Assembly: GCA_038851325.1 (NCBI GenBank)
Contig: JAWCKZ010000001.1
Coordinates: 35,769 to 99,768, forward strand
Length of the DNA: 64,000 nucleotides
Direction: 5' to 3'
Source of the DNA: Candidatus Bilamarchaeaceae archaeon
GTDB lineage: Archaea; Micrarchaeota; Micrarchaeia; Anstonellales; Bilamarchaeaceae
Part shown: positions 1 to 64,000 of the stretch, in pieces
How positions within the stretch are numbered: the first letter of the stretch is position 1
Layout: each line of letters opens with the position of its first letter
Program-made: the position numbers and the translations under genes
The notes under the pieces: generated by a model
Seen by the model: only the letters and a program-made list of their open reading frames with translations
Database searches by the model: none
Told to the model about the DNA's origin: nothing

Positions 1-293
1 CTTGTTGATGTTTTCCAGCCGTGCGTAACATTTAACAAACTGAATACGTATGAGTGGTTCAGGGAACGGATATACAAGCTCGAGGAAACTGGGCACAACC
101 CGAAAGACAAGAAAGCCGCACGTGAGAAGGCGGAAGAGGATTGTGCAACTGATTACAAAAAAGTACCTATTGGCTTATTCTACAAGGAAGAAAGACCTAC
201 TTACGAGGACCAGCTTCCACAGGTGAAGGACATGCCGCTTGTGGAGAAGAAGCTGGATGTCGATCTAACAAAAGAGCTGGAAAGACTTTCGTA
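1..293 (+). CDS. 3' fragment of a CDS, possibly the C-terminus of a 2-oxoacid:ferredoxin oxidoreductase beta subunit
   Basis: Frame-1 translation runs from the window edge to TAA at 291-293 (…VFQPCVTFNKLNTYEWFRERIYKLEETGHNPKD…VPIGLFYKEE…). I recall similar QPCxTFNK.NTYEWF and IPIGxFY motifs in KorB/OFOR beta C-termini, but this is from memory. Confidence 0.45.
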
Positions 294-333
294 ATAAACC
301 CAGAGAAAATGAAAGAATGAAAAAAGAAGAAAT

Positions 334-795
334 TTACTTCTTCATCGCGCCCGCGATAAGGTGGCCGACCACTGCGATTGCCGCACCGATCACCATCCCC
401 ACAACGATGCCGATTATTGACGCGACAACCCCCAATCCTGCGCTAATGGCGCCTCCTGTAAGGTCACCGCCTGTTGCCACGTTCACCCCAATGCCAAGCA
501 TGGTTGCAGCAAGCGAGATTATCATGCCGATAATTCCAGAGACAAGAGCGGTAAGCGCGCCCATTACTGCGCTGTCGATTATCTCAAGGCCTCCCTTCGC
601 AATGAGGTAGCCGATATAGGCATACAAAATGATGTCAGCGATAAGCAGTGGAACTCCGAGAATGCACATAAGCATATTCAAAATTGGAACCACGCTTATC
701 AACGACGCCAACAGTCCAAGCCCAATAATAACCAAGACGGGCAGTTTTGCCAATCCGAACGCTTTTCCTATATTCATGATATCACAGAGTAACAT
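334..795 (-). CDS. small Gly/Ala/Ile-rich integral membrane protein (153 aa)
   Basis: ORF track. Several hydrophobic segments with GxxxG-like runs. The opposite-strand ORF 317..610 is Pro/Thr/Ala-rich, as expected for the antisense of Gly/Ala codons. Confidence 0.5.
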   Translation of the reverse strand: MLLCDIMNIGKAFGLAKLPVLVIIGLGLLASLISVVPILNMLMCILGVPLLIADIILYAYIGYLIAKGGLEIIDSAVMGALTALVSGIIGMIISLAATMLGIGVNVATGGDLTGGAISAGLGVVASIIGIVVGMVIGAAIAVVGHLIAGAMKK

Positions 796-915
796 CTGCG
801 AAGGTATTTAAAAATCATTCGTCTCCAGAAAAAAAGTCGTTGTTTGTCGTAATCATTCGGCAAAATCGCTATGTTTTTAAGCACATCCAAGCAATTTCAA
901 GCTCGGGTAATTTTC

Positions 916-2076
916 ATGAGAAGAGTCGCAATAATAGGAGCAGGAATGACAAAATTTGGGGAACACTGGGAAAAAGGCTTTCGCGATCTGGTCGTAGAGG
1001 CAGGAATAAAGGCACTCACAGATGCGGGAATAGTTGGAGAAAAGGTGGACGCTGGATATGTAGGAACTATGGCTTCTGGAACGCTGATAGGGCAAGAGCA
1101 TATCGGTGCTCTGCTTGCGGACTACATGGGTCTTAACCCGATACCAATAACTCGTGTCGAAGGTGCATGCGCTTCTGGTGCTCTTGCACTTCGTCAGGGA
1201 TTTCTCGCAGTCGCATCCGGAATGCATGATATAGTAGTCGTGGGCGGCGTAGAAAAAATGACTGACCTAGGAACCGCTGAGGTAAGCGACGCACTCGGTG
1301 GCGCAGGGGACCAAGAGTGGGAGCTTTTCATGGGGGCTACATTTCCAGGTTTATACGCGCTTATGGCAAGAAGACATATGATAGAGTATGGAACAACATC
1401 TGATATGCTGGCTTCTGTGGCGGTAAAAAATCACAAACATGGAGCGAAAAATCCATACGCTCAATATCAAGACGAAATAACGATAGAAACTGTGCTCAAC
1501 TCAAAGATTGTAGCCGATCCGCTTCACGTATTTGATTGCTCTCCAATAACAGATGGAGCAGCAGGGGTTGTTCTTGCTCCGCTGGAAATAGCTGAAAGTT
1601 ACACGAAAAAACCAATTGAAATAATAGGAAGCGCGCACGCAAGCGACACAATAGCGCTCAACAATAGAAAAAGCATAACTGAAATAGCAGCAACGAGGAT
1701 AGCGGCTGAAAAAGCGTACAGAATGGCCAGAATAAAACCAACTGATGTGGACGTCGCGGAGGTCCACGACTGCTTTACAATAGCCGAGATAATGGCAATC
1801 GAAGACCTTGGCTTTTTCAAAAAAGGCGAAGGCGGAAGAGCGTCGCTTGAAGGAAGGACCACTTTCGGCGGCGATGTTGTTATAAACACAAGCGGCGGAC
1901 TAAAGGCAGCTGGCCACCCTGTCGGCGCTACCGGTGTGAAACAAGCTGTTGAGATATCATGGCAGCTTCGCGGTGAGGCAGAGGGAAGGCAAGTGAGCGG
2001 CGCTGAGATAGGCCTCAGCCAGAATGTTGGCGGCTCTGGTGCAACCGCTGTTGTGCATATATATAAAAGAGTATGA
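916..2076 (+). CDS. acetyl-CoA C-acetyltransferase (thiolase family)
   Basis: ORF 871..2076. The likely start is the internal Met ([15 protein letters not shown]). Thiolase-like active-site regions are present (…[12 protein letters not shown]…, C-terminal …[17 protein letters not shown]…). Confidence 0.85.
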
Positions 2077-2115
2077 TATACAAAGCGAACGAGAATGAAT
2101 AAAGGAGTTGATTGA

Positions 2116-3978
2116 ATGAGAATTCTCACCGTTCACGCAGATTTTATAGAGGTAGAGGCACTTAAAAAAGCAATCTCTGATGCAGAAGAAATAAAAGAGA
2201 AGGGAAAGAAGCGCTATGAGGAAGTGTTGGTTGTTTTTACAGCAGTCGAGGCTGGCGATGAGGATATCAACGGAAGCGCGCTTGCGCTCGCAGATGAAGC
2301 TGCCGCAGTTGCAGACCAGGTAAAAACAAATAGAATACTCCTATATCCATTAGTTCATCTTACATCAAAGCCTTCTGCGCCCAGAGTAGCAAAAGCGGTT
2401 GTTGCGAAGGCAGAGGAAGAACTTAAAAAACGAGGATATGACGCAAGTCATTCACCATTTGGATGGTATAAAGGTTATACTCTAAAATGCAAAGGCCATC
2501 CACTTAGCGAACTTTCGCGTGAATTTGGCGCAAGACGCGCTGTTGAAAAGAAGGAAGAGGTTTCAGAGAGTCTGAAAAAAGAGGCTGTCCTAAAAAGTAG
2601 ATTCTACATCATGGATCTAGATGGAAAGCTGCATGAAATAGAGAAGTTTGATTTCACGAAATATGAAAACCTAAGAAAATTCGCAGCATACGAGACAAAA
2701 AAGGTGCGCGCCTATGAGCATGAGCCGCCGCACATAAAGATAATGAAAGAGCATAGTCTAATCGACTTTGAACCTGGAAGCGATCCAGGTAATTTTAGAT
2801 ACCTCCCAAAAGGAAAGCTCATAAAAAAACTCCTTGAAAAAAGAATAACAGATATCTGTGTTAATGAATGTGGTGCTCTTGAAGTCGAGACACCTATAAT
2901 GTACGATTTCGAGCACCCAGCACTCAAAAAATATCTTAACAGATTTCCTGCAAGACAATACATCGTATTAAGCGAAGAAAAAAAACTCTTTCTGCGATTT
3001 GCTGCATGCTTCGGTCAGTTTCTCATAGCTCATGATATGGTTATCTCTTACAAGCAACTTCCGCTCAAGATGTATGAACTTACGCGCTATTCATTTAGAC
3101 GAGAACAAAGTGGAGAATTGGCTGGCCTGAAGCGCTTGCGTGCCTTTACCATGCCGGATATGCATACACTCGCTGCTGATATGGACCAGGCAAAGGAAGA
3201 GTTTGAAAAGCAGTTTGAAGTAGGGCTGGAATGGATAAAAGGACTCGGACTCGACGCTGAGGTCGGCTTTAGGATACAGGAGGATTTTTTTAACGAAAAC
3301 AAAGAGTGGTATATAAGAATGGTTAGGAAATTTGGAAGGCCTATATTAGTCGAGATGTTCAAAGAACGGTATGCCTATTTCATAACTAAATTTGAGTTTA
3401 ACTTCGTAGACTCGATGGCAAAGGCGAGCGCTCTTACCACCGTCCAGATTGATGTGGAAAACGCAGAGACTTATGATATAAATTACGTTGACAAAGACGG
3501 GCAGAAGAAAAAACCGCTTATTCTTCACGCCTCTTTAAGCGGTAGCATCGAGCGCGTTATATACGCTCTACTTGAAAATGAAGCGATGAAGATGGCCAGC
3601 GGTAAGAAGGCAATGCTTCCCGTATGGCTCTCTCCGACGCAGATTAGGATTATACCAGTAAGCGAAGGCCAACTCGAGTACTCAAAGAAAATCATGCAAA
3701 AGATGGACGCCCACTGCGTGCGTGTTGATATAGACGATAGAAACGACACCTTGGGAAAGAAAATAAGAGAAGCACAGAAGGATTGGATTCCTTACATCGC
3801 TGTCATAGGCGAAAAGGAAACAAAAACCGGAAAACTTTCTGTAACGGTAAGAGCCGACGATAAAAAAATTGAAGTTACACCTGAAGAGCTCATAAAGATT
3901 ATAGAGAGGGAGACTGCTGGAAAGCCATTTGAGAAACTCTCACTACCAAAAAAGCTTAGTGCGAGACCGATCATCTAA
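2116..3978 (+). CDS. thrS: threonyl-tRNA synthetase, archaeal type with N-terminal editing domain
   Basis: 620 aa. The N-terminal ~140 aa resembles the archaeal ThrRS editing domain. A class II core and C-terminal anticodon-binding domain follow (…HASLSGSIERVIYALLE…). Confidence 0.9.
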   Translation: MRILTVHADFIEVEALKKAISDAEEIKEKGKKRYEEVLVVFTAVEAGDEDINGSALALADEAAAVADQVKTNRILLYPLVHLTSKPSAPRVAKAVVAKAEEELKKRGYDASHSPFGWYKGYTLKCKGHPLSELSREFGARRAVEKKEEVSESLKKEAVLKSRFYIMDLDGKLHEIEKFDFTKYENLRKFAAYETKKVRAYEHEPPHIKIMKEHSLIDFEPGSDPGNFRYLPKGKLIKKLLEKRITDICVNECGALEVETPIMYDFEHPALKKYLNRFPARQYIVLSEEKKLFLRFAACFGQFLIAHDMVISYKQLPLKMYELTRYSFRREQSGELAGLKRLRAFTMPDMHTLAADMDQAKEEFEKQFEVGLEWIKGLGLDAEVGFRIQEDFFNENKEWYIRMVRKFGRPILVEMFKERYAYFITKFEFNFVDSMAKASALTTVQIDVENAETYDINYVDKDGQKKKPLILHASLSGSIERVIYALLENEAMKMASGKKAMLPVWLSPTQIRIIPVSEGQLEYSKKIMQKMDAHCVRVDIDDRNDTLGKKIREAQKDWIPYIAVIGEKETKTGKLSVTVRADDKKIEVTPEELIKIIERETAGKPFEKLSLPKKLSARPII

Positions 3979-4011
3979 AACTATTTAAAATTAAGCAAAG
4001 TATGATAGCGC

Positions 4012-5805
4012 ATGCCTGATTTTAGAACCGTGGTGCCTTTACAATTTAGAAACTTTGATGCGCAAAAAACGAAACAGGTAAGCAGACCACATTTCGATGG
4101 TGGTGCGCCTCTGATGGAATTTACTATTAGGCTCAGAAATAGATTTGGGGAGGAGAGAAAACTTTCTGGGCTTGTGCCAGAAGGCGCACGAAGAAATCAA
4201 GCAATAGAAATGGTTATAAGACAGCATGGAGGCGACTGCATAGTCAAACGGGGCGGGTTTGATCCTATAAACCAGATAGACCTTTCAGAATTCACATGGA
4301 TAACACATATCACCCTCAGCGACGGTTTCACAATGTCTGATTGGATCCAGATAAGAAATAGAAATGGCGAATTTGAAATAGGAAAAAGCAACGGAAGGTC
4401 GTGGTGGGAGAACGGAGACACAAAAAGGGCGAATAGAAAAGAAAATGAAATCATGCTGACTGAAGATTTTGGCATACGCAATGAGTTGCCTACAACAAGA
4501 GATGTAATATACGGTAGGACGGCGTTACAGGGTTGCGGCGGGGTAGCAACCAAGGATGAGATAGAAGCTGCAAAATTAGCTGCAAAGTTTGATATCGCAA
4601 GAGAGAACTACGCAGTGAATTTAGATCTAGGAGAGATAAAATTAATAGAAAATAATAGGAGTGAAAAAATTGAAAGCGAGTACGCCGTGCGGTATGGAAC
4701 GCACACAATAGAACGTGAAGAGATTGCACCGCTGACTCTTTTTACCGTGTTCCATCCAAATGAAATGAAAGCGGTAGATTTGTTTTATTACGCAAATCAA
4801 CTCTACCAAGAGAATCTTGCGAACGCAATCCCAATCGCTATTAAGAAGAAGATGGAAGACGAAGAAGAAATAATAACATTCGCGAATAGAGAACAAAACA
4901 AATCTTTTCATCCATCCCAGCAAGTAATTGGGCCGAGCGAACAGGTGGTCAGAAACGCCAACAAAAAAACCAGACAAAAAGAAACCTCTGAAAAACAAAA
5001 AGAGACCATACTAATAGAGACCATACTAATGCGGCTACTCTTTAATCCAGTTGAGAGAAGGCTTTACGGCAAACTTTACGGTCTTCCATCTGAAGAGAAC
5101 GAGGGAGAGCAAAATAAAGAAAAAACAAGAACGCCGCAGATGCCACCAAAAACACTAAAACCAGATTTGAAAGTTTCGTTAAAAGAAAGACAAACAGTAA
5201 GGATAAGGTTGAAGCAAAAGGATTACGAAAAGAAAATAACGTGTGACGAAAGAGTAGCCGTGAACGAGATCCCACAAGGGACAAACAAACTATTTCATAA
5301 GGTCGTTTACGACAAACCTTTCGTAACAGATGCTACAAGGAAAAGAAATAGAAGTGAGAGAGACGTGATTGGAATTGTACGCAAAGGAGATGTATGCCGA
5401 CAAGGCAAATCCTGGACTCACGAAAGCAATTCACGGGAAAAAACTGGTGAAAAGGTAAAAAAACAAAAAAGCGAGAAAAAGATGGGTATACATAAGGAAG
5501 TGTTCGCTCTAAAAATGCGGGGAAGCAGAAAAAAGTATGGAGAAAAAAGAAGAGAAAAGGACAAAACAAAGAAAACAGACTCTTTAATTGGTTTATTACC
5601 AATCAAAAAGCCTCAGTCACTGAAGAACCAGGGAAGGAAATTAAAAATAAACGCAGCGAGCGTCAAGTACATAAAGGCCTTCACAACTCTTTTATCAGAT
5701 ACGTTCAATTCTAATATTCTGTATCCGTCAAAGAATGGGAGGGGAAGAAGATTCACTGTGGCAACAACAAAATTGATTGAAAATGTTAGACCAAGAAAAG
5801 AATAA
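4012..5805 (+). CDS. hypothetical protein, 597 aa, very K/R/E-rich C-terminal half
   Basis: Uninterrupted 597-codon ORF in an AT-rich genome. The N-terminal ~250 aa look globular (…HGGDCIVKRGGFDPINQ…). The C-terminal half is low-complexity and basic. The 3' 193 nt overlap the convergent M50 protease gene. Confidence 0.5.
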   Translation: MPDFRTVVPLQFRNFDAQKTKQVSRPHFDGGAPLMEFTIRLRNRFGEERKLSGLVPEGARRNQAIEMVIRQHGGDCIVKRGGFDPINQIDLSEFTWITHITLSDGFTMSDWIQIRNRNGEFEIGKSNGRSWWENGDTKRANRKENEIMLTEDFGIRNELPTTRDVIYGRTALQGCGGVATKDEIEAAKLAAKFDIARENYAVNLDLGEIKLIENNRSEKIESEYAVRYGTHTIEREEIAPLTLFTVFHPNEMKAVDLFYYANQLYQENLANAIPIAIKKKMEDEEEIITFANREQNKSFHPSQQVIGPSEQVVRNANKKTRQKETSEKQKETILIETILMRLLFNPVERRLYGKLYGLPSEENEGEQNKEKTRTPQMPPKTLKPDLKVSLKERQTVRIRLKQKDYEKKITCDERVAVNEIPQGTNKLFHKVVYDKPFVTDATRKRNRSERDVIGIVRKGDVCRQGKSWTHESNSREKTGEKVKKQKSEKKMGIHKEVFALKMRGSRKKYGEKRREKDKTKKTDSLIGLLPIKKPQSLKNQGRKLKINAASVKYIKAFTTLLSDTFNSNILYPSKNGRGRRFTVATTKLIENVRPRKE

Positions 5806-6782
5806 ATCGCATTAAGCGCACTGTAGAACAAACTATCTGAAGAAAGTCCGCGCAATAAAAGTGCAGCAGCTATGAACAAAACAAAGAAGATTATTGCGGT
5901 TATAAAATTCGCAGTCGAACCCGCGACATAAACACGTGTCTGCTCTTTTTGAGTAATTTCGGAAAGCACTTTCTCATCAGGTTCAACAAAGGCACCGACT
6001 GGTATTATACCTAACAAAACAATGCCTGAAGAATTTATCGGCACGTTTGCCATCCTCGCCAAGACTGCGTGTGCACCCTCATGCACGACCAAGATAACAA
6101 CGAGCGCGAGTAAACCTTCAAGAAAAGGGAGATTCACGCCGGGAAGTAACAGAGTACCACCAGGCTGAGCCGCTGCCATTCCTTGATTGCCGAAAAAAAT
6201 TAATTGAAAGAAAAGGATCGCGATATGCGCTCCATAATACACGACACCCAAAAGCAAAACAAGAGAAAAACCGCCGAGGAGAAGAGCAAGAAGGAGCACC
6301 AAAGCAGACGTACGCTCATCCCCAAAATAGAGCGTCACTTTTTTTTCAAAACCAGAACCGGTCATTACAGAAGATAGATAATGAAGGGCAAATGGCGCAA
6401 CGAAAAAGGACAAGAGCAAAAGCAGACAAAGCCCGACCGCAAAGGACGCTGCGTTTGTGTTTTTCCTCATCAAGAACGCTCCGATAACTCCATAAGAGAT
6501 CGTTGTGCCAACATCAGAAAAGAAGCTCCATATCTTTTTGTGTTTTGCAAGTTCGTTTATGACAGCTATCCCGCGCTTACTTTTTAAAAGTACAAAACCA
6601 AGTTCTGTGTCAAGGTCGTATCTTTTTGAGATGATAAAACTTACGGCAAACATCTCCACGCAGGTCAAAATGAATTTTGCCAAGCCAGAAAGGCTACTCG
6701 TCAATATAGTATAAAAAATTGCCAACGCAACCAAAAAAATAAGAACCGCATGAAGCATGAAGTAAATTTTACCAGAAAACAA
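5613..6782 (-). CDS. site-2 protease family (M50) membrane metalloprotease
   Basis: Multi-TM protein with HExxH (VVHEGAHAV) and a downstream …LNLLPLPFFDGYRIL… motif typical of S2P/M50. Confidence 0.8.
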   Translation of the reverse strand: MFSGKIYFMLHAVLIFLVALAIFYTILTSSLSGLAKFILTCVEMFAVSFIISKRYDLDTELGFVLLKSKRGIAVINELAKHKKIWSFFSDVGTTISYGVIGAFLMRKNTNAASFAVGLCLLLLLSFFVAPFALHYLSSVMTGSGFEKKVTLYFGDERTSALVLLLALLLGGFSLVLLLGVVYYGAHIAILFFQLIFFGNQGMAAAQPGGTLLLPGVNLPFLEGLLALVVILVVHEGAHAVLARMANVPINSSGIVLLGIIPVGAFVEPDEKVLSEITQKEQTRVYVAGSTANFITAIIFFVLFIAAALLLRGLSSDSLFYSALNAIYSFLGLTFSINFVVATVNLLPLPFFDGYRILELNVSDKRVVKAFMYLTLAAFIFNFLPWFFSD

Positions 6783-6859
6783 TAAAAAATTACCGATAAT
6801 CTTAAAAGATTATATTATTCAAATTGCTAACAAAAAGTAAAAAAGAGGTGAGAACCCAA

Positions 6860-7216
6860 ATGGGAGGACTGCATATAATATCTGAGTTTTTTTCCTGCGA
6901 GAACAACGACGGATTAAAAAATAAGGAGGAATTACGTCGGGTGTGCAAAAAAATAGTAGACGAATGCGGCCTAAATGTTGTGGGCTCTTTTTTTCACAAA
7001 TTTGGAGATGAGGGAGGAGTGACTGGTGTTATTGTTTTAGCGGAATCCCACGTTTCCATTCATACCTGGCCAGAGAGAGGGGGCTTCGTTAACATGGATG
7101 TATTCGTTTGTAATGTAACGCAGGATAACAGCGAAAAGGCCAGAGAGGTACACAGAAGGATTAAAGATTATTTTAAACCGAAAAAAGAAGAAACGCAGGA
7201 AATAATGAGAAAATGA
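6860..7216 (+). CDS. speH: S-adenosylmethionine decarboxylase proenzyme (pyruvoyl-dependent, class 1)
   Basis: ORF 6824..7216, internal Met start MGGLHII. It carries the hallmark …LAESHVSIHTWPE… self-cleavage/active-site motif and …VNMDVFVC…. Confidence 0.8.
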   Translation: MGGLHIISEFFSCENNDGLKNKEELRRVCKKIVDECGLNVVGSFFHKFGDEGGVTGVIVLAESHVSIHTWPERGGFVNMDVFVCNVTQDNSEKAREVHRRIKDYFKPKKEETQEIMRK

Positions 7217-7476
7217 AAAACGAAAGAGAGAGAGTCCAAACAGATATTAAAAAATTGATAGAGATAATTAAAAAATTTGAAGAGTTAGGTTACTCAAAAA
7301 AGCATGCGCACGCGTATTCGTGGGCTAAAAATTATCTAGAAGACGCCGCTCATTTTTTTGAGAAGGGCGATTATTTTACTGCCTTTGGATGCGCGAATTA
7401 TGCCTATGGAATAATAGATGGAATATTAATAACAGAAGAATCGGTACAGGAAAGAAAAGAGAAGAATAGAGGGTAA
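7213..7476 (+). CDS. small conserved hypothetical protein (87 aa)
   Basis: ORF track. 4-nt overlap with the speH stop suggests translational coupling. Confidence 0.5.
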   Translation: MKNERERVQTDIKKLIEIIKKFEELGYSKKHAHAYSWAKNYLEDAAHFFEKGDYFTAFGCANYAYGIIDGILITEESVQERKEKNRG

Positions 7477-7481
7477 TGGTT

Positions 7482-7593
7482 ATGGGAGCGAAACCGCGAA
7501 AATGGAAATCTGCTCGAACAAGTTCGAGTCCTTCCATTTTCAGATATTGAAACCGGAGGGAGCGATTATGGGAGCGAAACCGCGAAAATGGAA
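7482..7593 (+). repeat. 28-nt direct duplication (ttatgggagcgaaaccgcgaaaatggaa at 7482-7509 and 7566-7593) spanning the start of the eL41-like mini-gene
   Basis: Exact 28/28 match read from the sequence. The first copy opens a frame that terminates after about 20 codons. The second opens the eL41-like ORF. Confidence 0.8.
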
Positions 7594-7681
7594 GAAGAAA
7601 AACAGGATGCGTTGGAAATGGGTCAAGAAAAAGAGAAAGAGATTAAAAAGAAAACTTAAGAGACGAGTTGGAGAGCTTTAG
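7568..7681 (+). CDS. ribosomal protein eL41-like mini-protein (37 aa, extremely basic)
   Basis: Translation is MGAKPRKWKKKNRMRWKWVKKKRKRLKRKLKRRVGEL. The KWKKK.RMR..K.KR.RLKRK pattern is recalled from eL41. Not in the ORF track because it is under 60 aa. Confidence 0.5.
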   Translation: MGAKPRKWKKKNRMRWKWVKKKRKRLKRKLKRRVGEL

Positions 7682-8244
7682 CTCTTCTTGGTTTTATCTA
7701 TTAAGTCAAACACTCTGTGACCCTTGAAAACTTTCACATAGTTTTTAATAAATGCAAGAAATATTGTAGGCCGTTCGACTATGACTACCTCTTTTTTTCT
7801 TTTTGTTTTAAATCCAAGGCGCCACATAAGTAATTCGTCCTCCCTAGTCAGACGAGATAGGACAACAACTCCGTCTTCGCTTATATTTCCAACAGCATCA
7901 AAAAGTCCTGCGAGATAGTTCGCCGCATACTCGTTTAAGTATTTAAAGCGTTCAAGTTGCTCTTCTTCAACCTCATTGAAAAACTTTCGATAGGCAGTGT
8001 GATAGAAGTAAACCTGTTTCTGGTCTGTAAGAAGCCTCTCTGGAGTGGTAAGGCCTTGGGAGAGGACCTCTTTTGAGAAAACTTCGATGATTTTTTCGTT
8101 GCCGCGCACGCCGAGACCCTCAAAAGAGCGTTTTTTCCGCCAAAGGCCTATCACATACGCCAGCTCCGGCGTAAGCTTTATTTTCATAAGCCACACCCTG
8201 AAGCTTGCCAACTTAAACTCTTGCTCTTTTTTCCTCCCTTCCAC
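7678..8244 (-). CDS. LAGLIDADG-like protein (188 aa), free-standing, second motif degenerate
   Basis: Two LAGLIDADG-like motifs about 80 aa apart (…ELAYVIGLWRKKRS… and …YLAGLFDAVGNIS…). The second has V where the terminal catalytic acidic residue normally sits. No flanking intron or intein host gene. Confidence 0.45.
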   Translation of the reverse strand: MEGRKKEQEFKLASFRVWLMKIKLTPELAYVIGLWRKKRSFEGLGVRGNEKIIEVFSKEVLSQGLTTPERLLTDQKQVYFYHTAYRKFFNEVEEEQLERFKYLNEYAANYLAGLFDAVGNISEDGVVVLSRLTREDELLMWRLGFKTKRKKEVVIVERPTIFLAFIKNYVKVFKGHRVFDLIDKTKKS

Positions 8245-8695
8245 TCTCTTTCTGCAGTTCTTTCTCCCTTTCCAAAGAAACTAATTTTTTTGATGGAACA
8301 AATTCTGGCTTTTTTCCTGAAATAAATGCTTGTATCTCGTTTGCCAGTAGGTCATCAACATGCCTAGAGACCCATCGCGAGGCTTTTATCGAAATCCCCG
8401 CATCTGTAAATATCCTCTTTAATTCCTCAGCTTCCTCCTTCGTGAAAGGTTTTTTTTCGTTTGCTATTCTACCTGCTGCTTTTTCAAAAAGTGCGCTCAC
8501 TCGTTTTATGTCATTTTGCGTCGCGCCCCTCTTTAATGCAGATACAAGCCCAACAGCAAGTATCGCGTAGCGCTTGCGATCATTTGCAAGCAAGCGAGCG
8601 AGCTTCTTTAAATCGCTTTGGCTAAGCCCGCCTTTTTTAGCAGCATCAAGAACTTTTTTTGCAAACATCAAAAAACTCTCAACCATAATAACCAA
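8213..8695 (-). CDS. hypothetical protein (160 aa)
   Basis: ORF track. Overlaps the downstream LAGLIDADG-like gene by 32 nt. Confidence 0.5.
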   Translation of the reverse strand: MVIMVESFLMFAKKVLDAAKKGGLSQSDLKKLARLLANDRKRYAILAVGLVSALKRGATQNDIKRVSALFEKAAGRIANEKKPFTKEEAEELKRIFTDAGISIKASRWVSRHVDDLLANEIQAFISGKKPEFVPSKKLVSLEREKELQKESGREEKRARV

Positions 8696-8773
8696 TTTGA
8701 GATTAAACGCTCCCTTTTATAATTGTTTCATTTCTAATATACCGTAAAAAAAAGCGCTAAAGGAGGGAAGAAA

Positions 8774-9160
8774 ATGATTGTAGGAGAGAGAATACGAGAA
8801 ATTTCCGGCAGCAAAAGTAAACGCGAACCGATAAAGGGCTTGAGCATAAACATAGGTGTTGATGATGTCAGAGTAAGCAGCAAGGAAGTTGAAATAGACT
8901 ACACATACACTGCCAACTACGATGAAGGAATCGGAAAACTTCAGATAAAAGGTACACTACTCGCCAATGAGGACGAGGCTCTCTCAAAGAAGATAGAAAC
9001 AGAATGGAAAAAGAACAAGCGGCTGCCTGAAGAATATATGACAACCATCCTAAGTGCAATAAACTACAGCGGAAGCGCGAATGGAACGCTGCTTGCAAGA
9101 GTTCTTGGATTAACAGCACCGCTAATTCCACCAAGAATACAACTTGCAAAGAAGGCATAA
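8774..9160 (+). CDS. hypothetical protein (128 aa); paralog of 20672..21070
   Basis: Shared architecture and a similar C-terminal block (…ILSAINYSGSANGTLLARVLGLTAPLIPP… versus …ILNAINPFVSYNALFILRIFNLPPHIAPP…). Confidence 0.5.
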   Translation: MIVGERIREISGSKSKREPIKGLSINIGVDDVRVSSKEVEIDYTYTANYDEGIGKLQIKGTLLANEDEALSKKIETEWKKNKRLPEEYMTTILSAINYSGSANGTLLARVLGLTAPLIPPRIQLAKKA

Positions 9161-9165
9161 CAACA

Positions 9166-9741
9166 CTAATCTTGCCATAGAACACTGCAGTGGATGTAGA
9201 ATATGGTATAGCTTGCTCCACCTCTTGTTATACTATATTCTCTATCGTATACGGAGCAACGCTCAAGTTTATTTTTCTGGTTTTTGTAATCATAAAAACT
9301 CATGTTGAAATTACTGTCGTGAACTCCCCATTCTGGAGCTATTGATGAACAATTGCCAAGAAATACGGCAGCTACCTTAACGTTATATGGCACAGTTTTA
9401 TCTGTTCGTTCAAATACGCGAATTCCTACCGCACGAAGGTTTATGGGAAACCGCCCATTGAATAGCACTGCAGAATTTGGAACGGTTAAATTGGTATCTT
9501 TTGGTATTTTATCTAACGGCTGTTCAAGACCACTTAGTGCCCACTTATATGTTCTTATATTGTAATTTCCTTCTAGAGTTTCCTTATAGAATTGTACATT
9601 AAGCTTCTGAATTGCTACGTCCACCACATAAGCAGCGGTGTTTTCCGAGAATTCGTTACTGATGATTGCTGCGCCTACCAAGCCTGCAATAACAAGAAGT
9701 ACAAAAAGTAAACCATCGCTCTCTAAGTCTCCTCTTTTCAT
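9166..9741 (-). CDS. secreted or membrane-anchored protein (191 aa)
   Basis: N-terminus MKRGDLESDGLLFVLLVIAGLV looks like a signal anchor, possibly a class III/pilin-like signal. Cys-containing C-terminal domain. Confidence 0.5.
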   Translation of the reverse strand: MKRGDLESDGLLFVLLVIAGLVGAAIISNEFSENTAAYVVDVAIQKLNVQFYKETLEGNYNIRTYKWALSGLEQPLDKIPKDTNLTVPNSAVLFNGRFPINLRAVGIRVFERTDKTVPYNVKVAAVFLGNCSSIAPEWGVHDSNFNMSFYDYKNQKNKLERCSVYDREYSITRGGASYTIFYIHCSVLWQD

Positions 9742-9760
9742 GCGTTCACCTAGTAGTAGC

Positions 9761-10159
9761 CTACCCTCCTTTCAGCGTTTTGATGGCTGACTCTACCAAT
9801 GATTTTGCTTCCTTTATAAGTTTTTCCGGCGCTGCTTTAAGGCGCTTCGCTACATTTTCAGCTCTTTCTTCTCCGACGAAACCTCTTAAAACAATGCGCG
9901 TTGCTTTAATTACAGCCTCATTGCTCTCCAATGCTTGATGAGTGTAAGCAAGCCATAGGATTTCGTTTATAAGCGCTCTGCCGGTTAATCCCGTGGCTTT
10001 TTCTATCTTTTTATTCCATTCGTTTGAGAACTTGACCACTTCTGGATCTTTTAAAAACTCTTGAAATGTTCCAGTCTTTTTCTTTTCCTCCTCGGGTGCC
10101 TTCTTCACCTCCTCTTTGAAAATAGCAAGCCAGTTGGACAACATGGTCACCACGCTCAT
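9761..10159 (-). CDS. hypothetical protein (132 aa)
   Basis: ORF track. Helical and K/E-rich. Confidence 0.45.
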   Translation of the reverse strand: MSVVTMLSNWLAIFKEEVKKAPEEEKKKTGTFQEFLKDPEVVKFSNEWNKKIEKATGLTGRALINEILWLAYTHQALESNEAVIKATRIVLRGFVGEERAENVAKRLKAAPEKLIKEAKSLVESAIKTLKGG

Positions 10160-10204
10160 TTAACTATCTTAAAATTTATAAAGATTAGTGAGGGTATCTC
10201 ACAT

Positions 10205-11110
10205 ATGAAAGCTATCTGTCCTTTTCTTTTGTGCGCTGTGACTTTGATCCTACTACTTTTCGTTTTTGGATGTGTTGGTATTCCAACAACTCAACCTACC
10301 CAAAAACAAAGCAGTCCTGGCGAAACCGCTTATAATGTTTCCGCAGAAGAAAAACCAGTTGAGATTACAATCAAAGCAAACGAAACAACGAATGAGGAAC
10401 ATGGTGATGCAAAGACCGGACTAGATGGTATAGAGAGTAAAGAGATTTTATTTACGACAAAAGACAAGTGGGTAATATATGGAACGATTTATTATGCAAA
10501 CAAAAGCGATGGTGTCAGACATCCAGATACAGCCATCATCCTTCTTCACGAATTGGGCAAAGATAGAAAAAGTTTTGATGGGATAATCCCACGCCTCCAT
10601 GCCGAATTCCAAACAGCGGACATAGTTGCGCTTGACCTTCGCGGACACGGTAAGAGCACAAATCATGGATATTATACTAATTTCCAAGTTGGCGATTACA
10701 GGTCGATTAAAAACGATGTTATCGCTCTTAAAGAAGAGCTAAAAGTCCTAAGACCTACAATAAAAAAATATTACATTATTGGAGCGAGTATAGGAGGGTC
10801 GGTTGCACTTGATTTAGCAGCAAGCGGTGAAAGCTCCAAAATAATTCTCATCTCTCCTGGATTGGCATACCATGATTATGACATCTCAGAAGCCGGGAAA
10901 AATTACATCCATGAGATTTATATGGCTGTCGGGTCAGATGATCACTATTCGGCAGACTCGGCAAGGCGGTTGTACGACACTTCGCCGTCTGACGCGAAAG
11001 AACTTAAAGTCTACTATGGCATAAACGCTCATGGAACAGATTTGATTGAAGCTACGGCAACTACCAGTCAACCGCTTGAAGAATTAATTGTGAGGTGGCT
11101 AAAGAGGTGA
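10205..11110 (+). CDS. secreted alpha/beta-hydrolase (serine hydrolase)
   Basis: ORF 10061..11110. Start moved to the in-frame MKAICPFLL to avoid overlap with 9761..10159. Signal peptide, GxSxG nucleophile elbow (IIGASIGGSVAL) and …LDLRGHGKS…. Confidence 0.7.
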   Translation: MKAICPFLLCAVTLILLLFVFGCVGIPTTQPTQKQSSPGETAYNVSAEEKPVEITIKANETTNEEHGDAKTGLDGIESKEILFTTKDKWVIYGTIYYANKSDGVRHPDTAIILLHELGKDRKSFDGIIPRLHAEFQTADIVALDLRGHGKSTNHGYYTNFQVGDYRSIKNDVIALKEELKVLRPTIKKYYIIGASIGGSVALDLAASGESSKIILISPGLAYHDYDISEAGKNYIHEIYMAVGSDDHYSADSARRLYDTSPSDAKELKVYYGINAHGTDLIEATATTSQPLEELIVRWLKR

Positions 11111-11115
11111 GATGA

Positions 11116-11517
11116 ATGAGTAACAACGAAGAAGAAGAAATTGTAGTGAGACGACGTGAAAAGAGGGAGCCGCCCATTGAAGATGAACAAGTTGATATAG
11201 AACTTGAACAGAACGAGTCTGGTGCTGATGTTGACAGAATCGCAAATTTTATATGGGAACTCTCTCGAGAGGTTGTCTATCTAGAGGACCTCGTAGAAGG
11301 ATGGGAGAATGCAGATGATGAAAAAGATAAAAGAGAGATAGAAGAAAATTTACCAGACCAGATGGCACTCGTTCTCGACAGGCTAAAGAGGCTTGACGAA
11401 TTTAGGGTTAGATTCGGGAAGGATGCACCATCCGCTGATGAGTATGAGATGGAGCTTCGAGCACGCGCGGAGCGTCTGATTAAAGAAGCGAAGGCAATTT
11501 TGAAAAAAAGCAAGTAG
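11116..11517 (+). CDS. acidic hypothetical protein (133 aa)
   Basis: ORF track. Glu/Asp-rich and helical. Confidence 0.45.
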   Translation: MSNNEEEEIVVRRREKREPPIEDEQVDIELEQNESGADVDRIANFIWELSREVVYLEDLVEGWENADDEKDKREIEENLPDQMALVLDRLKRLDEFRVRFGKDAPSADEYEMELRARAERLIKEAKAILKKSK

Positions 11518-11553
11518 AAGAAAACTTTTAAATCTCGCCTCCTAATTGTCTCC

Positions 11554-13797
11554 ATGAGACTAGTGTTACTTTCCATCTTGGTTGTTTTTCTCTTATTATT
11601 TGGCTGCATCGCTGAAGAGGGGTATTCTGAAATAAAAAAAGAGAGTATAACAAAAAGGCAGATATATGACATCGATGAGGATGGTGTTTGGGATTACGCC
11701 GTGTATACATTCTCCCCTATCAAGATAGAAAAGAAAACAGAAATACAAAGGATAGTCACAATATCAAGAATTCAGCATGCGGTGTATTCTTCCTTCTATG
11801 ACATCACGGATATCGATCTTCTAACTGCAGACGAGAAACTAAACCGCTTTTCTCAGAAGAAGAAGGCGGATGAAAATCTCTGCTTACGAAACATGGGGCT
11901 TATAGGAGTAAGATGTCCGACTGTCGAATCATGCACTTACTTATGCAAAGCAAATTCTGGGAAGTGCAGCGAGGTAGCGGAGTACTACCCTGAAGTAATT
12001 GGGGGAAGTGCACTCTTATACACCACGAGCGGAATTTCTGTGGACCAAATGACAACAAATACGAGAAACCTAATTGTAGAACTCCGTCACGCACCAGAAG
12101 AGCAAAAGAACCTTGTTCTGAGTAATATAGAGAACATAAAAAATGAAATAGCTAATATGAATTCAAACCCGCTTGTGTCCTATCAAGAGTTCGCGCTGTG
12201 CGAACAGAGCAATTATGGAGTTGCAGACCTAAACGCCGCAGCAGCAATAATTGGAAACTACAGCCAAGAAACAATAGGGTATAAATATAACGTTCTCCTT
12301 GTGATAAGGAACACCGACAGCAGCGCCTCAGAAAAGCTTATCGGAGCGGATGTCGAGGATGCCCTACCACCTTCGACTGCGCAGAGCGATATTTCATCTT
12401 ATCAAAGGATAACCACAGAGAAGAGAGAGAAGGTGAGGTGGACACCATCAGGGGTAACTGAGAGGGGCTATGTGCTACATTACTATTTTCAATCAACCAA
12501 AGAACCTGACATTGTCCTACCGATGCTTGCAGTCCCTAATGTAAAAGTTAGGCGCCTTGATTTCACAATGGCAATGCCGATAAATTCTGTTTTTCTCCTG
12601 TTTCTTGGGATAACAAATAATGTTTATTTTGCAGCCGGTATTGCTCTAGGCATTCTATTCGCACTCCTTATTTTTCTTTACACTTTCTTTGTGCTCATAA
12701 TAAAAGTCATAGAGCACAAACTCAGTGGAAAAAGATTTGCTGATGCTGTGCGGAAAGCATTTGGTCGCACAGGTATACGATGGAAACTTGACCTCCCGCT
12801 TGCGGTTATTCTTCTATTAATCGGCTTTTATGTATCCTCTTACATCGCTCCCCCAGCACCGGCCAACATTATAACTATTTTCGATGTTGCCCAAGCACTT
12901 ATAGAACCTGTTGGGTTCATGGGATTTGCGCTCTCTGTAATAGGTGTTGTGCTGCTTTACGATGGAATTGAAAATCTCGCAAAGATAATAACAATAGAAA
13001 GATATTACGGTGCTATTGTACGCGAAGAGAAACTTGATTATATGGGTAACATACGTAGATTGAAGGAGAAGCTTGAGGAATTGAAGAAGCTCGTAGAAGA
13101 GTACAGTAGTGAGGAGTTTGACGTAAGCGCGGAATATGGCATTGCCAGTGCGATATCAACTAAACGGATTGAAATGTTTGAGAAAAAGATGACACCATCT
13201 AATATAGATGCTGTTGAGGAAGCGCTTGGAAAGGTCGAAAGCGCACTTGAAAGTTTGAAGGAGCGAAAGGCTGCGGCAGATGAAAATTGGCCAAAGTGGA
13301 AGGCAACTATAGATGCACTTCTTACCGAAAAAAATGAAGTGACAACGGCCCTTTTGATGGGCATTCCAGCCTCGTTGAGAACCTGGGCGCTGACAAGATA
13401 CGCAAAGGAAAAGGCTGCAGAAGGGGTTGTTTTCGAAAAAGACATCCTGAAGAAAAAGAAAGTAACAATCGATGCGCTTCTTAAAGAGATGGTAAAAAGC
13501 GGTCACTTAAAAGGAGGTATTGTAATAAAGAGCGAGAACGTTGTTGCCTCCTATATGGAAGGTGATAAGAGCCCAACTGTGCATGCTGCTCTTCTTTTTA
13601 GATTAAGAGCATACTTGCACTCACTAGGAAAAACGCTTGCGCTCGGAACACCAGTTAGCTTCGTCTCGGTAGGGGATAAAGCAGTGTTTGTGCTTATGAA
13701 GACAATGGAGTATGAATGCGGGTTGTTTGTTCAGCGCGATGTGTTCAAGGAAGCAATCGAAAAATGGAGAACTAAGATAAAAACTGTTACGGAATAA
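11554..13797 (+). CDS. large membrane protein (747 aa): signal/lipobox-like N-terminus, central TM segments, C-terminal coiled coil
   Basis: MRLVLLSILVVFLLLFGC… is followed by a Cys-containing domain. Hydrophobic block around residues 330-470. C-terminal heptad-like K/E-rich region. Confidence 0.55.
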   Translation: MRLVLLSILVVFLLLFGCIAEEGYSEIKKESITKRQIYDIDEDGVWDYAVYTFSPIKIEKKTEIQRIVTISRIQHAVYSSFYDITDIDLLTADEKLNRFSQKKKADENLCLRNMGLIGVRCPTVESCTYLCKANSGKCSEVAEYYPEVIGGSALLYTTSGISVDQMTTNTRNLIVELRHAPEEQKNLVLSNIENIKNEIANMNSNPLVSYQEFALCEQSNYGVADLNAAAAIIGNYSQETIGYKYNVLLVIRNTDSSASEKLIGADVEDALPPSTAQSDISSYQRITTEKREKVRWTPSGVTERGYVLHYYFQSTKEPDIVLPMLAVPNVKVRRLDFTMAMPINSVFLLFLGITNNVYFAAGIALGILFALLIFLYTFFVLIIKVIEHKLSGKRFADAVRKAFGRTGIRWKLDLPLAVILLLIGFYVSSYIAPPAPANIITIFDVAQALIEPVGFMGFALSVIGVVLLYDGIENLAKIITIERYYGAIVREEKLDYMGNIRRLKEKLEELKKLVEEYSSEEFDVSAEYGIASAISTKRIEMFEKKMTPSNIDAVEEALGKVESALESLKERKAAADENWPKWKATIDALLTEKNEVTTALLMGIPASLRTWALTRYAKEKAAEGVVFEKDILKKKKVTIDALLKEMVKSGHLKGGIVIKSENVVASYMEGDKSPTVHAALLFRLRAYLHSLGKTLALGTPVSFVSVGDKAVFVLMKTMEYECGLFVQRDVFKEAIEKWRTKIKTVTE

Positions 13798-13937
13798 TGG
13801 GATTGAAAGTGCTTTGCAGAAAATAGAATTAAACCTGCTAAAATCCTTTAAAACAGCGAAAAAACATACTAATTTAAAGGCTTTGAAATAATATATTAAT
13901 GGCATAGTTATCGACGTAAAAACCTATTCGAAAACAT

Positions 13938-15860
13938 ATGGTTTTAGTGTCTAGTATCAGTGGTTGTCTTATGAAACCGGAAGAGGAGTATACTGCAAAG
14001 GAAATTCAGATTCTGGAGGGTTTAGAGGCAGTGCGAAAAAGGCCTGCAATGTACATTGGAGATACTGGCAAAAGGGGGTTCCACCACCTACTTTTTGAAG
14101 TGCTTGATAACAGCATCGATGAAGCGCTTGCAGGATACTGTAAAAACATCGAGGTAACTATATACAGGGATGGGTCTGCGTCTGTTGCTGATGATGGCCG
14201 CGGGATACCGGTCGAGATGCACGAGAGCGGTAAGTCGGCACTTGAGGTTGTTACCACTATATTGCACGCAGGCGGAAAGTTTGAAAAAAAAGCGTACAGA
14301 ATAAGCGGGGGGCTTCACGGGGTTGGTATTTCAGTTGTCAATGCACTCAGCGAAAGAATGGAGGTCGAGGTCCATAGAGGGGGAAAGGTGCACGTCCAAG
14401 GGTATGCGCGGGGAAAACCGACCTCTGATGTCAGAGTCGTAGGTGAAACAAACAAACGCGGAACCGTGGTACGTTTTAAACCAGACCCAACAATATTTGG
14501 CGGGATACAGTTCGACTTCGACTACTTAAAGGAAAGGTTAATGGAGCTTGCTTATCTAAACGCTGGCTTACGTATCGTTTTTGTTGATGAGAGAGTCGGA
14601 ACTACAGAAACATTTTATTACGAAGGAGGAATAAAAGAGTTTGTAGAGCATCTCAATAGAGCAAAGACAAAACTCCATTCAGTAATCCATTACAAAAAAA
14701 CAGAAGACAGTGTAGAGATAGAATACGCACTCCAATACACAAACAGCTATACAGAAATGATGTATTCTTTTGTGAATAATATCCACACCATAGAAGGCGG
14801 AACACATCTATCTGGTTTTAAAGCTGCGCTGACTAGAGCAATTAATGAGTATGTGAGTTCGAGAGGGCTCGCGAAGAGCGAGAGCAAGATAAAAGGGGAA
14901 GACGTTCTTGAGGGGCTTACTGCTGTGCTCAATCTCAGGATTCCGGAGCCGCAATTCGAAGGCCAGACAAAAACGAAGCTCGGAAACAGCGAGATAAAAG
15001 GTGTGGTCGATAGTTTTGTTTACGAGTCTCTCACTCGCTATTTTGAAGAGCATCCCGACGACTCCAAAGCAATAATAACAAAGGTCCTAAGCTCAATGGA
15101 AGCACGAGAGGCGGCTCAGAAGGCAAAGGAATTGATAAGAAGGAAGAGTGTTTTCGAATCAAGTATTCTTCCAGGAAAGTTGGCTGATTGCACAGAGTCG
15201 GATCCTGCGAAGGCAGAGCTTTTCCTTGTTGAAGGCGAAAGTGCTGGAGGGAGCTCAAAGCAAGCGAGGGATAGAAGGCATCAAGCAATTCTTCCACTGC
15301 GTGGAAAGATACTGAACATCGAGAAAGCACCGCTCCATCGCGCGCTTGCAAACGAGGAAATAAAAGCAATAGCACTTGCGCTGGGCGCTGGTTTTAAAGA
15401 AGAGTTTGATCTAAGTAAACTCCGCTATCATAAATGCATAATAATGACGGATGCTGACGTCGATGGAAGCCACATAAGAACGCTGTTGCTTACTCTTTTC
15501 TATCGCTATTTCCGACCACTAATCGAGAAAGGCCACCTTTACATCGCTCAGCCCCCGCTGTATAGAATTAAGAGAGGAAAGACAGTTGTGTATGCGTACA
15601 GCGATGACGAACTTCAGAGGATATTGAGAGAGGGTGGGGAGGGCGCTGAGATACAAAGATATAAAGGTCTTGGTGAGATGAACCCAGAACAGCTATGGGA
15701 GACGACCATGGACCCTGCTCGACGGACCCTCAAACAAGTAACGATAAAGGATGCGATGCTGGCTGATGAACTTTTCTCAGTTCTAATGGGCGCCGAGGTT
15801 GAGCCGAGAAGGGAATTCATAGAGAAGCATGCAGCAGAGGTAAAGAATCTCGATATATAA
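13938..15860 (+). CDS. gyrB: DNA gyrase subunit B
   Basis: GHKL ATPase motifs (…[10 protein letters not shown]…, …GLHGVG…), Toprim (…[13 protein letters not shown]…, …[13 protein letters not shown]…) and the C-terminal QRYKGLGEM. The true start may be the internal MKPEEEY. Confidence 0.95.
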
Positions 15861-15870
15861 AGGTGAACAA

Positions 15871-18318
15871 ATGGCAGAGACCATTATGCCTAGGACAATC
15901 GAAGAAGATATGCGCGAGTCGTATTTAGATTATTCCATGAGTGTAATCGTTGGAAGAGCATTGCCTGACATCAGAGACGGGCTAAAGCCGGTTCATCGCA
16001 GGATTCTTTATGGAATGTACCAACTTGGAAACTATCACAATAAGCCGTTCAAAAAAAGCGCAAGAATCGTCGGTGAGATATTAGGAAAATTTCATCCTCA
16101 CGGAGATGCGGCGGTATATGATGCGCTCGTCCGCCTAGCGCAGGACTTTTCTCTCAGATATCCGCTGGTGGATGGCCAGGGTAACATGGGTTCGCTTGAT
16201 GGAGACCCGCCCGCTGCGCAACGTTATACCGAAGTGCGCATGGCGAGAATAGCAGAGGAAATGCTTGAGGAAATAGAAAAGGATACTGTGGACTTCGTCC
16301 CAAATTTTGATGGAACCTTAAAAGAACCAACCGTGCTCCCATCAAAAATACCGAATCTTTTGATCAACGGTTCCTCTGGAATAGCAGTTGGAATGGCAAC
16401 GAGCATCCCGCCCCACAATGTCAGCGAGATTATAGATGCCATCATCGCAGTTATAGATGGCGCGGACCAAGAAACTGTTTTAAACATTGTACGCGGCCCT
16501 GATTTTCCAACAGGCGGGATAATAGTCGGGAGAGCGGGGATACACCAGGCATACAGGACAGGAAAAGGAACAATTAGAGTAAGAGGAAAAACTGAAATAG
16601 ACCAGGAGAAGAATGCGATAGTAATAACTGAAATACCATATCAGATGACAAAAACAGCGCTCATAGAAGGAATAGTAGAAGCAGTTAAAGCAAAAAAGGT
16701 AGAAGGAATTGCAGGAATAAATGATTACTCCGATAAGAAAGGTCTTGCAATTACAATAGGATTAAAGAAAGGGGTTGATCCAAATGTTGTTCTTAATCAA
16801 CTTCACGCCCATACCCCGCTTGAGAGCACGTATGGGATAATAAACCTCGCACTTGTTGGGAAAAGGCCAAAACTGCTCGATCTCTATTCAATGATAAACG
16901 AGTTTGTAGAATTCAGAAAAGAGGTAGTAAGAAGAAGATGTGTATTTGAATTGAAAGAAGCAGAGGAAAGAGCGCACATACTTGAAGGGTTGCGCGTAGC
17001 ACTTGAGCACATTGACCCGATTGTTGCCTTCCTCAAAAAGTCGAGAGACGTGAATGAAGCACGCGCTGTGCTCATGAAGACCTATTCTCTCAGTGAAAAA
17101 CAGGCAAATGCTATCTTAGACATGAAACTACAGAGATTAACAGGACTCGAGAGAGAGAAGATAGAGCAGGAGTTCTCTGCCTTGCAGGAAAAGATAAAGT
17201 GGTTGAAAGAAGTCTTGGGCGATGTAAAACGGATACTTGAGATAATAAAAAAAGAGCTTCTAGAATTAAAGAGCAGATATGGTGATGAGAGAAGAACCAA
17301 AATCGTGGAAGCAGAAGAAGAAACTGTAACGGAGGCGCTTGTGCCAAATAAAGAGGTAGTTGTAGTGATAACAAATAAAGGGTATGTAAAGCGCGTTGAC
17401 TTAAATGAATACAGGGCGCAACGAAGGGGCGGCAGAGGGGTAATAGGTGCAGAGACACATGAGGATGATTTTGTAAGGGACATCATAACAACAAAAAACC
17501 ATAATTATATCATGTTCTTCACTGACAAAGGACGTGTCCACTGGCTCAAGGTATACCAGATCCCAGAAAGTGGGAGGTATGCCACTGGCAGGATGATAGT
17601 CAACCTGTTAGACTTGAAAGATGAGAGCATAACATCATGGATAAGCGTACCGCAATTCAGTCCAAATGAATTCCTTTTAATGGTCACAAAAAACGGAATT
17701 GTGAAAAGGATATCATTAGATAATTTCAGCAAACCGAGAAAAGGAGGGATAATCGCTATAACGCTAAAAGAGGGAGATATTTTAAAAGATGTCATAAAGA
17801 CGACTGGAAACGATGATATTCTTATAGCAACAAAAACTGGGCAGGCGATCAGGTTCAAAGAAACAGATGCACGTGAGATAGGAAGAACAGCACAAGGTGT
17901 AATAGGGATAAGGTTAAGAGAAGGGGATGAGGTCATCGGAGCTGCTGCTTGCAGAAAGCCAACACTACTTACAATAACGGAAAATGGATATGGAAAAAGA
18001 ACAGATATAGGTGAGTATCGTTTGCAGGGCAGAGGAGGACATGGTGTGATAAATATAAAGACAGAGGGAAGAAATGGAATGGTAGTTGGGGTAGCCGCTG
18101 TTAGCGACAGTGACGAAATAATAGTAATTTGTTCAAAGGGAAAAAGCATAAGAGTGCCCGTGGCTGACATTTCTGTCATCGGAAGAAACACGCAGGGAGT
18201 TCGAATAATAAGACTTGAGGAAGATGAAAAGGTATCGAGCTTCGCTGTCGTTGCAAACGAACATGAAGGCGAACATGAAGAGGAGCAACCTATAGAAAGC
18301 CAGAAAGCCCAGGCTTAA
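15871..18318 (+). CDS. gyrA: DNA gyrase subunit A
   Basis: …[12 protein letters not shown]…, active-site Tyr region …[11 protein letters not shown]…, C-terminal beta-pinwheel repeats. Directly downstream of gyrB. Confidence 0.95.
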
Positions 18319-19081
18319 TCCGCAGTCCATCTCTTGCAGCTATGGTTCTTATCCCAGTCGCATTTTCTATTATTCTCGCCTGATTCTCAGGCCCTGCTCT
18401 TAGCATGGAAAGACCAAAATGGCTTATGATAGCAGTCTTTGGCTTTGCCTCTTTTAGTATCTCTATTCCATGCGCGGTCTCGAGATGGTCTGGTATGCCA
18501 TCAAATTCTGGCTTTAGCACGTTTATAATAAGATAATCGCAATTTTTGAAGAGCTTTGGGAGTGCACCAAAGAATTCTGTATCGCTAGTATAACCAACTG
18601 TTATGTTCTCGATTTTTAATTTAAAACCGAAGGCTGTTGGTTCGTCATGTTTTATTTTTACGAATTCCATTTCAAACTCTCCTTTTTTTGTTTTGAATGT
18701 TTTCCTTTCTAAATCATTTTCAAGCTTAGGTGCATAAACCTCTTCGCAGCGCCCAAGATGATATTTTGTTATATACCTCTCGCTGCCCTCGATAACATCT
18801 CTGCTTCCTATGAGTATCCCTTTCTTCTTAAGCGCATAATTACTCATTGCCTCTATCATGACATTCGCATCATTGCAATGGTCTATATGCCCGTGCGTTA
18901 CTATTATTCCGTCTAGCTTTAACGGATTTTCTTTCATTTGATTGCTGCGCAGGAGCGCCCCAGGCCCGGGATCGACATGAATGTTTGCCGCGGTCGAGTT
19001 TATTCTGAAGCCTCCTGTCCACCGAACTTGTCTTATCAGGTTTATCCTTCCACCACCAGTCCCAAGAAAGACTATCTCCAT
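18290..19081 (-). CDS. metallo-beta-lactamase-fold hydrolase
   Basis: ORF 18290..19144 with start at the internal [11 protein letters not shown]. HxHxDH motif ([12 protein letters not shown]). Confidence 0.7.
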
Positions 19082-19097
19082 ACCGCACAAACTCCTA

Positions 19098-19643
19098 TTA
19101 TGGCTGCGCTTCTCTCCTACTTCTTGCATCATCAACGATGGCAAGCCAGGAATCGCTTATCTTCATTAAGTAGTTTCCGAATGTTTTGCTCAAGCTTATG
19201 CGCATCGGTCTAAATTTTCGTTTACTCTCGAGCGCAACGACTGTTTCTCGTTCTATCTTTATCATTCCAACACGTCTAAGCCTCGGAAGAACACGGTTAT
19301 AGAACGTAGCTTTTGAAATATTCTTTTCTGATATGAACGCTGCTAGGTCTCTTCCTTCAAGATTAGCCCTGGCTGTGAGCAAAGTCATAAAATCAGTAGC
19401 AATCTGGTGATACCGTTCTTGATATTTTTTTGGAAAAACAAAGTTCAACACTTCATCAAGGTTCCAAAGATTTTTGGTTGGGCTTTCGGATTCATCTTGA
19501 AATTTTCTTACATCTGAGTATGGTGGGAAGTATAAGGATTCTGAAGATGGAATTCCTCTTGAGGCAATTCCTTTATAGATAGGGGTTCTCTGTTCGGACT
19601 CGTTTGAAGGTTCGCTCAAAATCTCACCCGAAGATTGAACCAA
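19098..19643 (-). CDS. hypothetical protein (181 aa)
   Basis: ORF track only. Confidence 0.4.
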   Translation of the reverse strand: MVQSSGEILSEPSNESEQRTPIYKGIASRGIPSSESLYFPPYSDVRKFQDESESPTKNLWNLDEVLNFVFPKKYQERYHQIATDFMTLLTARANLEGRDLAAFISEKNISKATFYNRVLPRLRRVGMIKIERETVVALESKRKFRPMRISLSKTFGNYLMKISDSWLAIVDDARSRREAQP

Positions 19644-19932
19644 GTCCGGACTCTGCAGATTCCTCCTCGCTCTTTATTTTTTCTATTACCCTCTTCTCTT
19701 TTTCGCCTGTAAGCGGCTGCGCGATTTCTTTCAACCTTTCATCCGCTTTTTTAATGAAATCCGGCTGAGCTGAAAGATAAACATAAATCACATCCTTGCT
19801 CTCGCCGAGAGAAGCGCCGTCACGCATGCGATAACCGATTCGCGCAAAGCTATCTTGCGCGTAAGGGTCTGCCTCAAGAATCTTTTTTAGTTCACCTTTT
19901 TTTGCTTGTTGCACCTCGTATACTCTTTCCAT
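19624..19932 (-). CDS. hypothetical protein (about 103 aa from the internal Met MERVYEV…)
   Basis: ORF 19624..20043 trimmed to the internal Met. The longer form would overlap the upstream membrane protein by about 100 nt. Confidence 0.4.
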   Translation of the reverse strand: MERVYEVQQAKKGELKKILEADPYAQDSFARIGYRMRDGASLGESKDVIYVYLSAQPDFIKKADERLKEIAQPLTGEKEKRVIEKIKSEEESAESGLGSIFG

Positions 19933-19940
19933 GCAAACAC

Positions 19941-20675
19941 CTACTTCGTTTCCAGAACCATTTCTATAAGCGCAGCATATGCTATTGGAAAGGTGCAGAA
20001 TAGAGAAATGAATTGTACTATTGGAATGAGATTTAGAACCCATGCAAGCGAAAAGAGCGCAAACGTTATAAGAAAATAGATGTGTCTTTTCGTTATGAGA
20101 ACATAAATCATCCTAAAAGCCTCGAAAGTGCTTTTCTCTCCAAGACCGCAAGTTATTATTGCAGGCATAGCAATAAGGCGCATCAGAAACACGACCCCTA
20201 ACGCATAAACCGCAAACAATACATCCACATACTCGTATTCAAACCAGCCTAGGTAGTAGAGCAAACCGCCCACACCTCCAACAGCCAGAGCGGTGAACAC
20301 CTCGCGCATGAGGGTTATTCCAAACATAACTGGGGCTTTGCTCAAAAGGTAGTTATAGAAATCGAGAAGGCTGGTCTTCGCACTTCGCATCGCATTTTTA
20401 TATACCAAGACCATCGCTGCCGTAATGCCACCAGTAAAATACACAAGATATATGAAAAGAATTAGACCAAGCCCGATCACAACAGGGGAGTCATATGTCA
20501 ACGGATAATCGGCAAGGAACGATATTATGAGCGTAAGCATCACAATCCCAAGCGCCGAAAGAAAAAATAAAAGGATAAAAAAAACATAGAGGACAGAGCC
20601 CCACATAAAAAGGAATGGTTTATCAGTATAGAGAGCGAATGCCTTACTTAACTCTCGCATTAAACCCCACCTCAT
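19941..20675 (-). CDS. polytopic membrane protein (244 aa)
   Basis: At least six hydrophobic helices. Confidence 0.55.
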   Translation of the reverse strand: MRWGLMRELSKAFALYTDKPFLFMWGSVLYVFFILLFFLSALGIVMLTLIISFLADYPLTYDSPVVIGLGLILFIYLVYFTGGITAAMVLVYKNAMRSAKTSLLDFYNYLLSKAPVMFGITLMREVFTALAVGGVGGLLYYLGWFEYEYVDVLFAVYALGVVFLMRLIAMPAIITCGLGEKSTFEAFRMIYVLITKRHIYFLITFALFSLAWVLNLIPIVQFISLFCTFPIAYAALIEMVLETK

Positions 20676-21070
20676 TTCTTTTTAACAACTACTGGTGGCG
20701 GCGCTATATGGGGCGGAAGATTAAATATCCTCAAAATAAAAAGTGCGTTATAACTTACGAACGGGTTTATTGCATTTAATATAGTTGCACCAGTTTCTTC
20801 ATCTAGCCTATGCTTTTCCTTCCACATCTTTATTATCTTATCCAGCTCTTCGGGCGCCTCTGTTATAAGCGCATCACCGGTAAGCTGAAGAACGGCAGTA
20901 TTTGGAGCATAGCTAACGGTGTAGGTAAAGCCGACATTAGCCACGCCGAGCTGCTCCTTTGCCCTTGTTATCTTATCTATCTTAAGGTCGATTGTTATTC
21001 CTTTTGGCGGAACGTCCTCTTTTATCTTAACTGTTCCCTCGTTCAGCTTTATTCCAATAAGCCCTATCAT
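20672..21070 (-). CDS. hypothetical protein (132 aa); paralog of 8774..9160
   Basis: See 8774..9160. 4-nt overlap with the downstream membrane protein. Confidence 0.5.
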   Translation of the reverse strand: MIGLIGIKLNEGTVKIKEDVPPKGITIDLKIDKITRAKEQLGVANVGFTYTVSYAPNTAVLQLTGDALITEAPEELDKIIKMWKEKHRLDEETGATILNAINPFVSYNALFILRIFNLPPHIAPPPVVVKKK

Positions 21071-21135
21071 ACCTTCACCTTTTACGATCTGTTCTATGAT
21101 GGAGACTGATATTTAAAAGGGTTTCTCTGAGCTAT

Positions 21136-22311
21136 TTATACATTGTCCCTAACCACAACATAGAACGCCAAAAGCGCTGCAAGCGCTACGAATGCGGAAA
21201 ATAAAAATGGTGCGGGCGCGCCAAGGATACTTATTTCCCATAGCATTCCTGCTATAAAATTACTTGGTAGAGCAACAATACCAAGCAGCGCCCTGTAGAA
21301 ACCGACCGTGCTTGCATAACCGCCCTCCTCCGTTCCTCTCACTAGATAAGCAAGTGGAACGGTTTCGAATACAGCCATACTAATTCCAAGCACGATGAAG
21401 TTGGCCAAGATGAGCATCGGCACTCTGATGTACGCAAATACAAGCATCCCTATTGCGAATAAGATAATTCCTAACATTATAATTTTTCTCTCGTTCATGA
21501 TCTTAAGCAGATAAGGAGCGGAAAATGAGAAAGACGCGAAGGAGGCAAGGTAAGCAAGATAAAGAATCGGAACGAATACCAAATCGAAGAATCGCCCTCC
21601 CCAAGCAAGTAGGAGAAGCACGCTAAACTGACCAAGAGCGAAAAGTGCCATCACAGTTGAAAGTCTTTTTACCCTTTCATTTTTCAACAGCCGCGTTACA
21701 TTGATTGCGAAAGGAACTGCTCGCGCCTCTTTTTCCTTAAGCAGCAATAGCACAACAACACCAAGAACTGCCGGCATGAAGGCAATCGTAAAAAGAAATC
21801 TATAAGAGTCGATGCCATGCGTGTTATTGAAAAATAGCGCAATCAATGCTGCTGACAGGATAGGCCCTAGCATTGCACCAGCAGTATCCATCAACTTTCT
21901 AAATCCGAACGCAGCCTCCAAATTTTCCTTTTTCTCGGATAGCGCAATAAGCGCATCCCTTGGGCTTTCTCTTATTCCCTTTCCTACACGCTCTATTACC
22001 CTAAAGAAAACCACTTGCGGCCAGATAGTTGCATAAATAAGAAACATTTTGAACAGCGCTGACAAAGAGTAACCGAATATAACAATGGATTTTCGCTTTC
22101 CCAATTTGTCTGAATAAAGACCGAAAAAAAGAGCAGTTATAGCTGCTGCAAATTCACCAAGGCCTTCCATCAAAGTTACGACTATCACGGGCGAACCAAG
22201 GGTAACAGTCAAGAAAAATGGGAGGAGGGGAAATATCATCTCGCTGCTTACATCAACAAGAAAACTTGCAACACTGGCGACTACAGTGTTTCTGCTCAAT
22301 TTCGGATGCAT
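21136..22311 (-). CDS. MFS-type transporter
   Basis: 391 aa, about 12 TM helices. MFS-like motif (…GLYSDKLGKRKSIVIF…). Confidence 0.75.
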   Translation of the reverse strand: MHPKLSRNTVVASVASFLVDVSSEMIFPLLPFFLTVTLGSPVIVVTLMEGLGEFAAAITALFFGLYSDKLGKRKSIVIFGYSLSALFKMFLIYATIWPQVVFFRVIERVGKGIRESPRDALIALSEKKENLEAAFGFRKLMDTAGAMLGPILSAALIALFFNNTHGIDSYRFLFTIAFMPAVLGVVVLLLLKEKEARAVPFAINVTRLLKNERVKRLSTVMALFALGQFSVLLLLAWGGRFFDLVFVPILYLAYLASFASFSFSAPYLLKIMNERKIIMLGIILFAIGMLVFAYIRVPMLILANFIVLGISMAVFETVPLAYLVRGTEEGGYASTVGFYRALLGIVALPSNFIAGMLWEISILGAPAPFLFSAFVALAALLAFYVVVRDNV

Positions 22312-22369
22312 GAAGTATTAATTTACGATAGTGTTAAAATATTTGTCTAAAAGAAACGAATGTGATAAA

Positions 22370-23161
22370 ATGAATGTTTTGATTAAGTGCACAACAAAAG
22401 TTATCTTTGCAGTGCTGTTTCTGGCACTCATATTCAATTATGGTTGCCTCAACCAGGAAAAGCAAACTAAAGAGAACAGATGGATAGCACAGAGCGGCAT
22501 GGTCATAGAATCGAATGCAAGTGCAATTGTAATATCAGCGCCAAACTGCACTGCGTGTGACTTTGCTGATTATGTTCTTATGATTGTGGATAGAGAGGCT
22601 CCAGGAATAGCACCAACAGAAATAGAACGACTTGACCACGCCAGCCCTAAGGCAAGAGCTCTGATATCCAGGTATAAAATAGAAAAACTTCCAGTGGTGA
22701 TACTACAAAAGGAGACAGAATGGGATCCTCGTATGCTATCACTGTGGTCAGCGCAGTTCGGAACACTCGAAGACGACAATTCGCTTATTCTAAGAGATAT
22801 CTATCCGCCATACTATGATTTAAAGTCCGGTCAATTAAAAGGATTTGTTACGATAAAACTAATCGTAAATAAGTCCTGCACTGAGTGCTACGATGTCGAC
22901 AGCTTCACGAATGATATGATAAGCGTTTTCAAATTCATTGCCACAAAAAAAGAGATCGACATCGAAAGCGATGAGGGGAAGCAGTTTGTTGCGCAATATC
23001 ATATAGATAAGATTCCAACATTCGCGCTCTCATCTGATGCAGCAGAATACCCAGGCTTTAATGATTTTTGGCTATCAAAGAATAATACTATTGAAAGCGA
23101 TGGATGGTTTGTCTTTAGAGCAGTAGACCAGCTCGGTGCTTACTATATAAAACTGGAATAG
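22370..23161 (+). CDS. secreted protein with two thioredoxin-like CxxC domains
   Basis: ORF 22331..23161 with start at the internal MNVLIK. Signal/TM segment. CTAC and CTEC motifs in two repeated halves. Confidence 0.55.
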   Translation: MNVLIKCTTKVIFAVLFLALIFNYGCLNQEKQTKENRWIAQSGMVIESNASAIVISAPNCTACDFADYVLMIVDREAPGIAPTEIERLDHASPKARALISRYKIEKLPVVILQKETEWDPRMLSLWSAQFGTLEDDNSLILRDIYPPYYDLKSGQLKGFVTIKLIVNKSCTECYDVDSFTNDMISVFKFIATKKEIDIESDEGKQFVAQYHIDKIPTFALSSDAAEYPGFNDFWLSKNNTIESDGWFVFRAVDQLGAYYIKLE

Positions 23162-23263
23162 AAATAAGAGTGGGAACAAGAAATGAGAGAGCTGGATGAA
23201 GAAGATGAAGAATCTGATTTTGAGGAAGAATAAAATAAAAGAAAAAAGGAAAGAAAGGAAAAA

Positions 23264-24367
23264 TCAGCCAAGAACTTCAAGATCCTCGCTGTATGGCGGC
23301 ATAGCGGTTGTTTCTTCTGAGTGGAACGGTGCTCCAGCAACAGACGCGCCCTTCACGCCAGTTACTATCGCAACAATCTCTAACTTTCCTTCGTAGTTCT
23401 GTATAATTCTTGCGCCCCACTTAACATTTGCTTCTGGGTCCATTTTTTCTGTTATAATCTCTCCTGCTTTTATCGCATCACCAAGTGTAAGGTCAGACCC
23501 ACCAGATATATGAATAAGTGCGCCCTTCGCACCCTCAAAATCGACGTCCAGAAGTCTGTTCTTTATGACTCCTTCTGCAGCAGCGCGAACCTTATCGTTT
23601 CCTTTGCCTTCGCCAACTGCAATGAAGCCGACGCCGCCACCTTCCATGATCGCACGCACATCTGCAAAATCTATGTTTATCAGTGATGGTTGAGTAATAG
23701 TCCACACAAGCCCGCTTATTGCTCTCGCGAGTATCTCGTCAGCAACAGAGAATGCCTCTGTCATCGGAAGGTTTGGAACAAGCTGAACAAGCCTGTTGTT
23801 GTCCAATATAATAACAGAATCACAGTATTTTGTAAGTGCCTTTATACCTTCATCTGCTCTCTTTTTTCTTGCGCGCTCAAGCGCGAACGGGTATGTAACC
23901 ATTGCTACGACAATTGCGCCCTGCTCTTTTGCGATGTTTGCTACTATCGGTGCTGCGCCGCCGCCTGTTCCGCCGCCCATCCCTGCGCATATGAACACAA
24001 GGTGCGCGCCCTCTAACTCTTTTTCTATGAGCGGTCTATCGACCTCTGCAGATTTTGCTCCGATGTCTGGGTATCCACCGGCACCCAGCCCTTTTGTTAC
24101 GCTCTTACCTATAAGAATCTTCTTGGCTCTCTCATGTACTATATTCAAGTGCTGCTTGTCTGTATTTACCGCAACAAGCTCTGTACCCTTAACGCCAGAC
24201 TTTATCAACCTGTTGATGGTGTTGTTTCCTGCGCCACCAACACCGACGGTCACTATCTTAATTTGCTCTGAACTTAACGTCTCGCTCTCCTCCTTAACCG
24301 GGGCGGTTGATTCGCCCATAACAGACCTTACCAAATCTTCCATATTTTTCACCTGTCGCCTTACCAA
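23264..24367 (-). CDS. ftsZ: cell division GTPase FtsZ
   Basis: Tubulin signature GGGTGGGAAP, …NTDKQHL…, T7 loop …NIDFADVRAI…. Confidence 0.9.
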   Translation of the reverse strand: MVRRQVKNMEDLVRSVMGESTAPVKEESETLSSEQIKIVTVGVGGAGNNTINRLIKSGVKGTELVAVNTDKQHLNIVHERAKKILIGKSVTKGLGAGGYPDIGAKSAEVDRPLIEKELEGAHLVFICAGMGGGTGGGAAPIVANIAKEQGAIVVAMVTYPFALERARKKRADEGIKALTKYCDSVIILDNNRLVQLVPNLPMTEAFSVADEILARAISGLVWTITQPSLINIDFADVRAIMEGGGVGFIAVGEGKGNDKVRAAAEGVIKNRLLDVDFEGAKGALIHISGGSDLTLGDAIKAGEIITEKMDPEANVKWGARIIQNYEGKLEIVAIVTGVKGASVAGAPFHSEETTAMPPYSEDLEVLG

Positions 24368-24495
24368 CGGGTTTTACCGTGGGAGGTAAAAAATCTGCTT
24401 TTTGCTTTCTTTAAAAATGTTTTCTTTTACCTCGAAAAATGAATAGCGTTTGTATTCTTTTTTTACCATTATCAAAAAGTGCCCCTCGAAAAATT

Positions 24496-24521
24496 TAAAT
24501 ACATTTATTAAATACATTTAT
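24496..24521 (+). promoter_or_regulatory. tandem 13-nt direct repeat (taaatacatttat ×2) ending 8 nt upstream of the antitoxin start; candidate autoregulatory operator
   Basis: Exact tandem repeat read from the sequence at 24496-24508 and 24509-24521. Confidence 0.4.
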
Positions 24522-24529
24522 CGAATCCC

Positions 24530-24736
24530 ATGGTAAAAGTTATAACAATAATGGATGAAGTTTATTCAGAACTGTACAAATTAAAGAAATCAAAAGGGAT
24601 GTCTTTCAGCGAGGCGATCAGGTATCTTCTTGATGAACATAAAGAGAGCGGTAGTCCTATTATATCATTTGCTGGTTCCATCTCAGATGATGACATAGAC
24701 AAAAGAGCTGCTCTCAGAGTTAAAAGAGGTGTATAG
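24530..24736 (+). CDS. VapB-like antitoxin (68 aa)
   Basis: Small protein. 1-nt overlap with the downstream PIN gene. N-terminus MDEVYSELYKLKKSKGMSFSEAIRYLL resembles archaeal VapB/antitoxin families. Confidence 0.6.
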   Translation: MVKVITIMDEVYSELYKLKKSKGMSFSEAIRYLLDEHKESGSPIISFAGSISDDDIDKRAALRVKRGV

Positions 24737-25107
24737 TGGAAAAGATACTTTTAGACTATTACACAGCACTCGATTTTTTACGCGGAGAACCGCAGATAGT
24801 TGAAAAATTAAGTTACTATGCAAATACTGAGGAAATATGCATCTCTTCAGTTACCCTCGCACGTCTTCTTTTCACAATAAAAAAAACAGACGCAATAATC
24901 TCTTTTGCGTCTAGCATTACAGTACTGCCATTTGATAAAAAAAGTGCTATAATAGCATCGAAAATAAAAAGAGAAATGGATGAGAGATCAATCGACCCAC
25001 CTGAAGAGAGCATAGTAACTGCAGCAGTTTGCATGGCAAATGACGCATTCCTCTTCACACGAAGACCTGGCGATTTTGAGGGCATCAGGGGATTAAAAAG
25101 GGTTTAG
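24736..25107 (+). CDS. VapC-like PIN-domain toxin (123 aa)
   Basis: Reads along a PIN consensus: ILLD…LDFLRGEPQIVEKL…ISSVTLARL…VLPFD…IVTAAVCMANDAFLFTRRPGDFEGIRGLK. Confidence 0.65.
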   Translation: MEKILLDYYTALDFLRGEPQIVEKLSYYANTEEICISSVTLARLLFTIKKTDAIISFASSITVLPFDKKSAIIASKIKREMDERSIDPPEESIVTAAVCMANDAFLFTRRPGDFEGIRGLKRV

Positions 25108-25195
25108 GTTAGATTAAAAGCTAGCCCAGGTTTGGGACGATTATTAAGAATTACGCGGAAGCGTAATTATTAACTGGTGATTGCTGGGTGAGTCT

Positions 25196-26437
25196 ATGAA
25201 ATTAACACCAAAAGGAATGAGAGATTTCATGCCAGAGGAGAGTATAATCCGAGAGGAGGTTAGAGACAGAATAGCGACTATCTACAAAAAGTACGGTTTC
25301 GCTCCAATGGAAACACCTGCACTGGAATACTTCGAAACGCTCAGTGCGAAAGCAGGAGAAGAAATAGATAAACAGATATTCATGCTCAAGGATGAAAGGC
25401 TTGCGCTCAGATTTGATTTAACTGTTCCTCTTGCACGAGTCGCAGCGACTCTTGAAAGAGCAAGACCGTTTAAGAGGTACGCGATTGGTCCTGTGTGGCG
25501 AAGAGAGGAGCCGCAAAAAGGGAGATTCCGTGAATTCTGGCAAGCCGACGCAGACATAATCGGTAGTCCGAGCATGAGAGCAGAGGCAGAGCTGCTGACA
25601 ATAGCGAAAGAGATATGTGAAGAATTTGGGTTTGCCAAGCCGCGAATACTTCTTAACAACAGAAAGATACTGGATGCATTGGCACTGAAAATAGGATTTG
25701 AGGATAAAAAAGCAGAGACATACCGTCTTCTTGACAAGATAGACAAAGTTGGCAAGGATACGGTTGAGACAGAAGTTATAAAGCTTCTTGGTCAGCGTGG
25801 AAAAGAATTGCTCGATATAGTTTCAACTGGAAAAGACAACGATGAAAAGCTTGAGATAGTCGAGAAGAACGCAAAAGAGGCAAAGGAGGGAGTGAGCGAA
25901 CTACGTGAGATCCTTGAGCTCTGCAATTTTGACATTGAGATAGACCTTTCACTTGTCAGAGGTCTTGGCTACTATACTGGCCCAGTGTACGAAATAAAAT
26001 TAAGTGATGAGATTGGCACCGTAATCGCAGGTGGAAGATACGACAAACTTCTCTCACTCTACGGACGAGGTGATTATGCAACCGGGATATCTGTCGGTAT
26101 AGAACGCCTCATATCACTCTCACTCGAAAAATCAGAGAAGAGAAAAACAGAAACGAAGGCATTTATAGCAAACGCAAAGGATGAATTTTATAGAAATGCT
26201 CTTGAACTTGCTAAGAGTATAAGGGCTGCTGGAATACCTGCAGAAACCGACATCAACTCAAGAAGTCTTAGCAAACAGCTTGATTATGCCAACGCAAGAG
26301 GCATTCCATTTGTGATAATCATTGGTCAACAGGAAGTTAGTACAGGAATGTATAAGATAAGGAACATGAGGAATGGTGAGGAGAAAATAATAAAATATGA
26401 AGAATTAAGAGGCTTTTTGGAGGAACATAATGGCTAA
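25196..26437 (+). CDS. hisS: histidyl-tRNA synthetase
   Basis: Class II motifs (…FRREEPQKGRFREFWQ…, …GGRYD…, …GISVGIERL…) and a C-terminal anticodon-binding domain. Start moved to MKLTPKGMRDF. Confidence 0.9.
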   Translation: MKLTPKGMRDFMPEESIIREEVRDRIATIYKKYGFAPMETPALEYFETLSAKAGEEIDKQIFMLKDERLALRFDLTVPLARVAATLERARPFKRYAIGPVWRREEPQKGRFREFWQADADIIGSPSMRAEAELLTIAKEICEEFGFAKPRILLNNRKILDALALKIGFEDKKAETYRLLDKIDKVGKDTVETEVIKLLGQRGKELLDIVSTGKDNDEKLEIVEKNAKEAKEGVSELREILELCNFDIEIDLSLVRGLGYYTGPVYEIKLSDEIGTVIAGGRYDKLLSLYGRGDYATGISVGIERLISLSLEKSEKRKTETKAFIANAKDEFYRNALELAKSIRAAGIPAETDINSRSLSKQLDYANARGIPFVIIIGQQEVSTGMYKIRNMRNGEEKIIKYEELRGFLEEHNG

Positions 26438-26948
26438 CATCCGAATGTCTAATATCCTGAAGGTTCCTGTTATTTATATAAAGGATAAGCAAGCCTTTGA
26501 GAAGTATGCTGGAACCTTGCGGCTGCTCGGCAGTGCCCCTGAGATCGCAAGAGAGTTAAGCAAAAAATATAGATTGCTACATGTAGTTGATCTTGATCTT
26601 AAAGGCGGCAGCTTAGCAAATTTTGATATATATGATAAGCTTACATATTTCATTCACATCCAAGTAGAGTGCAGTAATGAAAGCGCTGCAAGACGCCTCC
26701 TGCAACTAAATGCACGCATAGTGGTAGAACTTCCAACTAAACTGCCGCTTGAAGAATGGAACAAAAGACTGCTCGTTGGTATTGTTAGTGGTGATGAAGA
26801 TGCAGCTCTCGTGCATGACGTAATTATCCGAAATCCATCGAAAGAAAAAATAGATAAATATCGTTCACAAGGAAAGCGTATAATGCTCTACGAAAACGAA
26901 TGGGATCAAAAGGAAGACATATGGGCGGTTATTTTGTCAAAACCTTGA
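26430..26948 (+). CDS. HisA/HisF-like (beta/alpha)-barrel fragment, probably degenerate (172 aa)
   Basis: …VPVIYIKD…YRLLHVVDLDLKGGS… aligns by eye with the HisA N-terminal half (…IPALDL…LHLVDLDGA…). The GGG phosphate-binding stretch is replaced by ECS. 8-nt overlap with the hisS stop. Confidence 0.45.
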   Translation: MANIRMSNILKVPVIYIKDKQAFEKYAGTLRLLGSAPEIARELSKKYRLLHVVDLDLKGGSLANFDIYDKLTYFIHIQVECSNESAARRLLQLNARIVVELPTKLPLEEWNKRLLVGIVSGDEDAALVHDVIIRNPSKEKIDKYRSQGKRIMLYENEWDQKEDIWAVILSKP

Positions 26949-27630
26949 CGCCTTCTTTTCCTATCTCAAAGTAATAACGCTTCATGGAATGAGGCGCGCC
27001 TTTCATTTTTATGACTTCGATAAAGCGTAGCCGTTCGTTTTTCTTTTGATCAAAGTAATATGATAGATTTATCCAACCGTCCGTAAAACTTTCTATTCCG
27101 TATGTGGTGTTTGGGAGCGCGTCCAGAGAGGATACGGTTGTATCCTCTGATATTATCAACGTCGTTGTCTCCCATTTTCTTATATTATCAATGAACTTAA
27201 GGAAGCCGTTTTTTCTTTCTTCCTCCCCTTTAAAGTAAAGCGCGATCGGCATTATCGAATCTATCACAACGCGCTTCACTCCAGATTTATTTATTATCTC
27301 CTTTATACCACCGGACTGCTGGATGAATTGGTCTACTTCATACACAGGATAGTCTAAGAAAATAAGTTTTTGCTTCTTCTCTATACCCTCGATGTCCCAC
27401 GCATATCCGCTCATATTAAAGAGCATAGAGTCTCTGCTCTCTTCTATGGAGATGTACATTCCAGGCTCATCAAACTGGTATGCACCAATATATAGAAACT
27501 GCATACCAAATGTGCTTTTTCCAACCCCTGTTGGTCCACCTATGGTTATGATAGAATTCTCTAAGAAGCCGCCATTAAGAACTTTATCCAGGCCCGGGAT
27601 GCCAGATTTTATAAACTTCCTTTCTCTCAT
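26929..27630 (-). CDS. KaiC-like RecA-superfamily ATPase (RadA paralog)
   Basis: …SGIPGLDKVLNGGFLENSIITIGGPTGVGKSTFGMQFL… (KaiC-type Walker A), plus Walker B …LIFLDY…/…VVIDSIM…. Confidence 0.7.
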   Translation of the reverse strand: MRERKFIKSGIPGLDKVLNGGFLENSIITIGGPTGVGKSTFGMQFLYIGAYQFDEPGMYISIEESRDSMLFNMSGYAWDIEGIEKKQKLIFLDYPVYEVDQFIQQSGGIKEIINKSGVKRVVIDSIMPIALYFKGEEERKNGFLKFIDNIRKWETTTLIISEDTTVSSLDALPNTTYGIESFTDGWINLSYYFDQKKNERLRFIEVIKMKGAPHSMKRYYFEIGKEGVKVLTK

Positions 27631-27633
27631 TTT

Positions 27634-28137
27634 TCACCCCTTCTTCTCTAGGAGTTTTTTGCCTGCCTCAGCCCTAAAGACTAACTGACGCTGTAGCTCT
27701 GCAATCTCTTCCGGCTTTGCCAACTTTGTTAATATAAGTCTTTTGTAATCTGCGGTGGTTGCAGAGAGTAGAGCAAGGAGTTCATGTGCCTCGCTTAGAC
27801 TAAATCTTATATCGTTTGGTCTCAAAATCTCAATGGAAAAGGGAGAGTGAGTAAGGCAGATATTCGCAAGTGTTGAAAAATTCTTGGTCAAAACTTTTAA
27901 TTCTATCGATGATGAATAGTTTTTTCCTTCACCACCCGCGATTGGTTCGTCTATCTCACCAAGAGCATAAACAACCCCGGGAGTGTAGATTATATGCTGG
28001 ATAAAGCCCGCGCCGAGGTTCTGAACATCCTCTTTAGTGGCTGCGTGGATATCAAAATACAGAAGCGCGAGCACGCCTCCTTCCGCTATCGTTTTTTCAG
28101 TAATTTTTTTAATATCTTTCTTGTCTTCCATAAACAT
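27634..28137 (-). CDS. hypothetical protein (167 aa) sitting between radA and the KaiC-like gene
   Basis: ORF track. 3-nt gap to the KaiC-like gene. Confidence 0.45.
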   Translation of the reverse strand: MFMEDKKDIKKITEKTIAEGGVLALLYFDIHAATKEDVQNLGAGFIQHIIYTPGVVYALGEIDEPIAGGEGKNYSSSIELKVLTKNFSTLANICLTHSPFSIEILRPNDIRFSLSEAHELLALLSATTADYKRLILTKLAKPEEIAELQRQLVFRAEAGKKLLEKKG

Positions 28138-28161
28138 TTTCTGTTCGTAAGCGCTTAAAAA

Positions 28162-29130
28162 TCAATCTGTTATCCCCTTCTTCGTTACCCTAAACACGCA
28201 CTCGCCCTCTGGCAGATTTGGACTATCGACAAGACGAGCTATTCTTTTATCATCCTTTCCCTTCCTTAGGTATAGTCTGTATGTCGAAGCGTGCGCAAGC
28301 ACATGGCCACCTATTGGTTTAGTTGGATCACCGAATAGCATACCTGGATCGTCCATAACCTGGTTCGTTACATAAACAGCAAGATTATAGGTATCTGCAA
28401 GCCTCTGCAGGGTATGCATATGTTTGTTAAGCTTCTGCTGTCTTTCACCAAGCGCTCCTCTACCAGTGTAGTCAGCCCTAAAATGAGAGGTAAGCGAATC
28501 AATGATAATAAGTTTAATGTTTTTTTCTTTTATGAGTTCCTCGGCTTTGTCTATTATAACCATTTGATGGTCACTGCTTTCAGCACGGACTATATATATG
28601 TTCTTCAGCACTTGCGCAGGATCCAATCCAGCACCTTCTGCTATCTGCGCTACTCTCTCTGGCCTAAATGTATGTTCTGTGTCAATAAAAAGAACGCTTC
28701 CGCCGAGCCCGCCAGCTCCTTCAGGCTTTTGAACATTTACTGAAAGTTGAAATGCGAGCTGACTTTTTCCAGAACTAAATCTAGCGTAAGCTTCTGTTAT
28801 TGCCTGTGTTTCTACACCGCCGCCCAAAAGCTCATCTAGCGCAGAAGAACCTGTTGTTATCTTTCCAACGCCTTTTCTTCTCTCATATACCGCATCTGCG
28901 GTCTCAACACCTATATCTATTGCTTCTTTCGCTGCTTCTATAGCTTTTTTTGCCGACTCCACCGACATTCCGGAAAGCTCAGAAAGGTCGTGAGGGCTTG
29001 CCGCTGCAATGGCAGAAAAGTTATCAAAACCTGCTGCCCTCAATTTTTCCGCTGTAGCCTCCCCCACACCAGGCAAATCCTCAAGTTCTTTATATATTTT
29101 CCTTGCCATAGTCACCCTCTCGATGCTCAC
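28162..29130 (-). CDS. radA: DNA repair and recombination protein RadA
   Basis: N-terminal HhH (…[17 protein letters not shown]…), Walker A …FSSGKSQL…, and …LAVYVTNQV…. Confidence 0.9.
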
Positions 29131-29429
29131 TTGTTGTTCGGGAACACGAGAAGCTTTAGCTGCCCTATTCTTAAGGTATAGAATTCATTTCCGTTTCTTG
29201 ATACGCTTTTCCACATGCCACCAACGTTTACATAAATCAGGTTTCCATTCCTATCCCTATCAGGCTGCACAACCCTAAAATCAGGTCTCGCACCTGGTTG
29301 TCGAGTTGCATCACCACCAACTCCGCTCGGCTCGCTGCCCATCCCGTTCGACGACACTGATGGCTTGTCGTAAACCTCTTCAAATCCCTCATCAACAAGG
29401 TTTATTTCTTCATTCTTCATTTCAGTCAT
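29127..29429 (-). CDS. hypothetical protein (100 aa) whose stop overlaps the radA start by 4 nt
   Basis: ORF track. Disordered Ser/Gly-rich middle. The C-terminal block …[40 protein letters not shown] could be an OB-like beta domain. This is inference. Confidence 0.45.
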
Positions 29430-29585
29430 TTGCTCACCTCATTATGTATTCATATATATTATGTATACATATACATAATATATACTAAGGGCATTAGATA
29501 TGATAGTTTTAAAAATAAATCGAACGCAGAGAGTAAAAATAAAAACCTTTTTATTTATTTTCATACACATTCAAAGCAATCTCAT

Positions 29586-30500
29586 ATGGCTGATACTATC
29601 GCGCTGAGGGATAAGATGGTTGTTTGCAGCATAAAAAAGTATAACGTGGAGGATAAAGAAAAAAGAATAGTTTGCGTAGAGACTTCAAAAAGTATTCATG
29701 CTTCTAAAAAATTGAAAGGAACTATCTTTGATCCTCAAAATGAAGAAATAATATACAAGATAGCAGAGCCTCTAAAAGAAATAGAGAACAATGCAGACCG
29801 GCTGCGGTATATTTATGAAATTTTTAATAACAAAAAAGAAAGCATAAAAAGTATTCTTTGCATAGGGTTGTTGAAAAACTGTTACTTTGAGGCTTCGTTT
29901 GATGAAAACCCGTTAACAGTAGCAGACATTATAGAAGAGGACATCATAGAAGAGGATCAAAAAGGAATAATTTTACTGGGAAATGGTGTCGAGGTTATAC
30001 TCATAAGCATAAGTGCTCTTAGGCTTGCCGATATACCCGCCTCTCCTGCTGTGATCTCACTGACAACGCCCTTTCGCAGCGAAATCATGTCCATGTTTTC
30101 TCTTGCAGTAATTGAAAAGAACCGCGCTTTTATCTCACTCCCTTACTCCGAAGTTGATATAGAACCACAAACATCGATAGAAAAACTTGAAATACTTAAT
30201 GACAACGAAGCAAAAGGATTGATAGATCTCGCTATAGCCAATGACATGCTAAACAGAATGGTAAGCAAAGCAAATATAGCAGAGGAGAACAACAAAAATC
30301 TAATCGAGATGATTGGAAAAGAGACCGTCCAGTTTATTTTTGCTGCTACTTTTTTAGATAAACACTGGAAAAACAATCCATATCGTAGATGTTTGCTCGA
30401 ATGTTTAGAGGAGTACTTAAAAAGGAATTTCGGCGAGACCAGAGGGGCTGAGATGGCAAAAGACGTTGAGAAGCTGATCAAAAATCTTAGAAAAACTTAA
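29586..30500 (+). CDS. hypothetical protein (about 304 aa from MADTIALRDK)
   Basis: ORF 29430..30500 trimmed to the internal ATG. The upstream part is AT-rich, repetitive (atatata…), promoter-like sequence. Confidence 0.5.
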   Translation: MADTIALRDKMVVCSIKKYNVEDKEKRIVCVETSKSIHASKKLKGTIFDPQNEEIIYKIAEPLKEIENNADRLRYIYEIFNNKKESIKSILCIGLLKNCYFEASFDENPLTVADIIEEDIIEEDQKGIILLGNGVEVILISISALRLADIPASPAVISLTTPFRSEIMSMFSLAVIEKNRAFISLPYSEVDIEPQTSIEKLEILNDNEAKGLIDLAIANDMLNRMVSKANIAEENNKNLIEMIGKETVQFIFAATFLDKHWKNNPYRRCLLECLEEYLKRNFGETRGAEMAKDVEKLIKNLRKT

Positions 30501-30502
30501 AT

Positions 30503-30576
30503 CGGGCCCGACGCGATTTGAACGCGTACCCCAAGGTCCGAAGCCTTGTCGGCTATCCAGGTTACCACACGGGCCC
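30503..30576 (-). tRNA. tRNA-Arg (anticodon TCG)
   Basis: Hand-folded cloverleaf on the minus strand: GGGCCCG acceptor, D-stem with two G·U pairs, anticodon stem CAAGG/CCTTG with loop CTTCGGA, T-arm ACGCG-TTCAAAT-CGCGT, acceptor CGGGCCC and discriminator G. No intron. Confidence 0.7.
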
Positions 30577-30880
30577 TTTTTATGTATTCCTCCTGTTTTC
30601 TTAAGTTTCTTTCTGTTTTCTCTGTTTTCTAAATGTTTTCTATGTGCCGTGGGCTTATGTTTTTCTCAGGCCACGGCGGTCGTGGAGGTTTTCTTACTAT
30701 TTAGGTTTTCTTACTGGTTTTTTAAGTTTCTTTCTGTTTTCTCTGCTTTCTAAATGTTTTCAAGGTGCCGCAGGCTTGCTGTTTCTCTCAGGCTGCGGCG
30801 GTCGTGGAGGTTTTCTTACTGGTTCTTTAAGTTTTTTTCTGTTTTCGCTATCTTTCTCATTGTGTTATATTTAAAAACGA
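30577..30880 (-). repeat. about 2.5 tandem copies of a ~105-nt RNA-gene-associated repeat module, co-oriented with and immediately 5' of tRNA-Arg(TCG)
   Basis: The reverse complement matches the modules at 44599..44717 and 45876..46126 (…cctccacgaccgCCGTGGcctgagaaaaacataagcCCACGGcacatagaaaacatttagaaaacagagaaaacagaaagaaacttaagaaaa…). The second copy has CCGCAG…CTGCGG arms, i.e. two compensatory changes. Confidence 0.8.
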
Positions 30881-30919
30881 TCGCTGAAAAGTTATTTAGG
30901 ATAGGCAGGGGGTGAAAGA

Positions 30920-31681
30920 ATGAAAGTGAAGGAATATATAGAAACAGAGATAGAAAAAAAGGGTGCGCTTTTCTTTGCGCTCATAGACCCTCTTGATTAC
31001 AATAGCCTTGAAAATGCTGTAAAAACAGCAAGGGATGCTGATGAGGCAGACGCAGACTTAATACTCGTTGGAGGAAGTACCGGCGTACAGGGCGTAATAT
31101 TGGATGAGATAACAAAAAGGATAAAGGAAAATGTTTCCAAACCTGTTGTTCTTTTCCCCGGCAACATAGGAACACTCACAAAGTACGCGGATGGTGTTTA
31201 TTTTATGTCGATGTTGAACTCTCGCAATCCTTATTGGATAAGCGAAGCACAAATGCTGGCAGCACCTGTTGTTAAGAGATACGGAATAGAACCGCTTTCA
31301 GTAGGATATGTAGTTGTAGAGCCCGGAGGGACTGTAGGGTGGGTTGGCGATTCTCGTCTTATACCTAGAAATAGACCAAAACTTGCTGCAGCTTACGCAC
31401 TTGCTGCAGAATACATGGGATTTGACTTTTTCATAACAGATGCTGGAAGTAATCCTGCTGAAGGACCAATACCGGTTGAGATGGTAAAAGCTGTTGCTTC
31501 TGCAATAAACATAAATTACATCGTTGCCGGTGGAATAAGAAAACCAGAAGAGGCAAGACGCATCGCAGAAGCAGGTGCAGATGCGATTCAAGTAGGAACT
31601 TATCTTGAGAAGGAGACCGAAAAGGGTAAGATAGAGGCTATGATAAAGGCGCTAAGAGAAGGAGCAAAATCAAGAGTGTAA
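30920..31681 (+). CDS. geranylgeranylglyceryl phosphate synthase (PcrB/GGGPS family)
   Basis: 253 aa TIM-barrel protein. …ADLILVGGSTGV…, …FFITDAGSNPAEGPIP…, …YIVAGGIRKPEEA…. Confidence 0.8.
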   Translation: MKVKEYIETEIEKKGALFFALIDPLDYNSLENAVKTARDADEADADLILVGGSTGVQGVILDEITKRIKENVSKPVVLFPGNIGTLTKYADGVYFMSMLNSRNPYWISEAQMLAAPVVKRYGIEPLSVGYVVVEPGGTVGWVGDSRLIPRNRPKLAAAYALAAEYMGFDFFITDAGSNPAEGPIPVEMVKAVASAININYIVAGGIRKPEEARRIAEAGADAIQVGTYLEKETEKGKIEAMIKALREGAKSRV

Positions 31682-31726
31682 TAAAATTTGAAAAAATAAG
31701 AAGATAGGAAAAATTCGAGAAAGAAG

Positions 31727-33397
31727 CTAATCCATTTCCATCCCGCCGCCCATTCCGCCCGCACCGCCGGCTCCGCCTGGTCCGCTAGAAGGCGCTCCGC
31801 TCTTTCCCTTAGAACTTATTATATCATCTATTCTCAACATAAGTCTTGCAGTTTCTGTAGCTGAGCTTATTGCTTGCTTTTTAACGCGTGCTGGCTCAAG
31901 CACTCCAAGCTTTTCCATATCGTCAACCTTACCACGTAAAACATCAACACCATAGGTCATTCCATCTTTGCTTCCCTTGTGCTTATTCCTGAGAGTTACT
32001 ATGCAGTCTATTGCGTCCATTCCTGCGTTTTCCGCAAGTGCTTTCGGGATAGACTCCAGCGCCTCTGCAAAGGCTTGAATCGCAAGTTGTTCTCTCCCTC
32101 CTATCTTCACAGCATACTCTTGAAGGGCTGCGCTAATAGCCATTTCTGCGCTCCCACCACCAACAACATACTTTCCGTACTCTATCGCGGCCCCCACAGC
32201 GCCAATCGCGTCCTTTACAGCACGCTCAACTTCACTTACAACATGTTCTGTCCCGCCACGCACAAAGATAGAAACGCTCTTTGGATCCTTGCATTCACGG
32301 ACGAATACCATTGCTTCTCCCGCGATTTTTTTCTCTTCGACAAGTCCAGCGTATCCAAGGTCGGCCTCGCTTAAGTCATCAAGACTGGATGCTATCTTTC
32401 CACCTGTAGCGCGTGCTAGCTTTTCCATATCGCTCTTCTTCACACGTCTTACAGCCATTATTTTCGCCTTTGCAAGATAGTGCTGCGCGAGATCGTCTAT
32501 TCCTTTCTGACAGAAAACAACGTTCGCTCCGGATTTCTGTATCTTATCGACCATCTCCTTTAGCATTTTTTCCTCCTGCTTTAGGAAAGACTCCATCTGT
32601 TCGGGCGATGTTATCTCTATCTTCGCATCTGTTTCAGTCTTCTCAACCTCAAGAGCAGCATCAAGGAGCGCTATCTTTGCATTCTTTACTGTTTTCGGCA
32701 TTCCGGCATGCACCACCTCTTTATCGACAACGATACCATTAATCAGTTCTGTATCGAGCACTGCCCCGCCTGCCTTTTTCTCTATTTGTACAAAATCAGA
32801 ATCAACAACATATTTACCATTTTTCTTTTGTGCAACCTGCTTTAGAGCTGTAACAACAATGCTCGCTATCTTCTTCTTTTCCTCTTCGCTTCCTATCCCC
32901 TTTGAGCCCATGGAGATAAGCGCTATTTTCTGGAGTGTTTCTGCATCATCTGGCGTAACATTTTTGCTTATCCTATCGAGCACATTGCATGCCTCGCGTT
33001 CTGCTAATTCATAACCTTTTATGATAGTAGTGGGATGGATACCTTGCTCCAGGAGCATACCTGCATTCTTTAAAAGGTTTCCTCCGATAACAACCGATGT
33101 AGTCGTGCCATCTCCGACCTCCTTGTCCTGTGTTTTAGCAACTTCAACCATAAGTTTGGCAGCCGGATGGTCTACATTCATCTCCTCGAGAATGGTGGCA
33201 CCATCGTTAGTTATTACAATGTCGCCCAGGTCGCTCACAAGCATTTTGTCCATACCTTTTGGGCCCAGGGTCGTTTTTACTATGTTCGCCACTGCATAGC
33301 CAATGGCGATATTTATTCTCATCGCGTCCCTACCCAAAATCCTTTGCGCCCCTTCTGGGAGCACATAGACTTGCTCTCCACCAACCTGTTTAGCCAT
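31727..33397 (-). CDS. ths: thermosome subunit (group II chaperonin)
   Basis: …[10 protein letters not shown]…, …TNDGATIL…, …GDGTTT…, Gly/Met-rich C-terminal tail [16 protein letters not shown]. Confidence 0.95.
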
Positions 33398-33632
33398 ATT
33401 CTCACCTTTTTCAACATTTGCTTTAGCATTTTTGAACAGCGCGATTCAATAAGACTCAAACTCGGCTTTAAGTCTAAAAATTGGCGTAAATATTTTACTA
33501 AAAAAATTTTTAAATCTTTATTTTAGTCGTTCTCGAGCCTGCCGCAAATTAGGGAAAAACTTTTAATTCGCAACACCCTACGTTCTCGTATATTATCACT
33601 CCGCGCATATCGCCAAAAGAAGAGCATAGTCC

Positions 33633-34295
33633 TCAGATAAAACTAGAACCGAATAAATGACCTACCTTGCATCTTTTCCTTCTTGCCTCCCGTCCGAGCC
33701 GCATAAGGGCGGTCTCAAAATTTACAAAATCATACCCTGGAATTCTATGCTCAGTCCAGAACTCCTTCGCATTCCTTATCCCAAGTTCTTTTGCAGCTGC
33801 TGTTGCAAGATGCCCAAGCGAAGGATTGGCCTTTTTCCACACGCCACGAAGATCACGGAGAAAGATGGTAGTGGTGGTTGGACCAATGCCACGAAATTCC
33901 TGCAATCTCTTTTCAAGATCCTTGCTATCCTTAGCCAGTTTATGTAACCTGTTCAGACTTCCGCGGTATTTATCACCGAGAAGTTTCATACAGGAAATCA
34001 AATCGTCTGCGGTGCTAAAATCATAGCGCACGTAGCCGCCCGCATCAAGCGCGTCCACAAGCTCATTCCAATTTGCTCTCTTCATACGCTCAAATGAGAG
34101 AAGGCCGCGCCTGGCGAATTCCTTATAGGTGTTCAATACTATGGTTTCTGTTATTCTTGCGCCAAAAAGGATGGATGCAATAAACCATTTAAACAGTTCG
34201 CTGTCTTTTTTGCTTTTCAATTTTATTCCAAGAATGTCAGAATATTTTTCACCATACCTTTGAAGGATGCCCTTAAGATTAAACTTCCGCTTCAC
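33633..34295 (-). CDS. HhH-GPD superfamily DNA glycosylase (AGOG/EndoIII-like)
   Basis: Helix-hairpin-helix element …LQEFRGIGPTTTTIFLRDL… and a basic C-terminus. 4-nt overlap with the map stop. Confidence 0.6.
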   Translation of the reverse strand: MKRKFNLKGILQRYGEKYSDILGIKLKSKKDSELFKWFIASILFGARITETIVLNTYKEFARRGLLSFERMKRANWNELVDALDAGGYVRYDFSTADDLISCMKLLGDKYRGSLNRLHKLAKDSKDLEKRLQEFRGIGPTTTTIFLRDLRGVWKKANPSLGHLATAAAKELGIRNAKEFWTEHRIPGYDFVNFETALMRLGREARRKRCKVGHLFGSSFI

Positions 34296-35203
34296 CTTGT
34301 CAGCACCTCATTTCCATCAGAGGTTATAAGCACTGTATGCTCTGCCTGAGCAACAATTCCACCGCCAGCTTCCTTCAAAACAGGATACCCCTTCAAAATT
34401 TTGCCTTCCAGCATCTCCTTAAGTGCAGCGTTAACAAGAAGTTTTGATGAAAACGCACGGATAACCCACCGCTCTGCAAACGGCAAGACTCCATATTCTG
34501 TTAGAATATACTCAAAAATCTTTTTCGATTGTCTCATTTTCACAGCCCCAACATCATAGAAGCTGAATATGTTAACTTCATCAGTATCTATAACATAGCC
34601 TGCCCCAGTGGTCAAAAAAGGTTCTACTGCGAAGATGTCACCCTCCTTAAGTACGTAGTCGTCGTCTGTCCTCAAATTTGGGACATCAACACCAGCATGA
34701 AGTATACCTGTCTTTATCTTATGCCCACTAAGGTTGCTTATTGTTTTATATCCGTGCTTTTTTGCTGTTTCCTCTATCACGCCACCTATTTCACCAACTT
34801 TTTTGTCAGGCTTCATCTCTTTAATCGCATTTTCAAGGGCGTCCTCTGTTGCTTTTATAAGCTGACCACTCTTTCCGCTTAGGTCTATGGTATACGCTGT
34901 ATCACCTATAGCTCCGTTCAATGCTACCCCTATATCAACCTTCACAACCATGTTTTCATCTATCGTTCTTGTATCGTTTATTGTCGGCGTAAAATGCGCA
35001 GCAATGTCATTCACTGAAATGTTCACAGGAAAGGCAGGTTTTGCTCCCTCTGCCACTATCATTTGCTCTATGGTCTCAGCTATATCAAGAAGCGGTTCAT
35101 CAACCATGATAAGTCTTTTGCTCTCCTCACGTATCTTTGCAGCAAGCCTACCAACTGTTCTAAAATCGTCAACATCATCCACTACATCAAATGCGTATTC
35201 CAT
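34292..35203 (-). CDS. map: methionine aminopeptidase (type 2, archaeal)
   Basis: 303 aa pita-bread fold. …DIFAVEPF… and other metal-ligand regions. Confidence 0.85.
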   Translation of the reverse strand: MEYAFDVVDDVDDFRTVGRLAAKIREESKRLIMVDEPLLDIAETIEQMIVAEGAKPAFPVNISVNDIAAHFTPTINDTRTIDENMVVKVDIGVALNGAIGDTAYTIDLSGKSGQLIKATEDALENAIKEMKPDKKVGEIGGVIEETAKKHGYKTISNLSGHKIKTGILHAGVDVPNLRTDDDYVLKEGDIFAVEPFLTTGAGYVIDTDEVNIFSFYDVGAVKMRQSKKIFEYILTEYGVLPFAERWVIRAFSSKLLVNAALKEMLEGKILKGYPVLKEAGGGIVAQAEHTVLITSDGNEVLTR

Positions 35204-35226
35204 GTGATGATTTTTGTCAATTGCAT

Positions 35227-36585
35227 TTAAAATTGTTCATTTTCAAGTGAGGCCATGTCAGCGATAACAATATCAGCAAACGCTCTGTCAAAATCGCTAA
35301 CATTTCTATTTTCTTTTATTGTTTCCATTTCCTTTACAAGTTCGTAAAGCGCATTCCTTGCAGCCTCCGAACCACCCCTGCATAGCATAAGAAGGACTTT
35401 ATACCCACATATCTGCTTTGTGGTATCTTGATCGTCTAAGAACTCCTTTGCTGTATTTATGAGCTTATTCTCAAGATTCTTAGCGTTCTCTTCGGAAAGC
35501 GTTGTGAAGTTTAAGAAGCTTCTTGTTATGGCTGACATCTGGAGACGCAGATTATTGAACAATGTTTTTAAGTTGTGTAAAATTTTAGATACCCTTTCTC
35601 TATCAGCATCGTCTTTTTTTAAGAGGGCGTCTAGTTTCTGCGCGATCTGTTTAAGCATCGTCGTAGCCATGTTATACATAACAGTGCTTTCTATATCAAC
35701 AAGAGACGAAAGTACGCTTTCTGTGGGTCCGTTTACTATATTGTCATTTAATAATAATTTTAGTTCCACACGCAGGTATGACTTCTGATGTAACCGTAAA
35801 CCATTTTCTATAATGGATAGCGCTGTGTCTCTTGTTTTAGGATCATCAAGTGATTTTAGCAAAATTTTGGAAAGCCCAAAAGGCATACCATGCTCGCAAA
35901 AAGATTTGAGTATATTTTCTCTTGTTTCCGCTGGAAGCCGATCAAAATTTTCTGCCACCCACCTACCCGGGAGCGAACCACGATATAATCTGTTCGCTAG
36001 AAAAGACGCGCCGCGTTTTAACACCTCGTCTCCACCTTCTGTTTCCATTAGTTTTTCTAATACGAATGTCACTATCTGATCATCATAATGATCAAGAAGT
36101 TCTTCCCAGAATTCGGCGCGATAATAGTTACAGTGCCACAATGCCTTAACAGCATTTCTTGCGTTTACTATCGCTTTTTCATTCTTTGGATTGTAGTTTT
36201 CAACAACCTCAATTAAAGAGGTAGTTAGTTTTTTATCAAACTCAAAATCTTCCCATCCTTCTGCTTTACTGATATTCAGGACAAGCTTTATCAGAGAGTC
36301 ACACAGCTCTAGGTCTCCATAATACCTTGAATTTGTCCTTTTTATATCTTGAGCGAGGCTCTTCTCTCTAAACTTTTTCCTCTCATCATTTGTGCACGCC
36401 ATGTATGCTTCTTGTAGTTTGTTGATTGCCTCCTGACCATGCTTGTACTTTTTATATAATCTTCTGAGCTCTCTCTTTCTTTTCCATTTTTCTAACAGTA
36501 ATCGGATTGCATTTTTTCCTGTTTTGACCTTATTCTCACTGCCAATGCGATCGACTGTATCATTATCCACTGTACTATTAATCAT
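35227..36585 (-). CDS. hypothetical all-alpha protein (452 aa)
   Basis: ORF track. Long helical repeats. No recognisable catalytic motif. Confidence 0.45.
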   Translation of the reverse strand: MINSTVDNDTVDRIGSENKVKTGKNAIRLLLEKWKRKRELRRLYKKYKHGQEAINKLQEAYMACTNDERKKFREKSLAQDIKRTNSRYYGDLELCDSLIKLVLNISKAEGWEDFEFDKKLTTSLIEVVENYNPKNEKAIVNARNAVKALWHCNYYRAEFWEELLDHYDDQIVTFVLEKLMETEGGDEVLKRGASFLANRLYRGSLPGRWVAENFDRLPAETRENILKSFCEHGMPFGLSKILLKSLDDPKTRDTALSIIENGLRLHQKSYLRVELKLLLNDNIVNGPTESVLSSLVDIESTVMYNMATTMLKQIAQKLDALLKKDDADRERVSKILHNLKTLFNNLRLQMSAITRSFLNFTTLSEENAKNLENKLINTAKEFLDDQDTTKQICGYKVLLMLCRGGSEAARNALYELVKEMETIKENRNVSDFDRAFADIVIADMASLENEQF

Positions 36586-36611
36586 AAATAAATAATACTA
36601 AGAAACATTTT

Positions 36612-37679
36612 TTAAATGTTGTTTTTTATAAATATTAGTGGAATTTTTGGAAAGAGAGCTAATCTAAAAATTATACGACTTATGATGTCCATATCGCCGT
36701 TTTTTTCAAGAAACTCCTCAAAGCCATTTTCTGCGAGTTCTCTTCCAAGAGCAGTAAGCCTGTCATCGTTAAGCCTGTTAAGCAACCTCCGCGCTATCAT
36801 GTGAAGAAAAAGCTCTCTTTCATATTTTGCTCGCCATTTGAACTCGTAGTGAAACGGATTTGTGGACACGCCGGCAATCGAAGCGCACCACGCACCGAAT
36901 ATGACTCCACCACCGGTCGTAGCCTTTGTCTGTCCTGCTGCATCCCCAACAAGAAAAACCGACCTGCCATTAACTCTTTTCGCACTTTCTGCTCTTGTTC
37001 TGACAGGGATCACGTATCCACGAACATTTCTTACATCACGTACGTGGATTCTTCTCTTCAGCTTTTCAAATGCTAAATCAACATTACCTGGAAGTTCAAT
37101 ACCGCAACCTATCTCGAAACTACCGCTCCCACGTGGTATAACCCAACCGAAAAATCCTTTGAAATCAGAAGAAAGAAAAACTTTGACGATATCCTTATCC
37201 CAGTCCGCGTTCACGTTCCCCTGTAGTGTTGCAACAAACTTCGTAAGCGGTGTAAATCCAAAGAATGATGCAACAGACGAAAAGACACCGTCAGCGCCTA
37301 TTATACGATTTGCACAAAACTTTTTTGTGATTCTTTCGCCGTATCTTATTTTCACGCCTTCGCGCTCTGCGGAGCATGCAAGCAGTTTATCAAATTCGCT
37401 ACGGTTGCATGCATACGCGATCGGGCCTCTTTTTTTAACAGTAAGAACAGAGTTACCAAGATGAAGCTCAGCTCCGTATATCTCTTTCTCGACTGCTTCC
37501 TTCCAATCAAGATAATCCCTAAGTGTTTCCAACCCAGACTTAGAAAATAATCCAGAGCATGGCTTCCCACCGGTTGCTGGGTGCTCTTCGCTGACAAGCA
37601 CATTGTAGCCTGCGCGTGCTGCTGAAATAGCCGCCACACAACCAGCCGGTCCAGCCCCAATAATGTGAACATCAAACAC
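36612..37679 (-). CDS. geranylgeranyl reductase family flavoprotein (lipid saturation)
   Basis: N-terminal FAD-binding GxGxxG (MFDVHIIGAGPAGCVAAISAARAGY) and a second …VFLVGDAAGQ… motif. Confidence 0.8.
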   Translation of the reverse strand: MFDVHIIGAGPAGCVAAISAARAGYNVLVSEEHPATGGKPCSGLFSKSGLETLRDYLDWKEAVEKEIYGAELHLGNSVLTVKKRGPIAYACNRSEFDKLLACSAEREGVKIRYGERITKKFCANRIIGADGVFSSVASFFGFTPLTKFVATLQGNVNADWDKDIVKVFLSSDFKGFFGWVIPRGSGSFEIGCGIELPGNVDLAFEKLKRRIHVRDVRNVRGYVIPVRTRAESAKRVNGRSVFLVGDAAGQTKATTGGGVIFGAWCASIAGVSTNPFHYEFKWRAKYERELFLHMIARRLLNRLNDDRLTALGRELAENGFEEFLEKNGDMDIISRIIFRLALFPKIPLIFIKNNI

Positions 37680-37714
37680 AGAACAATTACTGAAAGAAGA
37701 TTTAAAATCTCTGC

Positions 37715-38857
37715 TTGCCCAATGAGCTCATGATGAAGGTAACGCCTTGGGAAGTTGAAGGAATCATAGATTACAATAGGCTCATAAAAGAATTCGGAAC
37801 AAAGGAGATCGATGATGCCTTGCGGTCCAGGCTTGAGAAAGCAGCTGGCGAGAGTCATGTAATGCTAAGAAGAGGGTTCATATTTTCACATCGCGATCTT
37901 GAGCTTGTCCTTGACGACTACGAGAAAGGAAAGGGTTTTTTTCTCTATACTGGAAGAGGACCGAGTGGTCCGATGCACATAGGTCATCTTCTTCCTCTCA
38001 TTTTCACAAAATGGCTCCAGGAGCGCTTCGATGTAAATCTCTATATAGAGATAACAGATGATGAAAAATTTCTCTTCAAAAGAGAGTTAAGCTGGGAAGA
38101 CGTTAGCCGCTACTCAGAGGAAAACATCTTAGATATTGCGGCTGTTGGTTTTAACCCAGATAAAACATTCATATTCAAAGATAGTGAGTACATCGGTCAC
38201 TGCTACCCGCTACTGATGAAGATTGCGAAAAAGATAACATTCTCAACAGCAAAGGCAGTTTTTGGTTTTACAAATGAAACGAACGTTGGCGCAATATTCT
38301 ACCCAGCGTATCAGATAGTCCCGACGTTTTTTGAAAAAAAACGTTGTCTCATACCAAACGCGATAGACCAAGATCCATATTGGAGGATACAGCGTGATAT
38401 AGCAGAAAGTCTGGGCTACCTTAAGGCATCCGCAATCCACTCAAAGTTTATACCGCCTCTTCAAGGGGTAACTGGAAAGATGAGTTCAAGCGTTGCAGAC
38501 ACGGCGATTTGGTTGAGTGATGATGAAAAAAAAGTGAGCGAGAAGATAATGAAGTATGCTTTTTCAGGCGGCCAGCCAACAATTGCAGAACACAGGAAAA
38601 AAGGGGGCAAACCAGAGATTGATGTTTCGTTTCAATGGTTGAAAATTCTTTTTGAGCCTGACGATAAAAAGTTGAACACGATCGAGCAGGACTATCGCTC
38701 CGGAAAGCTTCTTACAGGAGAATTAAAGAAAATACTAATAGATAAAATAAACGAATTTCTGATGGAACATAGAAGAAGAAGGGAAAAGGTAGATGTAGAG
38801 AGATATACAAGAAAGGGGAGGTTAGCGCAGAAAATGTGGAGCGCATATTATTCGTGA
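37715..38857 (+). CDS. trpS: tryptophanyl-tRNA synthetase
   Basis: Class I HIGH-type motif (…TGRGPSGPMHIGHLLP…) and KMSKS-like …KMSSS… motif. Archaeal/eukaryotic-type length. Confidence 0.9.
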   Translation: MPNELMMKVTPWEVEGIIDYNRLIKEFGTKEIDDALRSRLEKAAGESHVMLRRGFIFSHRDLELVLDDYEKGKGFFLYTGRGPSGPMHIGHLLPLIFTKWLQERFDVNLYIEITDDEKFLFKRELSWEDVSRYSEENILDIAAVGFNPDKTFIFKDSEYIGHCYPLLMKIAKKITFSTAKAVFGFTNETNVGAIFYPAYQIVPTFFEKKRCLIPNAIDQDPYWRIQRDIAESLGYLKASAIHSKFIPPLQGVTGKMSSSVADTAIWLSDDEKKVSEKIMKYAFSGGQPTIAEHRKKGGKPEIDVSFQWLKILFEPDDKKLNTIEQDYRSGKLLTGELKKILIDKINEFLMEHRRRREKVDVERYTRKGRLAQKMWSAYYS

Positions 38858-39504
38858 TGGATATCCACCTTTGGCACTTTCTTATCCTCTTCACCCACTC
38901 TGAAATACTCGGCTTCTTTCATCCCCATTAGCAAAGCGAGTATAAAATCAGGGAAGACGTGAATACGTGTATTATAAAGATAGACTGTATCATTGTAGAA
39001 TTCTCTTCTGTCTGCTATTTGATTTTCTATGGCGACAAGTTGATTTTGAAGCTGCATAAAGTTTTCGCTTGCGCGTAGTTTTGGGTAATTTTCGGCCACG
39101 GCGAATATAGTCTTAAGCGCTTCGCTTATCTCCTCACTTGCTTTCGCCTTTTCCTTTAGTCCCTTCGCTACCAGCATTGCAGCACGAAGTTCTGTTATTT
39201 TAGAGAGAACACTGCGCTCGTGCTTCATATATCCCTCGACAGCCGCAACGAGGTTTGGCACAAGATCGTTCCTCTGTTTAAGAAGTACATCTATGTTTGC
39301 CCATGCCTTGCTTACCTGATTCCTTAATGATATCAGGCCGTTTATGATTGATATAGTATACACAATAAACAGCACTGCAAAAATGACAACCGCAAACCCC
39401 AAACAGCCCAAGCAGATGCTACCAACAGCGGACGGAGGTATCGTATACTGCTGCGCCACCATCAAACAGCGCCAGTAAGGAGAGTTATCGACAATGCCAA
39501 ACAT
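38848..39504 (-). CDS. LemA family protein
   Basis: N-terminal TM anchor followed by …NQVSKAWANIDVLLKQRNDLVPNLV…, typical of LemA. Confidence 0.75.
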   Translation of the reverse strand: MFGIVDNSPYWRCLMVAQQYTIPPSAVGSICLGCLGFAVVIFAVLFIVYTISIINGLISLRNQVSKAWANIDVLLKQRNDLVPNLVAAVEGYMKHERSVLSKITELRAAMLVAKGLKEKAKASEEISEALKTIFAVAENYPKLRASENFMQLQNQLVAIENQIADRREFYNDTVYLYNTRIHVFPDFILALLMGMKEAEYFRVGEEDKKVPKVDIHHE

Positions 39505-39520
39505 TTTAAAACCTCCTTTT

Positions 39521-40300
39521 TCACGTCATAAAATTGATGATAATCAAAGGAACACACATCCCACAGATGAGTAGGCCGACTGCGAGCCAGCCTATGATTT
39601 CCCATTTTATCTTTTCTGTTATATGCTTTTCTTCCTGGTCGCTGATATACATCACGTTATCTCTTCCCATGCAGATAATAAGGTTCTCATTGGCAGGACC
39701 GGCACCTGCCTCTGTTCTTACCTCTGCTGTCCCGAGCACATAAACGCGGTCGTCCTCATTTATGTAATATTCGGACACTCTCAGCAGACTATTGCTATGG
39801 ATTCGGAATTGCAACTTTGCTTCCGGGTGCTCATCAAGAAATTCCAATACCTTCTTGTCGAGCTGTTGTTGCGGCAGCAAGCCAAAGAATCCCCTGTCTG
39901 AGAGGTGACCTGTATATACATTGTCCGGAGGGATTTCTACAATTGCGTTTTTTGGGCTCACAAGTATCCGCCCTGTATCGTCCTCAAGATAGAATTCAGA
40001 GGATGCGTCCTTCTTGTAAAAAACGCACCATCTCCCTCCGTGCTTCCCGCTCTGATAATATTCTGCAACAAGACGCCAAAAAACACATTTTGTTTTTGTG
40101 ATGGGGCTTGTAATCGGCTCTTTGTATTTTGCTTTGCCATAGAGCTCCACGAGACCAAGTGCTGCGGAGCGCACCTTCGAAGTAGGGGTACTCTTTATCT
40201 TTTGCATGAGAAAATATTTCGAGACCGCAGTATATATGAAAACAAAGCCTATGATAAACGTGAAACCAACAAAGCAAACTTGCACCGGATTGAATGGCAT
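39521..40300 (-). CDS. membrane protein (259 aa; N- and C-terminal TM helices) likely co-operonic with LemA
   Basis: 16-nt gap to lemA. TM helix at each end with a soluble middle domain. Confidence 0.5.
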   Translation of the reverse strand: MPFNPVQVCFVGFTFIIGFVFIYTAVSKYFLMQKIKSTPTSKVRSAALGLVELYGKAKYKEPITSPITKTKCVFWRLVAEYYQSGKHGGRWCVFYKKDASSEFYLEDDTGRILVSPKNAIVEIPPDNVYTGHLSDRGFFGLLPQQQLDKKVLEFLDEHPEAKLQFRIHSNSLLRVSEYYINEDDRVYVLGTAEVRTEAGAGPANENLIICMGRDNVMYISDQEEKHITEKIKWEIIGWLAVGLLICGMCVPLIIINFMT

Positions 40301-40314
40301 ATATTTTATCCCAC

Positions 40315-40713
40315 CTATAAAAGTCGGAATTTAAATCCGTAATGGATCAGACCTTCTGGGTCATCTTTTTGTATCATCCTAAATACACTTTCAACCTCCG
40401 CGCCTACTTTAACATCTTCAGGCTTACAATCAACTACCTGCCCAAGAACCTTCGCGCCTTCATCAAGCTCCACTAACGCTATTATGTATGGAACTTGGTC
40501 CTCAAAACTGCTCGGCGCAGAATATATTACCGTATAACTATAAATTTTCCCCTTACCAGAAAATTGCACGTCTCTTACTTTTCCTTTTCTTCTGCATTTT
40601 GGGCAAATCGTCCGGCGTGGGAAGTAGCGCCCATTGCAAACTTCGCAAATAGAACCGATAAGTCTGTATCGTTCTGGTATCCTGCGCCACGTGAGTGGAA
40701 TGGACTCCTTCAC
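40315..40713 (-). CDS. DUF35-type Zn-ribbon/OB-fold protein (thiolase/HMG-CoA synthase-associated scaffold family)
   Basis: CxxC…CxxC ribbon (ICEVCNGRYFPRRTICPKCRRKG) followed by an OB-like domain (…IYSYTVIYS…IIALVELDEGAKVLGQV…). Confidence 0.65.
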   Translation of the reverse strand: MKESIPLTWRRIPERYRLIGSICEVCNGRYFPRRTICPKCRRKGKVRDVQFSGKGKIYSYTVIYSAPSSFEDQVPYIIALVELDEGAKVLGQVVDCKPEDVKVGAEVESVFRMIQKDDPEGLIHYGFKFRLL

Positions 40714-41369
40714 ATAATCACCCCTTTTTGTGTTTGCTCGTAGTGCTCCTTAAAGAGCTTTATTCCTTTTTCTGTGAGAGGATGGTGCCAAAGTTGTTCC
40801 AGCACTGTAGGTGGGATGGTTGCTATGTGCGCGCCAGCAAGTGCCGCCTCTACTACATGCTTTTCAGAACGAACAGATGCAACAATTATCTCTGTTTTAA
40901 ACTTATAGTTTGTATACACCTGAACTATCTGTCTCACGAGCTCCATTCCATTCTCACCAATATCATCAAGCCTTCCAACAAAAGGAGAAACATATGTCGC
41001 GCCTGCCTTTGCAGCTATGAGTGCCTGCGGTACCGAAAAAACTAGGGTCACATTTGTCTTTATTCCCTTTTCTGACAATATACGAACTGCGCGCATGCCT
41101 TCCTTGGTCATTGGTATTTTTATTACTATATTGCTCCCCAATTTAACATACTCTTCTGCCTCTTTTACCATTCCTTCAGCATCATCACTTATGACCTCAA
41201 CACTTAGAGGTTTGTTGCCTAGTAACCGAGCGATCTCCCTGGCGGCTTCTTCCTGCGTCTTTCCAGCTTTCATAACGAGCGTAGGATTCGTAGTCACCCC
41301 ATCGCATACTCCTAACTCAAGCGCTTTCTTTATTTCTCCTGCGTTGGCAGTATCGATGAAAAATTTCAT
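40710..41369 (-). CDS. transaldolase / fructose-6-phosphate aldolase (family 3B)
   Basis: ORF 40710..41414 with start at the internal MKFFIDTAN. …FIDTANAGEIKKALELGVCDGVTTNPTLV… and the Schiff-base Lys region …IVIKIPMT…. Confidence 0.85.
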   Translation of the reverse strand: MKFFIDTANAGEIKKALELGVCDGVTTNPTLVMKAGKTQEEAAREIARLLGNKPLSVEVISDDAEGMVKEAEEYVKLGSNIVIKIPMTKEGMRAVRILSEKGIKTNVTLVFSVPQALIAAKAGATYVSPFVGRLDDIGENGMELVRQIVQVYTNYKFKTEIIVASVRSEKHVVEAALAGAHIATIPPTVLEQLWHHPLTEKGIKLFKEHYEQTQKGVIM

Positions 41370-41414
41370 ATCCTCCCACCAAGAAAAGAATAAAAGCAAA
41401 CAATTTAAGAGCAT

Positions 41415-42284
41415 TCACTTCATATTCTCAAGTATTCTTAATACATAATCCGCCCCACCGGTTAGAGAGCGCTCAAATAGTTCTGCGCATTCAATGACTG
41501 AAGCATCCGACTCTCGAGAGAGAACCTTTGCAGAGAAAAGTTCCACCAGTTTACCCTTTTTATCCAAAGGGATACCTGTATCACTTATAAGCGCACTAAC
41601 TGCTGTTCTATAGGAGTATATGACGTGTTTTCCAAATTTCTGATCAAGCTTAACTATGGTTCTACCAACACATCCTATAGTTGAAGCGCTCTTCAGCACG
41701 AGTGCAAGCTCAATGAATCGTTCCGTTGCGGATCTTAAGGTTTTCTCACCTATATAAGACAGCACATTCAATGCAGCGAGGATATCGGAGTTTGTAAACA
41801 CCTCTCCAATAGTTGCCAGAGCATCCTTGTCATGAATATTATTTAACTCAAAATCAATCCGCTTTAAAAAACAAAGAGAGGCAGGAAGACCGTTTTTCAT
41901 ATTAGAAATCCTGTCAGCTGCTTGAAGAACTTCAATAAAATCCGCCTCCTTTTCAAGCGCTAAAAGAATATTTATCAAAGCCTGCGCTACTTTTTCCTGA
42001 TCATCCTTCTCAGAAAATTTTTTAATGAAGGATATTGCGAGTCCATCGTCATTCACGAAATTTTTTTCTTCGCCTTCGAATTTACCGAAGAAGGCTTCAA
42101 CAAAAATATGGAACTCGCTGTTGGCCACTTTTATTCTAAGAGGGGGTGGTGTTCTAAAAATTTGTGAGATGCCCGTATCCTTCATTGGTTCTTCTATCAT
42201 AGTCGGCGAACGCGATGTGAGAGTTATCCTCTTTTTAATGACTTCTGGCGTGTATCTTCGTTGGTTTCTCTCATCGATTTTCAT
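41415..42284 (-). CDS. hypothetical protein (about 290 aa)
   Basis: ORF 41415..42347, probable start at the internal MKIDERNQ. Confidence 0.45.
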   Translation of the reverse strand: MKIDERNQRRYTPEVIKKRITLTSRSPTMIEEPMKDTGISQIFRTPPPLRIKVANSEFHIFVEAFFGKFEGEEKNFVNDDGLAISFIKKFSEKDDQEKVAQALINILLALEKEADFIEVLQAADRISNMKNGLPASLCFLKRIDFELNNIHDKDALATIGEVFTNSDILAALNVLSYIGEKTLRSATERFIELALVLKSASTIGCVGRTIVKLDQKFGKHVIYSYRTAVSALISDTGIPLDKKGKLVELFSAKVLSRESDASVIECAELFERSLTGGADYVLRILENMK

Positions 42285-42498
42285 ATCTCCCCCTCCGACC
42301 CACACCAAACTATATAACATAACAGCAAAAAAATTTAAAGTTTGCACAAATTAATTGCCAATTTCAAGTTCTAAAACTATTTTAGAAACAACCAAATGTG
42401 TTCAGTACACATGAAGATACACAAAAGATGAAATAGTGGATGAGTTCGGTCATCGTTATGCGTATAATTTTAAACTCTTACCAATATGATTATGATTT

Positions 42499-43062
42499 GT
42501 GGTTGGTATGATAAAGAAGTGCTGGTATGCAAAAGATAGTGTGCCAATGAAAAACGAGGAAACCAAAAATAATGAGAAAAAAATAAGAAAATTGATAAGT
42601 AGCGTTCCAGGGCTAAAAGAAGGATTAATGATTACTGGGATTATGCTTACTCTCCCGTTATGTCAAATCAACGAAACAGGGCGTAGTAATAAATCGTCCC
42701 GACCTTATGTTGTGCAATCCGCTGTGGCTGAGAAGAAGCCACAACCATCGCTTATTTTACACGAAGGAATGCTCAAAGAATTAGTACTCCTTATGAAAGA
42801 GGGCAGTTCTGCCAGTTTCAGGCTAACTGAAAGAACTCAGACTGCGATATTCCTTAAGATAGTCAGCATATCTGAAGAGGGGGTGGACATTGCGCTTGGT
42901 ACAGAAATCCTTGGAGAAAAACCTGCCCGCCAAATTGTCAGAGTCAGTTATGGCGAAGCAGAGCTGGGGAACAACCCGATTAAGAAGCTTGCTGTAAAAA
43001 AAGAAAGCGATGGAGAAGTGACCATTAGAATATTCTTAAACACCAGCTTTAAACCTCAATGA
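42499..43062 (+). CDS. hypothetical protein (187 aa)
   Basis: ORF track only. Confidence 0.4.
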   Translation: MVGMIKKCWYAKDSVPMKNEETKNNEKKIRKLISSVPGLKEGLMITGIMLTLPLCQINETGRSNKSSRPYVVQSAVAEKKPQPSLILHEGMLKELVLLMKEGSSASFRLTERTQTAIFLKIVSISEEGVDIALGTEILGEKPARQIVRVSYGEAELGNNPIKKLAVKKESDGEVTIRIFLNTSFKPQ

Positions 43063-44278
43063 GTTCCTTGAAGAATTTTGGAAGTGCGAAAGCCGCTTTA
43101 TGTATCTCTGGAGTATAGTATTGTAATCCTTTTAACTCCCGCGCTCTTTTTTCGTCAAATTTAAATGGGTCGTATTTTTTTGAGCAAAAAGAAAATCCTA
43201 TAACCCCGCTCGGATAGGTCGGCACATTCGCATAATAATATTTGTATATTGGAAATAGTTTCTTGTTAAAGCATGCCATATCCTTCAAAAGGTCTTGATG
43301 GTAGTACATAGATTCTGATTGCGTTACCACGATTCCATCCGCCCTGCACGCATCTCTCAGATCTCTATAAAAATCCTCTTTGAAAAGCGGTTCTGCTGGA
43401 CCTACAGGATCAGACGAGTCAACGAGTATAACATCATAATAGTCTTTTTTTCCTTTTATGAATTTTGAGCCGTCTTCGTAGAATATCGTTAACCGTGGGT
43501 CGTTGAGTGCACAACTAACCTTCGGAAAATATTTTTTCGCTGCACCTACAACCATCTTATCTATCTCGCACATATGGATCTCGTTAACACACTTATGCTT
43601 TGCAATCTCGCGCACAGCGCCACCATCTCCTCCTCCTATGACAAGAACGCGCTGCGGGTTAGGATGAACAAGCAGAGGAACATGCACTATCATCTCATGA
43701 TAAACAAACTCGTCATATTCGGTGAGCATCACCGCACCATCAAGCACCATCATCCTTCCAAAATGATCTGTCTCAAAAATTTGCATGTGCTGGAAAGGTG
43801 AGTGCTCATCGTGCAATAGTTTCTTAATTCCGATTGATAGCGCTCTCCCTTTAAGCGTCTCTTCCTTTTCCTGGAATGCCGCTTTTCTATAAATCGTGTT
43901 TATCTTGTAATCCGCTGCGCCAAACCATTTTTTCGTAAACTCTGCTGCCTTATAGGGATCAAAGTGTTTACAACTGAAAATGTCAATATATGCATACCCT
44001 GCTTTTGTTTTTTGGTCTATTCCAAAATGGCCTGTAATTCCTGATGTTTCTATAAGCTGAAAAGCAGAGTAGCCTTTAACTCGTGGGTCTTCTCCGAAAT
44101 ATACAATATGTGGTTCACCGTATCTTTTCATATCTATCAGTTTGCACAGTTCTATTATCCACTGCTCGATTGTTTCCTTTGATTCGACTTTCTTAGAGTC
44201 GCACATAATTAGATCAACCGAAGCAAGCATCCCCCATACGCCAAACCTTTTGTATTCGTGTTCTGTATATTCGTACAT
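43049..44278 (-). CDS. speE: fused AdoMetDC-like domain + spermidine synthase (aminopropyltransferase)
   Basis: The N-terminal ~130 aa parallel AdoMetDC (…GYSAFQLIETSGITGHFGID…YAYIDIFSCKHF… versus canonical …ESHISIHTWPE…YAAVDIFTCG…). The C-terminal part is spermidine synthase (…VLVIGGGDGGAVRE…, …VDSSDPVGPA…). Confidence 0.75.
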   Translation of the reverse strand: MYEYTEHEYKRFGVWGMLASVDLIMCDSKKVESKETIEQWIIELCKLIDMKRYGEPHIVYFGEDPRVKGYSAFQLIETSGITGHFGIDQKTKAGYAYIDIFSCKHFDPYKAAEFTKKWFGAADYKINTIYRKAAFQEKEETLKGRALSIGIKKLLHDEHSPFQHMQIFETDHFGRMMVLDGAVMLTEYDEFVYHEMIVHVPLLVHPNPQRVLVIGGGDGGAVREIAKHKCVNEIHMCEIDKMVVGAAKKYFPKVSCALNDPRLTIFYEDGSKFIKGKKDYYDVILVDSSDPVGPAEPLFKEDFYRDLRDACRADGIVVTQSESMYYHQDLLKDMACFNKKLFPIYKYYYANVPTYPSGVIGFSFCSKKYDPFKFDEKRARELKGLQYYTPEIHKAAFALPKFFKELIEV

Positions 44279-44358
44279 CTGTCAACCCCCACATTCTAAT
44301 TCAAAATTTTATGTGCTCATATTAAATAAAAAATTTAAATGTATCATCATTGGTAGAA

Positions 44359-44510
44359 CCCTAAAACGCAGGGAGGGGGCTGATGTTTTCTTCTATTCCC
44401 CTCCCTTCATTTTTAGGGCTAATTCTGATTCCCTCCCTAAAACGCAGGGAGGGGGCTGATGTTTTCTTCTATTCCCCTCCCTTCATTTTTAGGGCTAATT
44501 CTGATTCCCT
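44359..44510 (+). repeat. two exact tandem copies of a 76-nt unit, each a long near-perfect hairpin (CCCTAAAA…GGGAGGGG…CCCCTCCC…TTTTTAGGG)
   Basis: Copy 1 at 44359-44434 and copy 2 at 44435-44510, read directly. ORF-track entries 44142..44459 and 44383..44628 are translations of this repeat. Confidence 0.85.
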
Positions 44511-44598
44511 CCCCTTTCTGTTTATTTATGTTTGTTTATTTATCTTTTTGTTTGTTTTATGTTTTTGTGTTTTTGTTTTGCGCCGATTTTATTTCAGA

Positions 44599-44717
44599 AG
44601 AAAACCTCCCACGACCGCCGTGGCCTGAGAGAAACATAAGTCCACGGCACATAGAAAACATTAGGAAAACAGAGAAAACAGAAAGAAACTTAAGAAAACA
44701 GGAGGAATACATAAAAA
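44599..44717 (+). repeat. single copy of the ~105-nt RNA-gene-associated module, ending exactly at the 5' end of the candidate ncRNA
   Basis: …gaaaacctcccacgaccgccgtggcctgagagaaacataagtccacggcacatagaaaacattaggaaaacagagaaaacagaaagaaacttaagaaaacaggaggaatacataaaaag. The last ~30 nt are identical to the 30 nt preceding tRNA-Arg(TCG). Confidence 0.8.
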
Positions 44718-44923
44718 GGTGAGGAGAGTAGTCTGCCTTCTGTTGTAGCGGCATTTTACTACGCGGCGTAAAGCCTTGCACAATCATCGAAAGGAAAGCG
44801 TCCGTTTCATCCAAGTCAAAGCTTGGTATCGTTTCTGTTACGCTTTCAGCTCCTTAAGAGCATCACATTCTCTTGTGGGCAGAACTTCCTCCGAATCATT
44901 CGGTGAGCCGCTCTCTCCTCACC
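44718..44923 (+). ncRNA. candidate structured ncRNA (~206 nt) closed by an 11-bp terminal helix; identity unresolved (SRP RNA-like or RNase P-like motifs)
   Basis: 5' GGTGAGGAGAG pairs perfectly with 3' CTCTCTCCTCACC. Internal hairpins include CCAAG-TCAAAG-CTTGG and CCGAA-TCA-TTCGG, plus a GNRA-tetraloop-like …UCGAAAGGAAAGCGUCCG…. No ORF of at least 60 aa on this strand. It sits where the repeat module otherwise precedes tRNAs. Confidence 0.5.
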
Positions 44924-45214
44924 ATATTTATCTGGAATTTGAAGGATTTAAATCTTTGCAGGGCATCAAGCTTTTCGCTCCTTTACTTCCACTTGTTCTT
45001 GACTTGCTTTTCAGATAAAATTCGGCGAGTGAAATGTTTATTATTCTGCTAGGCCAAAGCAAACAACTGAGAGAATACTAAAGATACCTGTGAATAGCGC
45101 AGCGCCCAAAATGAAAAGAGATTACTCTTATATAGCTAACTGCTTTTTACAATACAATCTATGATCAATCTATGATTTTGTTGTACATTTACTTAAGACC
45201 TTCTTTTACTAACG

Positions 45215-45222
45215 AAAAAAAA
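45215..45222 (-). terminator. oligo-T tract (T8 on the minus strand) immediately 3' of tRNA-Phe
   Basis: aaaaaaaa on the plus strand at 45215-45222, directly after the tRNA discriminator base. Confidence 0.4.
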
Positions 45223-45350
45223 TGCCGCGGGCCGGAGTTTTTGGCAGCTGCGCGGGCAGCCTGAACCAGCGACCCCTCGGTCTTCAGCCGAGTGCTCTCC
45301 CAACAGCACGCCCTAGTGGCGAACCACCCAGAGCTCTGAGCTACCGCGGC
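45223..45350 (-). tRNA. tRNA-Phe (anticodon GAA) with two non-canonical introns: about 32 nt in the D-loop and about 23 nt in the T-loop
   Basis: Minus-strand reading: GCCGCGG-TA-GCTC-AG[AGCTCTGGGTGGTTCGCCACTAGGGCGTGCTG]TTGGGA-GAGC-A-CTCGG-CTGAAGA-CCGAG-GGGTC-GCTGG-TTCA[GGCTGCCCGCGCAGCTGCCAAAA]ACT-CCGGC-CCGCGGC-A. Removing the bracketed segments gives a canonical 73-nt tRNA-Phe with the classic AGTTGGGAGAGC D-arm. Confidence 0.6.
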
Positions 45351-45395
45351 ACTGATAAGATGTTAATGCCAAAAAAATAAAAAATTTGGACAATC

Positions 45396-45485
45396 TTAAA
45401 ATTCTTCTTCCTCTTCTTCCTCCCATTCTTCTTCGTCTTCTTCCTCTTCCCACTCCTCTTCTTCATCTGCTTCGAAATGCCTCAT
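45396..45485 (-). CDS. possible 29-aa ultra-acidic mini-ORF (MRHFEADEEEEWEEEEDEEEWEEEEEEF)
   Basis: Read from the sequence. May simply be an artefact of a GAA/GAG-rich tract. Confidence 0.2.
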   Translation of the reverse strand: MRHFEADEEEEWEEEEDEEEWEEEEEEEF

Positions 45486-45539
45486 AGGATATCACCACTT
45501 AAAAACTGGAGAGTAATACATAGAAACTATTAAAAATGT

Positions 45540-45656
45540 TTAGCCGTCGCAAGCACCCCAGCCGCAGCTTAGACAAGTCATACAACCTTCTTGAAACACA
45601 AGCGGAGTATCGCAGACTGGACACAAACCATTTTTTATTTTTTCTTCGTCGCTCAT
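45540..45656 (-). CDS. possible 38-aa Cys4 zinc-ribbon mini-protein (MSDEEKIKNGLCPVCDTPLVFQEGCMTCLSCGWGACDG)
   Basis: ATG to TAA ORF with a CPVC…CLSC spacing typical of zinc ribbons. Under 60 aa, so absent from the ORF track. Confidence 0.4.
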   Translation of the reverse strand: MSDEEKIKNGLCPVCDTPLVFQEGCMTCLSCGWGACDG

Positions 45657-45875
45657 GATCGCACCCATCCTTTTTTTCGCAGAAATTTTAAATCTGTTGC
45701 TTTCCACCCCTAGAGTTAAGTTCCATAATAGATATAAGTTGACAACTCATAAGCTACTCTTTTCGTCATTGCCGATTGGCTCCGTCTGGGACGGTAATTT
45801 CATCGTTGCCATGTTTATAGGAGAGATCCTTATATAAATTATTTTCTACCATCGAAAGACCGCGTAAGTGCTTAA

Positions 45876-46126
45876 AAACTTACCTGAGAAAAACTAAACA
45901 GCTGCCGTGGCCTGAGAAAAACATAAGCCCACGGCACATAGAAAACATTTAGAAAACAGAGAAAACAGAAAGAAACTTAAGAAAATAGTAAGAAAACCTA
46001 AATAGTAAGAAAACCTCCACGACCGCCGTGGCCTGAGAAAAACATAAGCCCACGGCACCTTGAGAACATTTAGAAAACAGAGAAAACAGAAAGAAACTTA
46101 AGAAAATAGTAAGAATAAATAAAAAC
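45876..46126 (+). repeat. two tandem copies of the ~105-nt RNA-gene-associated module immediately 5' of tRNA-Arg(TCT)
   Basis: …ccgtggcctgagaaaaacataagcccacggcacatagaaaacatttagaaaacagagaaaacagaaagaaacttaagaaaatagtaagaaaacctaaatagtaagaaaacctccacgaccgccgtggcctgag… read directly. A TATA-like cttatataaa sits about 45 nt upstream, around 45829-45838. Confidence 0.8.
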
Positions 46127-46232
46127 GGGCCCGTGGCGCAGCCTGGATAGCGCAGCAGCCTTCTATGCGTTTCGAACTTCGTTCAAACCCCAAGAGAGCT
46201 GACGGTCGCGAGTTCAAATCTCGCCGGGCCCG
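46127..46232 (+). tRNA. tRNA-Arg (anticodon TCT) with a 31-nt intron at the canonical 37/38 position
   Basis: GGGCCCG-TG-GCGC-AGCCTGGATA-GCGC-A-GCAGC-CTTCTA[TGCGTTTCGAACTTCGTTCAAACCCCAAGAG]A-GCTGA-CGGTC-GCGAG-TTCAAAT-CTCGC-CGGGCCC-G. The T-arm and acceptor are perfect. The anticodon stem has one G/A mismatch at its base. Confidence 0.6.
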
Positions 46233-46276
46233 CTGATGGCATTTAAGTTTCAACCACGCCCTTTGGAGGTGGGAAG

Positions 46277-46531
46277 ATGACGGTAGAAAAGAGCCTAAGT
46301 AAAATATGCGAAATGATGGATGACATAACTAGTGATACAGCGGTTCCTAAAAATATCCGCCGTGCTGTGTCCGAAGCTAAGAGTAGGCTTGAAGGAACAG
46401 AGGAACTGTCGGTTAAAATAAGCGCGGCCATCTATCTCATAGAGTCAGTAAGCGATGACGTCAACATGCCGCCCCACACTAGATCACAGATATGGGCGAT
46501 CCTAGGAGCCCTTGAATCTATAAAGAAATGA
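46277..46531 (+). CDS. small conserved archaeal protein (84 aa)
   Basis: ORF track. 4-nt overlap with the PolD small subunit start suggests co-translation. Confidence 0.5.
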   Translation: MTVEKSLSKICEMMDDITSDTAVPKNIRRAVSEAKSRLEGTEELSVKISAAIYLIESVSDDVNMPPHTRSQIWAILGALESIKK

Positions 46532-47949
46532 CGGTTATGGATAGTCTTGCTCAGAACGAAATTCGTCTTTCTGTAGAGGCAGAGGAACTGCTAAAGAAAA
46601 ACGAACATATCATAGATAAGGTCCTCTCTCTAAATAAACCTTTTATCACAAAAGATGATGTAGAGGCAATTTTGAATGAGTCGAAGCCAGTTGAGGTAGA
46701 GTTTAAGAAAAGCGATTTTCTACCAGAGGCAAAGAATTACAACGCTGACATCCGTGTTCTTCATCAATTGGATGTGACATCAAAATCCAGAACGCGCGGA
46801 GAAGTTGAAAATTTTGTAAATTATTTTAGGAACAGGTATGAGCGCCTTGCAAGGATAATGCGTACAACTACGCGAAATATTCAAACACTCTCGGTGAATG
46901 ACGCAAAGAGACGTGTTGGAGAAAGAGTAAGAATTGTAGTTATGGTAACTGAAAAAAGGAAAACGCAGAAAGGAAATCTTTTCCTCGAAGTTGAGGATGA
47001 AAGCGGTTCCTTTAAAGTGATCTTTTCCGGAGGTTCACAAAAGAAGGCAGAGACGGTGGCGCTTGATGATGTTGTTGCGATCACCGGCAAAGTGCTCGAG
47101 CCATACATGATAGCAGACGATGTCGAGTGGCCGGATATCCCGGTCACACGTGAGAAAAGGCTCTCAGAGAGAGACCTCGCAATTGCGTATATATCTGATA
47201 TCCATTTCGGCAGCAACAATTTTCTCAGCAATTATCTAGAGCGATTTGTGAGATGGCTATATGGAGAAGGAGATGAGAGTGCAAGAAAAATAGCAAGCAA
47301 GGTGAAATATATTATTGTGGCTGGAGACGTCGTAGATGGAATAGGTGTCTACCCAAAGCAGGAAAAGGAGTTAAGCATTAAAGATATCTATAAACAATAC
47401 GAGATGTTTGATAATTTTGTTCACGAACTTCCTGATTATATAGATGTTATTGTATGCCCGGGTAATCATGATGCTGTAAGACGTGGCGAACCCATGCCAG
47501 CCATTCCGAAGGAATTCATAAAAACAGACGTAGTACGAATAGGCAGCCCATCGTATGTAGTAGTGGACGGTATAAAGCATCTTGTTTATCACGGAACATC
47601 TATCGACTCGTTTGTGGCTAATATTCCTGGAATGTCATATGCGCATCCGGAAAAGGTCATGGTAGAGTATTTAAGAAGAAGACATCTCTCGCCTGTTTAT
47701 GGTGAGAATCTAATTGTGCCTGAAAATATAGATTATCTTGTAGTTGAAGAAATACCGGATGTTATACATTGCGGTCACGTACACAAAAACAGTTACGCGC
47801 AATATAGAAATGTTATGCTAATAAATTCTGGCACGTTTCAGGCACGAACAGAATATCAGATAAAGCAGGGGCATGTCCCAACACCTGGTTTTGTTCCAGT
47901 TTATGAGCTAAAAACTGGTAGGCTTCGCACTTTGGATTTTACAAAGTGA
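46528..47949 (+). CDS. DNA polymerase D (Pol II) small subunit DP1 (calcineurin-like phosphoesterase/exonuclease)
   Basis: N-terminal OB region and an MPP-fold phosphoesterase domain (…IAYISDIHFGS…, …VAGDVVDG…, …CPGNHD…, …GHVH…). Confidence 0.9.
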   Translation: MTVMDSLAQNEIRLSVEAEELLKKNEHIIDKVLSLNKPFITKDDVEAILNESKPVEVEFKKSDFLPEAKNYNADIRVLHQLDVTSKSRTRGEVENFVNYFRNRYERLARIMRTTTRNIQTLSVNDAKRRVGERVRIVVMVTEKRKTQKGNLFLEVEDESGSFKVIFSGGSQKKAETVALDDVVAITGKVLEPYMIADDVEWPDIPVTREKRLSERDLAIAYISDIHFGSNNFLSNYLERFVRWLYGEGDESARKIASKVKYIIVAGDVVDGIGVYPKQEKELSIKDIYKQYEMFDNFVHELPDYIDVIVCPGNHDAVRRGEPMPAIPKEFIKTDVVRIGSPSYVVVDGIKHLVYHGTSIDSFVANIPGMSYAHPEKVMVEYLRRRHLSPVYGENLIVPENIDYLVVEEIPDVIHCGHVHKNSYAQYRNVMLINSGTFQARTEYQIKQGHVPTPGFVPVYELKTGRLRTLDFTK

Positions 47950-48030
47950 GATCTATGGAGCAAAATCAATTTTTAGCTGACCTTACTCACATTTTTATTT
48001 TTATGTCTATAAGTAAATGATAGACCGACC

Positions 48031-48699
48031 ATGATATCTTCGGTTTTTTTTGATATCGATGATACACTATTTCCATCAACAGAATTCTCAGAGTTCGCAC
48101 GAAGGAACGCGATACGCGCGCTCATAGCCATGGGCTTACCTTATAGTGAGAGTAAGATAACACGCATTCTCAATGATATTGTAGCCAAAAAGGGTTCGAA
48201 CTATCCCAGACATTTTGATGAGGTTCTTAAAAGGCTTGGCGTGAAAAACCGCAATCGCTATGTTGCGGCTGCTGTTGCGGCGTATCATGATACAAAAGCG
48301 TCGATTTCTCCGTATCCTGAAGTGCCGCGGATTCTCGTCGCACTTAAGAGCGCAGGGAAAAGGATATACGTCGCGTCCGATGGCATTGAAGTAAAACAAT
48401 GGGACAAACTTATACGAATGAAAATTGCGCTTTTTTTTGATGATGTTTTCGTCTCAGAAAATCTCAAGATAAAAAAAGGGGAAAATTTTTACAAAGAAAT
48501 ACTGCGAAAGCTTCGTGCGAAACCGAACGAATGTCTTATGGTAGGCGACAGGGAAGACAAAGACATCGTACCGGCAAAGAAAGCTGGAATGCTAACCTTT
48601 AGAGTCTTTAGAGGGAAGTACAGCACAAAGCATAAGAGCACGGTAGCGGACTATTACGGAGATGATCTCACACGGCTCGTTGATATAGTAAAAAGATGA
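48031..48699 (+). CDS. HAD-superfamily hydrolase
   Basis: Motif I FFDIDDTLF, motif II/III region …VASDG…, motif IV …MVGDREDKDIVPAKKAG…. Confidence 0.7.
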   Translation: MISSVFFDIDDTLFPSTEFSEFARRNAIRALIAMGLPYSESKITRILNDIVAKKGSNYPRHFDEVLKRLGVKNRNRYVAAAVAAYHDTKASISPYPEVPRILVALKSAGKRIYVASDGIEVKQWDKLIRMKIALFFDDVFVSENLKIKKGENFYKEILRKLRAKPNECLMVGDREDKDIVPAKKAGMLTFRVFRGKYSTKHKSTVADYYGDDLTRLVDIVKR

Positions 48700-48761
48700 A
48701 AGGAATGAACGCTTCTGCCAAACCCGCATGATTAAAAAATTATGCGATTAAACAAGACTCC

Positions 48762-49604
48762 ATGAGAAGACTTCTACTATCATTGTTGATTTTAGGGATG
48801 CTAGTTCTCATCGGTTGTATTGGTGGCGGCGCAAAGAAATGCCAGACAAATGCAGATTGCCCGCCCTATCAGGAATGCAATGTAACCAGCGGTACATGCG
48901 AACTGAAGCCTGGCTACTGCAACACTGACGCCGAATGTGGCGATGAATTAATGACATGCAATACGAATACCCATATCTGCGAATTTAAAGCTGGAAGATG
49001 CCGGTTTGATAAGGATTGCCCATCATGGCAGGTCTGTAACGCTGAACAAAGATGCATAGCAGCTCCAGGGTATTGTGATTCTGATGCGCAATGTAATACT
49101 ACATTTGAGTATTGTAACCCAACAAGACATACGTGTTCTCCAAAACCAGGTTACTGCACTGCTGACACAGATTGTGCAGGATGGGAAACGTGTAAGATAA
49201 GCGAAGGAAGATGTAGACCAATAAGCGGGAGATGCAATGTAGACGGCGATTGTGAAACCTGGCAACTCTGCGATCTGAAGACGCATTGGTGTAAAGCTAA
49301 ACCAGAGTATTGCATAAACGATGCAGATTGCGGCACATGGGCCACTTGCGATACAAGTACACATAGATGTAGGGCACGGCAAGGGTATTGCTCAATGGAT
49401 AACGACTGCAATGAATGGGAATATTGCAGCACAACTACACGGAGATGCACGCCACGAAAGGATCACTGCAATACAAATGCCGACTGCGGTGCATGGCAAG
49501 TTTGTGTGAACCACTTCTGTGCTGCTAAAACAGGTTATTGCAATACAAATGATGACTGCGTAGCTGGCGAGGTTTGCAATCAGCAAACGCATATGTGCCA
49601 ATGA
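48762..49604 (+). CDS. secreted or lipoprotein-like protein built from about 12 Cys-rich repeats of ~24 aa
   Basis: Signal peptide with a lipobox-like LIGCIGG. Repeated C-x-x-D-x-D/E-C-x-x-W/Y-x-x-C-N/D…C units (e.g. CQTNADCPPYQECNVTSGTCELKPGY). Confidence 0.6.
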   Translation: MRRLLLSLLILGMLVLIGCIGGGAKKCQTNADCPPYQECNVTSGTCELKPGYCNTDAECGDELMTCNTNTHICEFKAGRCRFDKDCPSWQVCNAEQRCIAAPGYCDSDAQCNTTFEYCNPTRHTCSPKPGYCTADTDCAGWETCKISEGRCRPISGRCNVDGDCETWQLCDLKTHWCKAKPEYCINDADCGTWATCDTSTHRCRARQGYCSMDNDCNEWEYCSTTTRRCTPRKDHCNTNADCGAWQVCVNHFCAAKTGYCNTNDDCVAGEVCNQQTHMCQ

Positions 49605-49621
49605 TGGAGGCTCTCTAAAAC

Positions 49622-51670
49622 GTGGCGGACATGGAACTTGTTGTAGCAGAGAAACCTAAGGTCGCACAAAAAATAGCGACAGCGATATGCAAGAATCTGC
49701 AAAGAAAAATATACAACAATATTCCATACTATCATGGCGAGCGCAACGGAAAAGAAATTATTGTCGCATCAGCCGTAGGGCATGTTTATGCCCTTGTTGA
49801 ACGAGAGAGAACAAAAAGCTATCCTGTTTTTGATGTTGTGTGGGCGCCTGCTTATAAGGCATCAAAAGGTGCGGCTTACACAAAACAATACATCGCACTT
49901 CTAGAGGAACTTGGCAAAAAAGCAGATATTTTTGTGTCGGCGTGCGATTACGACATCGAAGGCTCCACGATAGCATACAATGTCTTCAGATTTGCCACAA
50001 AAATAAGAGAAGGCAGAAGAATGAAATTCTCAGCACTAACAACCAGAGATCTTTCAGAAGCTTATGAAAACATGGGTGATTTTGACTACAATAACGCATA
50101 TGCCGGAGAGGCGCGGCATATCCTTGATTGGTATTACGGTATAAATCTCAGCAGAGCACTCATGGCATCCTTAAGAACAGCAGCACGTCATAAAATAATG
50201 AGTATCGGAAGAGTTCAAGGCCCGGCACTTGATATCCTCGCCACGCTAGAGAACGAAATTAGGGCATTTGTGCCAGTTCCGTATTGGGTACTTACGATAA
50301 GTGTAAAGAATACAGCATTCACGCATAAGAAGAGACAATTCTTTGATGAAAAAGAGGCGGAAACCTCTTTACAGAGAACGGCAGATGAAGGAAGGGTTGT
50401 TAATATCAAGAAAGAGACTGTAAAGTTGTGGCCTAATCCGTGTTTTGATCTCACGAGCCTTCAAGTAGAAGCGCATAGGGTGTTTGGTTTCAATCCATCG
50501 AGAACGCTTCAACTTGCACAGACACTTTATGAGGATTCGCTCATTACCTATCCAAGGACATCGTCGCAACAAATTCCACCTACGATAAATCTCCACGCAA
50601 TTCTGAAAAAACTGAAAGACATAGAAGAATATAGAGAACCTGTGAGCAAGATAATAGAGAATGGGTGGTTTAGGGTGTTTCAAGGAAAGAAGGAAGACCC
50701 TGCCCATCCTGCGATCCATCCTACTGGTCTCAAACCTGAACGACTCGATAAGGAAAGCGCAAAGCTGTACGATCTCATAGTCAGACGTTTCCTCGCAGCC
50801 TTCGCCCCTCCTGCCGAGAAGGAGAATACTTTGGTTGAGATTGATGCTGGTGGAGAGTTATATGACGCGACTGGAAGCCATCTGAAAGAGCCAGGTTGGA
50901 TCAATTTTTATGGAAAATATTTTAAAAACAAAGAGAAGGAACTTCCAGAATTTGAAGAAGGGGAAATTGTAGAGATAAAGAAAAAGAAAAAAACACAAAA
51001 AGAAACACAACCGCCGAGAAGGCATACACAAGCATCAATGGTATCAGAGTTGGAGAAGAGAAAACTCGGAACAAAGGCGACAAGAAGCGTCATAATAGAC
51101 ACTCTATTCAAAAGAGGTTACATAACTGGAAAACAGATAGAGGTTACAGATTTTGGTCTTAAGGTGCGCGATATCTTGAAAAAATATGCGCCAGAGATCT
51201 TGGATGAAGAACTCACGAGAAAGATAGAAGAGGATATGGAAAAGATACAGGAAGGGAAAATAGAGAAGGAGGAAGTGATAGCTGAAGGAAAAGAGATCCT
51301 TATACAAATTCTTGACAAATGGAAAACAAACGAAGAAAGGATAGGTCGTGAACTTTCAGAATCGTTAAAACTTACAGAGAGCAAGGAGGGCAGCGTTGGA
51401 CGATGTGATAAATGCGGCGGAGAGCTCAGAATTATTCGAATGAAAGGTGGAAAGCAGTTTATTGGATGTTCAAACTACCCAAACTGCACAAATACCTACC
51501 CTCTTCCCCCGAGTGCGTTTGTAAAACCAACAACAAAAGCATGCTCTGTATGCGGCAAGCCGGTTGTGCTTGTTCTGAAAAACAAGAGTAGATTTGAAAT
51601 GTGTATTGATATAAAATGCCCTTCAAAAGAAAAATGGAGGCGAGGGAATAAAGATGAGAAAGATTCTTGA
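49622..51670 (+). CDS. topA: type IA DNA topoisomerase (Toprim + C-terminal zinc ribbons)
   Basis: N-terminal Toprim (MELVVAEKPKVAQKIA…) and a C-terminal pair of Cys4 ribbons (CDKCGGEL…CSNYPNC…CSVCGKP…CPSKEK). Active-site Tyr region …LITYPRTSSQ…. Confidence 0.8.
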   Translation: MADMELVVAEKPKVAQKIATAICKNLQRKIYNNIPYYHGERNGKEIIVASAVGHVYALVERERTKSYPVFDVVWAPAYKASKGAAYTKQYIALLEELGKKADIFVSACDYDIEGSTIAYNVFRFATKIREGRRMKFSALTTRDLSEAYENMGDFDYNNAYAGEARHILDWYYGINLSRALMASLRTAARHKIMSIGRVQGPALDILATLENEIRAFVPVPYWVLTISVKNTAFTHKKRQFFDEKEAETSLQRTADEGRVVNIKKETVKLWPNPCFDLTSLQVEAHRVFGFNPSRTLQLAQTLYEDSLITYPRTSSQQIPPTINLHAILKKLKDIEEYREPVSKIIENGWFRVFQGKKEDPAHPAIHPTGLKPERLDKESAKLYDLIVRRFLAAFAPPAEKENTLVEIDAGGELYDATGSHLKEPGWINFYGKYFKNKEKELPEFEEGEIVEIKKKKKTQKETQPPRRHTQASMVSELEKRKLGTKATRSVIIDTLFKRGYITGKQIEVTDFGLKVRDILKKYAPEILDEELTRKIEEDMEKIQEGKIEKEEVIAEGKEILIQILDKWKTNEERIGRELSESLKLTESKEGSVGRCDKCGGELRIIRMKGGKQFIGCSNYPNCTNTYPLPPSAFVKPTTKACSVCGKPVVLVLKNKSRFEMCIDIKCPSKEKWRRGNKDEKDS

Positions 51671-52835
51671 CTATGATGTAAATGGAAAAAGCATTCTTCT
51701 CCGGGTTGATTTAAATTCTCCTGTAGTGAATGGAAAAGTCATCCTCAACGAAAGGATTTCAACACATGTTAAAACTATGGATAAGCTGAGCAGAAGAGGC
51801 GCAAGGGTCATAGTGCTTGCGCATCAGGGGAGGAAAGGTGAACCAGATTTTGTGAGCCTTAGGCAACATGCTCATTATATTACCAATATCTTAGGCAAGA
51901 ACATCACATTTGTCCCAGACCTCACTGGCCCAAAGATTAGTAACGCTCTGAAATCCGCAAAGAACGGTGATATTATTCTCCTGGAAAACGTGCGGTTTTT
52001 AGAGTCCGAAGAGAGGGAGAGCGGAGAGATCGTAAAGATGCTCACTCCATTAGCAGATTATTTTGTTCTTGATGCCATGAGTGTTGCGCATCGAGCGCAT
52101 GCGAGTGTTGTCGGTTTCACGAAAACACTCCCATCATTCTATGGCCCTGTACTTGCTGAAGAGGTGGATGCTATCTCAAAGGTTATGAGTGCGAATGATG
52201 TCACGTTCGTTCTTGGTGGTTCAAAAGCAGGAGATTCGCTTGGTATTATAGAAAACTGGATGCGAACTAAAAAAAGAGGTAGATTTTTACTCGGTGGCGC
52301 GCTTTCGCTTTTGTTTCTAAAATCAAAGGGGTTTTTCCTTGGCGCATCTGAAGAATTCTTAAAAAAGGAGAACCTATTGGAACATCTTGAGGATGTCAGA
52401 GCAATTTGTGAAAATGAAAATATTACTCTTCCTCACGACGTTGGGGTTTGCGTCGATGGGAACCGTATCGAAATTCCCGTTGGAAGTATAACGCAAGGAA
52501 ATGTTTGGGACATAGGAAAGAAAACGGCAGAGCATTATGCTGGTATAATCGCTAATTCCAGCGTGGTTGTTATGAACGGCCCGATGGGGGTATACGAGAT
52601 GAAAGGTTTCGAGATCGGCACAAAGATTGTTTTAGAAGCAATAGCCAACAGCAAATGCTTCTCCTTACTTGGTGGCGGGCACACTGTCTCTGCACTTGAA
52701 GCGCTTAAATTTGATAAAAAGTTGTTTGGGTATGTTAGCCTCTCCGGAAAGGCACTTATAAAATACCTTTGCGGAGAAAAACTTGTTGCCCTGAAGGCAC
52801 TCGAGGACAATGAAAAAAACTTTATGGTTAAATAG
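51654..52835 (+). CDS. pgk: phosphoglycerate kinase
   Basis: N-terminal …SILLRVDLNSP…, …VIVLAHQGR…, C-terminal nucleotide-binding region. 17-nt overlap with the topA stop. Confidence 0.9.
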   Translation: MRKILDYDVNGKSILLRVDLNSPVVNGKVILNERISTHVKTMDKLSRRGARVIVLAHQGRKGEPDFVSLRQHAHYITNILGKNITFVPDLTGPKISNALKSAKNGDIILLENVRFLESEERESGEIVKMLTPLADYFVLDAMSVAHRAHASVVGFTKTLPSFYGPVLAEEVDAISKVMSANDVTFVLGGSKAGDSLGIIENWMRTKKRGRFLLGGALSLLFLKSKGFFLGASEEFLKKENLLEHLEDVRAICENENITLPHDVGVCVDGNRIEIPVGSITQGNVWDIGKKTAEHYAGIIANSSVVVMNGPMGVYEMKGFEIGTKIVLEAIANSKCFSLLGGGHTVSALEALKFDKKLFGYVSLSGKALIKYLCGEKLVALKALEDNEKNFMVK

Positions 52836-53994
52836 ACTTCCTTGTGAGCTTTTTGTAGATAGAAAGGAATCTTTTTACCACATTCTCAATCTCATATCGT
52901 TTGGCTTCTTTCTTACCGAACATGCCAAGCCTTTTCCGTAATTTTCTGTTTTTGAGAATGCGTATCACGTTCGTAGCAAGGGCTACCTCATCACCAGGTT
53001 CGGTAAGCAACCCTGTTTGCGCTCTTATTACACTGGCGGCACCAAGTCTTTTCACTCCAACAACAGGCAACCCAAAGTACATGGCTTCAACAAACGTTAG
53101 TCCAAATGTCTCACTGTCAGATGCGGACACAAAAACATCTGCAGTTTTATAAAGTAATGGGAGAACGCGATCAGGGACAAAACCAGTAAACAGGACACCC
53201 TTAAGCCTCATAGCATTTGCAAGTTTTTTGTAGTCGGCAAGGTATGGACCGCTCCCAGCGATCACCAAACACGCGTTCGGAACTTCTTTTTTCACCAGCC
53301 TGAAGGCGCTAAGCAAAACTTCTATCCTCTTCTCGAAACTTATCCTACCAACGTAGAGCACCAAAAGAGCATCATTTGGTATGTTGTAAAATTTTCTGAT
53401 ATCCTGCCTTGTAGACACATTTTCGAATTTTGAAAATGAGATCCCGTTTGGAATGTAATTAACATTTCTTATTCCGTATCCTTCCAGCTCCCTTTTCAGA
53501 GCAGTAGTCGGCGCGGTAACAACATCAGCCTGCGAAAAAACTATACCAACGAGCTTCTGCACTGGGATTTTTGCCATATCAGCAATCCACCCTCTCAGAA
53601 GCCCTTTTGAGAGATGCGGGAGATAGTCTGGAAAATGCGTATGGTAAGTAGCTACAACAGGTATACGCATTTTTTTGCCAACCAGAAGAGCCCTTAAACC
53701 AAGGAGCACTGGGGCGTGAAGATGGATAACATCTGGCTTTTCAGCTGCAAGGAGTTCTGCGATTTTTTTCCTTCTTATTGTGGCCATTCTATAGCCTTCA
53801 TAAAAGGGAAAAGGAAGCGCTGGGACTGAATATACTCTTATTCCTCCCTTTTTCTCAATTTTTAATTCTCTATCTCCAGGTGCAAAGAGCACCACCTCAG
53901 CATACTTGGAAAGCACTGGAAGAAAATCTGAAAGAAATGTAACAACGCCATTTTTTTGAGGATAATAGGTATCTGTGAATAAGGCTACCTTCAT
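52828..53994 (-). CDS. glycosyltransferase family 4
   Basis: GT-B fold. C-terminal …EAMYFGLPVVGVKRLGAASVI… (E-x7-E-like region). Confidence 0.8.
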   Translation of the reverse strand: MKVALFTDTYYPQKNGVVTFLSDFLPVLSKYAEVVLFAPGDRELKIEKKGGIRVYSVPALPFPFYEGYRMATIRRKKIAELLAAEKPDVIHLHAPVLLGLRALLVGKKMRIPVVATYHTHFPDYLPHLSKGLLRGWIADMAKIPVQKLVGIVFSQADVVTAPTTALKRELEGYGIRNVNYIPNGISFSKFENVSTRQDIRKFYNIPNDALLVLYVGRISFEKRIEVLLSAFRLVKKEVPNACLVIAGSGPYLADYKKLANAMRLKGVLFTGFVPDRVLPLLYKTADVFVSASDSETFGLTFVEAMYFGLPVVGVKRLGAASVIRAQTGLLTEPGDEVALATNVIRILKNRKLRKRLGMFGKKEAKRYEIENVVKRFLSIYKKLTRKSI

Positions 53995-54008
53995 ACTCTT
54001 TTAGCCCC

Positions 54009-55034
54009 TCAATCCTTCACGATTGCATATCCGTTTTGGTCTATAACGATTTTTACCGTCCCCAACTTATATGTCTCATAATACGTCATGTGATATTGCT
54101 CTTGCTCCATCACTCTCTTAAAAGGAAGCCGTGTGGAACCCTCGACCTCCATCGTCTCATCAGAGCAGCCACATATAATTGCATTCCTTGGTTTGCTTGC
54201 TTGAAGGAAAAAGGCTATATTTGCAGTTCCAGCACCGACGCCGTAATAGGGTGCTTCAATCACATCCGCTTTTATTTTCTCTCTGAAGGTATTCACGATG
54301 TCTCCCTGCGCACCGGTTTGTATGTTCGATAGAAGCAAGACGGTTGTATTTCTATCAGATAGCAGGAGCACAACAGCATCATTATTAACATCATCAAACT
54401 GTGGTTCCTTTGGATTGAGAGCTTCAAATTTTATCCCATTAAACTCGCGTTCGTATCCTCTTTTCACAATAACAGTATTCTCTGCTTTCTCGCTTACGGC
54501 TTCCACAGTCGAACGATAGTCTTGTGAGAGAGAAACACCGCCCCACCAAAACTCTTCTATCTGGTAAACAGCAGCAATCGATAACAATCCGCCATATCGA
54601 CGTGGGTCCCCTGCTGTTGAAACGAGAACATCTATGTCATCCACACCCTTTTTTCTTAACAAATCAAGAACACGACCGGATGTTGTTGTGGACCCGGCAT
54701 CTATGAGCATATCAAAATCTCCTTTTTTTATGAAAATTGATGAGCCGTGTTCTCCGCTGGAGTAATCGCATACATCAATAAAGTAGACACCGAGCTTTTC
54801 AGATGGAGCGTATGTATAATTCACACCTACTTCCTCAATCTTTTCCTCAGTTATATTTTCCTCTGTTTCTCCATAGCTTTCATTTCTTATTTGAGTGATA
54901 TTTTTCTGGGGCTCTGTTACGATTATGATTGTTTTATTTTTCTCTGTTTCATTAACAGGCTGCTGTGTCTCCCCAACGCAACCAAGAGCACACACGAGCA
55001 AGATTATTAACGCCAACAAAGTCAATCGTTTCAT
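54009..55034 (-). CDS. secreted MBL-fold (ComEC/Rec2 lactamase-like) domain protein, metal-site motifs degenerate
   Basis: Signal peptide. …GSSIFIKKGDFDMLIDAGS…DVLVSTAGDPRRYGG… resembles the ComEC beta-lactamase domain, but the canonical HxHxDH is not preserved. Confidence 0.5.
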   Translation of the reverse strand: MKRLTLLALIILLVCALGCVGETQQPVNETEKNKTIIIVTEPQKNITQIRNESYGETEENITEEKIEEVGVNYTYAPSEKLGVYFIDVCDYSSGEHGSSIFIKKGDFDMLIDAGSTTTSGRVLDLLRKKGVDDIDVLVSTAGDPRRYGGLLSIAAVYQIEEFWWGGVSLSQDYRSTVEAVSEKAENTVIVKRGYEREFNGIKFEALNPKEPQFDDVNNDAVVLLLSDRNTTVLLLSNIQTGAQGDIVNTFREKIKADVIEAPYYGVGAGTANIAFFLQASKPRNAIICGCSDETMEVEGSTRLPFKRVMEQEQYHMTYYETYKLGTVKIVIDQNGYAIVKD

Positions 55035-56530
55035 AATGATACCTTTTCGTGTACGATGTTTTCTTCTATCTTGTCAATGAGCTCTTTTATATTCACCCGT
55101 TCCTGTTTTCCATCATTTCTATATCTTATTGTGACGGTGTCGTCCTTTAAAGTATCATAGTCAACCGTTATAGCGTACGGAACGCCTATTTCATCAGCCC
55201 TCGCATACCGTCTACCGATACTTCCGCTCTCGCTGTACAGAATAGACAACTCTTTTCTGAGTAATCGCGCAACATCTCTTGCTTTCTCATCAAGTCCATC
55301 GCGTTTCATTAATGGATAAACTGCTGCATCGTAAGGTGCTATTGCTGGGCGGAAGTCGAACCATTCCCAATCCTTGTCTAAGCTTGCCTCCCTGAGAGCA
55401 TGTTCCAATACGCAAAAGAACAGTCTGTCTACTCCGAGGGAAGCCTCAAAAACATGCGGGATTATCTTTCTCCCTCCCAGAGACACTGCAAAATTTTCTC
55501 CGCTGAACTTTGCATGCTGTGAGAGATCAAAATCAGTGCGATAGGCGTTCCCTATAGTTTCTATTATACCAAAAGAAGTCTCTACCTCCATGTCTATATT
55601 TCTTCTTGAATAGTGCGGGGTTTCCTCTTCGCCAAGGACCCGGAAGTACATCCTAAGTTCGTCTACCCCGACAGCTTTGTAGAACTTCCACTCCTTTACA
55701 AGAAAATAAGCAAAAATCTCGTTTGGCACTATTCCCTCGGCCACGCACTCATCGGCAGTCTTTATCTCCGTCTTTCCATTGATCATAAACCTCATCTTAT
55801 AATCGGCGACATCTACAAATCGAGGTATCTCCTGATTCTCAGGATCAAAGAAATACTCTAACTCCATCTGCGTAAATTCTCGCATTCTGATCAATCCTTT
55901 ACGGGGCGATATCTCGTTGCGGAAACTACGACCGATCTGACCAATCGCCATCGGAAGTGCAGTTCCATGGTTTCTGAAAAGTCTTGGGAAGGCTGTAAAA
56001 ATACCCTGAGCAGTTTCTGGGCGCACATAAGCTGGTGCTCTCTCAGCCCCTATACCGGTAGCAAACATAAGGTTAAACATGCGCGCGTGCGAGAATTCAG
56101 AACTGCATCTTGGGCATTTCAGTCCATTCTCCTCAAGGGCCTTATTTAGACTTTCTATCTTTCCATCCCATTTAAAATCGCTTATCGTATCTGCTATAAA
56201 GGAGTCGGCACGAACCTTTGTGCCGCACTTTTTGCACTCAAATATGGGGTCTGCAAAGTTATCAACATGCCCGGATGCTTTTAGGATAATCTCTGGAGTG
56301 ATGAGTGCAGACTCTACTTCAAGAAATCCTTCTTCCTGTATAAACATCTTGCGCCAGAGCGCCTCTATCTTGCGCTTTATGGGTGTACCAACCGGCCCGT
56401 AGTCATAGAGCCCGCCGGTTGCACCGTATGGCTCGTTTGAGGGATAGAAAAAAGATCTTTTGAGTGCCAAATCAAAAATCTTCTCATACAGCTTCATAAA
56501 ATCACTAATAGCCATTTCTGATGTTTGCAA
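55031..56530 (-). CDS. glyS: glycyl-tRNA synthetase (archaeal/eukaryotic alpha2 type)
   Basis: Class II motifs (…FRNEISPRKGLIRMREFTQMELE…, …GVDRLFF…) and a C-terminal anticodon-binding domain. Confidence 0.9.
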   Translation of the reverse strand: MQTSEMAISDFMKLYEKIFDLALKRSFFYPSNEPYGATGGLYDYGPVGTPIKRKIEALWRKMFIQEEGFLEVESALITPEIILKASGHVDNFADPIFECKKCGTKVRADSFIADTISDFKWDGKIESLNKALEENGLKCPRCSSEFSHARMFNLMFATGIGAERAPAYVRPETAQGIFTAFPRLFRNHGTALPMAIGQIGRSFRNEISPRKGLIRMREFTQMELEYFFDPENQEIPRFVDVADYKMRFMINGKTEIKTADECVAEGIVPNEIFAYFLVKEWKFYKAVGVDELRMYFRVLGEEETPHYSRRNIDMEVETSFGIIETIGNAYRTDFDLSQHAKFSGENFAVSLGGRKIIPHVFEASLGVDRLFFCVLEHALREASLDKDWEWFDFRPAIAPYDAAVYPLMKRDGLDEKARDVARLLRKELSILYSESGSIGRRYARADEIGVPYAITVDYDTLKDDTVTIRYRNDGKQERVNIKELIDKIEENIVHEKVSL

Positions 56531-56535
56531 AGAAC

Positions 56536-57264
56536 TTAATCAACCTTGTTTATCTTTATACGCGCCTTCATGGTCGGAAAACTCAGATCAAAATAATCAC
56601 ACTCTCCAGGCTCGCGCATAACAATGCTGGCGTTCTTTCCAGGACTTATCACACCCGTATCAAACAGCGGCAGGCATGTCGCCGAGCGCGGGTACCCGCC
56701 CTCATTTACCCAGGTTACTGTATCTCCAACATTCACGGTTGCAGTTGCAGGCTCGTATGAGAAGTCTTTTATTTTAATCACATGCTCCACGGGAGTATAC
56801 TCTGTTATTACCTTTCTAACATAAAATCGCACAGACCTGCTTATCTTCGGGGTGTAAGAGCTGCCATCGTTGTGAACAAGCTCTATTCTTAGAACATGTT
56901 CCCCTTCCCCGACATTTTCGAGCGTGAATACCTTTTTGTATTCAGAGAAGCGCTCGCTCTCGTCCAGCGTAACCAAAAAATGTCCTTCCCCTATTTTTTT
57001 AGCGCCTCCCTCTCTAATAACAAGGTTCTTCGTACTCAGTACAACCTCAACAGCGCTCACACCCTCTGAAGTCAGAAAAACCTCGTCATCATCTGGTGCG
57101 ACGATAGTAAATGATGGAAGTTCTACAACTGGTTGCGGTTTAGTTATGTTTTCAGTAACATTCGTTGTCTCTTGAGCCTCGCCACCGATGCACCCGGCCA
57201 TAAGCAGGAAGACTGCGAATAAAGACAGAGTAAGCATAGCGTCTTCTTTCATAAAATCGACCAA
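56536..57264 (-). CDS. secreted cupredoxin-like (plastocyanin-fold) protein, copper ligands apparently incomplete
   Basis: Signal/TM N-terminus. C-terminal …TVNVGDTVTWVNEGGYPRSATCLPLFDTGVISPGKNASIVMREPGECDYFDLSFPTMKARI… parallels plastocyanin/halocyanin but lacks the two His ligands. Confidence 0.45.
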   Translation of the reverse strand: MVDFMKEDAMLTLSLFAVFLLMAGCIGGEAQETTNVTENITKPQPVVELPSFTIVAPDDDEVFLTSEGVSAVEVVLSTKNLVIREGGAKKIGEGHFLVTLDESERFSEYKKVFTLENVGEGEHVLRIELVHNDGSSYTPKISRSVRFYVRKVITEYTPVEHVIKIKDFSYEPATATVNVGDTVTWVNEGGYPRSATCLPLFDTGVISPGKNASIVMREPGECDYFDLSFPTMKARIKINKVD

Positions 57265-57327
57265 CTATTCTAATACGCCAGAAGGTTTATATTCTCTTTT
57301 ATTCTATAGCCAGACGGGGGTGTGAAT

Positions 57328-58071
57328 ATGAAAATCGTTGCAGCAGACGCATCATCTTTAAAGGCAGCTATAGACGCCATCGTTAATCTTGTAGAGGAGG
57401 GGGAATTTGAGGTTCTTAAAGATGGGCTTTATCTGAAGGCTATGGATCCGTCACAAATTTCGATGGTTTCATTTAAAATGCCAAGAACAGCATTTGAAGA
57501 GTACGCTATAACAGAGGATAGCAGAATAGGTGTGGACATCATCCAACTCTCAAATGTACTTTCAAGGGGAAGGCGCGGGGAGAAAGCCGAGTTGGGTGTG
57601 GACGAAGGCAAACTTGTAATAAAGTTTTATGCGGCAAAAAGAAAAAGGACATTCAAAGTTCCACTACGCGAAATCGGAGAAAGAATTCAGAAAGAACCTA
57701 GGATAGATTTTAGAAATTATGTTGTTGTGAGGGCAGAAGCAATGAAGGAAGCACTTAAGGATGCAAAGCTCGTGAGCTCCCATGTGCGGTTGGCTTTAAG
57801 TCCATCCGAGTTTTCTATTGAGGTGAGAGGCGATAGCGGGGATGTAAACGAGCAGTTCGAAGTTGGAGGGGAAGAGGTGGTAGAAATAAAAACGACTCAA
57901 GGTGCAAAAGCAACCTTCCCGCTCCAGTACCTTGAAGACATGATGAAGGCGTCAAGCAGCGCTACACCAGTAAAAGTCTCTTTAGAAACTGACAAACCAC
58001 TCAAGCTTGAATACGGTATCGAGGGTGCGGAGGTTACTTACTATCTAGCCCCGAGAATAGAGACAGAATAA
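57328..58071 (+). CDS. pcn: DNA polymerase sliding clamp PCNA
   Basis: About 247 aa. …LKAMDPSQISMVSFKMPRTAFEEY…, typical PCNA length and two-domain repeat. Confidence 0.85.
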   Translation: MKIVAADASSLKAAIDAIVNLVEEGEFEVLKDGLYLKAMDPSQISMVSFKMPRTAFEEYAITEDSRIGVDIIQLSNVLSRGRRGEKAELGVDEGKLVIKFYAAKRKRTFKVPLREIGERIQKEPRIDFRNYVVVRAEAMKEALKDAKLVSSHVRLALSPSEFSIEVRGDSGDVNEQFEVGGEEVVEIKTTQGAKATFPLQYLEDMMKASSSATPVKVSLETDKPLKLEYGIEGAEVTYYLAPRIETE

Positions 58072-58145
58072 GAAGGCAGAACTGCTTTAAGAACGGATTT
58101 AAATATTTCTGGACAAAAAATTATAAGAAAGCGGGGTGGGTGTAG

Positions 58146-59027
58146 GTGAAAAAAATCGACTGCTTAGAAAAACATATAGACGAAAGCGCAAAAAGGCTTG
58201 AAGAGCTCGATGGCGCAAAGCAGGACGAATACGAGCTGCCATATTTTTCAAAAGATGTTCCCCTGTCATCCCAGAAAAGACGTTCCGGACACTTAATGAC
58301 AGTCACATATAACTGGCAAAATCTTTACGAAACGACCATGAAGATAAAGGAGATAACATACGAAGAAAACGCCGGACTCGCAGAGCTTTACAAGATCCCT
58401 TTGCATGATGGTGTAGACCGAGGCGCATTTAATTTCAGAGGGAATGTATATACGATATATAAGGTCAGTGAGTACGCAGCCAAGAAAATATACGAAAATG
58501 CAAAGATGGTCACAGAAATTGTAGAGAAGATAGTTGGATACTTCAAAACAATGCTTGGAAACTTTTATATAATCGGAAAGATTGAGCAGGAGGCGTGGGT
58601 GTTTGATGAAGAACGCAAAGCAGAAGGTATAAACATCTTGAATGTTTCATCATTAAGAGAGGATTGCAAAAGAACACTTTTCGAGCGAACCTTGGAAAAG
58701 ATCGCTGACCTTCACCTCAACGACTTCATTCTTGGAAACTTTTCAATTAATAGTGTGATGCTACACGATAAGAAATTGCTCTTCTCTGATTTGAGAATGC
58801 TTAAGAAAACAAGGAAATTGTCATTTTTAGTACGGGAATTCCAAAAGGTTATCTCTGTACTCTGCACGAATGGTATTGTGGCTGAACAGGAGCAGATTGC
58901 ATATGCTGTCAGGTACTATGTAGGCGAAAACCCAATCGCATCAAAAGAGTGGTTTAAGGAAGAAACAAAAAGAGAGCCAAAGGATGACGAGGAGATAGCA
59001 GAGCTCCTTGAGCGCAAGTTCTGTTAG
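58146..59027 (+). CDS. hypothetical protein (293 aa) with a kinase-like catalytic-loop remnant
   Basis: …IADLHLNDFILGNFSINSVMLHDKKLLFSDL… resembles the HxDxxxxN…D region of atypical (RIO/Bud32/Kdo-like) kinases. No glycine-rich loop was seen. Confidence 0.4.
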   Translation: MKKIDCLEKHIDESAKRLEELDGAKQDEYELPYFSKDVPLSSQKRRSGHLMTVTYNWQNLYETTMKIKEITYEENAGLAELYKIPLHDGVDRGAFNFRGNVYTIYKVSEYAAKKIYENAKMVTEIVEKIVGYFKTMLGNFYIIGKIEQEAWVFDEERKAEGINILNVSSLREDCKRTLFERTLEKIADLHLNDFILGNFSINSVMLHDKKLLFSDLRMLKKTRKLSFLVREFQKVISVLCTNGIVAEQEQIAYAVRYYVGENPIASKEWFKEETKREPKDDEEIAELLERKFC

Positions 59028-59043
59028 AATTGTAAGAAGAGAA

Positions 59044-61341
59044 TTAGATTGTTTCTACTTTTGTCGGACCACCATGCTCCTTATCTCTTGAAAAGCGATA
59101 CGTTGTTGAAAAATCTGCGCCTATAAGGGATTCTTCATGGGTTATCACAAACGTTTGTTTTACTACTTGCGGGACCTTTACCTGAAGAGTCTCTGAAAGA
59201 AGAGCAATAGCCTGAGCATCAAGATTGTGCGTTGGTTCATCAAGTATGAGCCAACTAAGATTCGGCGTCAGTATCATTGCTAGTGCGACACGAAGGGTGA
59301 GCGCAGCGCACGCGCGCTCTCCGCCGCTCGCAACTATTTCAAGCGGTTTCCAAACCTCGTTCTCTAAAACTTCGAGTACGTAGTCCTTCTCACTTACCTC
59401 AATGCGAATTGATTTGTAGTTGTTATACGGATAAAAAATACGCCATATATCATTCATCGCAGTGTTGATAGCGTCTATAAGTCCTTTTCTTAATGTTGTT
59501 TGAGTCTCGAGAAGAGCATTTTTGTAAATTTTCAATTCCTCTATCAACTCACGAATTGAGGTTGCTTTCTTGTAAACTGCTCTCATCTCATCTAGCTCGC
59601 GCTTGTAAATCTCCTTCCCCTCTTCCATCATTTTCTTTTCTTTTTCGAGATATTCAATCTTTTGCGCAAGCCTCTCGCACTCTAGTCTTCCACTTTCAAG
59701 CCTTCGCCTTACTTCTTCGTACTCTTTTTCATCAAACTTTATTTTTTCTTGTTCGCTTTCTAGAACAGCAAGCCTTTTTTTCACTGCTGCGGCTGTCTCC
59801 TCCCGTCTCAACATCTCTTCTTCGCCTTTCAACCGCATAAGCAGGTTTTCAATCTTCTGCCTTATTTCTGCTATCTCGCTCTCTCTCTTTTTGGTTGTCT
59901 CCGAAATTGTAGTTAGTTGCACATGCGCATGCTCTTTCTGTTTTATTAGCTCACTTACATCTACCAACCCTTGAGTGAGCACTGCGATTCTCTCGTTGAT
60001 GAACTCGATTTTTTTTACCCTCTCTCTAGTAACCCTGATGCTCCTCTCTGTCTCTTCGATTTCTTTTGCAAGAAGTGCTACTCTTTTTTCGGAGCTTCTT
60101 ATCTCCCCCTCCTTTTTTCTCAGTATTCTTGTAATGCCCTCTGGTCCAAGTTCTGATTCGCACAACGGACAACTTGTCATACCAGAAGATAGGTGTTTCA
60201 AAAGTTCTCTTAACTCCTTTACTTTTTCCATTTCGGTGTTTTTTTCTGAGGTTTTCTCAAGCATCTTCTTCTCAGCATCTGAGAGCGCACGTTGGATATT
60301 CTCAAGCGTCTCGCTGCGTAAAAGACCACCCCGAGTGGCATTTAGTTCTTCAAGCTTCTTCTGAAGTTCCACCTGCTCCTTTATTCTTGTCTCTATCACA
60401 ACTATGCGGTTCGATAATTCTTTTTCCTTCTTCATGTCTTCAAGGAGCGCTTCCTCACACATCTTTAGCCTTCCTCTAAGCTCTGCAAGCTGTGCTTTAT
60501 CTCTATTATACACTGCGATATCAACCCTCTTAAGCCCCTCTTCAAGGCTCGCTACTCTACCTTTTAATTCGGCGATTTCTCTTCCAAGTTCCTCAATTCT
60601 TTTCCTCTTTTTCTCCAATTCAACATAGACGATAGAGAGCTCTCTCACTTCTTTTTCTACTTTTGCGAATGTCTTCTTCAGAGATTCTGATTCTGCGTTG
60701 ATTTTACTTTCTTTCTCTTCGTATTCCATAATTGTCTTTCGAAGCTGTTCGACTCTTTTCTCGTCGTACTTCTCAAACAATGCTTGCGCCATCGCCTCAA
60801 ATTTGTTTGTTATCGTGACTGTATTTGCTCGTGCCTTCTCGAATCGGTCTAGGCCAAGAAGACGATCAAACTCTTCCTTTCGTCTTCTCGGGTCGAGAGA
60901 CAGAAAATAGTCTATGTTGTTCTGCTCGGAATAAATCGCACGCGTAAAAAGATCATAGTCTACACCTATCGTTTCCACTATTCGCTCACTTACTGCCCTT
61001 CCACCAGTTTCCAGAAGAGTGCCATCCCTATATAGCTCAGCCCTGCTGCTCATACGGTCGTTTCTTTTTCCTATCTCGCGCATAACTTTATAGTCGCTGC
61101 CGTTCCAGGAAAATTCAAGCATTACTCTTGTGGTGTTTTCGTTGTACCTAACAATATCCTCAAGCTTAAGTTGTCTTCGCTCGAGAGCAGGAAATGTCCC
61201 AAAAAGCGCAAAACTTATTCCGTCCAGAACAGCGCTCTTTCCGGAACCCATTATACCAACAAGAAGATTCGTTCCATGACTGAATTTAAGGAAAGTATCA
61301 GAGTGAGAACGCCAGTTAAAAAGTCTGATGGAACGAATCAT
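59044..61341 (-). CDS. rad50: Rad50/SbcC-family SMC-like ATPase with zinc hook
   Basis: N-terminal Walker A …LLVGIMGSGKSAVLDGISFALFG…, long coiled coils, central CPLC zinc hook, C-terminal signature …ASGGERACAAL… and Walker B …LILDEPTHNLD…. Confidence 0.8.
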   Translation of the reverse strand: MIRSIRLFNWRSHSDTFLKFSHGTNLLVGIMGSGKSAVLDGISFALFGTFPALERRQLKLEDIVRYNENTTRVMLEFSWNGSDYKVMREIGKRNDRMSSRAELYRDGTLLETGGRAVSERIVETIGVDYDLFTRAIYSEQNNIDYFLSLDPRRRKEEFDRLLGLDRFEKARANTVTITNKFEAMAQALFEKYDEKRVEQLRKTIMEYEEKESKINAESESLKKTFAKVEKEVRELSIVYVELEKKRKRIEELGREIAELKGRVASLEEGLKRVDIAVYNRDKAQLAELRGRLKMCEEALLEDMKKEKELSNRIVVIETRIKEQVELQKKLEELNATRGGLLRSETLENIQRALSDAEKKMLEKTSEKNTEMEKVKELRELLKHLSSGMTSCPLCESELGPEGITRILRKKEGEIRSSEKRVALLAKEIEETERSIRVTRERVKKIEFINERIAVLTQGLVDVSELIKQKEHAHVQLTTISETTKKRESEIAEIRQKIENLLMRLKGEEEMLRREETAAAVKKRLAVLESEQEKIKFDEKEYEEVRRRLESGRLECERLAQKIEYLEKEKKMMEEGKEIYKRELDEMRAVYKKATSIRELIEELKIYKNALLETQTTLRKGLIDAINTAMNDIWRIFYPYNNYKSIRIEVSEKDYVLEVLENEVWKPLEIVASGGERACAALTLRVALAMILTPNLSWLILDEPTHNLDAQAIALLSETLQVKVPQVVKQTFVITHEESLIGADFSTTYRFSRDKEHGGPTKVETI

Positions 61342-61414
61342 CGCGACTCACCAAATCGAATGCGGCCGCCGGGATTGTCAGCCTGCTGGCAAATGCTGCA
61401 CGCCAGTACAAGAC

Positions 61415-61729
61415 TTTTGAACCCGGGTCACAGGCTTTCTTCCCGAACCGCAGGGAACCTACGGTTCCCCTCAGTTTGAGGTTCCTCCTGATCCCCTCCC
61501 TTAGAGAATCCCTATGAGCAACCTAAGTTCTCCTCAGGGCTTTTGATGAAACTTTTGCCCGAACCGCAGGGAACCTACGGTTCCCCTCAGTTTGAGGCTC
61601 TCCCTGACTCCCATCTTTAAGGAGATCGCCTACAACCTGAGAACTCTCTCAGGGCTTTTTGGGAACCTCTTGCTCTTAGAAAACCCAAGAGCATAAGTTT
61701 TCCTCAGGGTTTTGATGAAACTTTTGCCC
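61415..61729 (+). repeat. about 2.3 tandem copies of a 116-nt repeat with a 40-nt invariant core containing a GGGAACC-TAC-GGTTCCC hairpin and recurring CTCAGGGYTTTT elements
   Basis: The core cccgaaccgcagggaacctacggttcccctcagtttgagg is identical at 61442-61481 and 61558-61597. Flanks are divergent. No cas genes and no CRISPR-like spacing. Confidence 0.75.
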
Positions 61730-61860
61730 TAAGAATATAGGAGACAAAAGTTTCTTGGAAGGCCTGAATCCTAACCATTGTCCTAAGTGTTGCCTATTGG
61801 TACTAAAGGCAAAAAGCCTCTAGACTACGGCCGCAGTGGAGAAGAAATGTCAGATTCTGT

Positions 61861-62190
61861 TTAAATAGTTTTCCCACTACTCGAATTAAAATTTCTGGAA
61901 AGCCAATTAAAGCATCTAGCCGCTCCCTCGAATGCACTCTGTTCAACAAGCCTCACGGCCGTCTCGAGATACCTCCTTACTCTTTCATGTAGTTCATCTT
62001 TTATCTCAGGAAGTATCAGAAACGGGTTCTGAGTACCAAGAGCGAGCGCGAATTCTCTTATAAATCGTCTTCCAGCGCTCTTCTTTATCTCTTTTATCGT
62101 CGGATTTTTTTCCTTGTCTGCAGCAAGTAGCGTTGCATCGTGAGTTTTGCGGTTTTCTGGTTTCAGGCTCCGTATGTTGCCGTGATCCAC
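61861..62190 (-). CDS. hypothetical protein (109 aa); possibly the frameshifted C-terminal part of the upstream archaeal ATPase
   Basis: Overlaps the 3' end of 62163..63317 by 28 nt in another frame. Archaeal-ATPase proteins often carry a ~100-aa C-terminal domain. Confidence 0.35.
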   Translation of the reverse strand: MDHGNIRSLKPENRKTHDATLLAADKEKNPTIKEIKKSAGRRFIREFALALGTQNPFLILPEIKDELHERVRRYLETAVRLVEQSAFEGAARCFNWLSRNFNSSSGKTI

Positions 62191-63317
62191 CTTTTGAGCA
62201 TCGGGTCGACTAGGACGTATTTTCCCACTGCCTTTTTCTTGACATATGATTTTTCAATAAGGCGCTCTATCATTTTTGCAATATTTGGAAGAGGTTTGCC
62301 AATTTTTCTGGCGATACCGGACATGTTCTCATTCCCAAGTCCTATTTCTATAAGAACACTTTTCTCCCCTGCAGAAAGCTTTTCTAAACTAGAACGAAAA
62401 ACAGCATCGCCCTCCGCCAGCATCACCTTTAGGGAGTCTTCTATTACAGCTTCGGTTATTTCTTTCTTTTCGGAATCATATATCTTATCACCTAGCCATT
62501 GAAGGTAATACGGATAACCTTCAGTAACATGATGGATCTTTTTTAGGTGTTCCTCTGTAAAAGAGAGACCTGCTTTTCTAAATTTCTCCCGCATCATCTT
62601 TATTGAAGTTGCTTCATCAAACGGACCGAGCTGATAAGGTTTCAGCAGATGAAAAAAAGGCGCAGTTTTTGGAAGTGCCATCTGCTCCAAAAGCGAGACT
62701 TCTGACCCACAAACAATTATCGATGTATTTTTCCATCTTTGGATGATAGCTCTTATTGCCCAGACGGTATTCTTCTCGAGTTCCTCAACCATCTGAAATT
62801 CATCAAATATCAGAATAGCCCGGCTCTTTGTTTCCCTCCCAAGACTTTCTGCTACACCAAACGATTTTTTGATCAAATCCTGAAGACTGGCTTTCTTTTC
62901 CTTGAAACTCACTTTGACTTGCAAATAATCCTTTATGGAAACCCCAACCTCGGTACTTCTCAGCAACGCAGCCAATGCTTCCCCGGAACCTTTTAGTGCC
63001 TCGATCAACCGGCTTTTTATCTCCCTCTTTGGCCTAAACGCATCCACGCATTTCAAGAATAGTTGATCGTGAAAAGACTCTATGTCGAAGGGATGCAGAC
63101 TGGAAACATCAAAATACACAGGGGTTGCAGAACTCTTCTTTTTCACCCTATTGACAAACTCTTCCAGAAGGGAGGTCTTTCCGATCCGCCTGGGACCGTA
63201 TATGACATAACCAAGTTTGCCTCTTTTAACCAGGTCCCTATAAAGCATTTCGAGCACTTTTTCTCTGCCGTAGAAATCTTTTCCAACTACTGGGCCACCG
63301 ACCTTAAACAAAGTCAT
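62163..63317 (-). CDS. archaeal ATPase-family (AAA-like) protein
   Basis: Walker A …YGPRRIGKTSLL…, Walker B …LIFDEFQ…. Architecture typical of the Arch_ATPase family common in archaeal accessory regions. Confidence 0.7.
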   Translation of the reverse strand: MTLFKVGGPVVGKDFYGREKVLEMLYRDLVKRGKLGYVIYGPRRIGKTSLLEEFVNRVKKKSSATPVYFDVSSLHPFDIESFHDQLFLKCVDAFRPKREIKSRLIEALKGSGEALAALLRSTEVGVSIKDYLQVKVSFKEKKASLQDLIKKSFGVAESLGRETKSRAILIFDEFQMVEELEKNTVWAIRAIIQRWKNTSIIVCGSEVSLLEQMALPKTAPFFHLLKPYQLGPFDEATSIKMMREKFRKAGLSFTEEHLKKIHHVTEGYPYYLQWLGDKIYDSEKKEITEAVIEDSLKVMLAEGDAVFRSSLEKLSAGEKSVLIEIGLGNENMSGIARKIGKPLPNIAKMIERLIEKSYVKKKAVGKYVLVDPMLKRWITATYGA

Positions 63318-63330
63318 GTTATCCCCTTAA

Positions 63331-63362
63331 TTGACATTTTTGTCTATTGACATTTTTGTCAA
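63331..63362 (+). promoter_or_regulatory. tandem dyad-symmetric 14-nt sites (TTGACAtttttGTC ×2; the second is a perfect TTGACA-N4-TGTCAA palindrome) in the divergent region between the ATPase and the recombinase
   Basis: Read from the sequence at 63331-63344 and 63347-63362, 14 nt upstream of the ATPase start codon. Confidence 0.35.
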
Positions 63363-63668
63363 TAATACATATAAACCTTTGCTTATTGCTACACCAGATG
63401 CAGTTTCGGCCCAGCAATTATCAAAATCCAAATGAAAAAATAATGAAAATCAGCATGTGCCAGAATCTACTTTTTTGATGGAAAAATGGGCCCGCGGAGC
63501 CGCCTGATGGCAGTTTCCTGTTCAGAGTTGCCAGTTTCCAGACGTGAAAACGGAGGGTTTTCCGTTCCGGGCAACCAGTTCCCGGAATGCAGTGAAGAAC
63601 GACCTGCCTGGAAAGCAAAGCAAATCTCAAAAGAGCTTACGGCTAAATGGCCTGAAATAAAGCGGGAA

Positions 63669-64000
63669 ATGGAGTTCTTAGGCCGCTATCTGACAAAATG
63701 GAATCTGGTAAAGGCTATAACAATCCTGTCAGAAGCGAGAAAAAGCCGGTTTTTGAGAAGGAAAACACCAAAGTATGGCTCTATGAACAAGGGGTTTACG
63801 GAAGAGGAATTAGAGCGGTTTTTCAGCGTTATAGATGACCCTAAGCTGCATCTTCTCTTCAACTTCCAGGCAATAATGGGGTTGAGGATTGGAGAAGCAG
63901 TGCGGGTCAATATCAAAGACGTAAACTTGAAGACAAGAGAACTCCGCATCTTTACAGAGAAAACGGGCAAGACAGATTATCTCCTGCTGCCTTTGGACCT
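63669..64000 (+). CDS. tyrosine recombinase/integrase, 5' partial (runs off the window)
   Basis: Open frame from ATG 63669 to the window end. …FFSVIDDPKLHLLFNFQAIMGLRIGEAVRVNIKDVNLKTRELRIFTEKTGK… matches the box I region of phage-integrase-family catalytic domains, including the conserved Arg in GLRIGE. Confidence 0.6.
   Translation, partial: MEFLGRYLTKWNLVKAITILSEARKSRFLRRKTPKYGSMNKGFTEEELERFFSVIDDPKLHLLFNFQAIMGLRIGEAVRVNIKDVNLKTRELRIFTEKTGKTDYLLLPLD

What the first reader, a model, noticed from the sequence alone, without database searches (positions are those of the whole stretch)
44718..44923. Candidate ~206-nt structured ncRNA (possible reduced SRP RNA or RNase P RNA) preceded by the tRNA-type leader module
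Immediately after a copy of the module that elsewhere precedes tRNAs, the sequence GGTGAGGAGAG… is closed 195 nt later by its perfect complement …CTCTCTCCTCACC. Between them are several clean hairpins (CCAAG-TCAAAG-CTTGG, CCGAA-TCA-TTCGG, GTAG…CTAC). A GNRA-type element …AUCGAAAGGAAAGCGUCCG… loosely resembles both the SRP RNA helix-8 motif (GGAAGGAAGCA) and the RNase P P4 strand (AGGAAAGUCCG). There is no coding potential on this strand. 206 nt is short for either archaeal 7S RNA or RNase P RNA, so this is either a reduced version or a different RNA.
Basis: partly seen in the sequence, partly recalled or inferred. Interest (0 to 1): 0.65.

Follow-up and report, generated by a model that had tools for sequence, protein, structure and literature searches.

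The report
Minimal archaeal RNase P RNA gene
The flagged 206 bases are the gene for the RNA subunit of RNase P (the enzyme that trims the 5' ends of tRNAs) of a tiny DPANN archaeon; it lies on the opposite strand from the one proposed and is a very stripped-down but otherwise ordinary copy of a known housekeeping RNA.

Summary
Window 44718-44923 is an RNase P RNA gene, but on the minus strand. Rfam's archaeal RNase P model matches end to end (95.6 bits, gathering score 84, E 2e-25), and no SRP family matches. The genome is a Micrarchaeia MAG lineage: its neighbour gene is 98% identical to one in 'Candidatus Bilamarchaeaceae archaeon' GCA_038890785.1, which carries an identical RNA.

All five conserved regions are present, as are P1-P5, P7, P9, P10/11, a 5-bp P12 and a 3-bp P15 hairpin. 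P8, L15/P16/P17 and P6 are absent, so the form is type-M-like with P12 cut short. It was the shortest of 66 full-length relatives (206-402 nt).

The helices covary: 86.9% of cells pair against 38-47% in slid controls, and 38 of 60 pairs show compensatory changes. A TATA box sits at -30..-23 on the minus strand, as in 63 homologues, and TTTTT follows the 3' end.

The "tRNA leader module" is a real five-copy repeat, but here it lies downstream of the RNA and points against it. Its role is unresolved.

One speculative extra is a K-turn-like loop between P5 and P7.

Verdict: the guess of RNase P was right, but the strand, motif reasoning and "leader" were wrong. This is a new member of a known kind.

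The parts
44718..44923 (-). RNase P RNA gene (RPR), 206 nt, 50% GC in a ~42% GC genome
   Evidence: Rfam RF00373, 95.6 bits against a gathering score of 84, model positions 1-288 of 288. Own CM R1 scores 209.8 bits. The sequence is identical in GCA_038890785.1. Composition.
44913..44923 (-). P1 5' strand (pairs with 44718-44728), 11 bp perfect
   Evidence: 9 of 11 pairs show compensatory changes and 98.8% of cells pair in A1.
44907..44912 (-). P2 5' strand (pairs with 44747-44752), 6 bp
   Evidence: 5 of 6 pairs compensatory, 100% paired.
44891..44903 (-). P3 hairpin (5 bp, 3-nt loop)
   Evidence: 4 of 5 pairs compensatory.
44878..44890 (-). CR I / P4 5' strand, GAGGAAGUUCUGC. A38-C46 (44878-44886), with bulged U40 (44884), pair with 44730-44737.
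   Evidence: P4 is 100% paired with 2 compensatory pairs. GAGGAAGUUC is invariant in A1.
44730..44743 (-). CR V / P4 3' strand, ACAGAAGGCAGACU
   Evidence: Aligned to the Rfam consensus ACAGAAGGgGGcUUA; pairing.
44866..44877 (-). P5 5' strand (CACAA), GA, then P7 5' strand (GAAUG): the non-bulged strand of a K-turn-like internal loop
   Evidence: This is a motif match only, not tested.
44779..44793 (-). P7 3' strand (CUUUC), GAU-GA, then P5 3' strand (UUGUG): the bulged strand of the K-turn-like loop. It is an insertion relative to the Rfam consensus.
   Evidence: lower-case insert 'gaugau'. NNNGA recurs in about 20 relatives.
44849..44861 (-). P9 hairpin (GCUC UUAAG GAGC). Only 4 nt separate it from P7, so there is no P8.
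   Evidence: The P8 slot is 2-5 nt in nearly all DPANN relatives.
44794..44847 (-). Core of the specificity domain: P10/11 (8 bp, 44840-44847 with 44794-44801), CR II ACAGAAACGA (44829-44838), P12 (44811-44826, 5 bp with a 6-nt loop), CR III GAUGAAACGG (44802-44811)
   Evidence: All 8 P10/11 pairs are compensatory. CR II and CR III are invariant.
44765..44775 (-). Mini P15 hairpin (3 bp, loop UUUAC), which replaces L15/P16/P17. It is flanked by J5/15 CAA and J15/2 GCGUAGUAAAAU.
44946..44953 (-). TATA box ATTTAAAT at -30..-23, preceded by a purine-rich BRE-like AAAG, with an AT-rich element at about -10
   Evidence: In 63 homologues the AT fraction is 0.94 at -30..-26 on the sense side only.
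44713..44717 (-). TTTTT immediately after the RNA's 3' end, a likely archaeal oligo-T terminator. Further T-runs follow, and a hairpin plus T-run lies at 44623-44609.
   Evidence: Function is inferred.
44596..44717 (+). Copy A of the ~120-nt repeated module (hairpin GCCGTGG...CCACGGC, A-tracts about 10 nt apart, promoter-like proximal end). It points against the RPR and abuts its 3' end.

Best explanation
This is the gene for the catalytic RNA subunit of ribonucleoprotein RNase P in a Micrarchaeia (DPANN) archaeon of the family Bilamarchaeaceae, encoded on the minus strand.

Expression (inferred). It is transcribed from its own BRE/TATA promoter, with the TATA box at -30..-23, so transcription starts at the first base of P1. 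It ends at the TTTTT that follows P1.

Structure (shown). The RNA folds into the standard RNase P core. P1, P2 and P3 and the P4 pseudoknot with its bulged U form the catalytic centre together with J5/15 and J15/2 (conserved regions CR I, IV and V). P7, P9, P10/11 and the two interleaved T-loop motifs CR II and CR III form a small specificity domain, which by analogy with solved RNase P structures reads the tRNA elbow. Every peripheral element has been lost: P8, L15/P16/P17/P6, the long P12 arm and the extra hairpins seen in relatives.

Function (inferred from family membership). With the archaeal protein subunits it removes 5' leaders from pre-tRNAs. There is no L15 to pair with a 3' CCA, which fits the three tRNA genes in the window, none of which encodes CCA. 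Like type M RNAs, it is probably inactive without its proteins.
For: - Rfam RNaseP_arch matches end to end on the minus strand: 95.6 bits, above the gathering score of 84, E 2e-25.
- All conserved regions align to the consensus.
- On a structure-blind MAFFT alignment of 8 DPANN homologues, 86.9% of cells pair, against 38-47% when partners are slid. 38 of 60 pairs have compensatory changes, and 0 of 500 shuffles reach the observed values. The same holds on 67 distinct sequences (90.8% paired).
- 63 homologues share an AT-rich peak at -30..-26 and another at about -10 on the sense side only. The window fits this pattern on the minus strand.
- The RNA is 100% identical in a strain whose intergenic flanks differ, including 6 substitutions in the adjacent 50 nt of the module.
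- Taxonomy comes from the 98%-identical neighbour gene and a syntenic locus in GCA_038890785.1.
- No tRNA gene in the window encodes CCA.
Against: - There is no expression or activity data.
- The RNase P protein genes were not looked for.
- P9, P12 and P15 are short and get only weak covariation support on the MAFFT alignment (56-73% paired).
- A promoter-like repeat points into the gene from the other side, so the antisense strand may also be transcribed.
- Conservation between the two strains is weak evidence on its own. At the locus-wide divergence of 1.4%, the chance of zero changes in 206 nt is about 0.05.
Confidence: 0.95

Rival explanations
1. A plus-strand transcript is also made. The module copy A would act as a promoter that starts transcription at G44718, as it may do for the two tRNA-Arg genes, producing an RNA antisense to the RNase P RNA. 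This would add to the minus-strand gene, not replace it.
For: The proximal end of copy A is identical to that of the copy in front of tRNA-Arg(TCG): CTTAAGAAAACAGGAGGAATACATAAAAAGG. It sits at the same 19-20 nt from the start of the structured sequence. Its layout resembles the stable-RNA promoters seen here: GAAAG, then an A/T-rich block at -29..-20, then an AT-rich stretch at about -10, then G.
Against: CTTAAGAAAA is a poor TATA box next to the canonical ones in this region. No Rfam family matches the plus strand. Canonical TATA boxes lie upstream of the tandem modules at both tRNA-Arg loci, so the modules may be transcribed leaders and not promoters. The complement of the module is T-rich and terminator-like, which gives it a simpler role on the minus strand.
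Confidence: 0.12
2. A decaying RNase P RNA gene: a relic on the way to loss, as in Nanoarchaeum equitans, that is no longer catalytically competent.
For: It is the shortest of the 66 full-length relatives. [quoted passage not shown] Promoters of tRNA-Phe and perhaps tRNA-Arg lie about 21-34 nt from the mature 5' ends, which suggests very short leaders.
Against: All five conserved regions and the P4 bulged U are intact. The helices are kept by compensatory changes across the clade. A canonical promoter is in place. There are no substitutions against a strain with diverged flanks.
Confidence: 0.03
3. A reduced SRP (7S) RNA.
Against: No SRP family appears in an E<=10 scan of 44300-45300 on either strand, while RNase P scores E 4e-27.
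Confidence: 0.005

Closest known systems
Type M archaeal RNase P RNA (Methanococcales, Archaeoglobus fulgidus; e.g. Methanocaldococcus jannaschii RPR)
   Same: It has no P8. L15, P16, P17 and P6 are missing, and P15 is a closed hairpin. CR I-V, P10/11 and both T-loop motifs are kept (definition from PMC3579882).
   Different: P12 is only 5 bp with a 6-nt loop, so the double K-turn that binds two L7Ae copies in type M and type A RNAs (PMC5499556) has no room. The RNA comes from a DPANN archaeon, not a euryarchaeon. It has a clade-specific 5-nt insertion between P7 and P5 that gives a K-turn-like loop.
Type T RNase P RNA (Thermoproteaceae; Rfam RNaseP-T)
   Same: Both are archaeal RNase P RNAs in which the specificity domain has been shortened.
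   Different: Type T has a 3-bp P2 and a 2-nt P5/P15 linker, and it lacks P11/P12 and one T-loop (PMC3579882, PMC13462272). This RNA has a 6-bp P2, a 3-nt linker (CAA), P10/11/P12 and both T-loops.
RNase P RNAs of other DPANN MAGs (Micrarchaeota, Iainarchaeota, Aenigmarchaeota) retrieved here
   Same: The core is the same. GAGGAAGUUCUG is invariant, P8 is absent, P15 is the same mini hairpin and the promoter layout matches. Several are 208-225 nt.
   Different: Close relatives (L041, L144, L140, L122, L141) carry two extra hairpins of about 50 nt in total before J15/2, and some have a long P12. The window's copy lacks every optional element.
RNase P RNA of the nanoarchaeon Nst1, and the RNase P-free Nanoarchaeum equitans
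   Same: All are examples of RNase P reduction within the DPANN lineage (PMC3655853, PMC4919917).
   Different: The Nst1 RNA was reported as unfoldable into a typical structure. This one folds into a complete canonical core.

Membership tests
Archaeal RNase P RNA (Rfam RF00373) | Covariance-model score at or above the curated gathering threshold, over the full model | tested here: met
   95.6 bits against 84, model positions 1-288 of 288, minus strand
Archaeal RNase P RNA (Rfam RF00373) | P4 pseudoknot with a bulged U, and conserved regions CR I and CR V | tested here: met
   AG[U]UCUGCC pairs with GGCAGACU; 100% of cells pair and 2 pairs are compensatory
Archaeal RNase P RNA (Rfam RF00373) | CR II and CR III (interleaved T-loop motifs flanking P12) and CR IV (J5/15, J15/2) | tested here: met
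   ACAGAAACGA and GAUGAAACGG are invariant in the alignment; GCAAG and UAGU..AAU align to the consensus
Archaeal RNase P RNA (Rfam RF00373) | Helices supported by covariation in relatives | tested here: met
   86.9% paired against 38-47% when slid; 38 of 60 pairs compensatory; 90.8% paired on 67 sequences
Archaeal RNase P RNA (Rfam RF00373) | Cleaves pre-tRNA 5' leaders together with Pop5, Rpp30, Rpp29, Rpp21 and L7Ae | not testable with these tools
Type M RPR | P8 absent | tested here: met
   Only 4 nt (UGAU) lie between the P7 5' strand and P9
Type M RPR | L15, P16, P17 and P6 absent | tested here: met
   P15 is an 11-nt closed hairpin, and J5/7 is 2 nt (3 nt in Rfam's register), too short for a P6 strand
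Type M RPR | Double K-turn in P12 that binds L7Ae (PMC5499556) | tested here: not met
   P12 is 5 bp with a hexaloop, 16 nt in all
Type T RPR | 3-bp P2, 2-nt P5/P15 linker, and P10 capped by a small loop or absent, so no P11/P12 (PMC3579882) | tested here: not met
   P2 is 6 bp, the linker is CAA, and P10/11, P12 and both T-loops are present
Type A RPR | P8 and the P15-L15-P16-P17/P6 module present | tested here: not met
   Both are deleted relative to the Rfam consensus
Archaeal SRP RNA | Match to an Rfam SRP model | tested here: not met
   No SRP family at E<=10 on either strand of 44300-45300
K-turn (L7Ae-binding motif) | C stem, then a 3-nt bulge, then tandem sheared G.A/A.G pairs, then an NC stem | tested here: inconclusive
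   The sequence fits: CUUUC-GAU-GA-UUGUG opposite CACAA-GA-GAAUG. NNNGA/GA recurs in about 13-20 relatives. There is no structural or binding test, and some relatives have an extra nucleotide or AAA in place of NGA.

The most novel reading that the evidence does not exclude
Micrarchaeia and their allies may carry a distinct, so far unclassified grade of archaeal RNase P RNA. It would be type-M-like but lack the P12 double K-turn, and it would have a new K-turn at the P5-P7 junction that relocates the L7Ae site (or dispenses with L7Ae). The window's 206-nt copy would be its minimal form. This sits in a lineage whose stable-RNA promoters lie about 25 nt from the mature 5' ends, which would make it an intermediate towards the RNase P-free state of Nanoarchaeum equitans.
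Probability: 0.2. Interest if true: 0.55.

Novelty: new member of a known kind. Interest (0 to 1): 0.3.

Why it matters
For annotation, this settles a housekeeping gene and corrects its strand, and standard Rfam-based pipelines would find it anyway.

For RNase P biology it is a modest data point. The type-M-like architecture is not confined to Methanococcales and Archaeoglobaceae; it is the rule in the DPANN sequences sampled here. An RNA of 206 nt can still keep both domains and all five conserved regions. The papers read here list only types A, M and T (PMC13462272, PMC3579882), so a systematic description of the DPANN forms, and a test of where or whether L7Ae binds them, would be a small but real addition.

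Tried and rejected
- SRP RNA: no hit.
- Plus-strand gene: there is no family match on that strand, and the family's conserved promoter pattern is on the other side.
- Type T and type A membership: defining features are not met.
- First genome-wide pattern scan, ACAGAAACGAN{8,38}GATGAAACG: too loose.
- Module core in JGI metagenomes: 0 hits, so the module's wider distribution could not be studied.
- Metagenome scan for closer RNA relatives: 39 loci, none closer than L051.
- Neighbour-gene route: SpeD-SpeE homologues at 73-78% identity are not syntenic and have no RNase P RNA nearby. Only the 98% strain is syntenic.
- ARAGORN on 30 relatives' loci: too few tRNAs to test promoter-to-tRNA spacing statistically.
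- H/ACA or C/D sRNA reading of the module hairpin: considered by eye and dropped. The ACA is not conserved in copies C and E, and there is no C box.
- Inversion of the gene by recombination between the P1 arms, as an explanation for the module's orientation: considered and thought unlikely, because the minus-strand promoter is canonical and correctly spaced.

Full report
**What is at the coordinates**

A gathering-threshold Rfam scan of the whole window gives two hits. One is RF00373 (archaeal RNase P RNA) at 44718-44923 on the minus strand: 95.6 bits against a gathering score of 84, E 2.3e-25, covering model positions 1-288 of 288. A permissive scan (E<=10) of 44300-45300 on both strands adds only noise-level matches and no SRP family.

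Both strands fold about equally well (z -3.67 and -3.44), so thermodynamics cannot choose between them. A perfect 11-bp inverted repeat within 250 nt is expected about six times in 64 kb of this composition, so the terminal helix alone is not evidence of anything.

**Structure**

I derived the structure from the Rfam alignment and checked it by hand. RNA positions are given, with position 1 = window 44923.

| Element | RNA positions | Notes |
|---|---|---|
| P1 | 1-11 / 196-206 | 11 bp, perfect |
| P2 | 12-17 / 172-177 | 6 bp |
| P3 | 21-25 / 29-33 | 5 bp, 3-nt loop |
| P4 | 38-46 / 187-194 | bulged U40 |
| P5 | 47-51 / 141-145 | |
| P7 | 54-58 / 131-135 | |
| P9 | 63-66 / 72-75 | |
| P10/11 | 77-84 / 123-130 | 8 bp |
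| CR II | 86-95 | ACAGAAACGA |
| P12 | 98-102 / 109-113 | 5 bp, hexaloop |
| CR III | 113-122 | GAUGAAACGG |
| P15 | 149-151 / 157-159 | 3-bp hairpin |

J15/2 and CR V follow P15. Relative to the Rfam consensus, P8 is deleted, P12 shrinks from 46 to 9 unaligned positions, and the P15-P17 region shrinks from 39 to 5.

The 'GTAG...CTAC' hairpin and the 'P4/helix-8-like' motif are artefacts of reading the wrong strand.

**Organism**

- A tRNA with a 33-nt intron and a PolD small subunit indicate a non-crenarchaeal archaeon.
- The adjacent SpeD-SpeE fusion protein is 98% identical to a protein of 'Candidatus Bilamarchaeaceae archaeon'.
- Its contig, GCA_038890785.1 JAWAFB010000001.1, is syntenic and 97-98% identical in DNA. 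The lineage is Nanobdellati (DPANN) / Micrarchaeia / Anstonellales.
- That strain's RNase P RNA is identical base for base, while the neighbouring intergenic DNA has substitutions and indels.

**Relatives and covariation**

Pattern scans of the genome and metagenome collections retrieved the homologues. The nearest, ranked by nhmmer, are Micrarchaeota and Iainarchaeota MAGs. Rfam finds full-length RNase P RNAs of 208-227 nt in seven of them.

On a structure-blind MAFFT alignment of eight short homologues, the proposed structure gives:
- 86.9% standard pairs, against 38-47% when partners are slid by 1-3 columns;
- 38 of 60 pairs with changes on both sides;
- 0 of 500 shuffles reaching the observed values.

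P1, P2, P3, P4 and P10/11 are especially clean.

A CM built from that alignment finds 69 matches. The full-length ones span 206-402 nt, and the window's is the shortest. On that model-fitted alignment, 90.8% of cells pair and 49 of 52 pairs are compensatory. This alignment leans towards the structure it was fitted to.

**Structural type**

Type M is defined by loss of P8 and of L15/P16/P17/P6 (PMC3579882). Both hold here and in essentially all DPANN sequences sampled: the P8 slot is 2-5 nt, and P15 is a hairpin of roughly 8-17 nt in all of them, including those whose P15 region is longer.

Type T features (3-bp P2, 2-nt P5/P15 linker, no P11/P12) are not met.

Unlike characterised type A and type M RNAs, whose P12 holds a double K-turn that binds L7Ae (PMC5499556), P12 here is only 16 nt.

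Close relatives (L041, L144, L140, L122, L141) share the mini-P15 but carry two extra hairpins before J15/2, and some have a long P12. The window and L051 lack them. The window's RNA is thus the most stripped version of a DPANN-wide, type-M-like family.

The papers read here list only types A, M and T (PMC13462272). They mention DPANN only through Nst1, whose RNA is very short and was reported as not foldable, and N. equitans, which has none (PMC3655853, PMC4919917).

**Expression signals**

On the minus strand, ATTTAAAT lies at -30..-23 (44946-44953), preceded by AAAG and followed by an AT-rich stretch at about -10. Across 63 homologues the AT fraction is 0.94 at -30..-26 and 0.80 at -10..-6 on the sense side, with nothing comparable on the other side. 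Transcription therefore probably starts at the first base of P1. TTTTT follows the 3' end directly. These functions are inferred, not shown.

**The 'leader module'**

The module is real. There are five copies of about 120 nt:
- a tandem pair in front of tRNA-Arg(UCU) at 46127 (+);
- a tandem pair in front of tRNA-Arg(TCG) at 30576 (-);
- one copy at 44596-44717 (+).

Each copy has three parts:
- a hairpin whose stem is kept by a double compensatory change in one copy (GCCGTGG/CCACGGC against GCCGCAG/CTGCGGC);
- A-tracts spaced about 10 nt apart;
- a proximal end that is identical in the RNase P-side copy and the tRNA-Arg(TCG) copy.

The repeat core (the 35-nt search pattern) ends 19-20 nt before the structured RNA in all three places; the module itself runs right up to it. 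Relative to the RNase P RNA, however, the module lies 3' and points the other way, so it cannot be that RNA's leader.

Its complement supplies the T-runs, and a hairpin plus T-run, that could terminate the RNase P transcript. It might also fire an antisense transcript. Whether it acts as a promoter or as a transcribed leader for the tRNA-Arg genes cannot be decided, because canonical TATA boxes also lie upstream of both tandem pairs. The module core has no match in the JGI metagenomes.

**Speculative extra**

Between P5 and P7 the RNA has a clade-specific insertion, shown in lower case. It gives 5'-CACAA-GA-GAAUG on one strand and CUUUC-GAU-GA-UUGUG on the other. This is the layout of a simple K-turn with P7 as the C stem and P5 as the NC stem.

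NNNGA next to P5, and (N)GA next to P7, recur in about 13-20 relatives. P7 itself covaries: GGAUG/CUUCC, GGAUG/CAUCC and GAAUG/CUUUC. This could be a relocated L7Ae site. It rests on a motif match only.

**Verdict**

This is an ordinary, essential gene that standard tools identify correctly. The interest is modest: it is a minimal, type-M-like RNase P RNA in a DPANN archaeon, with an unexplained repeat abutting its 3' end.

Noticed in passing
window 45223-45350 (-): tRNA-Phe(GAA) gene with two non-canonical introns (about 32 nt in the D-loop, about 21-25 nt in the T-loop). ARAGORN and the Rfam gathering scan both missed it. After in-silico removal of the introns, ARAGORN calls tRNA-Phe. It is followed by T7 and does not encode CCA.
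   Followed up: yes
window 44596-44717 (+), 45883-46126 (+, two tandem copies), 30577-30820 (-, two tandem copies): A ~120-nt repeated intergenic module with a hairpin that shows a compensatory double change in one copy, AGAAAAC tracts about 10 nt apart, and a promoter-like proximal end. The module runs right up to the first base of two paralogous tRNA-Arg genes and to the 3' end of the RNase P RNA, with the repeat core ending 19-20 nt before each. Its function is unknown (promoter/upstream element, leader or terminator). The core has no match in JGI metagenomes.
   Followed up: partly
L051 6489-6845; L041 3297-3718; L140 171-591; window 44718-45350: In three Micrarchaeota relatives the RNase P RNA and a tRNA (tRNA-Phe in L140 and, from its 5' sequence, L051; not typed in L041) are divergent neighbours only 44-46 nt apart, which suggests back-to-back promoters. 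In the window the tRNA-Phe lies 300 nt upstream on the same strand, so a local inversion has occurred.
   Followed up: partly
window 44866-44877 and 44779-44793 (-): K-turn-like internal loop between P5 and P7 of the RNase P RNA. It is clade-specific and is not a known L7Ae site in RNase P.
   Followed up: partly
window 44359-44510: Perfect tandem duplication of a 76-nt unit containing inverted repeats (AAAACGCAGGGAGGGG / CCCCTCCCTTCATTTT). The sister strain L161 has one copy fewer.
   Followed up: partly
window 44515-44580 (+): Array of T-tracts with a 10-11 nt period (TTTATGTTTGTTTA-like), that is, phased A/T tracts that may bend the DNA. It lies between the SpeD-SpeE promoter region and the module.
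   Followed up: no
window ~45043 vs L161 5133-5318: A 186-bp indel between the two strains. The extra DNA in L161 carries a called 54-aa ORF.
   Followed up: no
window 46127-46232 (+): tRNA-Arg(UCU) with a 33-nt intron, found by Rfam but missed by ARAGORN. ARAGORN called only one tRNA (tRNA-Arg TCG, 30503-30576) in the whole 64-kb window.
   Followed up: partly
window 43049-44278 (-): Fusion protein of S-adenosylmethionine decarboxylase (SpeD) and spermidine synthase (SpeE), 409 aa. The fusion recurs in Micrarchaeota and Diapherotrites homologues.
   Followed up: partly
window 45353-45400 (-) and 44924-44953 (-): The A/T-rich promoter boxes of tRNA-Phe (about -34..-21) and the RNase P RNA (-30..-23) are placed so that transcription should start at or within a few bases of the mature 5' ends. 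This implies very short tRNA leaders in this organism.
   Followed up: partly
window ~45395-45490 (-) and ~45540-45656 (-): Two very small ORFs seen by eye: a 29-aa highly acidic peptide (MRHFEADEEEEWEEEEDEEEW...) and a 38-aa four-cysteine zinc-ribbon-like peptide.
   Followed up: no

What the first reader, a model, noticed from the sequence alone, without database searches (positions are those of the whole stretch)
45223..45350. tRNA-Phe(GAA) interrupted by two non-canonical introns (D-loop and T-loop)
The minus strand carries a perfect GCCGCGG/CCGCGGC acceptor pair 128 nt apart. Between them lie a classic tRNA-Phe anticodon arm (CTCGG-CTGAAGA-CCGAG) and the textbook Phe D-arm sequence AGTTGGGAGAGC, but the D-arm is split (GCTCAG | 32 nt | TTGGGAGAGC). 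A second segment of about 23 nt sits inside the T-loop (GCTGG-TTCA | GGCTGCCCGCGCAGCTGCCAAAA | ACT-CCGGC). Excising both yields a canonical 73-nt tRNA, and a T8 tract follows the 3' end. Introns at non-37/38 positions, and multiple introns in one tRNA, are known only from a few archaeal lineages. Both inserts contain internal hairpins compatible with relaxed bulge-helix-bulge substrates. Standard tRNA finders run in default mode would probably miss this gene.
Basis: partly seen in the sequence, partly recalled or inferred. Interest (0 to 1): 0.75.

Follow-up and report, generated by a model that had tools for sequence, protein, structure and literature searches.

The report
Two-intron tRNA-Phe gene in a Micrarchaeon
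This is a real phenylalanine tRNA gene interrupted by two short introns in unusual places (D-loop and T-loop), but it comes from an archaeal group (Micrarchaeia, DPANN) already known for such broken-up tRNA genes and for the enzyme that repairs them, so it is a good annotation catch rather than a new kind of biology.

Summary
Minus strand 45350..45223 is a 128-nt GC-rich gene. Removing 32 nt from the D-loop (tRNA position 15/16) and 23 nt from the T-loop (56/57) gives a 73-nt tRNA-Phe(GAA) that ARAGORN calls. ARAGORN and Rfam both miss the unspliced gene. Both inserts form relaxed bulge-helix-bulge (H-B-h') motifs in exactly the register needed (shuffle P = 0.002 and 0.0001). The source is a Candidatus Bilamarchaeaceae MAG (class Micrarchaeia). 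Two family relatives settle the junctions. One has an intronless tRNA-Phe with an identical D-loop. The other has a homologous D-loop intron at the same site and an intact T-loop, TTCAACT, equal to the predicted spliced loop. Exon differences are five compensatory double changes and none disruptive, so it is not a pseudogene. Family relatives encode the three-unit epsilon2 splicing endonuclease (full-length match to PDB 4FZ2), which is shown experimentally to cut relaxed motifs. Multi-intron tRNAs in ARMAN-2 were published in 2011. My genome scan found D-loop-interrupted tRNA-Phe genes in 19 species from several archaeal phyla, 14 of them with two or more inserts. Verdict: new member of a known kind, low-to-moderate interest. 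Splicing itself and the host's own endonuclease gene are inferred, not shown.

The parts
45223..45350 (-). Whole pre-tRNA-Phe(GAA) gene, 128 nt, from G1 to discriminator A73. No CCA is encoded.
   Evidence: The identical sequence is in an independent MAG contig, L001 (GCA_038870055.1). The GC-rich island 45217-45357 matches the gene.
45336..45350 (-). Exon 1 (tRNA positions 1-15): acceptor 5' strand GCCGCGG, U8 A9, D-stem 5' strand GCUC, A14 G15.
   Evidence: It is identical to the 5' exon of L029 and L035 and differs at one compensated position from intronless L024.
45304..45335 (-). Intron 1, 32 nt, at tRNA position 15/16 (D-loop): A-GCUCUGGGUGGUUCGCCACUAGGGC-GUGC-UG. It has a 7+3 bp hairpin (h') capped by UUCG. 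Intron GUGC pairs with exon GCUC to form the central helix H (3 of 4 pairs, one U.U). The bulges are AG|A and UG|U.
   Evidence: A homologous intron sits at the same site in L029 and L035, with the same H and with pair-preserving changes in h'.
45263..45303 (-). Exon 2 (tRNA positions 16-56): UUGGGA, D-stem 3' strand GAGC, anticodon arm CUCGG-CUGAAGA-CCGAG, variable loop GGGUC, T-stem 5' strand GCUGG, U54 U55 C56.
45240..45262 (-). Intron 2, 23 nt, at tRNA position 56/57 (T-loop): A-GGCUGCCCGCGCAGCU-GCCA-AA. It has a 6-bp hairpin (h'). Intron GCCA pairs with exon UGGU (positions 51-54) to form H (4 of 4 pairs). The bulges are UC|A and AA|A.
   Evidence: the BHB-like fold is the local minimum-free-energy structure. 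The intron is absent from L029, L035 and L024, whose T-loops read TTCAACT or TTCAAAT.
45223..45239 (-). Exon 3 (tRNA positions 57-73): A57 A58 C59 U60, T-stem 3' strand CCGGC, acceptor 3' strand CCGCGGC, discriminator A73.
45215..45222 (-). T8 tract immediately after A73. This is an inferred archaeal oligo-T transcription stop.
   Evidence: The sequence is shown; the function is inferred from general knowledge of archaeal termination.
45371..45387 (-). A/T-rich box (AAATTTTTTATTTTTTT) at about -37 to -21 from the mature 5' end. This is an inferred TATA-like promoter element.
   Evidence: It is inference only: no archaeal promoter model was available, and the bacterial scan is not applicable.

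Best explanation
This is a functional tRNA-Phe(GAA) gene of a Candidatus Bilamarchaeaceae archaeon (class Micrarchaeia, DPANN). It is transcribed as a precursor of about 128 nt carrying two protein-spliced (BHB-type) introns: 32 nt at position 15/16 in the D-loop and 23 nt at position 56/57 in the T-loop. In the precursor each intron makes its own hairpin (h'). Four intron nucleotides just upstream of the 3' splice site pair with four exon nucleotides just upstream of the 5' splice site (helix H). For intron 1, H is a pseudo D-stem; for intron 2, H borrows the 5' strand of the T-stem. Each splice site then lies after the second nucleotide of a 3-nt bulge. This is a relaxed H-B-h' motif, not the strict h-B-H-B-h' motif. 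The host's three-unit homodimeric epsilon2 splicing endonuclease, which has broad substrate specificity, is inferred to cut at the four sites. An RtcB-type ligase is inferred to join the 15-, 41- and 17-nt exons, after which CCA is added. What is shown: sequence, geometry, orthology, compensatory evolution, and the enzyme's presence in the family. What is inferred: transcription, cleavage, ligation, and the enzyme's presence in this particular genome.
For: (1) The spliced product is a canonical 73-nt tRNA-Phe by ARAGORN, with all 21 cloverleaf pairs intact and with U8, A14, G18 G19 G20, U33, GAA, G53 U54 U55 C56, A58, C61 and A73 present. (2) Both introns sit in the exact BHB register: H is 3/4 and 4/4 pairs, h' is 7 and 6 contiguous pairs, and the bulges are 3 nt. 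Shuffle P values are 0.002 and 0.0001. Intron 2's motif is the local MFE fold. (3) Orthologs in the same family support the junctions. L024/L025 carry an intronless gene that is 66/73 identical, with the identical D-loop GCTCAGTTGGGAGAGC. L029 and L035 carry a homologous D-loop intron at 15/16 and an intact T-loop TTCAACT that equals the predicted spliced loop, and are 68/73 identical. Exon differences are five compensatory double changes, one U.G to C-G change and one loop change, with none disruptive. (4) The intron 1 stem changes between lineages keep pairing, and the H strand GUGC is invariant. (5) The host is identified by a 100% identical PolD small subunit named Candidatus Bilamarchaeaceae. 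Ca. Bilamarchaeum dharawalense encodes a 391-aa EndA that aligns end to end with the ARMAN-2 epsilon2 EndA structure 4FZ2 (E = 3e-131). There are 1387 homologs at E <= 1e-30, and all named hits among the top 120 are from Micrarchaeota. [quoted passage not shown] (7) No other tRNA-Phe is present in the 64-kb window.
Against: There is no RNA evidence for transcription or splicing. The endonuclease and ligase genes of this genome were not located; none lies in the window. A second tRNA-Phe gene elsewhere in the genome cannot be excluded. Helix H of intron 1 has an internal U.U mismatch, its outer helix h is only 2 weak pairs, and intron 2 has no outer helix, so neither site is a strict BHB. The conformer with both BHB motifs formed is 8.4 kcal/mol above the global MFE of the precursor. 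The whole-precursor fold is not more stable than shuffles (z = -1.1). The promoter assignment is by eye only.
Confidence: 0.88

Rival explanations
1. It is a decaying or redundant tRNA-Phe pseudogene disrupted by two insertions, and an intact tRNA-Phe gene elsewhere in the genome does the work.
For: Only 64 kb of the genome could be examined, so a second copy cannot be excluded. A family relative has an intronless gene. The gene does not have the ~120-nt upstream cassette shared by the two tRNA-Arg genes in the window.
Against: All exon stems and conserved positions are intact, and divergence from relatives is entirely compensatory or neutral. Both inserts have splice-competent geometry in the exact register. 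The D-loop intron is retained with pair-preserving changes in another lineage of the family and in two assemblies. The identical sequence is in an independent MAG. An oligo-T stop follows the gene directly.
Confidence: 0.06
2. The inserts are not endonuclease-type introns. They are either kept in the mature RNA as expansion hairpins or removed by some other route, such as a different nuclease or self-splicing.
For: Neither site is a strict h-B-H-B-h' motif, and cleavage has not been observed.
Against: At 23 and 32 nt the inserts are far too short for group I or group II introns. An insert between C56 and A57 would destroy the T-loop and its G19-C56 contact (general tRNA knowledge). The geometry fits the relaxed motifs that the epsilon2 enzyme cuts in vitro (PMC3239211). 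The relatives' uninterrupted loops show what the functional loop sequence is.
Confidence: 0.03
3. It is a chance resemblance: a GC-rich intergenic stretch that happens to contain tRNA-like pieces.
For: None beyond the failure of standard tRNA finders on the unspliced sequence.
Against: The spliced product is 66-68/73 identical to orthologs with compensatory changes only. ARAGORN calls it. The shuffle probabilities for the BHB register are 0.002 and 0.0001.
Confidence: 0.01

Closest known systems
Disrupted tRNA genes of ARMAN-1/-2 (Candidatus Micrarchaeum acidiphilum) spliced by the three-unit epsilon2 EndA (Fujishima et al. 2011, PMC3239211; structure 4FZ2, PMC3488258)
   Same: The host is in the same class (Micrarchaeia). 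[quoted passage not shown] The same full-length epsilon2-type enzyme is present in the window's family.
   Different: The order differs (Anstonellales/Bilamarchaeaceae, not the ARMAN lineage). The isoacceptor differs (Phe). The position pair differs (15/16 in the D-loop plus 56/57 in the T-loop). I could not see the ARMAN-2 intron table because the supplement is not held, so I cannot say whether ARMAN-2 tRNA-Phe is interrupted.
Multi-intron tRNA genes of Thermoproteales and other Crenarchaeota and Thaumarchaeota, cut by the (alpha-beta)2 EndA (Sugahara et al. 2008 and Fujishima et al. 2010, as cited in PMC4033280; tRNAscan-SE 2.0, PMC8450103)
   Same: Both have up to three BHB-type introns per gene at non-canonical positions, relaxed HBh'/hBH motifs, genes missed by default finders, and gain and loss between close relatives.
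   Different: The superphylum and the endonuclease architecture differ. The window encodes PolD and gyrase, which fit a DPANN rather than a crenarchaeal genome. No evidence was sought here for intron transposition between tRNA genes.
D-loop-interrupted, multi-intron tRNA-Phe genes in other archaeal MAGs found here (for example L005 Woesearchaeota, 190 nt; L003 Aenigmatarchaeota, 237 nt; Brockarchaeota, Bathyarchaeia and Nitrososphaerales loci)
   Same: All are tRNA-Phe(GAA) with an insert in the D-loop. 14 of 19 have two or more inserts. L003 and L005 combine a D-loop insert with a T-loop insert at about 56/57.
   Different: The intron sequences are unrelated, the number and exact sites of inserts differ, and the insert positions in those loci are only alignment-based (about +/- 2 nt) and were not checked for BHB geometry.
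[quoted passage not shown]
   Same: These are ectopic and multiple protein-spliced introns in one tRNA gene, including the D- and T-arm regions.
   Different: The host is a eukaryote with a different endonuclease complex, so this is only an analogy.

Membership tests
Archaeal protein-spliced (BHB-type) tRNA intron at a non-canonical position | Removing the insert restores a canonical cloverleaf tRNA with the conserved nucleotides. | tested here: met
   ARAGORN calls the 73-nt product tRNA-Phe(GAA). All 21 pairs are intact. The junctions match intronless (L024) and T-loop-intact (L029) orthologs.
Archaeal protein-spliced (BHB-type) tRNA intron at a non-canonical position | Relaxed BHB motif (HBh' or hBH): a 4-bp central helix with a 3-nt bulge carrying the splice site, plus at least one flanking helix. 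| tested here: met
   Intron 1 has H 3/4, bulges AG|A and UG|U, h' 7 bp and h 2 bp. Intron 2 has H 4/4, bulges UC|A and AA|A, and h' 6 bp. Shuffle P values are 0.002 and 0.0001.
Archaeal protein-spliced (BHB-type) tRNA intron at a non-canonical position | Strict h-B-H-B-h' motif (3-4-3 with both outer helices), as required by alpha4 and alpha'2 enzymes. | tested here: not met
   H of intron 1 has a U.U mismatch and only 2 weak outer pairs. Intron 2 has no outer helix in register. A broad-specificity enzyme is therefore needed.
Archaeal protein-spliced (BHB-type) tRNA intron at a non-canonical position | The host encodes a broad-specificity splicing endonuclease (epsilon2 or (alpha-beta)2 type). 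| tested here: inconclusive
   None is in the 64-kb window. The type species of the family has a full-length epsilon2 EndA (4FZ2 match, E = 3e-131), and the enzyme is widespread in Micrarchaeota. The window's own genome could not be searched.
Archaeal protein-spliced (BHB-type) tRNA intron at a non-canonical position | The spliced RNA, excised intron or cleavage products are observed. | not testable with these tools
   No transcriptome data or enzyme assay is available.
Archaeal protein-spliced (BHB-type) tRNA intron at a non-canonical position | Detection by an intron-aware tRNA finder (tRNAscan-SE 2.0 archaeal mode or SPLITS). | not tested
   These programs are not available here. ARAGORN with -i handles anticodon-loop introns only and finds nothing. 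The tRNAscan-SE 2.0 intron models were trained on Crenarchaeota/Euryarchaeota and Thaumarchaeota (PMC8450103).
tRNA-Phe (archaeal elongator) | Anticodon GAA in a 7-nt loop with U33 and purine 37, discriminator A73, G20, and a class I variable loop. | tested here: met
   The anticodon loop is C32 U33 G34 A35 A36 G37 A38. A73 and G20 are present, and the variable loop is 5 nt. That these are identity elements comes from general knowledge of Phe identity and was not tested.
tRNA pseudogene | Broken stems, lost conserved nucleotides, or non-compensated substitutions relative to orthologs. | tested here: not met
   There are no broken pairs. The differences from orthologs are five compensatory double substitutions, one U.G to C-G change and one loop change.

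The most novel reading that the evidence does not exclude
The three Bilamarchaeaceae tRNA-Phe genes capture ongoing BHB-intron turnover inside one DPANN family. The patterns are no intron (L024), 15/16 + 37/38 (L029/L035) and 15/16 + 56/57 (the window). The D-loop intron is shared by descent. The T-loop intron is a recent gain specific to the window's lineage, in what may be the only tRNA-Phe gene of a reduced genome. If so, translation there depends on relaxed-motif splicing at two sites that disrupt the D-loop/T-loop elbow. This would also give a tractable case for asking how such introns are gained outside Thermoproteales.
Probability: 0.45. Interest if true: 0.35.

Novelty: new member of a known kind. 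Interest (0 to 1): 0.22.

Why it matters
The practical value is for annotation. This tRNA-Phe gene is invisible to ARAGORN and to the Rfam tRNA model, and a genome annotated with such tools would appear to lack tRNA-Phe. Kaneta et al. 2018 (PMC5829648) say explicitly that incomplete tRNA sets in DPANN and Asgard genomes point to undetected disrupted genes needing manual curation, and this is one such gene resolved. It extends multi-intron tRNAs with relaxed BHB motifs from the ARMAN lineage to another order of Micrarchaeia. The family comparison gives a small, clean example of intron presence/absence polymorphism. It does not change what is known about tRNA splicing.

Tried and rejected
- ARAGORN with intron options (-i, -i0,60, -io) on the unspliced locus found nothing.
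- Rfam at gathering score and at E<=10 gave no tRNA hit on the locus.
- Alternative splice registers shifted by one nucleotide give the same product but no BHB (H 2/4 or 0/4).
- An alternative helix UAGC/GCUG for intron 1, seen in a local MFE fold, would give a non-canonical 4-nt D-loop and is not conserved in L029, so I rejected it.
- My first idea, Thermoproteales origin (suggested by the short RNase P RNA), was rejected because of PolD, gyrase and the Bilamarchaeaceae protein identity.
- The first metagenome scan with the 41-nt central exon found nothing.
- Synteny walks gave only one tRNA-Phe locus. The walk from PolD small-subunit orthologs (L022-L028) yielded it (the intronless gene in L024/L025). 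The walk from ThyX orthologs (L030-L034) yielded none.
- The search for EndA in the window was negative, both by tblastn with the Bilamarchaeum enzyme and by Pfam on 37 ORFs.
- The window's own EndA could not be picked out of the 1387 homologs.
- A relaxed structural filter and a GC-island scan found no further hidden tRNA genes in the window.
- The bacterial-type promoter/terminator scan is uninformative for an archaeon.
- The Fujishima 2011 supplement, Sugahara 2007 and the 2025 ARMAN-2 EndA paper gave no table of intron positions. Whether 15/16 and 56/57 are already catalogued positions therefore rests only on my memory that D-loop and T-loop sites are listed for Thermoproteales.

Full report
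**Observation.** The minus strand from 45350 to 45223 reads GCCGCGGTAGCTCAG-[32 nt]-TTGGGAGAGCACTCGGCTGAAGACCGAGGGGTCGCTGGTTC-[23 nt]-AACTCCGGCCCGCGGCA and is followed by eight T. Deleting the two inserts gives a 73-nt sequence that ARAGORN calls tRNA-Phe(GAA) with a standard cloverleaf. All 21 stem pairs are intact, and U8, A14, G18-G20, U33, G53 U54 U55 C56, A58, C61 and A73 are present. The unspliced gene is missed by ARAGORN in default mode and with anticodon-intron options, and by the Rfam tRNA model at gathering score and at E<=10. In a 42% GC window, a 141-nt GC-rich island at 45217-45357 coincides with the precursor, introns included.

**Splice geometry.** I scored every pair of candidate cut sites for the archaeal bulge-helix-bulge arrangement: a 4-bp central helix H, a 3-nt bulge on each strand with the cut after bulge nucleotide 2, and flanking helices h and h'.

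- Intron 1 cuts after precursor nucleotides 15 and 47. H is exon GCUC against intron GUGC (3 of 4 pairs, one U.U), which makes it a pseudo D-stem. The bulges are AG|A and UG|U. The inner hairpin has 7+3 pairs capped by UUCG. The outer helix has 2 weak pairs.
H is exon UGGU (positions 51-54) against intron GCCA (4 of 4 pairs). The bulges are UC|A and AA|A. The inner hairpin has 6 pairs, and there is no outer helix in register.

Both are relaxed H-B-h' motifs, not strict ones. Shuffling each intron while keeping the exons reproduces this geometry in the required register with probability 0.002 (intron 1) and 0.0001 (intron 2). Intron 2's motif is the local minimum-free-energy fold. The precursor conformer with both motifs formed is 8.4 kcal/mol above the global minimum.

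**Source organism.** The window encodes the PolD small subunit, FtsZ, topoisomerase I and several aminoacyl-tRNA synthetases by Pfam. It also has ORFs that I read by eye from their N-termini and sizes as gyrase A/B, RadA and a thermosome subunit. The PolD small subunit is 100% identical to an NCBI protein named Candidatus Bilamarchaeaceae archaeon. The same locus, with the identical pre-tRNA, lies on a contig of MAG GCA_038870055.1. The family belongs to Micrarchaeia in the DPANN kingdom Nanobdellati. My first guess of Thermoproteales, prompted by a short RNase P RNA nearby, was wrong.

**Comparative evidence.** Three relatives settle the junctions.

- L024/L025 (PolD 74% identical) carry an intronless tRNA-Phe. 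It is 66/73 identical to the predicted spliced product and has the identical D-loop GCTCAGTTGGGAGAGC.
- L029 is a 135-kb JGI contig whose ThyX is 71-77% identical to its best named hits, both Bilamarchaeaceae proteins. Its 117-nt tRNA-Phe has a clearly homologous 31-nt intron at the same D-loop site (AGCU...GGGCGUGC), an intact T-loop TTCAACT equal to the window's predicted spliced loop, and a 13-nt insert at 37/38.
- L035, an independent ENA assembly, reproduces the L029 gene with one substitution. It turns a U.G pair of the intron stem into U-A.

Across the three exon sets the differences are five compensatory double substitutions, one U.G to C-G change and one loop change, with none disruptive. 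The intron's H strand GUGC and the outer stem pairs are conserved, while the apical part varies with pairing kept. This is the pattern of a gene and an intron under selection, not of a pseudogene.

**Mechanism.** Ca. Bilamarchaeum dharawalense encodes a 391-aa endonuclease that aligns end to end with the ARMAN-2 epsilon2 EndA structure 4FZ2 (E = 3e-131). There are 1387 homologs at E <= 1e-30. The top 120 are 72-100% identical, most are 389-391 aa long, and all the named ones come from Micrarchaeota. Fujishima et al. 2011 showed that the ARMAN-2 enzyme cuts both strict and relaxed motifs, including at a non-canonical position. [quoted passage not shown] I therefore infer that the window's precursor is cut at four sites by an epsilon2 enzyme, that the 15-, 41- and 17-nt exons are ligated, and that CCA is added. 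The window itself has no EndA or RtcB gene, and I could not search the rest of the genome. The host enzyme and the splicing event remain inferred.

**How unusual it is.** A scan of one genome per archaeal and bacterial species for tRNA-Phe with a 14-44-nt insert in the D-loop gave 19 loci. They come from Brockarchaeota, Bathyarchaeia, Nitrososphaerales, Aenigmatarchaeota, Woesearchaeota and unclassified archaea. Of these, 14 have two or more inserts and 5 have three. Two DPANN genomes combine a D-loop insert with a T-loop insert at about 56/57. Reviews list multi-intron tRNAs for Crenarchaeota, Nanoarchaeum, Methanopyrus, Korarchaeum and ARMAN-1/2 (PMC4033280). tRNAscan-SE 2.0 searches for such introns iteratively by default in archaeal mode, with intron models trained on Crenarchaeota/Euryarchaeota and Thaumarchaeota (PMC8450103). 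Kaneta et al. 2018 note that undetected disrupted tRNA genes remain in DPANN genomes (PMC5829648). The finding is therefore a new member of a known kind.

**Rival explanations.** A pseudogene with an intact copy elsewhere cannot be formally excluded from 64 kb, but it conflicts with the compensatory evolution, the splice-competent geometry and the conserved D-loop intron. Retention of the inserts, or another removal route, conflicts with their size, with the damage a 56/57 insert would do to the T-loop, and with the uninterrupted loops of relatives. Chance is excluded.

**What the family comparison adds.** The three intron patterns are none, 15/16 + 37/38, and 15/16 + 56/57. This suggests a shared D-loop intron plus lineage-specific gains or losses, a small case of intron turnover outside Thermoproteales. 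That is the most novel reading the data allow, and it is of moderate interest at best.

Noticed in passing
window 44718-44923 (-): The archaeal RNase P RNA is only 206 nt long (Rfam RF00373, 95.6 bits, full model span). It has large deletions where the model has 46- and 39-nt segments, so it is a reduced form in a Micrarchaeia genome. It has its own TTTAAA box at about -29 to -24.
   Followed up: partly
window 30580-30830 (-), 44600-44715 (+), 45887-46002 (+), 46008-46123 (+): A ~116-121-nt repeat occurs five times. Two tandem copies end 3-4 nt before each of the two tRNA-Arg genes, like a shared promoter/leader cassette. One copy on the opposite strand ends 2 nt from the 3' end of the RNase P RNA. 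tRNA-Phe has none. MAG contig L001 of the same species has one copy fewer upstream of tRNA-Arg(TCT). The core sequence was not found in any other fetched locus.
   Followed up: partly
window 46127-46232 (+): This tRNA, apparently tRNA-Arg(UCU), has a 33-nt intron in the anticodon loop. Rfam finds it but default ARAGORN misses it. An intron-containing tRNA sits at the same place upstream of the UPF0147-PolD genes in relatives L022-L027, where ARAGORN -i gives inconsistent isotype calls.
   Followed up: partly
window 44359-44434 and 44435-44510: There is a perfect 76-nt tandem duplication in the non-coding stretch between the spermidine synthase gene and the RNase P RNA.
   Followed up: no
window about 61420-61610 (+): Two copies of a GC-rich element (CCCGAACCGCAGGGAACCTACGGTTCCCCTCAGTTTGAGG), which contains a palindrome, lie about 120 nt apart in a non-coding gap.
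   Followed up: no
L034 about 2160-2500: The gap upstream of ThyX in another Micrarchaeota contig holds what looks like a ~185-nt disrupted tRNA. It has acceptor GCAGGGA/TCCCTGC, T-arm GAAGG-TTCGAAC-CCTTC and a class II-like D-arm. ARAGORN with intron options does not report it.
   Followed up: no
L003 3852-4088 (-) and L005 2288-2477 (+): These are extremely interrupted tRNA-Phe genes in other DPANN MAGs: 237 nt in Aenigmatarchaeota and 190 nt in Woesearchaeota. Each has three inserts, including D-loop and T-loop sites.
   Followed up: partly
window 45395-45480 (-) and L024 2901-2993 (-): A short, very acidic reading frame (ending ...EEEWEEEEEEEF*) ends 45 nt upstream of tRNA-Phe. The relative with the intronless tRNA-Phe has a similar 30-aa acidic ORF next to its tRNA-Phe, but in the opposite relative orientation.
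   Followed up: no
window 43049-44278 (-): A single 409-aa ORF fuses an S-adenosylmethionine decarboxylase domain to a spermidine synthase (Pfam AdoMet_dc + Spermine_synt_N + Spermine_synth).
   Followed up: no
window 48762-49604 (+): A 280-aa protein with an N-terminal hydrophobic segment consists of repeated Cys-rich units of about 30 residues (CxxxxDCxxWxxC...) and matches DUF5885. Many other ORFs in the window start with a similar hydrophobic segment followed by a GC(I/V)G-like motif.
   Followed up: no

What the first reader, a model, noticed from the sequence alone, without database searches (positions are those of the whole stretch)
61415..61729. 116-nt tandem repeat with an invariant hairpin core in the 5' region of rad50, and rad50 lacks an adjacent mre11
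Two full repeats share a 40-nt identical core (cccgaaccgcaGGGAACCtacGGTTCCCctcagtttgagg) followed by divergent about 75-nt tails, each ending in CTCAGGGYTTTT. A third partial tail follows. The element is non-coding. It could encode small RNAs with hairpin plus U-tract ends, or be a regulatory array for rad50. The usual archaeal mre11 partner is not within 2.5 kb on either side of rad50, where it is normally adjacent.
Basis: seen in the sequence. Interest (0 to 1): 0.5.

Follow-up and report, generated by a model that had tools for sequence, protein, structure and literature searches.

The report
Repeat-swollen intron inside a tRNA-Gly gene
The repeat is not a control region of rad50: it sits inside an unusually long intron of a three-intron glycine tRNA gene of a tiny DPANN archaeon, it varies in copy number between near-identical genomes, and its hairpin core matches a repeat family otherwise seen in giant viruses.

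Summary
There are two 116-nt units with an identical 40-nt core, plus a decayed third unit. The whole 474-nt stretch upstream of rad50 (61361-61834, minus strand) is a tRNA-Gly(UCC) gene split by three introns: D-loop about 41 nt, anticodon loop 319 nt, T-loop 41 nt. The repeat lies entirely inside the 319-nt intron.

In-silico splicing gives a perfect cloverleaf. Nine relatives carry tRNA-Gly(UCC) at the same place upstream of rad50, with 0 or 1 intron.

Two sister genomes (98% identical rad50) have the same three introns and identical exons, but a 148-nt intron with one unit. The window has two extra segments (54 and 117 nt) and a 7-substitution patch that makes the two cores identical. The array is therefore recent, polymorphic and dispensable intron DNA, not an sRNA or regulatory array.

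A 319-nt intron is 2.5 times the published maximum for archaeal tRNA introns (129 nt). Part of it recurs in the T-loop intron of another tRNA gene.

The hairpin core matches the end module of palindromic repeats that are abundant in giant-virus MAGs. This is unexplained.

Rad50 is genuine, and mre11 is absent next to it across this lineage.

The parts
61361..61834 (-). tRNA-Gly(UCC) gene with three introns (474 nt; mature tRNA about 73 nt, no encoded CCA)
   Evidence: Four blocks match the tRNA-Gly(UCC) that lies upstream of rad50 in relatives. The joined exons are called tRNA-Gly(tcc) by ARAGORN with a perfect cloverleaf. In an alignment with orthologues, 100% of cells are paired and 4 pairs show compensatory change.
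61820..61834 (-). Exon 1: acceptor 5' strand, D-stem 5' strand, start of D-loop (GCGGCCGTAGTCTAG)
61779..61819 (-). Intron 1, D-loop position 15/16, about 41 nt (boundaries +/-2 nt)
   Evidence: Relaxed BHB: H 3 of 4 pairs, h 2, h' 2. L004, L005 and L008 have a 41-nt intron at the same position. Identical in the sister genomes.
61756..61778 (-). Exon 2: rest of D-arm, anticodon stem 5' strand, anticodon UCC, A37
61437..61755 (-). Intron 2, canonical position 37/38, 319 nt; holds the whole tandem repeat
   Evidence: Central helix CUUC/GAAG pairs 4 of 4. The anticodon stem gives 5 bp as the outer helix. There is a 3-nt AAA bulge at the 3' site. Pair probabilities are about 0.92. The orthologous intron is 148 nt in L233 and L234.
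61416..61436 (-). Exon 3: A38, anticodon stem 3' strand, variable loop, T-stem 5' strand, T-loop to A59
61375..61415 (-). Intron 3, T-loop position 59/60, 41 nt
   Evidence: Near-canonical hBHBh': h 5 (T-stem), H 3 of 4, h' 4. The same position is used by an ARMAN-2 tRNA intron (PMC3239211).
61361..61374 (-). Exon 4: U60, T-stem 3' strand, acceptor 3' strand, discriminator A
61860..61867 (-). TATA-like box TATTTAAA, 26-33 nt upstream of the tRNA 5' end (overlaps the stop codon of the upstream ORF)
   Evidence: Read from the sequence. Its position fits an archaeal promoter. Promoter function is an inference.
61445..61560 (-). Unit 1 (3'-most in the RNA): about 117 nt absent from the sister genomes; carries the best-preserved hairpin module plus CCCCTCCCTTA
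   Evidence: Global alignment with L234; for the module
61561..61659 (-). Unit 2: orthologous to the single unit of the sister genomes
61660..61713 (-). Decayed unit 3: 54 nt absent from the sister genomes; keeps only GGGAACC of the hairpin
61442..61481 (.). 40-nt identical core, copy 1. It holds two overlapping hairpins: GGGAACC-TAC-GGTTCCC (7 bp) and, on the RNA strand, GAACCGUAGG-UUC-CCUGCGGUUC (10 bp). The second ends 2 nt before the 3' splice helix.
61558..61597 (.). 40-nt identical core, copy 2. It differs at 7 of 40 positions from the orthologous site in the sister genomes, against 1 difference in the other roughly 300 nt of the gene: a conversion or replacement tract.
61717..61754 (-). 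Hairpin at the 5' end of intron 2 (GAAACUUUUG ... CAAAAGUUUC, 10 bp). It starts one nucleotide after the 5' splice bulge.
   Evidence: (I2)
59044..61341 (-). rad50 (765 aa); its ATG lies 19 nt after the tRNA discriminator base, with no T-tract between
   Evidence: Pfam AAA_23 and SMC_N, with a weak zinc-hook match. The best PDB hits are archaeal Rad50. Walker A, Q-loop, CPxC hook, SGGE, Walker B and H-loop are invariant in 22 homologues.

Best explanation
The 474 nt upstream of rad50 are a tRNA-Gly(UCC) gene on the rad50 strand, interrupted by three endonuclease-type (bulge-helix-bulge, BHB) introns. The tandem repeat is the body of the 319-nt intron at the canonical 37/38 position.

How it works (inferred):
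- The precursor is transcribed from a TATA-like box about 30 nt upstream.
- The archaeal tRNA splicing endonuclease cuts in the two bulges of each BHB-like motif. In Micrarchaeota this is the broad-specificity epsilon2 type.
- An RNA ligase joins the exons.
- The intron, with all repeat units, is discarded, probably as a circle.

For intron 2, the splice-site structure consists of the anticodon stem, a 4-bp helix between anticodon-loop bases 32-35 (CUUC) and the last intron bases (GAAG), and a 3-nt AAA bulge. A hairpin at each intron end takes the place of the usual inner helix. One of these hairpins is the 10-bp hairpin in the 'core'.

The repeat units themselves are selfish or neutral intron DNA. 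The intron is a safe place for insertions, so it has grown by insertion or tandem amplification of a hairpin-bearing module. A short conversion tract then made the two cores identical.

The array has no demonstrated role for rad50. The one exception is that rad50 starts 19 nt after the tRNA with no terminator between, so it may be co-transcribed with it.
For: Shown:
1. Four short blocks of the intergenic stretch match the tRNA-Gly(UCC) that lies directly upstream of rad50 in L001-L009. The intronless orthologues are called tRNA-Gly(tcc) by ARAGORN and score 66 bits with Rfam tRNA.
2. The joined exons give tRNA-Gly(tcc) with all stems perfect. Across orthologues, 100% of cells pair and 4 pairs change on both sides, against at most 51% paired when partners are slid.
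3. BHB-like motifs sit at the three predicted junctions. For intron 2, the anticodon stem and central helix have pair probability about 0.92 in the full 392-nt fold.
4. Sister genomes L234 (GCA_038890785.1) and L233 (Logan SRR27730023) have the same three introns and 100% identical exons, but a 148-nt intron 2 with one unit. The window adds 54 and 117 nt. It also has 7 substitutions in the 40-nt core, against 1 elsewhere in the gene.
5. Disrupted tRNA genes are common in this genome. A hidden two-intron tRNA-Phe(GAA) lies at 45223-45350 and an intron-bearing tRNA at 46127-46232.
6. A roughly 75-nt part of intron 2 recurs in the T-loop intron of another tRNA gene in L234. The local alignment score is 52, against 17.9 +/- 2.9 (maximum 28) in 300 shuffles.

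From the literature:
- 56% of ARMAN-2 (Micrarchaeum) tRNA genes are disrupted, including at position 59/60, and its epsilon2 endonuclease cuts strict and relaxed BHB motifs (PMC3239211).
- Archaeal tRNA genes hold up to three introns (PMC8450103).
- Excised tRNA introns are circularised at the BHB motif (PMC12558985).
Against: - There is no expression data, and the splicing endonuclease gene is not in the window.
- The BHB motifs are relaxed. Intron 2 lacks a contiguous inner helix, and introns 1 and 3 each have one mismatch in the central helix. BHB-like patterns are not rare by chance: 57 strict hits in an all-against-all scan of the 516-nt region.
- In the sister allele, the central helix of intron 2 has a probability of only 0.2 in the thermodynamic ensemble.
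- A 319-nt intron is far outside the published range of 11-129 nt (PMC4090602).
- The expanded allele rests on one MAG assembly.
- I could not check whether a second, intact tRNA-Gly(UCC) exists elsewhere in the genome.
Confidence: 0.85

Rival explanations
1. One reading: the units are small-RNA genes (hairpin plus U-tract) or a cis-regulatory array that controls rad50.
For: The region is strongly structured on both strands (z = -4.5 and -5.7). The units end in T-runs on the + strand. rad50 starts 19 nt after the tRNA with no terminator, so anything in this transcript could influence rad50 expression.
Against: The repeat is bracketed by exons 2 and 3 of a tRNA on the minus strand. There is one terminator-like site, against 1.4 expected. 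No Rfam family matches. Copy number and the core sequence differ in genomes whose rad50 is 98% identical. Nine relatives have rad50 behind a tRNA-Gly without any such array.
Confidence: 0.03
2. The locus is a dead tRNA gene: a tRNA-Gly destroyed by insertions of mobile DNA, with the working copy elsewhere.
For: The intron is of unprecedented size. Its hairpin module belongs to a MITE-like repeat family. An integrase-bearing element and a 950-nt deletion lie within 2 kb, so the region is unstable.
Against: All 21 stem pairs are intact and the exons are 100% identical between the window and its sisters, while the intron changed. Every insert sits at a junction that can form a BHB-like motif. Small DPANN genomes normally carry one gene per tRNA (general knowledge, not tested here). 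The tRNA-Gly(UCC) position upstream of rad50 is conserved in all 11 related loci.
Confidence: 0.07
3. The 2.5-unit tandem arrangement is an assembly artefact: a repeat-induced loop or a chimera of two strain alleles. The real intron would then have one unit, as in the sister genomes.
For: Only one assembly shows it. The two sister assemblies agree on one unit, though they may not be independent of each other. A 40-nt exact repeat is the kind of sequence that confuses short-read graph assemblers.
Against: Units 1, 2 and 3 differ by about 30% outside the core, so each needs its own reads. The extra 54 and 117 nt occur nowhere else in the window. Other real structural differences separate the two genomes nearby.
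Confidence: 0.07
4. The repeat has a function of its own at the RNA level. The two cores could pair with each other into a second BHB, so that one 116-nt unit is excised as a separate circular RNA. Alternatively, the excised structured intron could be a stable functional RNA.
For: The two cores paired in trans give a formal hBHBh' with 8-bp flanking helices and CCC bulges. This would remove exactly 116 nt. Archaeal introns can be stable circles and can carry functional RNAs (PMC4090602, PMC12558985).
Against: The central helix would be four G-U pairs. The competing 10-bp hairpins and the 10+10-bp register are more stable. The sister genomes do without a second core. There are no C/D boxes on the sense strand and no Rfam hit.
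Confidence: 0.08

Closest known systems
Disrupted tRNA genes of ARMAN-2 (Candidatus Micrarchaeum acidiphilum) and their epsilon2 splicing endonuclease (PMC3239211, PMC3488258)
   Same: Same phylum. [quoted passage not shown] BHB motifs are relaxed (hBH type). The genes are invisible to standard tRNA finders.
   Different: The ARMAN-2 introns used in the cited assays are 13 and 25 nt long. Here one intron is 319 nt (148 nt in the sister genomes) and is built of tandem units. Three introns in one gene were described for Thermoproteales. For ARMAN-1 and ARMAN-2 the literature I read lists 'multiple' introns without giving a count.
Multi-intron tRNA genes and tRNA intron transposition in Thermoproteales (Sugahara 2008; Fujishima 2010, as cited in PMC4090602 and PMC4033280)
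   Same: Up to three introns per gene. Related intron sequences occur in different tRNA genes at different positions: here tRNA-Gly 37/38 and the T-loop of a second tRNA.
   Different: A different phylum and a different endonuclease type. Those introns are mostly 12-25 nt. No tandem amplification or strain-level copy-number change has been described in the papers I read.
Box C/D sRNA nested in the tRNA-Trp intron of Euryarchaeota (Clouet d'Orval 2001; Singh 2004, as cited in PMC4090602)
   Same: A long canonical-position intron that carries an extra RNA element and is excised as a circle.
   Different: No C or D boxes on the sense strand. UGAUGA occurs only on the antisense strand. The element is not conserved even in the sister genomes.
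MITE-like palindromic repeats of giant viruses (Pandoravirus submariner, PMC4495683; Pithovirus M1/M2, PMC10664404)
   Same: Short non-coding palindromic modules that occur in many copies and often in tandem clusters. The family found here in GVMAG contigs shares 22-23 nt plus 11 nt with the core of the window.
   Different: M1/M2 and submariner are different sequences. The family matched here is not in any searchable paper. In the window the modules are direct tandem copies inside an archaeal tRNA intron, not inverted pairs in viral intergenic DNA.

Membership tests
Archaeal tRNA gene with BHB (endonuclease-type) introns | Removing the inserts yields a canonical cloverleaf with an anticodon | tested here: met
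   ARAGORN calls the joined exons tRNA-Gly(tcc) and all stems are perfect. 100% of cells are paired and 4 pairs are compensatory.
Archaeal tRNA gene with BHB (endonuclease-type) introns | Orthology to an uninterrupted tRNA at the same locus in relatives | tested here: met
   L002, L007 and L009 have an intronless tRNA-Gly(tcc) directly upstream of rad50 (Rfam 66 bits).
Archaeal tRNA gene with BHB (endonuclease-type) introns | A bulge-helix-bulge motif, or a relaxed form of it, at each exon-intron junction | tested here: met
   All three are relaxed forms. Intron 2: h 5, H 4 of 4, 3-nt 3' bulge, no contiguous h'. Intron 3: h 5, H 3 of 4, h' 4. Intron 1: h 2, H 3 of 4, h' 2. Chance background is not negligible.
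Archaeal tRNA gene with BHB (endonuclease-type) introns | A splicing endonuclease able to cut relaxed or non-canonical motifs, encoded in the genome | not testable with these tools
   No candidate in the 64-kb window. Known for Micrarchaeum (PMC3239211).
Archaeal tRNA gene with BHB (endonuclease-type) introns | Mature spliced tRNA and excised intron detected | not testable with these tools
   No transcriptome data.
Transposed tRNA-intron families (Thermoproteales type) | Similar intron sequence in different tRNA genes or positions of one genome | tested here: met
   A 75-nt segment is shared by tRNA-Gly intron 2 and the T-loop intron of a second tRNA in L234. Score 52, against a shuffle maximum of 28.
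Palindromic MITE-like repeat family of giant-virus MAGs | Terminal module CAGGGAACC-TAC-GGTTCCCCTG..ACCCCTCCCTTA | tested here: met
   The window has CGCAGGGAACCTACGGTTCCCCTCAG, then an 18-nt insert, then CCCCTCCCTTA. The viral variant GGGAACCTACGGTTCCCCTCAGACCCCTCCCTTAA occurs in L225, L227, L229, L231 and L232. Outside the module there is no significant similarity.
Palindromic MITE-like repeat family of giant-virus MAGs | Two modules in inverted orientation 110-175 nt apart (terminal inverted repeats) | tested here: not met
   The window copies are direct repeats 116 nt apart. Viral copies are inverted pairs, though tandem arrays also occur there (L070, L085).
Palindromic MITE-like repeat family of giant-virus MAGs | Many dispersed copies in the host genome; target-site duplication; a transposase | tested here: inconclusive
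   No other copy in the 64-kb window or in 22 kb of the sister genome. No clear duplication is seen at viral copies. No transposase was identified.
Intron-encoded box C/D sRNA | C (RUGAUGA) and D (CUGA) boxes with guide sequences on the tRNA-sense strand | tested here: not met
   UGAUGA occurs only on the antisense (+) strand. No snoRNA or sRNA family in the Rfam E-value scan.
Rad50-Mre11 operon | The ATPase is Rad50: ABC ATPase motifs, coiled coil, CxxC zinc hook | tested here: met
Rad50-Mre11 operon | An Mre11 phosphoesterase gene adjacent to rad50 | tested here: not met
   No Metallophos protein next to rad50 in the window or in 11 related loci. In the window, the GNH[DE] motif occurs only in the PolD small subunit. 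No Mre11, HerA or NurA among 18 ORFs scanned.

The most novel reading that the evidence does not exclude
The 116-nt unit is a copy of an active mobile element that spreads between tRNA introns of Micrarchaeota, where it is harmless because it is spliced out. Its hairpin end module shares ancestry, or a mobilising enzyme, with the palindromic MITE-like repeats that fill giant-virus genomes. On this reading the window and its sister genomes capture an insertion plus a conversion event within about 2% sequence divergence. That would be a live snapshot of how archaeal tRNA introns grow and move, with a repeat family that crosses the boundary between archaea and eukaryotic viruses.
Probability: 0.25. 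Interest if true: 0.8.

Novelty: new variant of a known kind. Interest (0 to 1): 0.6.

Why it matters
How archaeal tRNA introns arise, move and grow is an old open question. [quoted passage not shown] This locus offers three things that bear on it.

- It offers such a snapshot. Near-identical genomes have identical exons and differ only by 54- and 117-nt insertions and a conversion tract inside one intron. Part of the same intron sequence sits in another tRNA gene at a different position.
- It extends the known size range of endonuclease-type tRNA introns from 129 to 319 nt. Standard tools (ARAGORN, Rfam) missed three of the five tRNA genes now recognised in this window, which matters for judging the tRNA complement of DPANN genomes.
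- The match of the hairpin module to giant-virus repeats, if it reflects descent, would be an unusual case of a repeat family shared between an archaeon and eukaryotic viruses.

For rad50 the result is deflationary. There is no special regulatory array, and the lack of an adjacent mre11 is a trait of the lineage.

Tried and rejected
1. Rfam found no family at the locus, either at gathering thresholds over the whole window or in an E-value scan of 60500-62500. The best match was an L20 leader at E = 0.21. ARAGORN found no tRNA there.

2. A sigma-70 promoter and terminator scan gave nothing above chance.

3. I considered box C/D sRNAs because UGAUGA and CUGA occur on the + strand. I rejected this because that is the wrong strand, there are no D'/C' boxes and there is no terminal stem.

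4. I considered attachment-site remnants of the nearby integrase element. I rejected this because the integrase element ends at a different tRNA fragment (63486-63498), 1.65 kb away.

5. A genome-contig scan with CCGCAGGGAACCNNNGGTTCCCCT gave 0 hits. The window's own genome is not in that collection.

6. The metagenome scan returned about 95 high-GC soil hits. These are a hairpin of bacterial RNase P RNA and are unrelated.

7. BLAST of the intron with the hairpin masked, against 0.9 Mb of giant-virus loci, found nothing better than shuffled controls. The similarity is confined to the module.

8. The look-up of the window's own Rad50 contig failed, so DNA beyond base 64000 and the rest of the MAG could not be read.

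9. The two cores can form a formal BHB with each other. I kept this only as a low-probability rival, because the central helix would be all G-U.

10. No terminal duplication was apparent at the viral copies.

11. I did not run a structure prediction on the conserved 293-aa neighbour of rad50. It has no Pfam hit and no PDB sequence hit.
Full report
**1. The observation**

Tandem Repeats Finder reports one array at 61442-61659: period 116, 1.9 copies, 82% matches. There is no further copy in the window with up to 3 mismatches, and none in 100 shuffles.

The tails of the two units are only 70% identical. At that rate a run of 40 identical positions has a probability of about 5e-7. A third, shortened unit follows at 61660-61732. 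The description is correct.

**2. Where the window comes from**

The 765-aa ORF at 59044-61341 (minus strand) is 100% identical to an NCBI protein of a 'Candidatus Bilamarchaeaceae archaeon' MAG (Micrarchaeota, DPANN) on a 183,863-bp contig.

It is a genuine Rad50:
- Pfam gives AAA_23 and SMC_N, plus a weak zinc-hook match.
- The best matches among solved structures are archaeal Rad50.
- Walker A, Q-loop, CPxC hook, SGGE signature, Walker B and H-loop are invariant among 22 homologues.

The genome is compact. Most gaps between ORFs are under 100 nt, so the 519-nt gap upstream of rad50 stands out.

**3. What the stretch is**

I fetched the rad50 loci of nine relatives (50-58% protein identity) and compared their upstream DNA with the 519-nt gap. 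Four short blocks matched, in order and on the rad50 strand.

In the relatives these blocks are contiguous, or nearly so, and form a tRNA-Gly(UCC) gene directly upstream of rad50:
- No intron in L002, L003, L007 and L009. ARAGORN calls these tRNA-Gly(tcc), and Rfam tRNA scores 66 bits.
- One intron of about 48 nt in the anticodon-loop region in L001.
- One 41-nt D-loop intron in L004, L005 and L008.

In the window the four blocks are exons at 61834-61820, 61778-61756, 61436-61416 and 61374-61361. They are separated by inserts of about 41, 319 and 41 nt.

Joined together, the exons are called tRNA-Gly(tcc) by ARAGORN, with every stem perfect. In an alignment with the orthologues, all 84 pair cells form standard pairs and four pairs change on both sides. 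When the 3' partners are slid by 1-3 columns, at most 51% pair.

The unspliced gene is invisible to ARAGORN and Rfam.

**4. Are the inserts introns?**

I tested each junction against the geometry of the archaeal BHB motif. In this motif a 4-bp helix is flanked by two 3-nt bulges that hold the cleavage sites, with a helix on either side.

- Intron 2 sits at the canonical 37/38 position. The anticodon stem is the outer helix (5 bp). Bases 32-35 (CUUC) pair with the last intron bases (GAAG), 4 of 4. The 3' site lies in an AAA bulge and the 5' site in the bulge C36-A37-A. There is no contiguous inner helix. Instead a 10-bp hairpin starts right after the 5' bulge, and the 10-bp 'core' hairpin ends 2 nt before GAAG. 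In an unconstrained fold of the 392-nt precursor, the anticodon stem and the central helix have pair probability about 0.92.
- Intron 3 (position 59/60) is nearly canonical: T-stem 5 bp, central helix 3 of 4, inner helix 4 bp.
- Intron 1 (position 15/16) is weaker: 2, 3 of 4, 2.

Such relaxed motifs are what the epsilon2 endonuclease of Micrarchaeum cuts. In that organism 56% of tRNA genes are disrupted, including at 59/60 (PMC3239211). Up to three introns per archaeal tRNA gene are known (PMC8450103).

The window itself holds other disrupted tRNA genes. A two-intron tRNA-Phe(GAA) at 45350-45223 was missed by both tools. An intron-bearing tRNA lies at 46127-46232.

The splicing itself is inferred, not shown.

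**5. Sister genomes settle the status of the repeat**

The 90% cluster of the Rad50 protein holds two more members. Their contigs are L234 (GCA_038890785.1) and L233 (Logan SRR27730023). Across 12.5 kb they are 98.7% identical to the window.

Both carry the same tRNA-Gly gene with the same three introns, and their exons are 100% identical to those of the window. Their intron 2, however, is 148 nt and holds a single unit. Relative to them the window has:
- an extra 54 nt (61660-61713, the decayed unit);
- an extra 117 nt (about 61445-61560, unit 1);
- seven substitutions within the 40-nt core of the orthologous unit 2.

The other roughly 300 nt of the gene differ at one position. In the sisters the site reads GAGAGGAACCGCAGGCGCTCTGCGGTTC. 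The GGGAACC/GGTTCCC palindrome is therefore absent, but the overlapping hairpin next to the 3' splice helix is kept (GAACCGCAG-loop-CTGCGGTTC).

Three conclusions follow.
1. The array is polymorphic at about 2% genome divergence. It is therefore dispensable and not a conserved RNA gene or regulator.
2. Units 1 and 2 differ by 30% outside the core, so unit 1 is not a fresh in-place duplicate of unit 2. It came from a diverged copy, either another locus or another allele.
3. The 'invariant core' is best explained by a short conversion or replacement tract, not by long-term selection on 40 nt.

The direction of change (gain in the window or loss in the sisters) cannot be fixed without an outgroup. 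Simple loss would not explain the seven clustered substitutions.

**6. An intron family**

In L234 a second tRNA gene lies 2.6 kb upstream of tRNA-Gly, at 6820-7063. It is most simply read as Ile-UAU. It has a T-loop insert of about 143 nt that shares a 75-nt segment with the 5' half of tRNA-Gly intron 2. The local alignment scores 52, against 17.9 +/- 2.9 (maximum 28) in 300 shuffles.

Related intron sequence in different tRNA genes at different positions is the pattern described as intron transposition in Thermoproteales (PMC4090602).

Published archaeal tRNA introns range from 11 to 129 nt (same review). The 148-nt and 319-nt alleles both exceed that range.

**7. The unexpected link**

A metagenome scan with the hairpin (20 specified bases) returned about 95 unrelated hits in bacterial RNase P RNA. 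It also returned 11 low-GC loci in which the hairpin is followed by GCGA-CCCCTCCCTTA.

The same 11-mer lies 21 nt after the hairpin in unit 1 of the window. The chance of that is about 1e-5 (my estimate from base composition).

Those loci encode giant-virus-like proteins: an RFC1-like ATPase, RING fingers, an intein with a homing endonuclease, and GT25/GT10 glycosyltransferases.

In IMG/VR the module occurs in 103 stretches, mostly giant-virus MAGs (GVMAG), with dozens of copies in single bins. It appears as inverted pairs 110-175 nt apart and as tandem arrays. The variant GGGAACCTACGGTTCCCCTCAG-A-CCCCTCCCTTAA in five viral loci equals the window's unit 1 apart from an 18-nt insert.

Among 185,579 prokaryotic species genomes only two MAG contigs match. 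Outside the module there is no significant similarity. No searchable paper holds the sequence. MITE-like repeats of other sequence are known in pandoraviruses and pithoviruses.

I regard the match as real. Its meaning is open: transfer, a shared mobilising enzyme, or convergence. In the window the modules are direct rather than inverted, and no other copy is present in the 64 kb.

**8. rad50 and mre11**

No Metallophos or Mre11 gene lies next to rad50 in the window or in any of the 11 related loci. The conserved order is tRNA-Gly, rad50, a roughly 290-aa protein without Pfam or PDB match, then PCNA.

In the window the GNH[DE] phosphoesterase motif occurs only in the PolD small subunit. The 18 ORFs scanned show no Mre11, HerA or NurA.

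The separation is therefore a trait of the lineage, not a peculiarity of this locus. Whether mre11 exists elsewhere in the genome could not be checked.

rad50 starts 19 nt after the tRNA with no T-tract between, in the window and in its sisters. More distant relatives have T-runs or TATA-like words there. Co-transcription of tRNA-Gly and rad50 is a reasonable inference, but it is untested.

**9. Verdict**

The finding is a correct observation with a wrong reading. The repeat is the swollen body of a canonical-position intron in a three-intron tRNA-Gly(UCC) gene. The kind of gene is known for Micrarchaeota. Four things are new, as far as the literature I could search shows:
- the size of the intron;
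- its tandem, strain-variable build;
- its kinship with another tRNA intron;
- the match of its hairpin module to giant-virus repeats.

The main caveats are the absence of expression data, the reliance on one MAG assembly for the expanded allele, and the lack of access to the rest of the genome.

Noticed in passing
window 45223-45350 (minus strand): A hidden tRNA-Phe(GAA) of 128 nt with two introns (D-loop about 27 nt, T-loop about 24 nt). ARAGORN and Rfam miss it, but ARAGORN recovers it after in-silico splicing.
   Followed up: partly
window 44359-44513: A perfect 76-nt x 2 tandem repeat in a 2.2-kb non-coding stretch. Each unit is a long hairpin that holds CGCAGGGA...CCCCTCCCTT, words shared with the tRNA-Gly intron module. 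It also holds CUGAUG and CUGA words that resemble C/D boxes.
   Followed up: no
window about 44617-44702, 45905-46000 and 46027-46115: Three copies of an element of about 90 nt. It consists of the hairpin CCGTGGCCTGAGAnAAACATAAGyCCACGG followed by runs of AGAAAACAG-like decamers. The copies flank the RNase P RNA and a tRNA gene.
   Followed up: no
window 44718-44923 (minus strand): An archaeal RNase P RNA match (95.6 bits) that spans the whole 288-position model in only 206 nt, so this is a strongly reduced RNase P RNA.
   Followed up: no
window 63486-64000; L234 6820-7063: Homology with the sister genome ends at 63499. That is exactly the start of the last 13 nt (CTCCGCGGGCCCA) of a tRNA gene, read as Ile-UAU. 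Beyond that point the window has a tyrosine-recombinase ORF whose first codons overlap the tRNA fragment. This looks like an integrated element at a tRNA 3' end that is absent from the sister genome.
   Followed up: partly
L234 6905-7050: The sister genome's second tRNA gene has a T-loop insert of about 143 nt, again above the published size range. It shares a 75-nt segment with tRNA-Gly intron 2.
   Followed up: yes
window 61861-62190; L234 8609-9652: The 109-aa ORF upstream of tRNA-Gly is the remnant of a 347-aa gene that is intact in the sister genomes. The window lacks about 950 nt of it.
   Followed up: partly
window 63329-63364: A 16-nt tandem or palindromic repeat (ATTGACATTTTTGTCT x 2.2) lies just upstream of the PF01637 ATPase gene and is conserved in the sister genome. 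It is possibly an operator.
   Followed up: no
window 58146-59027 (+ strand) and all 11 related loci: A protein of about 290 aa with no Pfam hit and no PDB sequence hit is always next to rad50. It is usually convergent with rad50 and is followed by PCNA. It is a candidate lineage-specific partner of Rad50.
   Followed up: no
window 61342-61360: rad50 starts 19 nt after the tRNA-Gly discriminator base. A GGTGA word lies 8-12 nt upstream of the ATG and there is no T-tract between. This suggests a tRNA-mRNA co-transcript.
   Followed up: partly
L019 versus L068/L113 (giant-virus-like contigs): Orthologous viral intergenic sites carry either a full palindromic element of about 130 nt or a single 'solo' hairpin with the loop inverted (GTA instead of TAC). 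This is evidence that the viral repeats are gained or collapsed by recombination between their hairpins.
   Followed up: partly
window 38848-42347 versus L001, L004, L008 and L009: In relatives the genes for transaldolase and the zf-ChsH2/OB protein lie within 2-3 kb upstream of rad50. In the window they are about 20 kb away on the other side. The rad50-PCNA block is therefore inverted or relocated, with a breakpoint next to the tRNA-Gly gene.
   Followed up: no
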